Notes: generated from the sequence alone by a model not told the origin. A stretch of DNA of 64,000 nt from Saccostrea echinata (GCF_033153115.1 NW_026889772.1:9858001-9922000); one strand, 5' to 3'; shown: positions 1 through 64,000, counted from the stretch's first letter. A program made the numbers and translations.

Positions 1-938
1 AAATAAAGAAAAGGCGCATTCGTATAGGCCTCGGGGAATTTTATTAAACATATTCCTCACACAATTAATACAGTTCGGTCGATTTTCCATGTGTAATTTC
101 TGTGGAACTTCGTAAAAATCGATTCCTACAGCTGTCTGCAATGGCCGAACTTCTTGCTTAATCAATCCAAAAAATATTTTCTTGTGTCTAGTTTAATAAA
201 AATTCTATTTAGACCAGTGGTTTAACTCTTTAGAAGTTAACTTTCAATCGATCTTTGGATCTTTGTCTAAATAAATCTCAAAAGAATCATGTTAAACACA
301 AGCTCCTCATACTTTACTGGTATGGTGGGCACTTACTGCTATAATATTCATTTTTTTCTACATTTGAATGTAACATTTATTCTTTATCTACTTTTAGGAT
401 GAAGTTGCGATTTCTGTACGACCTTTTGTGGTTTAGTATGCATATTTGTGATGAATCTACTATATTTAGTCAATGATTTTGAATAAAAGATTTACAAAGT
501 GACAGTTGCAATTATTCTTGTTTTCATTCCAAGAACATCGTTTTGAAGCAATTATTATATCATGATCTCACCGTATATTTTATTTTTATACGGAATAAAG
601 CCATCGCGTACAAAATAAAACGAAATAAAAGCAAATTCTTCTCTTTCCTTTTATTTCCTAAATGAAAATTGACACTAATGTGCCTCCGTAGTTAAATCAG
701 ACTTTTGACCTGGTTTGAAAAAGATCATCATTTTTTATTGGTTTAAATTATTTGATTGGTTGCCCGGATGATAAATATAGAAAGTTAGAAACACGATCAA
801 CAGATGCAACAACGTTCGGGAAGGAGAGAATATTTCTTTTTAAAGTAAAAACACAGAAACGTTGTACTTGTTTACGTTGATGACGATTTGGACAAAAAAT
901 TGAACGACACTGCGCAAAATTCTCCGCGTTGAATTTCC

Positions 939-1759
939 GGTAACGGGACGTTTCGCCCCTATTGACGTTTCGCGCCCAGACCATTCGCCCCTAAAGACGT
1001 TTCGCGCCGAGACGTTTTGCGCCCAATTTAATCTACATTGTCTACAACGATATATATATACAATATATACAATGATATATTACGATGTTTTAAGATAAAT
1101 ATTTATATATAAGGTTAATATTGACTGTGTTAAAAAAAGTTCTAAGGTTACTAAAAAACTTTTATGTTTTAAAAGTTGTTGAAAATAGGCTTATACCATA
1201 ATTAAATGTATAATTATCCATGTGCAGATATAATTATGTTTATTCAGCAATCATAATTGTCTGATTCAGTTTTGTAATTAGGGTGTTATAACTATAATTT
1301 GGAGATTCTTCATCATGTCAAGATAAAGAGGAGAATTAAATTATGAGACGGGTGTCAAGTTCATTTTACCGTTGCTCAATAGCTAGGATGCACACTGACT
1401 CCAATTTTCTTTGCGATTTTGAGTAATGCTATATAAGCATGATAAGTTCTTATCAAAAATATACTTCTCAAAAAAATCTTTTCATATAACTAATTTCAAA
1501 AGTGACATTTCTATGCCTGTTACATCAAAATAGATATTTTTTTCTTTTAAATCATCATGTCATTAAAATAATCACGGGTTATTGATTGAACCAATGGATT
1601 GGATTTATATAGCACAGTACAAAAGTTATTAAGAAGTTAATAATTGCTGTTAACAAGTGATAATTACCACATAATTGATTAATTGATCTTCGGCGCGAAC
1701 CGTCTTGGGGCGAAACGTCTCAGCGCGAATAGTCTTTCGGGGCGAACCGTCCCGCACTC
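939..1759. mobile_element. Non-autonomous DNA transposon (MITE-like) with subterminal inverted repeats; superfamily unassigned
   Basis: Left end GGTAACGGGACGTTTCGCCCC with repeated GACGTTTCGCGCC; right end carries the inverted GGCGCGAA/GGGGCGAAACGTC motifs. Direct repeat GAATTTCC(G) at 931-939 and 1760-1768. A near-identical left part occurs at 60726-61203. Confidence 0.85.
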
Positions 1760-1961
1760 GAATTTCCGATTTTTTTTGTTCATAGTACCGATAAATGTCT
1801 ATATTTTATTCCCCACGAGTTAATATTATGCGCCATTTTACCCCATTCCACAGAATTGAACAAAACGATTTTTCTCTCCCAAATGGTCAGTAAATATCGA
1901 CTCCGATATGGGCGATTGACCACCAAACGGGGGTTAAATGACCATTTGGTGGTGTGTGCCC

Positions 1962-4900
1962 GAATTATGGACGTTTCGGGACCTGACAACACGTTTCGGG
2001 ACTTGGGTTAACACGTTTCGGGACTTGGGCTAACACGTTTCGGGACTTGTAAATATTTTGTAAAGGAAATGAAATAAAACTTGTTTACTTGTGTTTTTAT
2101 GTTTATACATGTATAATTTCTCAGTTTGATACACAATTTATAATTTAAGATGCACTGATTGGAGTTATTAGTTTTAAAGTTTGCCTGCGGCATGGAGCAC
2201 GCCTGCCGAGAAAATCAAACGCCCGCGGTGTTGTCTCTTTAATTTCTTATTACAGTATTTGATATATTACCTTTATAAAGTATTTGGTTTACATTTGACC
2301 AAAATTTAATTCAAAATTTTTTTAAAATATGTACATGATGTATTTGATTTATTTATAGTGTTTGATACGAGAGTTTGTAGAATTAAAGCCGGGAGACAAT
2401 CGTAACTGCTGTGTGAAGACCACGGACGTGTTTTTCTTTCTAAGACTTAATTTCTTTCTCTCCTTTTTAATAATAATTTTAGGTATTTGATTTCATATTT
2501 GTTTACAAAATTTACAAAGGCTCAGGCTAGCATATGTGCAGTAAAAATTTTACGTTTTACGGGTAGTTGTTTTGAATCAGAATCTGAAATATTCCATGTT
2601 CAACTTTTTAAACATCAATGTATAAAATTTATAATTATTATTTCAGGTTATATATGCAACAAAATCATAAAAGCAAATTTATACAAAATGTTATGGGTAA
2701 GAGAAATGTTATAACTTAAGCTATAAACTTCCTACACATCCATGTATGCGTTAAGCAGAGAAGGAAAAAAAAACGAAATGGGTAAGAAAATCAGCATGTA
2801 TTTGACATTTAAAAAATATATAACGTCAAAGAACGGCTTGCAAAGTAAATTTTACTGAAAGTATGATGTGTGTATATATATATCATGTATGCAACATTTG
2901 GAAATAAACCAAACTTACTAATTTTCAAAATATAAACACGTTCAACTTATTTTTCATCTTAACGTTTCAAAGTTAGACAATTTCTTCATCTATGCAAAGT
3001 ACATGTACTCGATGGCTTAAGAAAAATGATGAAAGTAATCGATTTTATTCATTTATTTTAATTAGAAAAAAATTATTCCCACGAAAGTCCCAAATATTCC
3101 CGCTATATATTATTGTACTATCAAAATTGTTAATTTGTCTACAATGATATGGATGTCTGAATTTATGTTTACTGTGTATACACAGACTACAAATCTCAAT
3201 GAAACTCAATTATCGATCTTCTTATATACCCGACCAGTGCGTAATATTATATGTGGTGTTACATAGTTAGGTACATGACAAACTTTAAATAATACTGTAA
3301 ATAAATACTAAATATTATTTAATTTGCAAATATTAAATTTTTCATGCTACATGTACGTTGTAAAAGTGTTTAAAAGACATTCCACATTGACTACGTTAAC
3401 AGGTCAACTTAAATTTCAAATTTCCACCTTGCCACATTAAATAGATAAAGCTATGATGAAATTTAAAATGTTTTTAAAGACATTATTTGAAACGATATCA
3501 AATGAAATCATGTTGTTTATACCATTTAATGCTTTTTTTAAAGTATGGTATTTTTTTTTAATTTAGGGCCAATGTTCTCGCAACATTTGTAAAATATGTT
3601 TATTTGCAATGTTTTGGAAACTTTAAAAATGTTTTCGTAACATTTCCAGGGAAGAATCTTACAGATACTATGCCAAAACTTTCTGGAAAAAAAATATTTG
3701 AAACCGTTTGGGAAAAGGTAAACAAAATCAAGATCAAAACATTTTGAAAACCTTTATATTTTGTTGAACTATTGTTTGATTCTGAATTATTTCATTTACC
3801 AATAAACAAACGATATTTTTTCCATATTTTTAGATTTTTATTTTCTTAAAATAATTTCAAAAGAAACCACACAATCTTTTTAGTTCCCATTACCGGCGGC
3901 GCCTTTCTACATGTACGTAACACGTACCTCCCTATGTACAGAGTATCAGTTGGGATATGTGTACCTGATCCCAGTTGTTGTTTTAAAAATTTACTGACAT
4001 GTTTTTTAAAGACATATTCGACGGTAGCTGGAGATCACTTGAATATTTTAAAATATCTATCATCAACCTGAGAAGATTAAATTTTGGACCCCCCCCCCCC
4101 CATCACCACACACACAAGAAAAAATAACTAATAAAAAAAATGATAAAAAATTAAAAAGAAATAAAAATGAATATTATAAAGATTTATTCTACTTCATCTG
4201 GATTTACAGTCACTTCGTACACAAACCGAGTCGTACACAAACCAACTCGTATACAAAAAGTCAACTCGTACACAAAAAAAAGTCAACTCGAATACAAACC
4301 AGAAGTCAACTCGTACACAACTCATACATACGTTTTCCTGTGTGATTTAAGGTAATATTTGCCATAGTTTCCAAAAAAAAAAAAACAGAATTGATATACG
4401 TAGTTTTTATATTTCTAAAAAGTTTTCTGTTATGCAAGTAATGCATGTTGATGTAGAATATAATATTTTATAGCATCCTAATTTATTATGCTAAATAGAT
4501 ATATAGTGTAGATAGTAAATTCGATCTAAATACATGGTAAGAATTTAATGGTATACTGTATAACACATTTTTCTTGCACTTATCTAAACTTATTTAAATG
4601 AAAAAAAGTTTCAAAAACTTATCGTCTTGCTGCAGGAAAGACAACTCTCTTGAACCATGGTGAAGTATAAGGAATGAAGAAACTTGGAGACGTTTTCGAT
4701 ACATATAGTATCTCATAATTAAAGGATATAAATTATGAGCATCTCGTAATTAGCGTATGTCGCAGATCCAAGAAACCACCGCGCGGGTGTTGGTTTAACA
4801 ATACTTCTTTGATGTCTTTGATGTTCCTATCCTATCAGGGAAGTTGAATTATTTAAATATTTAGGGGAAAAAAACTTTAAAAACTTAAAGAAAAGTAACA

Positions 4901-5344
4901 CTTCGTGTTATCAAACATTATTTGTATAAAATTAAATCATAACGATTGTATATAAATGTTGTGTACGAGTTGACTTCTGGTTTTTGTGTACGAATTGACT
5001 TTTTGTATACGAGTTGGTTTGTGTACGACTCGGTTTGTGTACGAAGTGACTGGACACCCTTCATCTGTTATGAAAAAAACCGATCAAAGTATATCTTTAT
5101 GACAATTTTTATTATATATATACATAAAAATTAAAATTCGGATTTAGCTTGAAATATTACGTACTATGTGTAATTAGAATAATATGCTATATCACCATAA
5201 TAAAATAATTTGTTTAGATCCCGAAAAAAATTAACTCAAGTCCCGAATCGTCTTTACCCAAGTCCCGAACCGTCTTGTTGCTAGTCCCGAAACGTCGTAT
5301 TAGTCAGGTCCCGAAACGTCGTGGTCCCGAAACATCGTGCACCC
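1962..5344. mobile_element. ~3.4 kb non-autonomous DNA transposon with subterminal ACGTTTCGGGAC repeats
   Basis: Four ACGTTTCGGGAC copies at 1971-2046 and five inverted GTCCCGAA copies at 5240-5335. 8-bp direct repeat GTGTGCCC at 1954-1961 and 5345-5352. No transposase ORF inside. Confidence 0.8.
4201..5058. mobile_element. Nested non-autonomous DNA transposon with ~100-120 bp TIRs built of ACTCGTACAC repeats
   Basis: CAGTCACTTCGTACACAAACCGAGTCGTACAC at the left end and its reverse complement at ~4958-5052. Direct repeat CTTCATCTG at 4192-4200 and 5059-5067. Confidence 0.85.
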
Positions 5345-6061
5345 GTGTGCCCAACCTGGTGATTGAGGAACATCTAGGACATACTAATTCAAATACCTTT
5401 GACTTGATTTTCTTTAAGTTCTCTTTAAATTCTTCTTGCTTTTCTGGCTCCAAAGCCAACCCCTTTCCTATTTTTTTAACTTTTGCCACATGCTTTTCCT
5501 TTTCCATGTTGTCTAAATCTATGTCATACAGATGCTCTCAGTTTAGTATTTTGCTTTTCCGATGTAAAGCGCACGGTTGACTTCTTCGAGTTGAGGGATG
5601 TACTATTTAACGAAATATAGAAGCTTTAGAGACGACACCATTTATGACATTGAAGTGAGACATTTGATAGACTGTTTTAAGAAATATTTTAGTTGAAATC
5701 AAATTTTTCTTTTCATAAGCAAACCTGTTACAAAATAGGAAAAAAAACTTGTACAATTTCTACGAAATAATTATATAAAAAAACATGAAGATAGAGATTG
5801 AATTATTTGTGTCTATGATTTATGATAATACTGAACAAATAAATTTATCTTTTTAATATCAAGAAAGACAAAACATTTTTTGTCGTGTAATACTGCTTTT
5901 GTTCAAAATCGTCCAAAGAGTTTATTGTTTCTTTGATTTCATGTAGTTAACATGTTTTACACGTTTTAGGCTATACTTTTTTTCGGAACACCTCTGATTG
6001 TACCACTTTATAAATCTGTTTTTCCCAAGGTAATCCGACTAAACTTGACAACTGTGTAAAC

Positions 6062-9000
6062 ATGGCTAAAATCGTGATTGCTGGTAAGATTTTACATTAA
6101 AATGATGAAAAAAATATATTTTAATTTTACATGGGAACCATTGTAGTAAAACAAGAATACATAAGACACTTCTAAAAGCGCTTATGATGTATATACCTTA
6201 TAAGTTAGTGCGATAATACTTAAGTGGTTAGCACTGAAGGGGAAGAAGAAGTTATAATTTCCATTTTTACAAGTTATATATACCGATGACTAAATTGGAA
6301 TCTGTCTGCTGCCCAATCCATTCACAATTTTTTTTTTAATTTTAAAATCATATTTTCGTTGAACATAAACCCAGATGATTTTTTTGTGTGCAGGAAAATC
6401 CAATTGTCCATATTATGCCAGATCAGAGCTATTAGGCGACAAACTTTCAAGAAATTTACCAGACTTTCAACTGCATAAAATAGTTGTGAAACCAGAAGAA
6501 TGGGATGTAAGTATAAATTCGTTTTATTCCATGCACTTGTCTAGCTGTATAGTTGTTCCTTTAAGACAAAAAATTGGTCCAAGCTTTCCCAAATTTTTAT
6601 TGCAACCATTATAGTTAAATTTGCAACCATAATAAACAGTTAAACTCAGGTTACAGAAACTTTGCTCATTCTCATCTACTAGCTGTTAGTTCCTGCAGGA
6701 CTTTTCCTTTATCATCATGAAAACTGCAGTTACTTATCTTATTAATATCTCATTATTTATTGAAGACGTGGCTGAAGGACACATGCAGTTCCAGAGAATG
6801 GGAACATAAGAAGTCCCCTTTGGTTTGGCGAGAACTCATTGATAGAGGGGGTAAAGGGGTCCTCATAGGAGGTGCTAATGAATTTCAGGAATATGCAAAT
6901 GGATACTATGGCATTCAATCCACACAAAACAGTGAGGACATGCAAAAGATTTCTGAAGAGAATAAAGCGTACAAAATTGAGGAGGATAAAGAAGAAGAAG
7001 CATTTAAAGCCTTGAGCCACCCACTTCATGTATGCATTACAAATGCCTCAAATTCAGTATGTTACAACTTAATAAATGCAATAGCTAGAGGGGATGTCTT
7101 TGGAGACTCAACAGAGATTTCTTTGCATCTGTTAGATGACAAAGCTAACATGGAATCATTAGAAGGACTTAAAATGGAAGCTATGGACTTGGCACATGGG
7201 CTTCTTAGAGAAATTATTGTGACCTCCGAGGTTTCCAAAGCTTTTGAAGGATGTGATGCAATTATTGTGATGAATGACTTGATTCAATCAGAGAAAGAAA
7301 GCAGAGATGATTTTGTAAAACGGTCTGTTGAGCATCATGTAAAATATGCCAAGGCCATCAATGACAATGCAAAAAAAGAGGTAAAAGTCTTAGTCACAGG
7401 AAATGGGCCGACTAATTTAAATGTTTACATGATGATCCAAAATGCCCCAAACATTCCAAAACAAAACATAGTAGGACTTTCTCGAAGATTGGAAAACAAT
7501 GCTAAGTCTGTGGTAGCAGAAAAACTGAACATAAATCCCAACGGGGTGGTGGATCTAATTGTTTGGGGAAACATCAATGGAGATTCCTTCATTGATATCT
7601 CTAAATGTCGTGTCCATGGTTATGATGGTGCCATCTGGGGACCTCCATCCTTCTCACTTCCTGCTGCTGAAATGATCTGGGATAAGAAGTGGATGGAAAA
7701 TGAGTTTGTTGGTATGAAAATACTTTCTTTTTTTTGGAAAATATAGATTGCTAGCTTTCATTTCTGAAAATTCATTTATAAAAGAATTTCACTTTAAAAA
7801 GAATTTTATGATACATGGATATTTAGACTTGCTATGAAAAGTAATTACATGTACTTCAAAAATGTAGCAAAGGAATCTTAAAAAGAAAAACTATAATACG
7901 ATACATGTCTTTATTGATGCACAGTACATTCTTTTCTATACATTGGTGCTTACTTACTTGATTTATACACCTGACTTTTGCAGAGCTTGTGAAGACCCGC
8001 CACCAGAAAAGTCAGGACATGATGGGACACTCTGCCAGCATGTCCAGAGCAGCTGCTATAGAAACCACAGTAGCTCATTGGTGGAATGGATCACCACAGG
8101 GACAAATCTTTTCCCTTGTTGTGGCATCTGAGGGTAAGCTAAATCCTTGGGTGGCAATTATTGAGACATAGCTTGCCTCGTATTAAAACTGAACATAACA
8201 ATGCATTTCCTATTTGGGTTTCCAGTCAGGAAAATGTGCAATGTAAAAAAATGTATATATTTGTCATTGGACAGAGTTATTAACCCTTATCCTAAGACCA
8301 AGCAGAGTTATCTCCCTCCATGTATTTACAAACAACAGAACTTTGTTTCTTTAAAATAGGAGAAATCGGGCATCAGATTGTATCTTTGGTGTTTTGCATA
8401 TTCCTCCATATATCACATTACATTACTTCTGACTTATTGTGATCAAGTCAAGCTGATGAAAATCAGTGGCTAGATTATATAATTTTATCCCTGTGTTTTA
8501 GGATGGTATGATGTCCCTGAAGGCCTGCCTTGTTCATTCCCAGTGACCATCAGTCCTCAAGGTTCCTGGTCAGTTGTACAAGACCTAGAACAAACTGATG
8601 CCATCAAGGAGAAAATTAAAGTCGCCATTAAGGTGAGGAATCCCAATATGGAGCAGTAGATTGTAGTAATTATATTCTCACGGATGGTTCATTTCAATAT
8701 TGGGGACATTTTTAAAATAATCATTGATTTTTTTAGGACATTATTGCTGATAAAAATGTGATATTTCCCCCACCCAAACCACCAACCCCACCACCTAGTG
8801 AGGTCAAGGTCACCATTGTGGATCCCAAAGACCAGCAGGAAAAGACAGATGGAGGTAAGTTAAAACATTCTTATGCTTAAATTAATATGTCAGATCTACA
8901 AACACCTTACCCTTTCTATGCATATTAGAAATAAATTTTTCGGAACAGAAATTATGAAAGAAATTTATACATGATAATCTATATACATGTATGTTAAATT

Positions 9001-9338
9001 ACACCCAAATCAACCTCACAATGCAATGCTCTAAAATAAACACTGTGCATATGTGTATTCATTTCTTTAGTTCTATATATATATCCATGCATTTTCTGTG
9101 CTGTATTTTAATGTCTTGCAAACTTCTGAAAGTAAATACAAGTATCTTTTCAAAGATCTAATTTAAAAAATCTATCCTTAATATATAAAATGAAGTTTGT
9201 TTTTCTACAGATAAAGCTGCAGAGAGTGATTCTAACACAGAGGCCAAACTGGCCACGATTATTGAGGAGAAAACAGCTGATTCTATGAACCTGAACAATG
9301 GAAAAACACCGGATTCTCAGGAACCCAAACCAGAATAA
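6062..9338 (+). CDS. MDH1B: Malate dehydrogenase 1B-like protein, 7 exons, 535 aa
   Basis: Exons 6062-6083, 6394-6506, 6766-7711, 7984-8133, 8502-8632, 8737-8854, 9211-9338; all GT-AG and phase-consistent. Translation [32 protein letters not shown]...[15 protein letters not shown]...IVWGNING...AIWGP matches the MDH1B family. AATAAA at 9453. Confidence 0.93.
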
Positions 9339-9902
9339 ATCAGCTGGCTGTGTGATGCAGCATTGATGGTGTTACACTTTATATACAAAGGAAACCCACT
9401 GTTAATCATGTCTTACTTTAAATCAAATGTAAATGTATGTAAAGTGCTGTACAATAAAATTATTTATGTTTGCCTTGTAATTTCTTCTCCTCAAATTGTT
9501 ACAAGATGAAATTTTCATATAAAACACAAAAACAATAAGAATTACTTCTTACTTTGATTACATGTACTAGCTTTTTGGGGATAACACATTTTTCGAAAAA
9601 AAAAAAAAATAAATAAATAAATAAATAAATAAATAAAGGCAAAGAAATACCAGGTACATGTATTTGTTCTTTAGTTATTAGATTTCAACTTAAACTAAGT
9701 ATTTCCAATATTAAACTGGTTTTATACTTGATGCCATTTATACTCATTCAAGTTAAAACACTTTGAGGCTCCTTTTCTATTAAAAGTGGGCCATGAGAAA
9801 TAAAGCTTGAACACAAATCCCAACTATAGTTATACCCTACTACATGTATAGTATTATGCTCTAAGGATCTATAGCAAACAAAAAGCAGTGTTACAAAAGT
9901 TA

Positions 9903-11422
9903 GAAGATCTAGTACATGTGTGCTGTGAGAAGAAGATCTAGCATTTGTGTGCTGTGAGAAGATCTAGTATATGTATGCTGTGAGAAGATCTAGTACGAGT
10001 GTGCTGTGAGAAGATCTAGAACATGTTCTGTGAAAAGAATATCTAGTACATGTATGCTGTGAGGTGATCTAGTACATGTATGCTGTGAGAAGGAGAAGAT
10101 CTAGTACATGTATGCTGTGAGATGGAGAGGATTTAGTACATGTATGTTGTGAGGAGAGGATTAAGTACATGTATGCTGTGAGGAGAAGATTTAGTACATG
10201 TATTCTGTGAGAAGGAGGGGATTTAGTACACATAAGCTGTGAGGAGAGGATTTAGTACATGTATGCTGTGAGGAGAGGATTTAGTAAATGTGTGCTGTGA
10301 GAAGATCTATTATATGTATGCTGTGAGAAGATTTAGTACATGTATACTGTAAGGAGAGGATTTAGTACATGTAAACTGTGAGGAGAGGATTAAGTACATG
10401 TATACTGTAAGGAGAAGATTTAATACATGTAAACTGTGAGGAGAGGATTTAGTACATGTATACTGTGAGAAGAGGAGGATTTAGTACATGTATGTTGTGA
10501 GAAGGAGAGGATTTAGTACATGTATGCTGTGAGGAAGAGATTTAGTACATGTACACTGTGAGAAGGAGAAGATTTAGTACTATACTGTGAGAAGGAAAGG
10601 AGAGGATTTAGTACATGTAAGCTGTGAGAAGAGGATTTAGTACATTTATGCTGTGAGGAGAGGATTTAGTAAATGTGTGCTGTGTGAAGATCTATTTCAT
10701 GTATGCTGTGAGAATAAGATCTAGTACATGTGTGCTGTAAGAAGAAGATCTAGTACATGTGTGCTGTACCAAGATCTAGTACATATGTGTTGTGAGAAGA
10801 AGATCTAGTATATGTGTGCTGTGAGAAGAAAATATAGTACATGTGTGCTGTGAGGAGATCTTGTACATGTGTGTTGTGAGAAAAAAATCTAGTGCATGTG
10901 TTTTGTGAGAAGAAGATCTAGTACATATATGCTATGAGAAGAAGATCTAGAACATGTGTGCTGTGAAAAGATCTAGTATGCATATACTGTGAGGAGATCT
11001 AGAACATGTTTGCTGTGAGAGGATTTAGTACATGTATGCTGTGAGGCAAGGATTTAGTACATGTATGCTGTGAGGCAAGGATTTAGTACATGTATGCTGT
11101 GAGAGGATTTAGTACATGTATGCTGTGAGGCGAGGATTTAGTACATGTATGCTGTGAGGCGAGGATTTAGTATGTGTATACTGTGAGGAGATCTAGAACA
11201 TATTTGATGTGAGGAAATGATTTAGTACATGTACGCTGTGAGGAGAAGATTTAGTACATGTATGCTGTAAGAAGGAGAAGCTCTAGTACATGTATGCTGT
11301 GAGGAGGAGATTTAGTACATGTATGCTGTAAGAAGGAGAAGCTCTAGTACATGTATGCTGTGAGGAGGAGATTTAGTACATGTATGCTGTAAGAAGGAGA
11401 AGCTCTAGTATATGTATGCTGT
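9903..11422. repeat. Minisatellite, ~28-33 bp unit (GA)AGATYTAGTACATGTATGCTGTGAG, roughly 50 copies
   Basis: Directly visible tandem array with a variable purine spacer, between the 3' ends of MDH1B and CDV3. Confidence 0.95.
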
Positions 11423-12963
11423 ACTTGATTTGAGGCATCTGTAGTACTCTAAGATCAATTGTAATGTCTTAATACTAACATAAAAAATAAGGTACATAAA
11501 TAAAATTGGAAAATATTCCTTCAATCTTATTATCCTGTAGCAGGTCTGGTGAATGGATGCCTATACTTCGTGTTGTGATTTATTTTAGTTTGTTCCTACT
11601 TTCTTAATATCTTGAATATATTTATAATTTGGAATGAAATATGAACATAAGTAGGTACATATGTATAACAATAATACATGTATCAAACACACCAAGTTTA
11701 TAAATCCTAAATGTAAATTCCCCCAACCTAACTAGCCTAATCTAAGTAATTTATTCAATTAATTAATATTTATTATATTATTAGAATTTTTGGAAAAAAA
11801 AATTACATGTAACCTGCATGGTTTTTACTTACATAACCCATTAAATGAAGACAACATAAAACCTTACTTTCATTACAATTTCCTTAAAGTCTTGATTGAA
11901 CATTTTTCATAGTAAAAATATGAATAGGCTATGAAAAAAGTATTAGTTTGACTGGTATTCGTAATTGTAGCCACCCTGCAATTATTAAATCTTTCCTTTT
12001 TTTTGGAAAAAATAAAATGGATGGTTAAGGTGAATTTACTATGGGCAAAAATAATAATGACTTGCATCTGAAGTGAACCAGTTTATTGAAAGAAACAAGT
12101 TTTAAATCATAAACTCACCAAGACTATTACATGAATAATTCCCTTAGGCTAATAAATTTATAAGATATATTTATTTTATGACACTTCAATTAACAAAAAT
12201 ATGAGGAGAAATATATGGCATAAAATATTGCATGCCCAGTTATTAAAATATCAGTATTTAAAAAAAAAAATCCATTTAAAGTCCAACATACAGTCTTTTG
12301 ATGTGTAATGTTGACAGATATAAGAGTATCAAATTGAAATATTTGTAATGTTAAATTTTTTTTTCTGTTGACACAAAATGGACAGTAAGCCTTGCCAGTG
12401 GTGACTTGTGAGCCACTGACATCCAACATGTCTACCTAAAGACACAATGAATAACAATGTAGTGTAACAAAAGTGTTTTATATTTATCACACATTACCTT
12501 CACACATGGGGCTGCGAATACATAGTGGGATGGATTCATTTTGTAGCGTTCAATTACTCTGCAACATATAATCAGAAATTCTAGTATATGCTTATTAATT
12601 CTGATTAGCTGTTGACATAAAACACTCGCAGCAATACATAGTATAAAGAAGGCTTAGATGTTACAATATATGTATAAATGATGCTAAAAACATGACCAGT
12701 TGCACCATAGGTGTGATATAAACTACAAAAAATTCCAATTCAAAGACTATTTAAGGTCATACGCAACATATCTTACAACATACCTTACCCTTTAATAATT
12801 TTTAAAATTTTCTTGATATAAAATCATAGTACCATCTGATGTTCTTTGACAAAATCATCATACATTATCAGGGGTTTTAAATAGGTATCAAATGATGAAA
12901 TTCCTTGTGATATAAAAAAAAAAATTACCAAACATAAGTATGCAGTTTCAGTTGGGTATTTTC

Positions 12964-13912
12964 TGGGGATGTCAAAATATTTATTTTCCTTAGTCGATTA
13001 TTCGACTGCATTATTCGAACGATAGTCAAATATTCGGAACATTTTCTGAAAATAAAATTTTATTTCAAACTTCACTAGTATATGACATATTATAACTCAA
13101 AAACCTCTTTACTTAAATCTATTTAAAAGGTAACATCAAAATTAATGCAACGTAACACATGTTTATATGAAATAAATTAAGAAACCTAATTCTCCAAAAA
13201 TAATGTATGATTTCCCTGTCAATCAAATTCATAAATCGGTCTGTACGTGCAGTTAGTGTCTATTATAGTAAGTATAAAAAATTGCCAGTCAAAATTTTTT
13301 TAATTCAAAGTTTATTATGAAATAAATTGGGGGAGGGGATTAATATCACACTATCCACACGTCAGGTGCCTGTAAAATTGTTAAACAGTTAGATACTGCT
13401 TATTCAATTATTGATTGCTCAGGCTATGAAGATGTCCTTAAACAGTTTTAAATGTAAGCGAATTCTTTTAATAATTATCGAAGTGTCAAAACATGACACA
13501 GCTATGGTTCGTTCTTTACATTTGAGCAGTCTTAATAATTACAAAAGATAATTGATACACGATTTAAGATCAAGTCCAATTAATTTTTACAAACAAAGCC
13601 CAGTATATTGGTGGGTAATTTATTACAAAAACGACACTATTACTGACAGATAATTGTCGCAGTAGTGAGGAACTTATAATTACTGTACTTTCTTTACGTA
13701 CATGGAAAATCAACCGTTTTTTGTTGAGGAAATTAATCATCGACTTTTTTGAGAAAAGACGGTTTCTCAAATTTTGAGATGAGAATTTCATCTCGTTATC
13801 ACTCTTTTGTTGCATTTATTTATTTGTAATAATATTCGAATGTCGTTTCATTTTTCGATCGTCAGTCCATTCGACTGATAGTCGAATAGTCGACTATTCG
13901 TTGACATCCCTA
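12964..13912. mobile_element. Non-autonomous hAT-type DNA transposon
   Basis: TIR T(G/A)GGGATGTCAA...TTGACATCCCTA, subterminal TCGA/CGAATA motifs, perfect 8-bp TSD GTATTTTC at 12956-12963 and 13913-13920. Confidence 0.88.
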
Positions 13913-14715
13913 GTATTTTCTCAAAATTTGTTTTACAAAAGGTACAGCATCATTAGACATTATAAAAATCTCCTTCAATTATTGGAACTCTTCAATAATA
14001 CAGAGAATAAAAAATAAAGTTCCAAACTACACTGCGTATGTCCTTAATTACTGTCTGCAACCTTGTTGCAAATATATGATATTAACAATTTTTCAACACA
14101 ACAAATAAAATGTTGTGTACAGTAAATGATGAACAGATGAATATAACCTTTTAAGCAATACACCCATTTACAATAAAAGTACACGTACCATTATTAAATG
14201 TATAAAAGGAATTTTTATCCAATTGAATTGGTAACAATTTCTGGAGGAATAAGCCAAAAATAAAGGAAGACATGAAAATTGACTTAATCATAATGTTTAA
14301 ATCTTTGATTTCTACTTGTAAGAGTAAAATAAAAGTTCGAATTTTTTAATTCTTTAAACTTAAACAATACATGTATCACTCAGTCATTATTGTATGCATA
14401 GAAAAAGAAAGAGCACACATAAATATCAATCACTAGTTCTACAGATGTAACAATAAACTTTTTCTGCTATCACTCATTCCCATCATAGCTTGGCACACTA
14501 AGACATGCAGAATAATACTTGTCCAAACAAATTGTGATTATTAAAAGAAACAAATGGTTCAAAATTTAACAAAGCATTCACTGTCATTCTTTATCAGTTT
14601 TCAAATAAGCACTTGATCACAATTAATTTCTCTCTCATCCATTTTTTGAAATTGAAGGAAAAAGTCGTAGGAAATGTTTGATGATGAAGGATCCCTCACA
14701 ATAACCTGTTGGTCA

Positions 14716-17700
14716 CTAGTCCTGTAAAGCAGAGAATTTGTTCCCCAGGGACAGGGACTGATGGGACTTGCTTGGGTCCTCCATAGTCTTCCCTCCTGAC
14801 TGCACTCGGTTAAAGGATGAGCCACTTAGCTCACTGAAAGAGAAATAGAGCAAAGGTCAAAAGAAGTATGTATTAAGCTTGATAATTATGTGGTACCTGT
14901 CCAATCTTTCATTTTATAATACTGATTTTGGAATATCAATCAGTTGCTAAAATCTATATCAGAAACCAGAATTCTGTTGAGACTATAGCTCTACTGGATA
15001 GTACATGTATCAAAGGAAAAGAAAAGAAGCACCTGGACTTGAAACTGGACAGACAGACAACAGACACTTTACCATCACATAAGCTCTTCTGGATTTCAAC
15101 CAGCAGAGCATAACAAGGATAAGAATATTTTAGCTTTCCCAATCAGGATAGCTAGATAGGGATGTAAAATCAAAGGAAGTGTACATCTGATAAAACAGCA
15201 CTGTTTGTTCTACCTGAGCTCTGCAGGTGTTGGTCCCCCTCCCAGAGTGGGGAAATCCTCCTCACTACTTAAATTGGGAGCCGCCTTTTTCCTCCTGGGG
15301 GTGGGTCTGACTGGTGAATCAGTAGAACTAGCACTCATAGCTCCTCCCCTCATTGATGGTGGGATGTATTTACCAGTCCGTGCTGGAGTTGTGTCAGATT
15401 TACTTTCCTCCACAGGTGGTGGAGCAGCTACAATACAATACAATACAACTCTGTGTTATACATATACGTGATACCTCTGGTGAGAGATAAAATCTCCCTA
15501 TATTTCAACCCCTTTTCAATTTTTTGTTGCCTCAAGATGCAACTGAAGATTCTAATGCTCAAGATACATGTATGCTAAGGATGAAAGTTGTAATAAGATA
15601 TCATTACAGGTCAGCTTTGGAGTGATGTTGAGACCATATTCTATGCCCTGGATAATGGAGATATAAGTTGATTTTCCAGAACATTTAAGTCCATTGTAAA
15701 TCGACACAACATAGGCTTACTGAATTGTTGGCTCAGGGAGTCCATTAATAATGCTTCTCCATGCGCTATCAGTGACTTAAACAAATTACACTGCAATTGT
15801 TTCAGTTTACTAGAACCACAGACACATTTCTTATTACCTGCAGCCTGGGGTGCTGGTTGTTGTTGAGTTGTCTGCCCCTGACTCACATTCCATGGGCCCT
15901 GGGCACCTTCTCTCCTCTCTCCATTTTCATCGCACTCCTCATCGTTTTCATTCTCATTGCCTTCGTCCTCTTGATCTGATTTATCCTTACTATAATGGGA
16001 GTAAACATAATCTTTTGTAATTGTGATGGAATAAAATTTACCATATGTATTTAATGCACGTTTATGTTTCTTACTTTAAATGATTTTCATAAAAAAATTT
16101 AATCCAAGTTTACCTTTATTCATTGGGTTGTATGTATGTTTAATAAGTACTGCATTTGAAATGTAAGTGACAAATCTACTCACTTGATCTGGAGGTTCTG
16201 AATTCTCAGCCCCGTGTAGTCTTTCTCTGTTTCTTGTTCAAAATCAACCCATTCATCATCTTCCTGAAAAGACATAAAAAAATCACATCAAATCATGCAT
16301 ACCATCAAGTACCTGTATAGTAAATCTCTCTATAGATATTATGGGGATTCGGCAGATGGTTAATTACTGATTAATGAACTTTATAATGTTTAATATTAAA
16401 CTGGAAATATGTCCATAGAACATAATGGCCCCACCTAGGGTATAAATGCAACATGTTAATTAGTATTAGACTAGTATATGAAGTTTGATGAAAATATCTC
16501 AAATAATTTCTTTAAAACTAATTTTTTTTTACAAAATAAATAGTAAAGTCAATGGTCACTGGGAAGATCAAAGTAAAAAAAAATGGACACAAGGTATCAG
16601 TGAACAACTTTACATAAAAAATATCTTGAATAGTTTCTTTGAAACTACGCTAAATGCAAATTTCAGAAAAGTGAGGTCAAGGTCAAAGGAAAGGTCAAGG
16701 TTGAAGCAGTTGCATAGCTCTCATCAATATCTATTAGCATATGAAGTTTAATAAAAATATCTTGGATAGTTTCTTTGAAACTGAGCTTTGAACAGAGCTA
16801 AACACAAAGTGTGACGGAAGGACAGACGGAAGACAGACATGACAAACACTATATGCGGGGCATAAAAATACTGATGCACTTGAATAGCTCTTTCATCAAT
16901 ATGTATCAGCATATGAAGTTTGATGAAAATATCTTGAACAGTTTCTTTGAAACTGAGCTAAATGCAAAGTGTGACAGAAGGACAGAGAGAAGGATGGGAT
17001 GAAAGGACAGAAGGATGGAGGGACAGAAGACGGAAATGACAAACTGGGATAGAAATTAATTTTTTTTTACCACAGGCAAATTTTAGCCTGTACATATAAA
17101 ATCTACAGACTAAAATAAAGATCTATAAGCTTAAATTAAAAGAATGCTTAAATGCCTTTTCATGCTTTATTTTAATCAATAATAATACAGAGCCTACTAT
17201 AGTGGGTCAGTACAGAATTAACTTTAGTGTTTGTCAGGGCCATATGGTGCAATGTTGGGTCTCTTGACCCTCATTCCATAATAAAACACCAAATTGTAGT
17301 GTCTTTTTGTACCCGATGGGAATTTGGAATTCTTGCTCCCATTTCTTAATTAAGTTTTACTTTTTCTTTGAAACATTATCTGAATGCGTAGGCGTATTGT
17401 TATTTTCATTAATGTGATCTGATGTTGGATCATCAATGTTTTTAATCAACTTGTTTTTGTGACCTTTTTGTTCAAAATTTATAATCAACTCGTTTTTGTG
17501 ACCTGTAAAGCATTTGTTTGAATATGATTTTCTAAATGAATATAATAAAAAAAGGATAGAAATGGCTGCTCTAATTAGCCTCCTATCTAAGCTTTTGCAT
17601 GACTCTATTTAAATAAAGTTTCAAAAAAGCAAATTACAGATTACCGAGAAAAGAAAACAGATAAGAGACAATCAAGGTCGAGAATCACCATACACTAAAA

Positions 17701-20622
17701 AAATTTCAAGTGTCTACTAACATGACTAATTTTACTTGCCCTTTTTAAAATCCTGTTAATTTCGATCCCCGGACAAACACTATATGCCCCGGCCATATTC
17801 ATGGCATGCATAAAAATGTTGATCAAGCTGGATAGCTCTTACAAACATGTATCAGCATATAAGGTTTCATAAAGATGTTTTGAATAATTTTTTTTAAACT
17901 GACCTCAACACAATTTTAAAAAGTAAGTTCAAGGTCAAAGGAAAGGTCTAAGTCAAAAAAATGATTAAATTGAATAGCTCTCACCAAAAGTATCAGCATA
18001 TAACTTTCGATAAAAACATCTGGAGTAGTTTCTTTGTAACTGGGCTAATTAAAAGACAATTTTTTGAAAAGGTTAAGGTCAAAGCAAAGGTCAAGGTCAA
18101 AAAATGCTGAGACAGTTGAATATTTTTCATCAATATGTATCAGCATATGAAGTTTGATAAAAATATTTCAAATAGTTTTTTGAAAACTGAGCTAAATGCA
18201 AAATGTGATGGAATAACAGACAAGGATAGAAGGATGGACATGACAAATGCAATATGCCTTGGCCATATTCATTGCAGGGCACAAATATATAATTTAAACT
18301 TTAAACAACGTTTATTCTGAAAACTCTTAAAATGAGCAAAATTAATACATCTGAGTGCCATTTTCATAAATTTGTACCAGGTACTTTGAAAATTTATCTG
18401 AGAACCAGGTGTTGCACAGTCCACAGGTTTGTTCTAGTCTTATCTTATTTTAAATTTTTTGTATCAGACTTTCATCACCCAGTATTCTATAAGAGGTTAG
18501 GACTGATATTGCTTGGATAACAGATACTAATAGATTCACATTTTTTTATTTAAGGATAGGTGCATTAATACATGTACTGTTCCTTGCACTTTTGTTTTTA
18601 CTTCCCATAAATTTATATGATGGAACCGTAACATTTATGGACATAGTCTTGTGAACTTGGAATTCAAAATTGTGATCATGATCATGTGATCATGAGAATG
18701 TTGGAAAAATGCTTGCATAAAGTAGAGTTCATTGACCCTTGTTCAGAGTACATGAAAACTGTGAAAGATCTGACACACAAAAATTTGTTTGACAGGAAGT
18801 ATACATTTATTAGTATTTATTGTTTGGAACAATAACTTTGAGATGTCCTACAAAATTTTCAGAAATCTACTTGTTACTTTGAACACTGTAAATATATGTC
18901 ACTGGGACAAATTCTATTGCTAAACTGTTGAATGATAAAATATTCTACTAACTCATCAATAGTACTTGAGAAGTTTGTTTTTCACAAGCAGAACAGTTCC
19001 GCTGGAATTTTATCATAATTTGGATATTACATATTTCTATCTACCAAAATACTCAGAACATGAAAAATAATCAGGGAAACAATATATTAAATAATTTGGA
19101 ATTATAATACAGAACTAGCTTGACTCAGGTCCAGCACAATACCCTGATAAAGGTATATAGCTTGATAAAGCTATATAGCTTTATCAAGGTATTACAAATA
19201 TTGATCAAGGTATTTCATGTAATGAAAATACAAAAAAAATCCTTAAAAAAAAAAAATACTGAAAGTCGAGTTCTGAGTTGTTGTCAGTAAATTCACTCAT
19301 GCATGTAAAGTACTCAAACACAAAGAAATCAGTATAAAATCATGTCATGTAAGGAGACATTCTTTTATGCTGTCTTTTTGATACCTGAGTACTTTTAATG
19401 CACAAGTGAACACACTGACCACAACTTATAATTCGACATTTAAATTTAATTTTTTCAGATTTTTTTGTATTTTCATTACATAAAATACCTTGATTAAGGT
19501 ATTTGTAATACCTTGATAAAGGTATATAGCTCTATCAAGCTATATACCTTTATCAGGGTATTGTGCTGGACCTGTTAACTGGGGTTTTACCAGGGATGGG
19601 GTAATTGAAAAAAGTAATTGTAACTAATTATATTTTTCAAAGTAATTGAAAGTAATTTGTAATTGACCATTTTTTCAATTACTTGTAACTGAATATAATT
19701 CAGTAAAACCGTTTTACTTGAAATGACAAACTTTAAATTTTTTTTTTTTTTTTGTAATGTTATGCACTGAAATTGTTCATTAATCGATTTCTTTCAGTAT
19801 CTAGGGAAGAACTGAATGTATGTTTGTTCATCCCAAATCGTGTTCAGCCTTAATGTAGTTCATCCTAATTCTTGTTCGCCCAGAGTCGGTTCGCTCTAAA
19901 ATTTTAAAGTCTGTTCATCTGACATAGTCAGCTAATTTTTATAATTTACTTTGATTTCATTGAATTTCGTGAATTTTTCTCTAAGAATTTGATTTATTAC
20001 AGAAATGACTTAAAATTCAACAGAAATACCGACATATTTACAACAGGGCAAATGGGATATGGTGAAAAGTATACAAGGCGAACAAGAATTAAGGCAAATG
20101 GACTCAAGTGAACAGGTAGATAGGGCGATACCTGAAGAACCAGTGACAGTGGACGGAATATTAATTACACCCACGAATCAATAAAAAGCTTGCGTCATGC
20201 TGTTCTATACTTCTAATTTTTTTTAGTTCATCATTATTGTAACCGGATAAGTCACTATCTAAGAGCAAAGATAATTTTCATATAACCATAAACAGCTCCG
20301 CAAAAAATTACCAAGTACCAACTGCTTTGTGTGTGTGTATACAACTGTATATGTTAATCTGAACACAGCATATGCAGGTGTTATACAACACCTGGACTGG
20401 CCAGACTCCTGTATTTACCGTCTTTTTCGTTTGACCCTCAGCTCCTGAAGCAGACGTTTGTGTAGGTTCGCCATCTTTCTTCTTCTTTTTCTTTTCTTTC
20501 TTGACAGAACCTAGCTCTTTTTCCTGCTGTGACAAAATGTCACCAGGGGTTATTTTTGATTTACTTTTCTTTTTACTTTTGTCCTTCTTCGCGAAAAAAT
20601 CGTCAAGACTTGACTCTGCCAT
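14716..20622 (-). CDS. CDV3: CDV3 homolog, 5 exons, 255 aa
   Basis: Exons 20622-20419, 16263-16184, 15989-15838, 15427-15214, 14833-14716. Motifs SLDDFFAKKDK, DEWVDFE..KDYTGLRIQ, GPWN, GKYIPP, EDFPTL and LGNKFSALQD are typical of CDV3. Confidence 0.9.
14962..15112 (+). mobile_element. Short internally deleted HINE/Helentron-like element (family of 45990-47031)
   Basis: 5' GAGACTATAGCTCTACTGG, GACA microsatellite and 3' hairpin AGCTCTTCTGG...CCAGCAGAGC match the ends of the 45990-47031 element. Confidence 0.6.
16401..17045 (+). mobile_element. HINE/Helentron-like non-autonomous element (family of 24051-25357)
   Basis: Shares the 5' GAAATATGTCCATAG, AAGGTCAAGGTCAA monomers, GACGGAAG microsatellite and GCGGGGCATAAAAA end with the 24 kb copy. 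Confidence 0.7.
17772..18283 (+). mobile_element. Degenerate HINE/Helentron-like element (same family as 24051-25357)
   Basis: Same monomers. The 3' terminus ATATGCCCCGGCCATATTCATGGC occurs twice, the second copy diverged. Confidence 0.65.
19126..19574. mobile_element. MITE with ~115 bp terminal inverted repeats
   Basis: CAGGTCCAGCACAATACCCTGATAAAGG...CCTTTATCAGGGTATTGTGCTGGACCTG; flanks TTGACT/TTAACT (possible 6-bp TSD, one mismatch). Confidence 0.8.
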
Positions 20623-21265
20623 AACTTGTACTAATTAAATTTATCAAGGTAAAAGTTTTACATATATGTTTAAACACTCCCAAAAGTTCTATTAAATCAC
20701 AAGAGTCTCCCTCCATATGATCATGCTGTCGTATCACGATGAGAATACCAATCCCGCAGCGAATGCAGAGAAGTGGGTAATTTTAGAATACCACAGGTAA
20801 TAACTTCCGGATTCTTAGAAAATTATTTCATCTCTGTTTTGACACATACAAAAAGATAATATTCATAATGTTGATGATATTAATATAAAAATATATTTAT
20901 TTATTTTAAATCCAAATACTATAAATACATGTATTTTGATCACCTTATGAGGTCTTGTCCCCTCCTCAATAATTTCAGACCAATTTGATATTTCTTTTAT
21001 TGAAAAATGCAAAGCAACATGTAAAAATCTAAAACCTCAAAATTTCCTTTCAAAAACTTAGGAAATTACTAAAAATTATTCATATTTATATCAAGACACA
21101 CATAAAATATTTAAAATATTCATCTCAAGAAAAGGTTTTATCATCATCTTTTTACATAAATTTTCTATATAAAAAAATCTGTAAATTAGTTTTTAGATAG
21201 TTTAAAAGTTATAATTTGTTTGAATATCTAATCTCAAAACATTAAAATTTACACAGCCCCTGTGC

Positions 21266-21296
<31 letters not shown>

Positions 21297-21864
21297 TTTA
21301 TATGCTTAAATTGGTCGATCGATTACAAGTAGAAGGATTTAAACTACCTACATTTTTTTTTTTGGTTTTACACAGTCAGCCTTCTCATTGACAATTAAGT
21401 TGATTATTTTTTCCTAAACTGAATTTTTCTCTGCAAAGGTCACATATAGCCCATTGATAATGATATCAGTGTAACTTACCAGTAATTGATGTGAACTCTT
21501 GAAAAAACTATATACATGTTACATTAATTCTTCCATCACTGTCATTGGGGATAATTTGTATAGAATATTGGGAGGGAGTGAAAATTATGTTTTTTTCATA
21601 TTCATCCTATTCATTTGAAACAATAAATCTGTAATGGATTATTCATTAAATCAAACAACTATCAAATTTCTACCTTTAATCATTTAAAACAAACAAAAAT
21701 CCCACTACTACATGTAAATTATATTATGTATTTTAATGCTGAATGCCAAATGCCACTTTAGGGGGAAAAAGCATCAGTAGAACTTAATTACCAAAGCTTA
21801 GAACATCAATTAAGTGGCATGAAAATAAGCAGAAAACCAATATACAAATAATAAGAAAAATCCA

Positions 21865-24800
21865 TTAATATCCCAATTTCAACAGCATAGGTGCCACAAG
21901 TGAGTGGGCTTTCTCTTTGCCCTGCAGAATTTCCACAATCTTCAGAGCAAATTCAAAAGTGGTTCCCGGCCCTCTACTGGTGATCAATTTGTCATCAGTC
22001 ACAACCCGGTCCTCGCTGTATTTGTAGCCACCTTTGGAGAGCAAAAAACACCAAAAAATTCAGTGAATAGTTTCATTAAATTATTAACATTCAAAGTTAT
22101 ATACATTAACACCCCCTCTCTCTCTCTCTCTCTCCCCCCCCCCCCCCCCCCCCCCGCCCCTTTTCCAAAAAAAAAAAAAAAAAAAAAAAGACTTCTCTCT
22201 CCTCAGTCAACTACTGGACCAGGGTAACCTTTCTAAGAAATAAATATGCAGAAAACTGAAACTTATTTACAGTAGCCACCAAGTTTTGCAAAAATTCAAC
22301 AATTTCAATAATGTTATAATGTATATGGAGGCACAAAGTCATCTAAGCTTAGTAAAAATGGTTGCCTTTCTGATGAAGAATGATTTCAAATTGAATAAGT
22401 TTTAATTTTCACTACAATTAGATTTACATATGTGAATCAATATGCCCTTCTGTTCTTGCAAAAAAGATTATTAAGGATTTTTCCCTCTATGCCAGTGAAA
22501 ATTTTGCTCACTTATAGTGGTCCACCCCAGCCCTGGGGGCCATAATTTGAAGAAGCTTGAATCTACACCAAATAAAGAAGCTTTCTAACACAAGATTTTT
22601 CTGGACACAACTAATAAACTTTTTCTTGCTGGAATGTTCTTGGGTCAAAGTCAATAATACCCTCAGGTGATATACAATATTTTTGAGAAGTATGAGCCTC
22701 TAATGTTCTCCAATTCAAGATATGGTCAGGACAAGAATTCAACATTTTTCTAAAGTGACATTGAGCTTAATCAAATGACATTGGGTCAAGGTCATGACAC
22801 ATTTTCCGGTCATAAGCAATCTTTCTATGAGGTTTGAACTTCCAATGTTTCTCTGTTAGTAAGTTGTAGAACCAGACACAAATTTTATACTTTCTCTGCC
22901 AGTGACCTTGAACTTGCCAGTAAGACCCTGCCTCAAGGTCAAGACACACCCTCAGGTCATAAACAATCTTTGTATGAGCTTCCATTAATTCTCTGGTGCA
23001 AAGTTATAGCCCAGACAGACTGCAAGGACAGTCAGACAGCTAGACAGATGGACGGACAGAGGTAGATGGACAAGGTGATTTCGAGATAGCCCCCCCCCCC
23101 CCCCCCCCCCCCCCCCGATGCAAAATCTTTCTTTTTCTTATCACATATTTAGCATAAATTATCCTCGTGCATAAATTCCTCATTTACAGTACACAGTTTA
23201 AAATAATATATAAGCAATTATATGTCTACCTTCCTCCATTTTTCCTTTGACTGATGGATGTGATGTTACTTTGGATCCTGGCTTTATTTTATGACTAACC
23301 AAAGCTATTGGTGCTGAAATATATTAAAATAAAAATTCACATTCAAGAGATACACTGAGTTAGAGTACTTGCATAAAATGTTTAAGTAATTCCAAGTACT
23401 TTTAAATAATTCACTACATTTTGCAAGTTAATAGCACTGATTTTTTTTCCTGAGATATAATTTTTTAAATTGTAACCTCCACACTGTAAGTAACTACACT
23501 CCCATATTTTTGTGTCTACAGGGATCAATATTAACAGTTGTCCAATTGCCTCAGGCAAGTAAATATTTCTCAAGAAACATATAATCTTTATCTTACAATA
23601 ATTTGTGAATGAAATAAATAATCAATTATTTATTTTTCCAGATCATCTCTTAGCAGCATTCTAAATAAATTGTACAGTTGATAATATGGTTTAATTGCTA
23701 TCCGTTTACTTTTATAATTATAGCCTAGTTTAATAAAAAGTTTGAAAAATTAAAAAATTTAAAAACTCCGTCTGATGACTTACATTCTTATTATGAAATC
23801 AGATATTTATATAATATAGATATTTATATAATATAGATATTTATATAATATAGATATTTATATAATATAGTTTATTTGCCTCCTTACAGAATATACATAA
23901 CACCAGTTATACTCAGCTTAGTATGACATATCCTGATCATGATAAGTATATTTGTAATAGCTGTCAAACTTCAGCATGGCTTTGCTGTCACCTCAAAGTA
24001 TGTAGGGGAGAAACCAAAATTAAAAGGTCCATATTGAAAATTGAAAAAAACTAGAAATATGTCCATAGGACATGAATGCCCCGCCGAGGGTATATTAGTA
24101 ATGCAACATTTTAACACAAATTGAGAAAAGTGAGGTCAAGGTCAAAGGAAAGGTAAAGGTCAAAAAACATTGATGCAGTTGAATAGCTCTCATCGGTATG
24201 TATCAGCATATGAAGTTTGACACTAATTTAAGAAAAGTGAGGTCAAGGTCAGAGGAAAGGTCAAGGTCAAAAAATGTTGATGCAGTTAAAAAGGTTACAT
24301 CAGTATGTATAAGCATATGAAGTTTGATGAAAATATTATGAATGGTTTCTTTAAAAATGAGCTAAACACTAATTTAAGAAAAGTGAGGTCAAGGTCAAAG
24401 AAAAGGTCAAGGTCAAAATATATTGATGCAGTTGAATAGCTCTTATTGGTATGTATCAGCATATGAAGTTTGACACTAATTTAAGAAAAGTGAGGTCAAG
24501 GTCAGAGGAAAGGTCAAGGTCAAAAAATGTTGATGCAGTTGAAAAGGTTACATCAGTATGTATCAACATATGAAGTTTGATTACACTATCTTGAATGTAT
24601 GTATCAGGATATGAAGTTTGTTAAAAATATCTTGAATGGTTTCATTAAAACTGAGCTTAACACTAATTTAAGGAAAGTGAGGTCAAGGTCAAAAGAAAGG
24701 TCAAGGTCAAAAAAATGTTGATGCAATTGAAAAGCATACATCAGTATGTATCAACATATGAAGTTTGATTACACTATCTTGAATGGTATCTTTAAAACTG

Positions 24801-26970
24801 AGCTAAACACCAATTTAAGAAAAGTGAGGTCAAGGTCAAAAGTAAGGTCAAGGTCAAAAAATGTTGATGCAGTTGAATAGCTTACATCAGTATGTATCAA
24901 CATATGAAGTTTGATTACACTTTCTTGAATGGTATCTTTAAAACTGAGCTAAACACTAATTTAAGAAAAGTGAGGTCAAGGTCAAAAGAAAGGTCAAGGT
25001 CAAAAAATGTTGATGCAGTTGAATAGCTTACATCAGTAGGTATCAACATATGAAGTTTCATTACACTATCTTGAATGGTATCTTTAAAACTGAGCTAAAC
25101 ACTAATTTAAGAAAAGTGAGGTCAAGGTCAAAGGAAAGGTCAAGGTCAAAAAATGTTGATGCAGTTGCATAGCCCTCATCAATATCTATCAGCATATGAA
25201 GTTTGATAAAAATATCTTGGATAGTTTCTTTGAAACTGAGCTTTGAACAGAGCTAAACGCAAAGTGTGACGGAAGGACAGACGGAAGGACAGAAGGACGG
25301 AAGACGGACATGACAAACACTATATGCCCCGGCCATATTCATGGCGGGGCATAAAAATGGAATTTTATTTAAAGGTTTACAGCTTTCGTGAACAAGGACA
25401 TTGGTATAGTGTGCCAAAAAATTTTTAATCTTTCACCAGCACATCAACATTTTGAACAGGCAAATCACATTACTGAATTAATATACAGTATTTAGTATTT
25501 GACAGTATGTTTATATTTTCTTCTCCTAAATATTTACATTAATAAATAATGTTTTCCTCTCTCTGAAGTTTGTGCAACCAAGCTTTTTATTTAAACAAAT
25601 CAAAGTTGAGTTCACTTGCCATTTGGGCAAGTGAATCTGAAAGTCAATGTTTACCTCTGGTAAAGACAATCTTGCAATACAGCATGTAAAGGTCTCTTAA
25701 ATAAGAAATGATTTACATATTCATATTCAACTCTGATTTAAGACCAGACTCAAGAACAAACTTAAGAGATCAACTGAGAAAAGAATCTTCTACCTGCACA
25801 AATTGCAGCAATTAACTTGTGGTTCTTCACTTGGGACTCTAGGAGACTTTTAACCTCAGATGACTGAAATAAAAAAAAAAGACAAAATAAATAATTTCCA
25901 GAATATTTTCCTTGTAATATTTCATAGGATACATGTAGCCCTACAGACTAAAAAAAAAAAAAAAAAAAAAAAGAGGATCATGGGCTACAGTGCTCACCTG
26001 AATCACCTTGGCCCTGCTGTTCTTCAGTACACTGACCTCACCCTATCCCTGGGGCCATGATTTCAACACTACCTGAAGATGTATGCATATTACTATGTCT
26101 AATCATACCATGTGTTCTTAACAAGATTTTTTCCTTGATTCTCTATTGTGGACCCATCCTACCCCTCAGAGATCAAAAACTTTAAACTACATGACTTGAC
26201 AATGTTTGCATATTTTATCACTAATCATGATGCTATTGTTCATGAAAAAAGACTTATCATATATTCCCATGTCAAACTTTGATACCCTATTGAGGCCCCA
26301 ACCTACCCCCAGTGATCATACTTTGAACAAGCTAGAATCTGCATAACCCCAATAAATATTACTAATCCTGGTCCTGCTATACTTGAAAAGAAGATTTTTA
26401 AACATACATTCCTATATATATTCCCATGTTAAAACTTTGATCCCATATAATGGCCCCATCTTACCAATGGGGGCCATGATTTGAAGAAACCTGAATCTGC
26501 GTTACCAAGGGATGCTTGAATATTAAAATTACTAATCATGGTCCTACTGTTCTATAGAGGAAGATTTAAAAACATTTTTCTTATATACATGTATTCTAAT
26601 GTAACACTTTGATCCCTATAAGTATTGTGAACCAATCCTATCCCCAGAGGCCATGATCTGAACAAATTGAATTTGCAGTTGCTGGGATGCTTGCATATTA
26701 GTCCATTAATCATGGTCTTTTTGTTCCTGAGAAGAAGATTTTAAAGAAAATTTCTATCTTCTCTATGTAAAACTTTGATCCCCAGGTTATGGCCCTACCT
26801 ACACCCAGAGAAAATTATTTGATCAAATATGAATCTACATTATGTCAGGAAACTTTCAAATAAGTTTCATCTTTTTTTGGCTCAGTGGTTCACCAGAAAA
26901 TTTTCTGACACCCTACATATTTTTTCCTTTCTTCATTATCTCCTCTTTTGAGAGGCCATGGCCCCTTTCT

Positions 26971-27010
<40 letters not shown>

Positions 27011-29348
27011 TTTGTTCTGGAGAAGAATATGAAATTGTGAAAAGTTTACAATGACATTGAACAACAATGACGACAATTTGATCAGAATAGCTCACTTGAG
27101 CCTTCAGCTCAATCCTATGAATCAAATCACTCACAGCTGCGAGATTCTTGGCTCCGTTTCCTCCCCCTGGCATGACAACTACATCATATGGAGCTGACTT
27201 CTGGGCCTCTGCCAGAGTGGTGTCCGGCACAATTTTCACATCTCTGCTGCAGTGTACCGGCTCACTTCCATGTAACCCTACCAACTTCACATCTATCTAC
27301 AATTTAAACAATATTAAGTTAGCTATTTCCACCTGCTTTTATGTAAAAGTGTACACAAATAATTACGATCACATCCCAGTGTTCGAAATAACCACACACC
27401 CGACCACCCAAAACCATTAATTTCACTGCAGACAACTGAATTTCCTTGTATCGATGCCCGGTTGGTCATGTTAAAATTTCAACTTTTTTCACGCTAGTGG
27501 ATCTTTGACAGGGTTGGCAACTTTTATCAGCAGTCAGTTCCGTATGTACATATCTAGCTAATTTTATGGTGAGTTTCAAACACTGCCACAACCCTGAGCC
27601 TAGGGCCCAAGATATGAATAAATATGAATCTAAACTATGTCTCTACCTTTATTTAGAATAATGCACTAAATGAAGATTTTGAAAACTTTTGTAAACAAAA
27701 ATTATTGAAAACAAGCTTTTCTTTCAACTTTGTCAGCAGAAATAAATTATTGAATAATATTATTTGACACTTTTCCAACAGTTAAACAAGCAACTGGAGA
27801 AAAAGAAATAGTTTTGCATAAGCCTTGAAGACTAACTAAGCAGTCACCGTAAGTGCTGTAAATAACTTTTTATTCACGAGAACTTAATTTTCACATAATT
27901 ACCCAAGACCACTGCTTGGAAAATTTAAATTTTTGGGTTTTTTTTGTACAAGTAAAAATTATACAGAACAAAAATTAAAATTCATAAAAATTATGTCTCC
28001 CTGATAAATACCAAATGAAAATCTCACAAAAATAAGGTAGGTGTTGGGAATCTTTGGTAATCTACAATTAACAAGAATATAAACTCTGCAAATGGAGTTT
28101 GAAAGAAGTAATGTTTTTAAAAAAAGATCTTTCTTTACCAGATATCTCGGGAAATGTTTGAGAATGATCAGAAACATCATATTTGGCAACTTTAGAAAGG
28201 GAACAAATTTAAATTTTGAATGTCTGTAATGATAGTGAAAACAAATGGTCATCTTCTATCACGGACAAACATAATACCAAGTTCAATTTCTCAAAGACCT
28301 CAATATCATTAGGGGTAATTTACTTCTTAGAGGGTACCAAAGTACCAAAATTGATGTCTGTAAAGCAAATAGTTCTCAAGAAACTGAACTAACAATGTCT
28401 TCCTGTCTAGAATAGTTTACCTCTGACCTTGTGACCTCAAAATCTACAGTGGTAAACTATTTCTTCAGTGGGTACCAGTGTGACAAGTTTGATGTCTGTC
28501 AAGCAAAGGGGTCTCAAGATATGGAGTGGTCATTAATTTGACTCTCGACCTTTGACCCTGTGACCTCCCAATCTATAGGGTCATCTACCTTTCAGGGAAA
28601 ACCAATGTACCAAGTTTGATGTCTGTCAAGCAAATAGTTCTCAAGATATTGAATGGACAAGATTTTCCCATGTCTAGAGTTGTTTCACCTTAATCTTTGA
28701 TCTTGTGACCTGAAAATCAAAAGGGGTCATCTTTTCTTCAGGGGGTAACAGTGTACCAAGTTTGATGTCTGTCAAACCAAGGGTTTCTCAAGATATTGAG
28801 CGGACAAGCTTTGGTCTACTGACATTCTGATTCACATACAGACCAACTGGCAGGCCCCTTTTTTGAAGGGGATATAAAAAGGTGTGACTTGCAGAAGAAA
28901 CTTAGCGATTCTGGAAAATATAGAACAAAAATATTTAAAGTTTACAAACAAACAGACTTTGGACAAAATATGATCAGAAAAGCTCATTCAAGCTTTCAAC
29001 TCAGGTGAGCTTTAATTTTTTTTTTTACTTGACACAAGCAAGGCAGTAAAGTTATTATTTTCACTTCAAATAATCTTTATCATATAAGGACTTTTTGAAG
29101 GATTTGTTTTCTAAACAATGTGCATTTTTAGTTTATATTATAACCACGGAAACTTGATGGTCGGCGTCAAACACTTTAACACGTGTAGGTCAAGATGAGA
29201 TGCAACACAGCCGGCATGAGAATCTACTTTCACTTTACATCAAAAAATGATATTCTAAACATACGCCTCCACGACGCAAGACATCAACTGAAATGACAGT
29301 TTCCATTTCTTCGGCACCTTCTGCCAGCAACACAGCAGCAGTCGGCAT
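21865..29348 (-). CDS. PARK7: Protein/nucleic acid deglycase DJ-1, 5 exons, 188 aa
   Basis: Exons 29348-29265, 27296-27135, 25863-25794, 23313-23230, 22031-21865. Translation [28 protein letters not shown]...YDVVVMPGG...IAAICAAP...VTSHP...[15 protein letters not shown]; the residues equivalent to human Glu18, Cys106 and His126 are present. Confidence 0.95.
22520..23116 (+). mobile_element. Degenerate HINE-like element in a PARK7 intron
   Basis: TGACCTTGA/AAGGTCA monomers, GACA/GACG microsatellite and a poly-C end; similar to 57440-58285. Boundaries approximate. Confidence 0.5.
23801..23870. repeat. 17-bp tandem repeat AGATATTTATATAATAT x4
   Basis: Directly visible. Confidence 0.9.
24051..25357 (+). 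mobile_element. HINE/Helentron-type non-autonomous element carrying a ~110-150 bp tandem array
   Basis: Subterminal inverted repeats ATGCCCCGCC (~24076) and GGCGGGGCAT (~25343), about nine monomers with GTGAGGTCAAGGTCAAAGGAAAGGTCAAGGTC, a GACGGAAG microsatellite, a 3' hairpin, and insertion in an A-run without a TSD. Confidence 0.8.
25970..27112 (+). mobile_element. HINE-like element with degenerate ~165 bp monomers
   Basis: 5' AAGAGG...GCTCACCTGA, repeated GGGGCCATGATTT/GAAGATTTT/AACTTTGATCCC blocks, 3' AGCTCACTTGAGCCTTCAGCTC. Confidence 0.65.
28250..29012 (+). mobile_element. Degenerate HINE-like repeat remnants (TGACCTTTGACC monomers) plus the 3' end of a second family
   Basis: Repeated TACCAAGTTTGATGTCTGTCAA...CTCAAGATATTGA units; hairpin ends at ~28855-28872 and ~28981-29011. 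Confidence 0.55.
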
Positions 29349-29723
29349 CTTATCAAAATGTTTGCAAAAAGACTGCGTAATTATCCGTGCAACACTGTGT
29401 AAAAATGTGTGTAAATCCAGTCCCTACGTCAGTCTCCATTTATCCGGAAACGGTGACAAGTGCTTGAATTTCATTAATATTTTAATATCTCTCCCCAAGT
29501 TATATTAAGTCATGTGAAAAAATTATATTTCTTTAAAATGTCAATATTGTTAATATTATAAGTGCATTTATTTTTTTTCCCTCTCGACATGTCAAAAGCT
29601 GTTTATCCCTTGATGAACCTCAAATTTGTGACACACAGGCTTTTCCGTAGCGTCCAAAGTTCATTCGAGCGATAACGTCAAACTGTACGCACGCGTGTCT
29701 CTACCGGTCTCTTTACAGGAAAG
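29349..29723. promoter_or_regulatory. Candidate bidirectional promoter between PARK7 and IDH1
   Basis: Only 375 bp separate the divergent start codons. The interval is locally CpG-containing, with TACGTCA (CRE-like, ~29425) and CCGGAA (ETS-like, ~29444). Confidence 0.6.
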
Positions 29724-32700
29724 ATGGGGAAAATCAAAGGTATACAATCCAAAAAGAAGAAAATATATACATACAATAATTCGAGATATGACAAAAATAA
29801 TAAATTGACTTTGTTTTGCAGGCGGACCAGTTGTCGAAATGCAAGGAGATGAAATGACCCGGTAAGTCATGCCAAAGTGGGCGGAGCATCTGTCCACAGC
29901 TGTTTTTTGTCACTAAATCTTTTATTACTGTTATTTAGAGAGAAAAAATGTAATCAACATCGACATGTATATATAAATAATTTATTTTCATATGCTTTTT
30001 TGGACACGAAGGGGCATCTACATTTCTGAACGTATAAAAGGAATATCGAATGACATGTGGCATGTCGGAAATCATTGGCGGATCTAATATTAGATTATTC
30101 AGAATTTCTACACAGCTTAACTGATCAGTAAAAGAGGAAAAAAAAGTAAAAATAAAAATAAAATAAAATCACTTTAACATTTAAGGACAAAAATTTTAAC
30201 AGTTTCCTCTTGGTATTTTATAGCATGAAATGAACTTATGAATTCTTTTTCAAGACATTTCACTTGTTATTTATTCCCTGCTTTTAAAAAAATGTGAAAT
30301 TTTTTCCCATAATTTTGCAGGGTTATTTGGGATTTGATCAAACAAAAGCTGATCCTGCCTTTTGTTGAATTAGAGCTCCATTCATATGATCTTGGAATGG
30401 AAAATCGAGACGCTACAGATGACCAAGGTATAGAGTGATATAACAGCTGTTACCCAGTAGTTACATAATATTACCACAGGGTATACACAACTTAACAATG
30501 AAGGATTTTCCTCAGTAGGGGGTATATTGCTCAAAATAATACAGCATTAAAAACCAGAAGTGTCAATATTTCAACATTTCAGACTGTACATATATATAGA
30601 TATATTGCATCTAATTGAGTTTAAAATTTTGGCTAAAATAAATTTATTTACATGCTTTAAACCTGGTAATTCTGTGATAGAGCAAGATATTTTAAGGGAA
30701 TAATAATGATAGTAAGAAATATTTAATACTTGAATGAGGCAAAGTTTACCATTTGGAATTTGAATCAAGACTCCCAAAGTTCATCAAGATATTGGAGGAT
30801 TCATATTAAATGAGTTGACAATTTGAGAAAGTTGATAATTGAATTTTAATAAGGTCTGGACCTAAGATTCATTTTGAAATCTTTGGATTAATGACATATA
30901 ACAGTATTTGAGATACTAATTTATATAGTACTGGGACCCGTTTTACAAAAGAACTTACGACGAAGACCAAAATTTAATTCTGCTTAATATAACTTTTTAT
31001 TTACGTAATATTGAAAATGGTTTTAATCTTTTTAAAAGGAATGTAGTAAGATATCTTTATGCTAGCTATTTTAAAAAGAAACATTAATTTTTCAAAATTT
31101 TACAATCAACTCAAGTTTTTGGTCTTAGTCGTAAGTTAATTCTTTTGTAAAATGGGCACCTGGTTCCCTTATTTGTGTTGAAAATATCTGTACATTTTTT
31201 CAGTAACAATTGATGCTGCCAATGCTATTAAGAAGTACAATGTAGGAATTAAGTGTGCCACTATTACCCCAGATGAGAAAAGAGTGGAGGGTATGTACTG
31301 ATTTTAACATCATAGAGTGGAGGGTACCGTAGCTACCACATTTAACATTGTAGAATGGAAGGAAGGTACCACATATAACATGTACATTACAGAGTGAAGG
31401 TTGAGTACCACCTTTAGAGGGTACATGTAGGTACCATATTCTACATCATTTAGGGTGTGTACTACACTTTACATTATAAAGTGTATGGTAGGTACCGCAT
31501 TTCACATTATAGAGTGGAGGGTAGGTACCATACTTTATAGAGTGGAAGGTAGGTACCATACTTTATAGAGTGGAGGGTAGGTATCATACTTTATAGAGTG
31601 GAGGGTAGGTACCATATTTATACCCCACGCAGCAAGTTGCGTGAGGTATAATGTTTTTGACCTGTCTGTCAGTCAGTCAGTCCTGTTTTTTTGTCAGCGC
31701 AACTCCTCAAAAATCGCTGCACAGAATTTCAGAGAGTAGGTACCATACTTTATAGAGTGGAGGGTAGGTACCATACTTTATAGAGTGGAGGGTAGGTACC
31801 GTACTTTATAGAGTGGAGAGTAGGTACCATACATTATAGAGTGGAGGGTAGGTACCATACTTTATAGAGTGGAGGGTAGGTACCATACTTTATATAGTGG
31901 AGGGTAGGTACCATACATTATAGAGTGGAGGGTAGGTACCATACTTTATAGAGTGGAAGGTAGGTACCATACTTTGTAGAGTGAAGGGTAGGTACCATAC
32001 TTTATAGAATGGAGAGTAGGTACCATATTTTATAGAGTGAAGGGTAGGTACCATACTTTATAGAGTGAAGGGTAGGTACCATACTTTATAGAGTGGAGAG
32101 TAGGTACCATACTTTATAGAGTGGAGGGTAGGTACCATACTTTATAGAGTGGAGGGTAGGTACCATATTTTATAGAGTGGAGGGTAGGTACCATACTTTA
32201 TAGTGTGGAGGGTAGGTAACATACTTTATAGAGTGAAGGGTAGGTACCATACTTTATAGAGTGGAGGGTAGGTACCATACTTTATAGAGTGGAGGGTAGG
32301 TACCATATTTTATAGAGTGGAGGGTAGGTACCATACTTTATAGTGTGGAGGGTAGGTAACATACTTTATAGAGTGAAGGGTAGGTACCATACTTTATAGA
32401 GTGGAGGGTAGGTACCATACTTTATAGAGTAGAAGGTACCACATTTTACATTACAGAGTGGATTTAATTTATATTTCTGCACTAAAATAATTTAGTTTTA
32501 TATTTAAATCATTGATTTGATATTTTCAGAATTCAATTTGAAGAAGATGTGGAAGTCTCCCAATGGAACAATTAGAAATATTTTAGGAGGTACAGTTTTT
32601 CGCGAGGCCATCATCTGTAGCAACATTCCCCGTCTGGTACCTGGATGGACAAAAAGCATCATTATAGGCCGTCATGCTTATGGAGACCAGGTCAGAAACA

Positions 32701-35700
32701 TTATTGTATAGTTTATTAGAAAAGAAAATACAGTTTTGCACCCATTTGAAAAAAATAGATAATCCTGTAAAAGTTAAGAACAAGATTTGGGTGCTTGTTC
32801 AAGTTTATTTTGTTTAAATCCACCATATTTACGATGAATTCTATTTATAGTACCGTGCCACAGATTTTGTTGTACCTGGACCAGGTAAACTAGAGATCAA
32901 GTTCACACCAGCTAATGGTGGCCAGGAACAGAACTACAACGTGTTTGACTTTACAGAGTCAGGAGGTGTAGCTCTAGCCATGTACAACACAGACAAGGTA
33001 AGAACTAGGGCTGTAACGATACAGCTAAAGTGTATCATGGTATATCATGAAACATTGGGACTGTATCACGATATGTCACCTTTCTTAATTTTTTTTGTGT
33101 GTCACTGTTCTGAAATGAGAAATTTTCTATTATAATGTGAACAGATAAGAGTTGTAGATTATTTTTTCAGGTCATGTATACATTATGAAACATTTAATAA
33201 CCTCTAAACACCATTAAAAGCAGCATAGATTAGTTGAATATACAACATTATTTTCACTACAGTTTTATTTTCACTCTCATTAAAGCAGGCTAAAACAGTG
33301 AAAATAAGGTTGTAGATAAATAAATCGAATTTGACAGTGAATGTTCAGTAAAAGGATAGAAAATGCTGAATTCAGAAAATGAAAAAGAAAATACTAATCT
33401 ATTAAAATCATGTTTAGAATCAAAGCTGTATACATTATGTGGAAGTCAATTATTTGAAAAACCAATTGTAGCAAGATTATTCAATAGTCAAAGCATATGA
33501 GATTGAGGGCAGTTTTCAATTCTACAAAAAGCAGTATTTTCATGGACAGTTTAAATTTTAAACTGTAAACACTCTGTTCTTGTTGTGTTACAGAGTATAA
33601 GAGAATTTGCCCACAGTTCTTTCCAGTTTGCTCTACAAAAGGAATGGCCACTATATTTGAGGTAAATTATATTTCTCTTTCTGTAAATCACCTTTTATTT
33701 GCGAGATCTTTATTTTAATGTAATTACGCGAGACTGTGTGCTCGCAAAAAAATTTATTCTTGTCTATAGTATAATAGTAATCCTTATGATTATCTAGAGC
33801 AATAACCACATTTCGTGAATATTCTGTCTCGCTAATAAAGAGACGTTGACTATCTCTTGAAAATAAAGTGTCGCGAAAGTTTAGTGATCTACAGTAGCAA
33901 ATTGTAGTTAATAGTGTGTTAGTCTTGTAAGTCACACTTGAAGTTTACAAATCAGCAGACAAGAATTGAAAGATTTTGGTTTTGTACCAGTAAGCATTAT
34001 TGGATCTGTCAGTTGTACACAATATATCAAAGGTAATAATGTTGCATCTTTTTTTTTCCAGCACAAAGAATACCATTCTCAAGAAATATGATGGAAGATT
34101 CAAGGACATATTTCAAGAAATTTATGATCAGTGAGTATATTGAATGTATAAACATACTTTCAAGCATTCTCAGTCATTTACAGTAAACACATTGGCTTCA
34201 TAAATATGCATGTATTTAGAGATTACAAGAAGGCGTATGAGGAGAAAAAGATTTGGTACGAGCATCGACTTATTGATGACATGGTAGCATACGCCATGAA
34301 ATCAGAAGGAGGCTTTGTTTGGGCATGTAAGAATTACGATGGAGATGTACAGTCTGATTCTGTTGCTCAAGGTTTGTGCAGAAATTTTCTCAAATGTATA
34401 GCACAGCACCAAAGTTTATGAATGTGTAGTAGATGTGTCAATTGTCATAGTGTCACACACGTTTATGTGTAATTTTTAAATTTTTACTATTGTTTGTAGG
34501 ATTTGGATCCCTAGGAATGATGACTAGTGTATTGGTCTGTCCCGATGGTAAAACCATCGAAGCCGAGGCTGCTCACGGAACAGTAACCAGGCATTTCCGT
34601 CAACATCAGAAAGGAAACGAAACATCAACTAATTCCATAGGTAAAGATCCATTTATAGTAATTATGTATGGTTTCTCTGAAATAAACTGGGTGCTTAGAT
34701 TAATTACCTTACGTTTGAAATAAGAAAGTTGGCAAACATATTCCAAGATTTCTAGACTGAAATTTTGATACATATACAGTGTATATAAGGACTGTTGGCA
34801 CACATTGACATATCAACATAATGAAGTATATATAAAACCACATTGTACATGATTTCAACATTTTTTAAAATTTACTCACCTTAACTGTTAATAAAGTTTA
34901 TTATTGTTATTCTTTCAAACATGTAAATGATTATATTAAATTTATGTAAATGTCATATTTGTCAGCAGTTGAAAAGGAAATTGATATATGTATTGTAAAT
35001 TTGCTTTAAAGCAATCATTGTGTACGGTACTTCAGAATTAACCATTCTTTTTCTTTAATGTTTCCTTGTATTAAAAGAATCCTTGTAATATAAAAACACG
35101 TATACAAAACTAAGACATAAAATTACATGTATAAAACTTCCATTTAAGCTTCCATTTTTGCCTGGACCCGAGGACTTGCCCACAGAGCCAAACTAGACAA
35201 GAATGAAGCCCTGAGGAAGTTCTCCGATGACCTTGAGAGGGCATGTATAGAGACCATTGAATCAGGCATAATGACCAAAGATTTAGCCATCTGTATCAAA
35301 GGCATGAACAAGTGAGTAGGCAGTATTATCTGTGTCAAAGGCATGAACAAGTGAGTAACAGTATTATCTGTGTCAAAGGCATGAACAAGTGAGTAGGCAG
35401 TATTATCTGTGTCAAAGCATGAACAAGTGAGTAGGCAGTATTATCTGTGTCAAAGGCATGAATGAGTAGGAAGTATTGTCTGTATCAAAGGCATGAACAA
35501 GTGAGTAGGCAGTATTATCTGTGTCAAAGGCATGAACAAGTGAGTAACAGTATAATCTGTGTCAATCATGAACAAGTGAGTAGGCAGTATTATCTGTGTC
35601 TAAGCATGAACAAGTGAGTAGGCAGTATTATCTGTGTCAAACGCATGAATGAGTAGGAAGTATTGTCTGTATCAAAGGCATGAACAAGTGAGTAGGCAGT

Positions 35701-37087
35701 ATTATCTGTGTCAAAGGCATGAACAAGTGAGTAGGGAGTATTATCTTGTCAAAGGCATGAACAAGTGAGTAGGCAGTATTATCTGTGTCAAACACATGAA
35801 CAAGTGAGTAGGAAGTATTGTCTGTATCAAAGGCATGAACAAGTGAGTAGGCAGTATTGTCTCTGTCAAAGGCATGAACAAGTAAGAGACAGTATTATCT
35901 CTGTCAAAGGCATGAAAAAGCCAGTAGGAAGTATTATCTCTGTCAAAGGCATGAACAAGTGAGTAGGCAGTATTATCTGTGTCAAAGGCATTAACAAGTG
36001 AGAGACAGTATTATCTCTGTCAAAGGCATGAACAAGCCAGTAGGAAGTACTGTATGTGTACTTAAAAAAAGCGGGCTTCATATTTTAGCAGCTTTGGCAC
36101 AGACAGTATGATGCGCTAATTCATGAATACCGCTAAATAATCATTTACAAATACAATATACGGCACGGACTTGTGTAGCGCTAATTCATTATTACGCCAA
36201 CAACTGCATATCCATTGATTGCACTTAATTTTGAATACGCCAAATTATGTACACGTACAGTATTATCTGTGTCAAAGGCATGAACAAGTGAGTAGGCAGT
36301 ATTATCTGTGTCAAAGGCATGAACAAGTGAGTAGGCAGTATTATCTGTGTCAAAGGCATGAACAAGTGAGTAGGCAGTATTATCTGTGTCAAAGGCATGA
36401 ACAAGTGAGTAAGCAGTATTATCTGTGTCAAAGCATGAACAAGTAAGAGACAGTATTATCTCTGTCAAAGGCATGAAAAAGCCAGTAGGAAGTATTATCT
36501 CTCTCAAAGGCATGAACAAGTGAGTAGGCAGTATTATCCATGTCAAAGGCATGAACGAGTGAGTAGGCAGTATTATCTGTATCATGGGTATGAACAATTG
36601 AGTAGGGAGTATTATCTTGTCAAAGGCATGAACAAGTGAGTAGGCAGTATTATCTGTATCATGGGTATGAACAATTGAGTAGGCAGTATGATCTGTGTCA
36701 AGGCATGAACAAATGAGTTGGCAGTATAATTTGTAGAATACTTTTTCTACAGTAAGGGTGTGCATCTACAATTATAATAAAAAATGCGTAATAATATAAT
36801 ATAAAACTTTACTTTAAATACGGTATTTTATTTATTCGAGGAGAATTTACAAACTGTGAGTATATAAAAATGGAACAGTTCATTGCACCAAGTAAGAAAT
36901 ATGGAGAGAAATATTGTGTCCGTCATATTCAGCACATACATATACCATGAACATTCTTGTAATCAGTGGTTAGGAGGATAAGTATCTTTTTTTTTTTAAT
37001 TTTAGTGTCCAGAGATCAGATTACCTGAACACGTTTGAGTTCATTGACAAGATTGCTGAGCTGTTGACCCAGAAACAAGCCAGTTGA
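29724..37087 (+). CDS. IDH1: NADP-dependent isocitrate dehydrogenase, cytosolic type, 12 exons, 410 aa
   Basis: Exons 29724-29739, 29822-29861, 30321-30427, 31204-31290, 32530-32690, 32851-32997, 33594-33661, 34062-34130, 34220-34371, 34500-34640, 35149-35311, 37006-37087. Motifs [60 protein letters not shown]. Confidence 0.96.
30934..31159. mobile_element. PIF/Harbinger-like MITE
   Basis: Imperfect TIR GGACCCGTTTTACAAAAGAA...TTCTTTTGTAAAATGGGCAC with a 3-bp CTG TSD. Confidence 0.65.
31281..32460 (+). repeat. 28-bp minisatellite AGAGTGGAGG|GTAGGTACCATACTTTAT anchored on the IDH1 exon 4 donor
   Basis: About 35 copies; the first copy is the real exon end/donor AGAGTGGAGG|gtatgtac. A HINE-like fragment interrupts the array at ~31617-31730. 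Confidence 0.95.
33681..33894. mobile_element. Small MITE
   Basis: TIR CTGTAAATCAC...GTGATCTACAG followed by TA. Confidence 0.6.
35289..36730 (+). repeat. 39-bp minisatellite ATCTGTGTCAAAGGCATGAACAA|GTGAGTAGGCAGTATT anchored on the IDH1 exon 11 donor
   Basis: About 30 copies; the first copy is the last 23 nt of exon 11 plus its GTGAGT donor. Confidence 0.95.
36050..36260. mobile_element. MITE with TA TSD inserted in the 39-bp array
   Basis: TIR CTGTATGTGTAC...GTACACGTACAG. Neighbouring units give the empty site AGGAAGTATTATC, showing a TA duplication. Confidence 0.8.
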
Positions 37088-37114
37088 CTAGATAAGGACT
37101 CTAGCAAGCTGTGA
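37085..37114 (+). other. UGA-CUAG readthrough signal with in-frame PTS1 extension (X-LDKDSSKL*)
   Basis: TGA CTA GAT AAG GAC TCT AGC AAG CTG TGA, read directly from the IDH1 stop onward. Confidence 0.8.
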
Positions 37115-38307
37115 ACAAGGACATTTCAAGCTTAACTTGATCATAAAAAACATCTTCTCCTTCTTTCTCTTTGCAAAACATATCAGTGTTTGGTACATGT
37201 GTACAAGTTCATGTGTTTGAGTGATATCTAGAGTATTCAGATTTTTACCTGTGATTCTTCTATAATATCATTGATTTATTTACGTTATTGTTTTGAAACA
37301 CATGATTTTATATGATCTGTGTCTGTATTTGTTTTGTACATGATTGTACATTGTAATACATGTATGATATGTGTTTTACTAAATATCCTTTGATATCTCT
37401 TTTGAGTGATTTTGTAAGTAAAAAATAAGCTTACAGGGTATAGTTAAATTTATGTGATTTTATCTGTCATGTTTATTTTGTGTCCTATTTGTTTTAGTGC
37501 ATTTTTAAAGGTCTTAGAATTTTTAAAAATTATTTTAAACACAGCAATATGATTTAATCAGTACTAACTACTTACAGTAATGTATTTCTTTTATGACATA
37601 AATTTATAATAAATACTTTTAAGTACTATGTTTTGACTTTCTATGCATAAAAAATTTGCCACACATTTTTCCTGCCTCCCTAGAATGATAGTGGTATATA
37701 TTTTTTGTACAGTAATATTGTCTGTGTAGTCTAAAGCAATGTCAATCTCCAACCACAGCTAGAGAACATCCACCTTGCATTCATCAACTTTGCAAAGAAG
37801 AGAATGCTACCACAGTAGATTCATATTCATTGTCGGATTAAAAGGTCAAATGCTCCAGGTCTCCATTGATAAGTAGAGATCAGATCAATTTCATCAATCA
37901 ATTTTCCATATTATCTTAGATACAATTCCAATTTCAATCTACAGGATCATGTTTCTTATTCAACATTGAAATCAATCCCCATGTTCTCAACCAAAAGGAT
38001 GGACTCTACAGTATTTTTCTTAGATGTTATGTTTCAAAAAATATTTAAAAACCTTCATCGGGTACTTTCTCAAATTTATTTGAAATAGCAGTTTGTGCTG
38101 GATTTTTCTTTCATGGCTGAGGATAATTATGAAGTAGCTATAATTCCCCTTATTCCCCAAAGATACTTTGTGCCAAGTTTTGATGAGAATGGCTCTATTT
38201 ATATGATCAAGAAATTAAAAGTATTTAAGCTTAACTCAACTTGTAAAAGGAAGAGATTCATTCTTGTTTGCCATATTTCTCTCCACTAGTCTCAATTTTC
38301 AAGCCCC

Positions 38308-38517
38308 TATATACATGTAAGCCTACAACTTCTTCATGGATCAAAGTATTTCACTGTAGAGATCAAACCTGTGTGGACATGTCTAACACCGCCATTGTTA
38401 CTTGGTCTTGATATATACATGTAAGCCTACAACTTCTTCATGGATCAAAGTATTTCACTGTAGAGATCACATCCGAGTGGACATATCTAACACCGCCATT
38501 GTTACTTGGTCTTGATA
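38308..38517. repeat. ~105-bp direct tandem duplication
   Basis: ATATACATGTAAGCCTACAAC...GTTACTTGGTCTTGATA occurs twice, with few mismatches. Confidence 0.85.
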
Positions 38518-38763
38518 AAAATATAAAATGTATACAGATACACAACTACACCATGTCAGGAGAAAAAGTAACATCAATTTCACAGTTCAATGCATTATGA
38601 ACAGATGCAAATGCATGTAAAACAACACAAAATGTAAATACTAAAAGACGATGTAAGAAATCCAACATGCCAGCCATAAGTTCAAGGTGTGAAATTAGAT
38701 GTAATGAATGCAAAGGATATACATTGTATATACACTAAGTGCTGACATTGGATAAAGGAAAAC

Positions 38764-52808: not shown

Positions 52809-53515
52809 AACTGAAAGAAACAAAACCAGAAGTCTCTAATGAGACTGTAGCTCTACTAGTTTGTACTTATTACAAAGAACAAGAGGCCCAAGGGCCTTAA
52901 CGGTCACCTGGGTATACTACAACAATTTAGAGGATCCATAGAGTATAAAATGAACTGAAACGTGAAGCTTTGTTGCCCAAAAGCAAGAAAAATAGAGTGA
53001 TCAGGATAAAAAAAATAATTAGTCTAGCATTCATTCAAAGTTCATAAATTAGGTTCTAATCTGTTCCTCATTTAACACTTCCACCATACATTAAATTAAC
53101 AAAATATCACTGCTTCTGTACCATCTTAATTCCTTGTTGAAATCTCTTACATTGGCCTCTCTTGATCTTTGATGAACATTTAATAAGACAAGTTATTTTT
53201 GTCTCATTTTATTTATCTATTACTTACAAGTCTACCTGATCATTAAAACTATGAAAGTACTTTTTGTATTATACAATAAAAATTCTTGCATAATTCTCTT
53301 ATTCTATTAACCTTTCAAGTACATTATTTACAGTGATTAATTATCAAAAGTAAATGGCAAAGGGGAATAACTCCTCTCGGTAGATTACAAATTAATAGTG
53401 CCCTAGCTAGGACCAGAACACTTGACTAAATGGTCCAGATGTTCAAATATCTGGTAAAAATACCCTTCCTTATTAAAACTTTTACTCTTTTTGCCTCTGA
53501 TATGCCCATGTGCAC

Positions 53516-53548
<33 letters not shown>

Positions 53549-54347
53549 ACAGATTCACTATATTATCAATAGACCCCCCCCCCCCTCCATCGAGAAACAT
53601 CAGAGCCTCTCACCCTGGGACCAGAAATTTGCACATCATAAGTAATCACTTTGTTTATCTGCTTAACACTGAGGAGCAGACAGGATTATTTAATAGAAAT
53701 AATGCATTTTCACTATATTATCAAGAGCCCCACCCTTGCACCAGCACATCTCACCCAGGAGTCATGCAATTCACTACTCTGGAAGAAGCACTCTTGCTCA
53801 TCATAACTATACACTAGCTTCTTTGCTTTTTAACCAGAAGCAGAAAAGAATGTTTTCAGAAAAAATTTGCTTTTTCACTATATAATCAATAGAGCCCCCC
53901 CCCCCCCCTTTTCACCAGAACCCTTGACCCTGGGGCCATGAAATTCACAAGTTTGGAAGAGGCATCCTTGCATATCATAACAATGTACTTAGTTTGTTTA
54001 AATAATACCCAGGGGAAGAGAAGAAGAGTTTTAAAGAAATAATTCACCTTCACTATAGGATCTATATGGCCCCACCCTAGCACCAGAACCCCTGTCCCTG
54101 GGGCCATGAATTTCACAATTTTGGAAGAGGCATCCTTGCTTATCATAACAATGTACTTAATTTGTTTAAATAATACCAAGGAGCAGAGAAGAAGATTTTT
54201 AAAGCATTAATGCATTTTCACTATATAATAAATAAAGCCCCACCCTAACACCAGAACCCCTGATCCAGGGGCCATGAAATTCACAATTTTGGAAGAGGCA
54301 TCCTTGCTTATCATAACTATGTATTTAATTTGTTTCAATAATACCCA

Positions 54348-54382
<35 letters not shown>

Positions 54383-54515
54383 CTTTCACTATATGATCTA
54401 TATAGCCCCGCCCTAGCACCAGAACCCCTGACCCTGGGGCTATGAATTTCACAATTTTGGTAGAATCACTCTTGCTTATCATAACTATGCATTTAATTTG
54501 TTTCAATAACACGCA

Positions 54516-54550
<35 letters not shown>

Positions 54551-54912
54551 CTTTCACTATACGATCTATATAGCCCCGCCCTAGCACCAGAACCCCTGAC
54601 CCCGGGGCCATGAATTTCACAATTTAGGTAGAGGGCTCAATGTTAATTACAATCATGTCAACAGTTTGACTGCTTAATGTCCAGGAGTAAAGAAGAAGAT
54701 TTTTAAAGATTGCATTAATTTTGGTGGTTTTAGCCCCACCCCTCAGGCCCCAGGGGGGCAGGGACCATGAAATTCACAATTTTTGTCCCCCTTCACCCAC
54801 AGATGCTATATGCCAAAATTGGTTGAAATTGGTTGAGCGGTTTCAGAGAAGAAGCTGAAAATGTTTAAATGTTAACGCACGACGCACGATGGACGACGAC
54901 GGACAAAAACGG

Positions 54913-54952
<40 letters not shown>

Positions 54953-57900
54953 GTAGCACTTGGATTTGAAACTTTGCAACAGCAACAAATAGCATTTTAA
55001 GCAAATGAAAATGTCCCTGTCTAATAAACATTAAAATCAACAGCAATTTCCTTCTGATTTGTTTGATACTGATGCTTAGATTACCATTTCCAGTAGATGT
55101 TGTGTTTGGTTTCCTGAATCCGGAGTCTACAGACATCTGATCTGTGAGAGATGGTGCAGGGGAAAATCCAGTGCTGGCAGAAATACTGGGAGGGGCAGGA
55201 CTGGTGGGGTTTTCTTAGAAACAAAGGCACCAACATTACTTTTAAAACTTTATATTGAAAGATATTTCATATGTTCACATGATACTTTTGAGTTACTGTA
55301 AAATAGAGTACTCTCGAAGTGGTAAGTAATGCTTAAAATTAGCAGTTTCAATAGCAGAGGTTAAAGCTTAGCATTTCAGTTGGCAGTATGTTGTCAACCT
55401 CTATCACTATATTGAAAACTAAATCATTTTGTCAACCTTCAATAATTTTTATTACATGTATGCTTTCATCAAGATTTCTTGGCATTGGACTTCAAATCCA
55501 TGTACATGTATATACAGTAAGCTTTATTCTTAAGCTAGGTCTGACATGAAGAGGTCAACATGAAATGATTTCAAACAACTACTGAGATAAATACATATGT
55601 ATTACCCTCTATCTTCAATTCATTAATGTTTTCATTATAATGTATACATGGGACAGTTAGACATATTTGATATTAGTTTATTGCTGTAAAAACAAAAGTG
55701 TCTTTCCTGGGACAAAAAAAATAAAATTCAAAATACTGAAAAAAAATGAATAGGTGGGGGTGATTTTGACGGGTTGGAGTACATCAAACAATTTGAAATT
55801 ATTTTTTATTGTTGGCCTCTGTTGGCTTGTATGTGCTGAGACATACAAGTGTGTACTCATGTCTGTACTCATTGTGTGTAGGTTTGTTTGTGTATATGGC
55901 TATAAATGTCTATACTTACTGTCTACAAGTTTGTCTATGACAGCTGTGTGGTCTCCTGCTGGACTGTGCGCTCGTTCTGTAAAATCGACAAAATTTAGCA
56001 CACAGAATGAAACAGACTCAAGTGACCTAAAATCTCACATACATGCCTGTACAAGTAGTCAGATAAAAAAAAGATTACCTTCCAGTTGAAATCCATGGAG
56101 TAAAACATGATGCCGTGGATCTGTGGTAAAGTCTTTCACTGGAGCTGACATATCAGCAGGAGAACTAGACTACAAACAGAAATACACAAGTATACATTAA
56201 AACTGACTGAAATGCATTAGCTATCAGCGAACCAAAGACTGCCAGCACTAAGATAAACAAAACTTGGTCCTACTACATAAACCAAGAAATTGTACTAATA
56301 ATATAACATACGATTAGAAAACTTGGAAGCTACACCTAATGAAAGCATGCATTTCATTAATTACAGTGATCTGCAAAATTAATCTGCATATTACCTCCTC
56401 ATACAGTTTCTGAAGAGCAGGGATTTTTCTTGGGGATATGATGGACAAATGGATGCCCCTCTGTCAAGTATAACCAAAATACAAGTCAAATATAACCAAT
56501 ATATAATCAAAATACAAGTCATATATAACCAACATAAAACCAAAATACAAGTCAAATATAACCAACATACAACCAAAATACAAGTCAAATATAACCAAAT
56601 TATCAGAATATAATTAGGCTCTTTTTCTGTCTATGATATTTGCAGCAGTTATAGGAGTAATGTTTATTTGTAACAGGTCAAAGCATCACTTAATGTTGAA
56701 CATTTAGTAAGCCATATAGATAACAAATCAAACCTTGGCCATCATGCTGGCTAACTGATCTGCCATATATCCCACATAACGGACCCCTTCCTGACTGGGT
56801 AGATTATAGGGAGGGGAATTACAGACAAGGATGCAGTGTCGCTGCACAGGTAACCTAAAATTTAAGCCATAGTTATAAAAAAACAAAACACATTTGTTTC
56901 AAACTCAAAACAGTTAATAAGTGTCTGTGAATAGATTCCTAAATTGTTTCTGTAAGTATTTTGTATCTGGATTACCATCACATTAGATTTTACATCATAC
57001 AAACACTACAAATTCATGTATTCATAAAATAGGAGAAATAAAATGGATTTTTTGTTCACAGTGGTTGGAGAAACATACCCAATATCAATGCGCACTTTCT
57101 GGAGATCATCAAAAACATGGAGAGCTGTACTCAATCCTTCAGTGATGTGACTACAAGACTCTCCACCTCCACCAATAAATCTGAAAAATCAGAAGACAAC
57201 AAATGAGAGCTGTAATATAAGAAATATGAAGGCAACCTTAACCAACCACTCTGAGAGAAATACAAAACCAAAACAGATTATGGGTTGTATTTCTGTCAAA
57301 AATCATTAAAGCCAATCTGTTGTGAATTTTATCTGCAAGACCAACATTTTCTTCTGAAATTTTTTTTTTTTTTGGATTTTTTTTTCAGCTCAATATTTGC
57401 AAGCATCTGAAAATTTCTTAAAGTGCACATTAACAGTTTCCTAAATGTGTCCTTGAACTAGCCAAAATGACCTTGGTTAAAAAACATCCCCTGGTCATAA
57501 GTAATCTTTGAATAAAATAGGGGCATCAAGTGTTTCTCCATTAGAAAATTATGGACCTGACATTAGTTTTACACTTTTTTTGTCAATAATCTTGAACATG
57601 CCACAATGACCTTAGGTCACTGTTATGACTTACCACTACTTTGAGCTCACAAATAATCTTTGTTTGAAGTTTCAAGTTTCAATACTTATCCATTAGAGAG
57701 TAATGAACTAGAAACAAATTTTATACATTTTAAGTCCTAATTAATTTTTGTGTCAAGTGTCAACTTGTCTCAAGTGTCAAATACCAAATAGCCTTCATTT
57801 GAGAGTTATAGACCAGATGGTTAAATCACTTTTTCTACTAGTGACCTTGAACTTGCTACATGTATACTGACCTTTTTTCAAGGTCAATACATACCCTCAA

Positions 57901-60068
57901 GTCATATGCAATATTTGTGATAAGTATGAGCTTCTAATGTTCTCCATTACAAAATATGGTCAAGACAGGAATAAAAAAATTGCCCTTGACCTTGAACTTG
58001 ATCAAATGACCTTAGGTCAAGGTCATGACACATCTTCAGGTCATAAGCAATCTTCGTATGAGGTACAATGCCATAATGATCTTAGGTTAAGGTCATATCA
58101 CCCACTCAGGTCACAAACAATCTTTGTACCAAGTATGAACTTCGAATCTTTCTCCATTACAAAGATAAAGCCCAGAGAGGATTGCACAGATGAATTGGCA
58201 GCTGAACAGCTAGACTGACAGTGAAATGGACAAGGTGATTCCTATATAACCCCCCCCCCAACTTCATTTATGGGGAGTATAAAATTCAGGAAAACCAAGT
58301 GGTACAGACTGCCAGACAGAGAAAAAACCTATAATCCAATCCTTTACCTGTAAAGGACAAACAGAGATCACTTTAAAAGCAGTAAACATTTGTAATTCAT
58401 ATCTAAAATATACATCAAATATCTTTATTAAGGTTTTATTTTAAATTTTGGAAAACTTCTATCCCAGTTGGTTAATATTTCTTAGTTAACATTATCCTGC
58501 AGCATTTGAAAATCACCATAAAACTAGCTAGACATGCAGGGTTGATTGCTAATAAAAGTTGTCAGCCCTGCCCGTGATCTACCGATACTAGCCCTTTTCA
58601 AAAATTATTTTTATTTAATTTGTAAAACCATGTTTATAAGTTCTTACATTGTCAGCCATGTGGCTAACAAGTTGCAATCATACACAGTTCTTGAAGTTGA
58701 GTGGCTCTTGTGTGACTAGGATTTATTCAGCATAACTTCAATCCCAATTACATATACTGACAAATTCTAAAACTTGGCTTATTACACTTTTCTACTGGTA
58801 CAATTAGTTGATTTGAGACAAAATTTATCATTGTCAATTTTTTTAATTAGTGGAAATTTTAACAGGTCCAGCTGGGCTTCAATATAAGCAAGTTTGCTCT
58901 CTTGGGGCAAAATTTATGCATCTTGGGTGGTTGGGCGCAAGGTTATTTCACTGTTAAATAACATAAATCTGCTGACAGCAGTGCTCTACTTAATGTAGAC
59001 ATACTTTTCTGCATGGGATTAATTTATGCTATATATGGGGTCATACAATTTCCAAAGAAATATGTCATAGCATACTTGAAGTGTATTTAAGACATACAAA
59101 GGCAATCCAAGAAAACTGCATAATTTTCTATTCGCAGATTGAACCGAAATTGTGATTCTAAGGAATTATTGTAGCCGTAAAAAAAGTATGCTTACAGTTA
59201 TATATTTTTAAAATATTTCAGTTTTTGCTCATAAAATATAAATCTGTTGTACAATGTTTATGAAGAACACAGTGAATATGGAAGCATCTGAGGTTTACAT
59301 TGGACTTAACTAGGCAGACATCATGCAGGTAGCTAATATATCTTACGGAAGATCATCCAACCAAGTTATGAACTCGTGAATATTTGTAGTGACACCAGAA
59401 CATCTTGATGTTGTGTCTGGAATGACATCAGCTGAGTAGAAGGTCACTAGATTGTACAATGAACAGCTGTACTGCAAAACAAGACAAATATACTTTCACT
59501 TTCAAAAAATTATCAGAACTTAATCATACATTCCAACCCATGGGACGATTCAGTCCATTTTAAGACATGTCTAATCCTAAATTTATGATTGAAAAAACTG
59601 TCTTCATTATACAAGACACTAAAAAGGAATACTTTAAAATAGGATTTATTAAAATCATCATATCAAGACTGTTTGGTTTTGGCATAGATATATATCAGAC
59701 ATGAACACAAATTATCATATTTCATATATCTGCTTACATCATGTCCAATATCTGTTGGATCAGGAGGTCCACCATTAAAAACTCTGAAAAAGAGTGGATT
59801 TTACAGTTCAATATTTTTTCAGCTGTTCAAGTAGAGGCATAAGTAACATTTTCTTTTTTGTTATTTGTGTCTCTCTGGTTTATGGTTTAGGAAAATAAAT
59901 CTAAATTTTTTTTTTTGCTTGTGAATGTCTCATTTTCAAAACATCTTACTCTAGCGATGGAACAATATACTGCTTCTTTAGCACATCAATGTAAGCACTG
60001 AGATTCGCTGTCGCTTCTACGACTAGCACAACATCGGCTGGGTTTACTTTCTGATCTGTCACGACCAT
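40187..60068 (-). CDS. MED25: Mediator of RNA polymerase II transcription subunit 25, 19 exons, ~750 aa
   Basis: Exons 60068-59950, 59783-59738, 59471-59347, 57180-57079, 56854-56734, 56460-56395, 56169-56079, 55976-55920, 55213-55085, 50178-49970, 49749-49704, 49484-49250, 48013-47842, 47317-47159, 44097-43975, 41036-40974, 40870-40813, 40651-40521, 40387-40187. VWA domain ([44 protein letters not shown]), ACID/PTOV domain ([37 protein letters not shown]) and a Q-rich tail with LTQLL. Boundaries of the Q-rich exons are less certain. Confidence 0.9.
41083..41257. mobile_element. Tc1/mariner (pogo-like) MITE
   Basis: CAGTTGAATTTCGGTATCTC...AGATAACGAGGTTTGACTG followed by TA; repeated GATATCTCGAA motifs. 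Confidence 0.65.
41275..42462. mobile_element. Non-autonomous Tc1/mariner-superfamily element
   Basis: TIR CAGGTAAACTTCGTTATCTCGACATCG...CGATGTCGAGATACCGAAGTTTACCTG flanked by TA on both sides. Confidence 0.88.
42594..43520. mobile_element. Non-autonomous TTAA-targeting DNA transposon (Kolobok-like)
   Basis: TTAA-GGTATGTCACTCGT...ACGAGTGACATACC-TTAA; GG/CC termini with a TTAA TSD. Confidence 0.8.
43745..43880. repeat. Long hairpin with perfect 40-bp outer arms
   Basis: ATCTCCCATGATTTGTAGTTGGATATGACTTTTATCCAAC and its exact reverse complement at 43841-43880, with further imperfect inner pairing. Confidence 0.85.
45990..47031 (+). mobile_element. HINE/Helentron-type element with a ~155 bp tandem array
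   Basis: 5' GTAGCTCTACTGG and 3' CCAGTAGAGCT subterminal IRs, 3' hairpin, about six monomers with AAAACTGTAGGAGGAGTAGC / GTAACCATGGCAAC, A-run flanks. Confidence 0.8.
48254..49263 (-). repeat. 38-bp minisatellite CTGATCCAGACAT|GTATGTAATATACAGTCAACTTYAG anchored on the MED25 exon 12 donor
   Basis: About 14 copies; the first (49263-49226) is the real exon end and GTATGT donor. A DNA transposon splits the array. Confidence 0.95.
48403..48865. mobile_element. Non-autonomous hAT-like element with a 5-bp TSD
   Basis: Perfect 17-bp TIR CAGGGGTGTGCAATTAC, subterminal GGGCTA/TAGCCC motifs, TACAT duplicated at 48398-48402 and 48866-48870. Confidence 0.85.
50254..52805 (+). mobile_element. HINE/Helentron-type element with a ~167 bp satellite array, copy 1
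   Basis: 5' ACAAGAGGCCCATGGGCCTTAACGGTCACCTGAG; monomers GAGCCCCGCCCTAACACCAGAACCCCTGACCCTGGGGCCATGAAATTCAC with a 167-bp period; GACG microsatellite; 3' palindrome AGGTCACCTGAGTGACTCAGGTGACCT. Confidence 0.85.
52879..54950 (+). mobile_element. HINE/Helentron-type element with a ~167 bp satellite array, copy 2
   Basis: Same termini and internal unique region as copy 1, diverged. Nested within a 5' fragment of the 45990-type family. Confidence 0.85.
56468..56600 (-). repeat. 33-bp tandem repeat x4 abutting the MED25 exon 6 acceptor
   Basis: + strand AACCAAAATACAAGTCAAATATAACCAACATAT-like units run up to the acceptor at 56461-56462. Confidence 0.85.
57440..58285 (+). mobile_element. Degenerate HINE-like element in MED25 intron 3
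   Basis: TGACCTTGAACTTG/GGTCAAGGTCATGAC monomers and a CCCCCC...GGGGAG end; resembles 22520-23116. Confidence 0.5.
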
Positions 60069-60522
60069 ATTCTTCTGTAGAAAACACGTCCAGTTACTTT
60101 CGAAACATCCTATCGGCAATCCTCGGGTGATTTCGCTACTCTCCATACAAGTGTGACGAGAAACCCGAGGAGCTCCGAGTGAGAAATATAATTACCGGAA
60201 GAGAGTGTAACTTTGAAATAGTCATCTGATCTGGGACTGTCAGTATGAAAATTTTAAATGAAACTGAATTAAAACATTCTCATGTAATCATTACAGGCAC
60301 GTTGTACCGTTTTTTATAAAAAGGGGGGAGGGGCAGCCAGAAAAAAAAGAACCTAAAAAAACTTCGACAAGCAAAAAAGAAAAAGGAAAAAAATATATAA
60401 ATATAAGGGAAAAAAATGAAAAAAGGGAGGAAAAAAGGGTAAAATGTCCAAACTCAAAAATCCTATTTCGTGGTGGAGGGGGGGGGATGACATTGAGGGA
60501 AAATTCGTTTTACAAAAACTAT

Positions 60523-60632
60523 CAATCTGATTAAAATCAGATCTTTGTGACGCTCCGAAATTCTGATGGTCGCTGTACAAAGCGACCATCAGAATTTCGG
60601 AGCGTAACAAAGATCTGATTTTAATCAGATTG
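60523..60632. mobile_element. 110-bp fold-back MITE with a ~10-bp TSD (Mutator-like)
   Basis: 52-bp arms with one mismatch around a GTACAA loop; direct repeat CAAAAACTAT at 60513-60522 and 60633-60642. Confidence 0.8.
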
Positions 60633-60725
60633 CAAAAACTATCTATACCAAGCGGCAAAAAATAAATTCCTAATCTATTAAGTAGGGCTCCGCGTAAAAA
60701 TCATGCAGGTAGCACAGAAAAGGCG

Positions 60726-61203
60726 GGTAACGGGACGTTTCGCCCCTATTGACGTTTCGCGCCCAGACCATTCGCCCCTAAAGACGTTTCGCGCCGAGAC
60801 GTTTCGCGCCCAATTTAATCTACATTGTCTACAACGATATATTACGATGTTTTAAGATAAATATTTATATATAAGGTTAATATTGACTGTGTTAAAAAAA
60901 GTTCTAAGGTTACTAAAAACCTTTAATGTTTTAAAAGTTGTTGAAAATAGGCTTATACCATAATTAAATGTACAATTATCCATGTGCAGATATAATTATG
61001 TTTATTCATCAATCATAATTGTCTGATTCAGTTTTGTAATTAGGGTGTTATAACTATAATTTGGAGACTCTCCATGTTAAGATAAAGAGGAGAATTAAAT
61101 TATGAGACGGGTGTCAAGTTCATTTTACCGTTGCTCAATAGCTAGGATGCACACTGACTCCAATTTTCTTTGCGATTTTGAGTAATGCTATATGCTATAT
61201 AAG
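60726..61203. mobile_element. Left part of a second copy of the 939-1759 element, cut by the LTR retrotransposon
   Basis: Near-identical to 939-1437; similarity stops at ATATAAG exactly where the LTR's TG begins. Confidence 0.9.
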
Positions 61204-61729
61204 TGTAACAGGGGTGTCACTATGGAAGTATATAACACAACACTCCTGTCAGGGTTCATCAGATTTATTGCACAGTGGAGTGATTATATATATATTGTGT
61301 TGTATTGTGTAAGCCCATTCTATGGGAATAGGCTTTCCCACAAATTGTTAATATAGAAGCATCTACATGAATGGTGATCAGAAATGGAAATCTGTCCAAA
61401 GTCAAGAATGTCTTTTTTTTAATATATATATAGTCTGGTCAGATCAACCATTGAACAAAGAATGGTCTTAATAAAGCGGGAAAACTCCAACCCAGTCAAT
61501 AAAACCAATAGAATCAGACCTTTCAAATCAATAACCAATAAAAACCAAAATAACAATAACCACTTCCAAAACACCTGACCAATGCCCTTAGGTATATATA
61601 TAAGTATGTACAGATAAGGGAGAACTAAGGGGTGGATCTAGGTTTTGAATAACAAATTTAAATAAAAGTTAAAAAATATATTCTGGCAAGTTCTGTTACT
61701 TTATTTTAAACAAATCCAACACTATTACA
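61204..61729 (-). mobile_element. 3' LTR (526 bp) of a Ty3/Gypsy element
   Basis: TGTAA...TTACA inverted termini; polypurine tract GGGGGGAGA immediately upstream on the - strand (61731-61739). Confidence 0.85.
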
Positions 61730-61827
61730 ATCTCCCCCCGGTCGCGGAATGACGTCCACGTCATTCAAATGGGAAACTATAATCCTGAAATATAAAGCAT
61801 AAAAATACATAATATACAATTAAAACA

Positions 61828-63999
61828 TTATTTAGATGATGCAGACACAAGGTTTAACAAGGCTAACTGGCAAACACTGGAGTCAACACTCTCTAAAGTT
61901 CCTTGTTCCATCAAACTCTTGATAAAATTGGCTCTCTGTAACCAGTCTGGCTGTGTCTGACTCATCATCACAAAGTCCTTTGTCCAAGGTGGTTTACTTT
62001 TGTTTCTAGTTGATCTCCTTGGTGCTGGTACTGGTACTTGGGTATCTTGTGTTGAAGGCTCTTGCTCCTGATGAACAGTATCATCAGCATGCGAAGGCAT
62101 ATCATCATCAATATCATCGTCAACTTCATCAACATCATCATTATGCTCTTCATCCTCTTCAGCATGGTTCCCAGGCTCATCCTGGTGGAGAGCGTCCTCT
62201 CCAGAATCCATAACTGAAGATTCCTCAGTCAAAGAATGGTCGTCACCATCTTGACTGGGAATTCCTTGGTGTGAATTTTCTGACTGCCTTATAGGGTAAC
62301 CTATAAAAGAAAATTCGCTATCTGAATCTGATAAATTCTCATTAGAAATTATTGTTTCTATTGGAAATTCTCTTCTTGTTGCCTTCTTTCTATATCTTGG
62401 TGGTTTTGATGGAGGAGGTGTAGACTTCTGTAATTTAGAACCTATTGGAAGCAATAAATTTCTATGTAGAACTTTACATCTTCCTTCACCGTCCTCTCGT
62501 TGAACTTTGTAAACAGGTATGTCTTTATTAGATTGAGCAACGACTACATAAGGCTCATCTTCCCACTTATCAGCGATCTTATGCTTTCCATCATACGATA
62601 CAATTTTCACCAAAACTCTGTCTCCGACCTGTACAGTAGCCGCTCTTGCCCTTAAGTTGTAGTTTTCCTTCTGCCTTTGTTGGGAATGCTTGATTGCTGT
62701 ATTAGCTAGCTTATATGCATCTTGTAGTCGTTCTTTCAATCTGTTGATGTATTTAGTATTGCATTTTTCTTCATCTGACTGCTGAGGAAATCCAAAGATG
62801 ATATCAACCGGTAATTTAGGCTCTCTCCCAAACATTAAGTAAAATGGCGAGAATCCTGTTGAATCATTTGTTGTGGCATTATATGCGTGAACCAAGGAAT
62901 TGATGTGACTTTTCCAATCAGGCTTTTGGGAGTTTTCTAAAGTTCTCAGCATGGAAAGAAGAGTTCTGTTAAAGCGTTCTGTTATACCATTACCCATCGG
63001 ATGGTAGGGGGTTGTTCTTGATTTGGAAATTCCTAAAAGAGTACATAATTCTTTAATGATGTTGCTGCAGAAATTTGTTCCTTGATCCGAATGTAGTTTT
63101 TCTGGAATTCCATAATGTAAAATGAAATGATTGAAGATAGCTTCAGCAGTTGTTTTGGCTGTCTGGTTTCGAGTAGGTATTGCCACCGCAAAACGGGTAA
63201 AATGGTCTGTAATGACTAAGATGTTTTGTACTCCTCCCTTTGCTGGTTCTAATGTTAGGAAATCCATGCATACAAGTTCCAGTGGCTGGGATGTTTGGAT
63301 GTTAACTAATTCAGCTCTCTGGTCACTTGTCTTAGTCTTTATACATCTTTCACAACAATCAATCCAATCGATGATATCTTTCTGCATCTTTGGCCAATAA
63401 AATCGTCGTCGCACTAATGAAATAGTCTTGTCTCTGCCCAAATGTCCCATCTTATTGTGCAGGTGATGTAATACAGTTGGAATGGTTGACATGGGAATGA
63501 CAGATTGATGGATGGTGCTATCTTCTGTTTTCACTTCTCTCAATAGGATGTTTTCTTTGACTTTGAATTTGGAAAAATTCCTGTAGAAAATTAAGTCATT
63601 TTCAGTGTTCAAAGAATCCCTATCTGGTCTGGTTCCTAATTCCACTTGGGTTTTCCAGAAAGAAACAGTAGGGTCTTTATCTTGAATAGCTGATATGTCT
63701 AAATGATCTGCTATTTCTAAACTTGGCTGCATAAGCTGGCAAATAGCATCATCTATGGCTAAAGTCTCTGCATATGGCTGTCCAATTTGGCATATAGCTT
63801 TAATAGAGTCGCTGTCAATGGTTTCTGTGTTGTCGAGTCTGGAAAGTCTATCCGCATCTGTGTTTGATTTTCCCGGTCTGTATAAAATTTTGAAGTTGAA
63901 GGAGGCCAAAGCAGAAATCCAACGATGTCCAGTAGAATCTAATTTTGCAGTACTAAGAACATAGGTAAGTGGATTGTTGTCAGTGTAGACAGTAAATTC
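61828..63999 (-). CDS. Ty3/Gypsy Pol, partial: RNase H C-terminus, integrase and long acidic tail
   Basis: Frame open to the window edge (VYTDNNPLTY...RWISALASFNFKILYRPGKSNTDADRLSR), HHCC zinc finger (HNKMGH...CERC), DDE core (VCMDF, LHSDQG, NGITERFNRTL). Confidence 0.95.
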   Translation of the reverse strand, partial: EFTVYTDNNPLTYVLSTAKLDSTGHRWISALASFNFKILYRPGKSNTDADRLSRLDNTETIDSDSIKAICQIGQPYAETLAIDDAICQLMQPSLEIADHLDISAIQDKDPTVSFWKTQVELGTRPDRDSLNTENDLIFYRNFSKFKVKENILLREVKTEDSTIHQSVIPMSTIPTVLHHLHNKMGHLGRDKTISLVRRRFYWPKMQKDIIDWIDCCERCIKTKTSDQRAELVNIQTSQPLELVCMDFLTLEPAKGGVQNILVITDHFTRFAVAIPTRNQTAKTTAEAIFNHFILHYGIPEKLHSDQGTNFCSNIIKELCTLLGISKSRTTPYHPMGNGITERFNRTLLSMLRTLENSQKPDWKSHINSLVHAYNATTNDSTGFSPFYLMFGREPKLPVDIIFGFPQQSDEEKCNTKYINRLKERLQDAYKLANTAIKHSQQRQKENYNLRARAATVQVGDRVLVKIVSYDGKHKIADKWEDEPYVVVAQSNKDIPVYKVQREDGEGRCKVLHRNLLLPIGSKLQKSTPPPSKPPRYRKKATRREFPIETIISNENLSDSDSEFSFIGYPIRQSENSHQGIPSQDGDDHSLTEESSVMDSGEDALHQDEPGNHAEEDEEHNDDVDEVDDDIDDDMPSHADDTVHQEQEPSTQDTQVPVPAPRRSTRNKSKPPWTKDFVMMSQTQPDWLQRANFIKSLMEQGTLESVDSSVCQLALLNLVSASSK

Positions 64000-64000
64000 C

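What the first reader, a model, noticed from the sequence alone, without database searches (positions are those of the whole stretch)
37085..37114. Hidden peroxisomal IDH1 isoform: leaky TGA-CTAG stop followed by an in-frame SKL
Seen: the IDH1 frame ends ...LTQKQAS-TGA with no PTS1. The stop context is TGA CTAG, and eight codons follow (LDKDSSKL) before a second TGA. Established: UGA-CUAG is the best-characterised metazoan readthrough context, C-terminal SKL is the canonical PTS1, human MDH1 and LDHB make peroxisomal isoforms this way, and vertebrate IDH1 instead ends in a constitutive AKL. A readthrough PTS1 has, as I recall, also been proposed for insect IDH. Inference: this gene makes a minor peroxisomal NADPH-supplying isoform that automated annotation would miss.
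Basis: partly seen in the sequence, partly recalled or inferred. Interest (0 to 1): 0.88.

Follow-up and report, generated by a model that had tools for sequence, protein, structure and literature searches.

The report
Leaky-stop peroxisomal isoform of oyster IDH1
An oyster gene for the cytosolic enzyme IDH1 ends at a stop codon in the leakiest known context, followed in frame by a short tail ending in the classic peroxisome address SKL, so it very probably also makes a minor peroxisomal form; this trick was already predicted for insect and sea-hare IDH in 2014.

Summary
Observation confirmed exactly. The last IDH1 exon ends ...KQAS, TGA (37085-37087), then CTAG. Eight open codons (LDKDSSKL) follow, then a second TGA (37112-37114).

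Chance is very unlikely. Of 8017 stop triplets in the window, this is the only TGA-CT followed by an extension ending in [SAC][KRH][LM].

The stop is real. The window's exons match the 410-aa annotated Saccostrea echinata IDH1 at 384 of 384 residues. All oyster IDH1 proteins retrieved end at this position.

About 90 mollusc IDH1 proteins lack a C-terminal PTS1. Deuterostome and placozoan orthologs carry one.

The same layout (TGA, a Leu CTN codon, a variable linker, PTS1, stop) recurs in a gastropod transcript, three arthropod-like contigs and two through-translated insect-like proteins. It is absent from about 70 other IDH loci, mostly at lower identity.

Stiebler et al. 2014 (Fig. S3B) already list it for Drosophila, Apis, Tribolium and the mollusc Aplysia. 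This is therefore a new member of a known kind, not a discovery.

Not shown: readthrough or import in oysters, and conservation among bivalves.

Side finding: the same genome's MDH1 ends TGA-C followed by PPARL-stop.

The scan holds no earlier record of this on other DNA.

The parts
29724..37087 (+). IDH1 (cytosolic NADP-isocitrate dehydrogenase) coding region in 12 exons: 29724-29739, 29822-29861, 30321-30427, 31204-31290, 32530-32690, 32851-32997, 33594-33661, 34062-34130, 34220-34371, 34500-34640, 35149-35311, 37006-37087 (last 3 nt are the stop)
   Evidence: tblastn of mollusc IDH1 proteins on the window, plus GT/AG boundaries read by eye. Exon lengths sum to 1233 nt, i.e. 410 codons plus the stop. 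Whole-codon exon translations match the S. echinata protein P0312 at 384/384 residues. The exons were never joined into one sequence.
37006..37084 (+). Last coding exon, (N)[26 protein letters not shown]; no PTS1 at its end
   Evidence: It aligns to human and mouse IDH1 residues 386-409.
37085..37087 (+). Annotated stop codon TGA, the proposed leaky stop. The -1 codon is AGT (Ser).
   Evidence: The stop falls at the same position in all oyster proteins retrieved, from independent genome and transcriptome assemblies. The last residue is Ser in nearly all of about 90 mollusc IDH1 proteins.
37088..37091 (+). CTAG tetranucleotide immediately 3' of the stop; completes the UGA-CUAG readthrough core
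   Evidence: Only 4 of 2739 TGAs in the window are followed by CTAG. Its role as a readthrough motif comes from Loughran 2014 and Stiebler 2014.
37088..37111 (+). In-frame readthrough extension of 8 codons, LDKDSSKL
   Evidence: There is no stop in frame.
37103..37111 (+). AGC AAG CTG = SKL, the canonical PTS1 tripeptide, at the very end of the extension
   Evidence: The last four residues, SSKL, equal the constitutive C-terminus of Trichoplax IDH1 (P0364) and the C. elegans pyp-1 extension in Stiebler Table S2.
37112..37114 (+). Second in-frame stop TGA, which places SKL at the C-terminus
37608..37613 (+). First AATAAA downstream, a candidate poly(A) signal. The extension would lie well inside the 3' UTR.
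   Evidence: pattern match only; not verified with RNA data.

Best explanation
The window carries the single IDH1-type gene of a rock oyster. It is identical at 384/384 checked residues to the annotated Saccostrea echinata protein.

Most ribosomes should terminate at UGA 37085-37087 and make the 410-residue cytosolic enzyme. That UGA sits in the weakest known termination context, UGA-CUAG. A small fraction of ribosomes, probably in the low percent range, should therefore decode it with a near-cognate tRNA. In other eukaryotes the inserted residue is Trp, Arg or Cys. Those ribosomes add LDKDSSKL and stop at the next UGA.

The resulting 419-residue isoform ends in SKL, the canonical type-1 peroxisomal targeting signal. 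PEX5 should recognise it and import it into peroxisomes. [quoted passage not shown] That is the role of yeast Idp3 and of PTS1-bearing vertebrate IDH1.

Shown here: the sequence anatomy, its improbability by chance, the reality and conservation of the stop in oysters, the absence of any other PTS1-bearing IDH1 in the genome, and recurrence of the same layout in other protostomes.

Inferred: that readthrough happens in oysters, its rate, the import, and the physiological role.
For: 1. Anatomy: TGA-CTAG, then 8 open codons ending in SKL, then TGA.

2. Chance: this is the only TGA-CT plus PTS1-ending extension among 8017 stop triplets in 64 kb. The joint expectation is about 3e-5.

3. The stop is genuine. 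All oyster IDH1 proteins retrieved, from NCBI genomes and Logan transcript contigs (Saccostrea, Magallana, Crassostrea, Ostrea), end at ...KQ[AST]S. The window equals P0312 at 384/384 residues.

4. About 90 mollusc IDH1 proteins from bivalves, gastropods, a chiton and cephalopods lack a C-terminal PTS1. Vertebrates (AKL, PKL), hemichordates (MSKL) and Trichoplax (ASSKL) have one.

5. Only two NADP-IDH genes are in the genome. The other is IDH2-like, ends ...QEKM, and has a 2-codon extension without PTS1. There is no alternative last exon in the window.

6. The same layout occurs elsewhere.
- Published table: Drosophila TGACTA..SHL, Apis ..SKY, Tribolium ..ARL, Aplysia TGACTA N16 SKL.
- Metagenome contig L003, a heterobranch gastropod about 90% identical to Aplysia: AGT TGA CTT, 16 codons ending SRL.
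- L004: TGA CTAG, extension LARL.
- L006 and L007, termite-like: TGA CTT, extension ending HSKL.
- About 70 other IDH loci in the same scan, mostly at lower identity, have no such extension.
- Two database proteins translated through the stop as W show ...SA-W-LNSRL (P0205) and ...MA-W-LAYPDESKSHL (P0441).
- The first extension codon is Leu (CTN where DNA was seen) in all of these, while the linkers differ.

7. Motif function: UGA-CU(A)(G) is sufficient for readthrough in fungi and human cells and drives peroxisomal MDH1 and LDHB.

8. The same genome's MDH1 has TGA-C followed by PPARL-stop.
Against: - There is no direct evidence of readthrough or import in any mollusc. I found no experimental validation for any animal IDH either; Stiebler 2014 gives a prediction only.
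- I could not obtain the post-stop DNA of any other bivalve, so conservation of frame and PTS1 within oysters is untested (look-up of encoding contigs closed).
- No RNA reads could be laid.
- One lophotrochozoan-like contig (L005, about 80% identical) ends in TAA with no PTS1 in the extension, so the arrangement is not universal.
- There is no stimulatory RNA structure downstream (z = +0.86), so the rate may be only about 1-3%.
- The two Asp residues at -5 and -7 may weaken the PTS1 somewhat. A PTS1 predictor was not available.
Confidence: 0.75

Rival explanations
1. Coincidence or neutral leak. The TGA-CTAG context and the SKL nine codons later arose by chance in an AT-rich 3' UTR. Any readthrough product is too rare to matter and is not under selection.
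For: The extension is only 8 codons, and one genome cannot show selection. Genome-wide, on the order of one TGA-CTA plus PTS1 coincidence is my own extrapolation from the per-stop frequency, assuming a few tens of thousands of genes. L005 shows that some lophotrochozoans lack it.
Against: The coincidence would have to fall on the one enzyme whose orthologs are peroxisomal through a PTS1. It would also have to repeat independently in Aplysia, L003, L004, L006/L007, Drosophila, Apis, Tribolium, P0205 and P0441, always with Leu (CTN) first and a PTS1 last. About 70 other loci in the same scan show none.
Confidence: 0.12
2. Readthrough occurs, but the extension serves another purpose such as turnover or regulation, or the SKL is not an efficient PTS1 in this context. 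No meaningful peroxisomal pool would then form.
For: The acidic residues at -5 and -7 are not ideal for PEX5 binding. No localisation data exist for any protostome IDH extension.
Against: SKL is the strongest PTS1 tripeptide. Extensions with similar acidic linkers, such as LDHB DLKDLLVSSRL, score as targeted and work. The only feature shared by the extensions across lineages is the terminal PTS1.
Confidence: 0.06
3. Decaying relic. An ancestral constitutive PTS1 tail was cut off by a nonsense mutation, and what is seen is its not-yet-eroded remnant.
For: Removing the six codons from the stop through LDKDS from TQKQAS-*-LDKDSSKL leaves TQKQAS-SKL. That closely resembles the Trichoplax constitutive tail SQKLAS-SKL.
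Against: The stop is shared by all Ostreidae sampled, and no mollusc protein has a PTS1, so the event would be ancient. An unselected 24-nt stretch would not keep both an open frame and SKL, nor the specific CTAG context. Other lineages have different linkers but still end in a PTS1.
Confidence: 0.04
4. Artefact or another recoding route: an assembly error at the TGA, selenocysteine insertion, or a splice or poly(A) variant that produces the SKL tail.
For: None found.
Against: The stop is confirmed by independent assemblies and transcript-derived proteins in several oyster species. No SECIS or any other Rfam family was found in 36900-39000. The 3' end is single copy in the genome. The 9 nt from the GT at 37083 to the AG at 37091 are too short for an intron. 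No second last exon exists in the window.
Confidence: 0.03

Closest known systems
Predicted readthrough PTS1 of NADP-isocitrate dehydrogenase in Drosophila, Apis, Tribolium and Aplysia (Stiebler et al. 2014, PLoS Genet, Fig. S3 and Table S2; PMC4207609)
   Same: Same enzyme, same stop (TGA), same CTA after it, and a short extension ending in a PTS1. Aplysia, also a mollusc, has N16-SKL.
   Different: This is a bivalve. The extension is much shorter (N5-SKL, 8 codons) and unrelated in sequence. The full CTAG core is present. The published cases are predictions without experiments, like this one.
Human MDH1x and LDHBx (functional translational readthrough at UGA-CUAG giving peroxisomal isoforms; Stiebler 2014, and Loughran 2014, PMC4132726, read here; Schueren 2014 and Hofhuis 2016 cited from memory)
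   Same: The same mechanism and motif, the same outcome of dual cytosol/peroxisome localisation of a redox-shuttle dehydrogenase, and a short hydrophilic linker followed by a PTS1.
   Different: A different enzyme (an NADPH shuttle rather than an NADH shuttle). The human cases are validated experimentally; this one is not.
Yeast pre-duplication IDP2 with a cryptic PTS1 in the 3' UTR (Yanagida et al. 2015, PMC4526572)
   Same: The same enzyme family, and a hidden PTS1 just behind the stop that yields a minor peroxisomal pool.
   Different: In yeast the signal is in the +1 frame and is reached by frameshifting. Here it is in frame and reached by stop-codon readthrough.
Vertebrate, hemichordate and placozoan IDH1 with a constitutive C-terminal PTS1 (AKL, PKL, MSKL, ASSKL)
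   Same: Orthologous enzyme with the same targeting signal class at the C-terminus. The readthrough form would be only about 5 residues longer than human IDH1.
   Different: There the signal is on every molecule. Here a stop codon gates it, so only a small fraction would carry it.

Membership tests
Functional translational readthrough producing a PTS1 (UGA-CU(A)(G) class) | The stop codon is UGA | tested here: met
   TGA at 37085-37087.
Functional translational readthrough producing a PTS1 (UGA-CU(A)(G) class) | CUA(G) lies immediately 3' of the stop | tested here: met
   CTAG at 37088-37091. This follows only 0.15% of TGAs in the window.
Functional translational readthrough producing a PTS1 (UGA-CU(A)(G) class) | An open in-frame extension ends in a PTS1 tripeptide directly before the next stop | tested here: met
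   LDKDSSKL followed by TGA.
Functional translational readthrough producing a PTS1 (UGA-CU(A)(G) class) | Stop, context, frame and PTS1 are conserved in orthologs | tested here: inconclusive
   Met at long range: Aplysia and insects; L003, L004, L006, L007; P0205 and P0441. The stop position is conserved in all oysters at protein level. Post-stop DNA of other bivalves could not be fetched. L005 lacks the feature.
Functional translational readthrough producing a PTS1 (UGA-CU(A)(G) class) | Measurable readthrough (reporter, Ribo-seq or peptide) | not testable with these tools
Functional translational readthrough producing a PTS1 (UGA-CU(A)(G) class) | Peroxisomal localisation depends on the extension | not testable with these tools
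   This needs an experiment.
Cytosolic NADP-isocitrate dehydrogenase (IDH1) | Sequence orthology to IDH1 along the whole protein | tested here: met
   Exons match human IDH1 and mollusc IDH1 proteins. The match to S. echinata IDH1 is 384/384 residues. The second NADP-IDH locus in the genome is IDH2-like.
PTS1 (PEX5-dependent C-terminal targeting signal) | C-terminal tripeptide [SAC][KRH][LM] | tested here: met
   SKL.
PTS1 (PEX5-dependent C-terminal targeting signal) | Favourable upstream 9 residues (PTS1-predictor score) | not tested
   No PTS1 predictor was available. The last four residues, SSKL, equal those of extensions and tails that score as targeted and of Trichoplax IDH1.
Selenoprotein (UGA = Sec) | SECIS element in the 3' UTR | tested here: not met
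   No Rfam match at E <= 1 in 36900-39000.

The most novel reading that the evidence does not exclude
The leaky-stop PTS1 on IDH1 is an ancient protostome-wide replacement of the constitutive PTS1 kept by deuterostomes and placozoans. On this reading, the oyster's IDH1 extension, the MDH1 TGA-C..PPARL extension seen here, and perhaps the GPD1 alternative C-termini noted elsewhere in this genome together form a termination-efficiency-tuned set of peroxisomal NAD(P)H shuttle enzymes. That set could be regulated, for example by oxygen through ribosomal prolyl hydroxylation, as Stiebler et al. speculate. This would be relevant to hypoxia-tolerant intertidal bivalves. The near-invariant terminal Ser codon of mollusc IDH1 would then be part of the recoding signal, the -1 codon effect.
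Probability: 0.25. Interest if true: 0.7.

Novelty: new member of a known kind. Interest (0 to 1): 0.45.

Why it matters
If true, oysters have an unannotated 419-residue peroxisomal IDH1 isoform, and probably bivalves in general do too. It would be the only visible source of intraperoxisomal NADPH regeneration by IDH in a genome with a single IDH1 gene. That matters for modelling lipid and PUFA beta-oxidation and redox metabolism in animals rich in unsaturated fatty acids.

It also adds a bivalve, with the full UGA-CUAG core, to the list of lineages in which a redox-shuttle dehydrogenase is sent to peroxisomes by stop-codon readthrough. The protein-level survey sharpens the phylogenetic picture: no PTS1 on any of about 90 mollusc IDH1 proteins, and a PTS1 on deuterostome and placozoan ones.

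It is not a new principle.

Tried and rejected

No bivalve ortholog DNA could be read.

3. A profile query made of a gastropod IDH1 plus the window's exons as separate rows (A1, A2) failed. MAFFT misplaced the short rows, so I abandoned it. The exons were never joined into one sequence, and the read-through product was never sent to any tool. Pieces were searched apart and by reference.

4. The search of protein representatives with one exon returned mostly exon-sized fragments. It served only to obtain a query of usable length (P0090).

5. I looked for oyster or other mollusc proteins translated through the stop (TGA read as W) in the third homolog search and in ten clusters. None turned up; only two insect-like cases, P0205 and P0441.

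6. RNA structure downstream of the stop is not better than shuffles. I rejected it as a stimulator.

7. SECIS or any other Rfam element: none.

8. A second genomic copy or haplotig of the 3' end: none.

9. An alternative last exon with a constitutive PTS1: none in the window.

10. Inorganic pyrophosphatase (PF00719) as a further readthrough candidate in this genome gave no exon-level match, so it is uninformative.

11. A literature search for oyster-specific work on peroxisomal IDH found nothing relevant.

No contig that I took for human was met.

Full report
**The observation**

The + strand reads ...CAG AAA CAA GCC AGT TGA CTA GAT AAG GAC TCT AGC AAG CTG TGA. The first TGA is at 37085-37087 and CTAG at 37088-37091. 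Eight open codons (LDKDSSKL) follow at 37088-37111, and a second TGA sits at 37112-37114.

The frame is that of IDH1. The 26 residues before the stop (37007-37084) align to human and mouse IDH1 residues 386-409. An upstream exon aligns to residues 233-285.

**Gene model and organism**

I used tblastn of mollusc IDH1 proteins on the window and read the GT/AG boundaries by eye. This gives 12 coding exons from ATG 29724 to the stop at 37085-37087. Their lengths sum to 1233 nt, which is 410 codons plus the stop.

All comparisons were made exon by exon and by reference. The read-through product was never submitted anywhere.

The whole-codon exon translations match the annotated 410-aa IDH1 of Saccostrea echinata (P0312) at 384 of 384 residues. 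They match the two S. cucullata proteins at 378 and 377 of 384. The window therefore comes from that rock oyster or something extremely close.

The NCBI model stops at the TGA, so automated annotation does miss the extension.

The own genome is 923 Mb, and the window is contig C23:9858001-9922000. It has only one other NADP-IDH locus, on C64. That locus is IDH2-like, ends ...RETQEKM, and has a two-codon extension without any PTS1. The IDH1 3' end is single copy, and the window holds no alternative last exon.

**Is it more than chance?**

I treated every stop triplet in the window as a mock stop, on both strands and in any frame (8017 in all). Results:
- 0.36% have an extension ending in [SAC][KRH][LM].
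- 0.11% have an extension ending in SKL.
- 0.77% of the 2739 TGAs are followed by CTA.
- 0.15% of the TGAs are followed by CTAG.

The IDH1 stop is the only site in the window that combines TGA-CT with a PTS1-ending extension. The joint expectation is about 3e-5 per TGA stop. The hit also falls on an enzyme whose orthologs are known peroxisomal residents.

**Is the stop real?**

All oyster IDH1 proteins I retrieved end at the same position...KQAS...KQTS or ...KQSS. They come from NCBI genomes of Saccostrea, Magallana, Crassostrea and Ostrea, and from many independent Logan transcript contigs. An assembly error is excluded.

Other routes to the SKL tail are also excluded:
- No SECIS or other Rfam element lies in 36900-39000.
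- The 9 nt from the GT at 37083 to the AG at 37091 are too short for an intron.
- Downstream RNA structure is no better than shuffled sequence (z = +0.86). Any readthrough would rest on the short context alone.

**Comparative evidence**

*Protein level.* About 90 mollusc IDH1 proteins lack a C-terminal PTS1. They cover oysters, pearl oyster, mussels, scallops, venerids, Mya, Dreissena, a unionid, an ark clam, Solemya, many gastropods, a chiton and octopods. Vertebrates (AKL, PKL), hemichordates (MSKL) and Trichoplax (ASSKL) have one.

The mollusc tails vary, but the very last residue is Ser in nearly all of them. Given the strong and transferable effect of the -1 codon on readthrough reported in a 2026 deep-mutagenesis preprint, this may reflect constraint on the recoding site. 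That is inference.

One scan of metagenome contigs with the S. cucullata protein gave 80 IDH loci. Results:

| Locus | Likely source | Stop and context | Extension |
|---|---|---|---|
| L003 (identical to P0304) | heterobranch gastropod, about 90% to Aplysia | AGT TGA CTT | 16 codons ending SRL |
| L004 | arthropod-like | TGA CTAG | LARL |
| L006, L007 | closest to a cockroach IDH1, from termite-type samples | TGA CTT | LSV[Q/K]VGHSKL |
| L005 | lophotrochozoan-like, about 80% | TAA | no PTS1 |
| L008 | unclear | TAA | no PTS1 |
| L009 | unclear | TAA | none needed; constitutive SKL |

None of the roughly 70 remaining loci, mostly at lower identity to the query, has a PTS1-ending extension.

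*Through-translated database proteins.* Two entries were translated through the stop as W. They reveal ...KKKLSA-W-LNSRL (P0205, beetle-like) and ...KKAMA-W-LAYPDESKSHL (P0441, blowfly-like).

*Pattern.* In every one of these lineages the first extension codon encodes Leu, and it is CTN wherever DNA was seen. The last three residues are a PTS1. Linker length and sequence differ. This is what selection on a UGA-CU signal plus a terminal PTS1 would produce.

**Literature**

- Stiebler et al. 2014 (PMC4207609) showed that UGA-CU(A) is sufficient for readthrough in Ustilago and HeLa cells. They also showed that it targets human MDH1 and LDHB to peroxisomes.
- Their Fig. S3B and Table S2 already list NADP-IDH of Drosophila (TGACTA, N10 SHL), Apis (N9 SKY), Tribolium (N3 ARL) and the mollusc Aplysia californica (TGACTA, N16 SKL, score +9.7) as predicted readthrough-PTS1 cases.
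- Loughran et al. 2014 (PMC4132726) established UGA-CUAG. UGA-CUA alone gives 1.5%, MDH1 about 3.5%, and OPRL1 about 31%.
- Yanagida et al. 2015 (PMC4526572) found a +1-frame cryptic PTS1 behind yeast IDP2.
- I found no paper on bivalves.

**Mechanism, with status of each step**

- Termination at a UGA-CUAG stop is inefficient. This is established in fungi and mammals and inferred for oysters.
- A near-cognate tRNA inserts Trp, Arg or Cys. This is known from other systems and recalled from memory.
- Eight codons are added and translation stops at the second UGA. The sequence shows this directly.
- The SKL C-terminus binds PEX5 and the enzyme is imported. The signal class is established; import of this protein is inferred.
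[quoted passage not shown] This is established for yeast Idp3 and proposed for mammalian IDH1.
- The expected yield is in the low percent range, given the full CTAG core but no downstream structure.

**Side finding supporting the mechanism in this organism**

The genome's cytosolic MDH1 lies at G000:C2, with its last exon ending near 30070903 on the minus strand. It aligns to pig cytoplasmic MDH residues 262-327. It ends ...MAMAACQD TGA CCA CCC GCC AGA CTC TAA, which reads stop, PPARL, stop. ARL is a PTS1 and UGA-C is a weak stop.

Two of the two redox-shuttle dehydrogenases I examined carry a hidden PTS1, against a 0.36% background. The IDH2-like control does not.

Earlier first-stage notes on this genome mention alternative GPD1 C-termini with PTS1-like ends and an ACOT13 SKL micro-exon. 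I did not test those.

**Verdict**

It is a new bivalve member of a kind already predicted in print for insects and a gastropod, so it is not a novel mechanism.

Open points:
- conservation of the extension among bivalves;
- actual readthrough and import.

Noticed in passing
G000:C2:30070500-30071300 (locus L089), minus strand; stop at about C2:30070903: Cytosolic malate dehydrogenase (MDH1) of the same genome ends ...MAMAACQD TGA CCA CCC GCC AGA CTC TAA. This is a UGA-C stop followed in frame by PPARL and a stop, so there is a hidden PTS1 (ARL) five codons behind a weak stop. It resembles vertebrate MDH1x, but the extension is much shorter and there is no CUA.
   Followed up: partly
window 35289-36734: The last IDH1 intron begins with a 39-bp minisatellite of about 32 copies in two blocks. 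Its unit contains the last 23 nt of the penultimate coding exon plus the AA|GTGAGT donor. Reading past the first donor gives AAG TGA. Use of any downstream copy would therefore truncate the protein before the last exon and remove the readthrough tail. This agrees with first-stage notes s1-810154 and s1-810057.
   Followed up: partly
window about 21865-29348, minus strand: A DJ-1/PARK7-like gene lies head to head with IDH1. Its exons encode [29 protein letters not shown]... and ...[38 protein letters not shown]. Its first coding exon is about 400 bp from the IDH1 ATG at 29724, which suggests a shared bidirectional promoter.
   Followed up: no
mollusc IDH1 proteins P0270-P0512 (C-termini): The last residue before the stop is Ser in nearly all of about 90 mollusc IDH1 proteins, although the preceding 3-5 residues vary. 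The exceptions are Biomphalaria, Bulinus and the octopods. This may reflect constraint on the -1 codon of the recoding site.
   Followed up: partly
window 10001-12000: There is a strong local GC skew (+0.42) in an otherwise flat profile, probably a G-rich repeat.
   Followed up: no
L005 (metagenome contig Ga0157543_1052025): This is an IDH1 transcript about 80% identical to bivalve and gastropod IDH1. It ends in TAA with a 27-codon extension and no PTS1. At least one lophotrochozoan-like lineage therefore lacks the readthrough arrangement.
   Followed up: no
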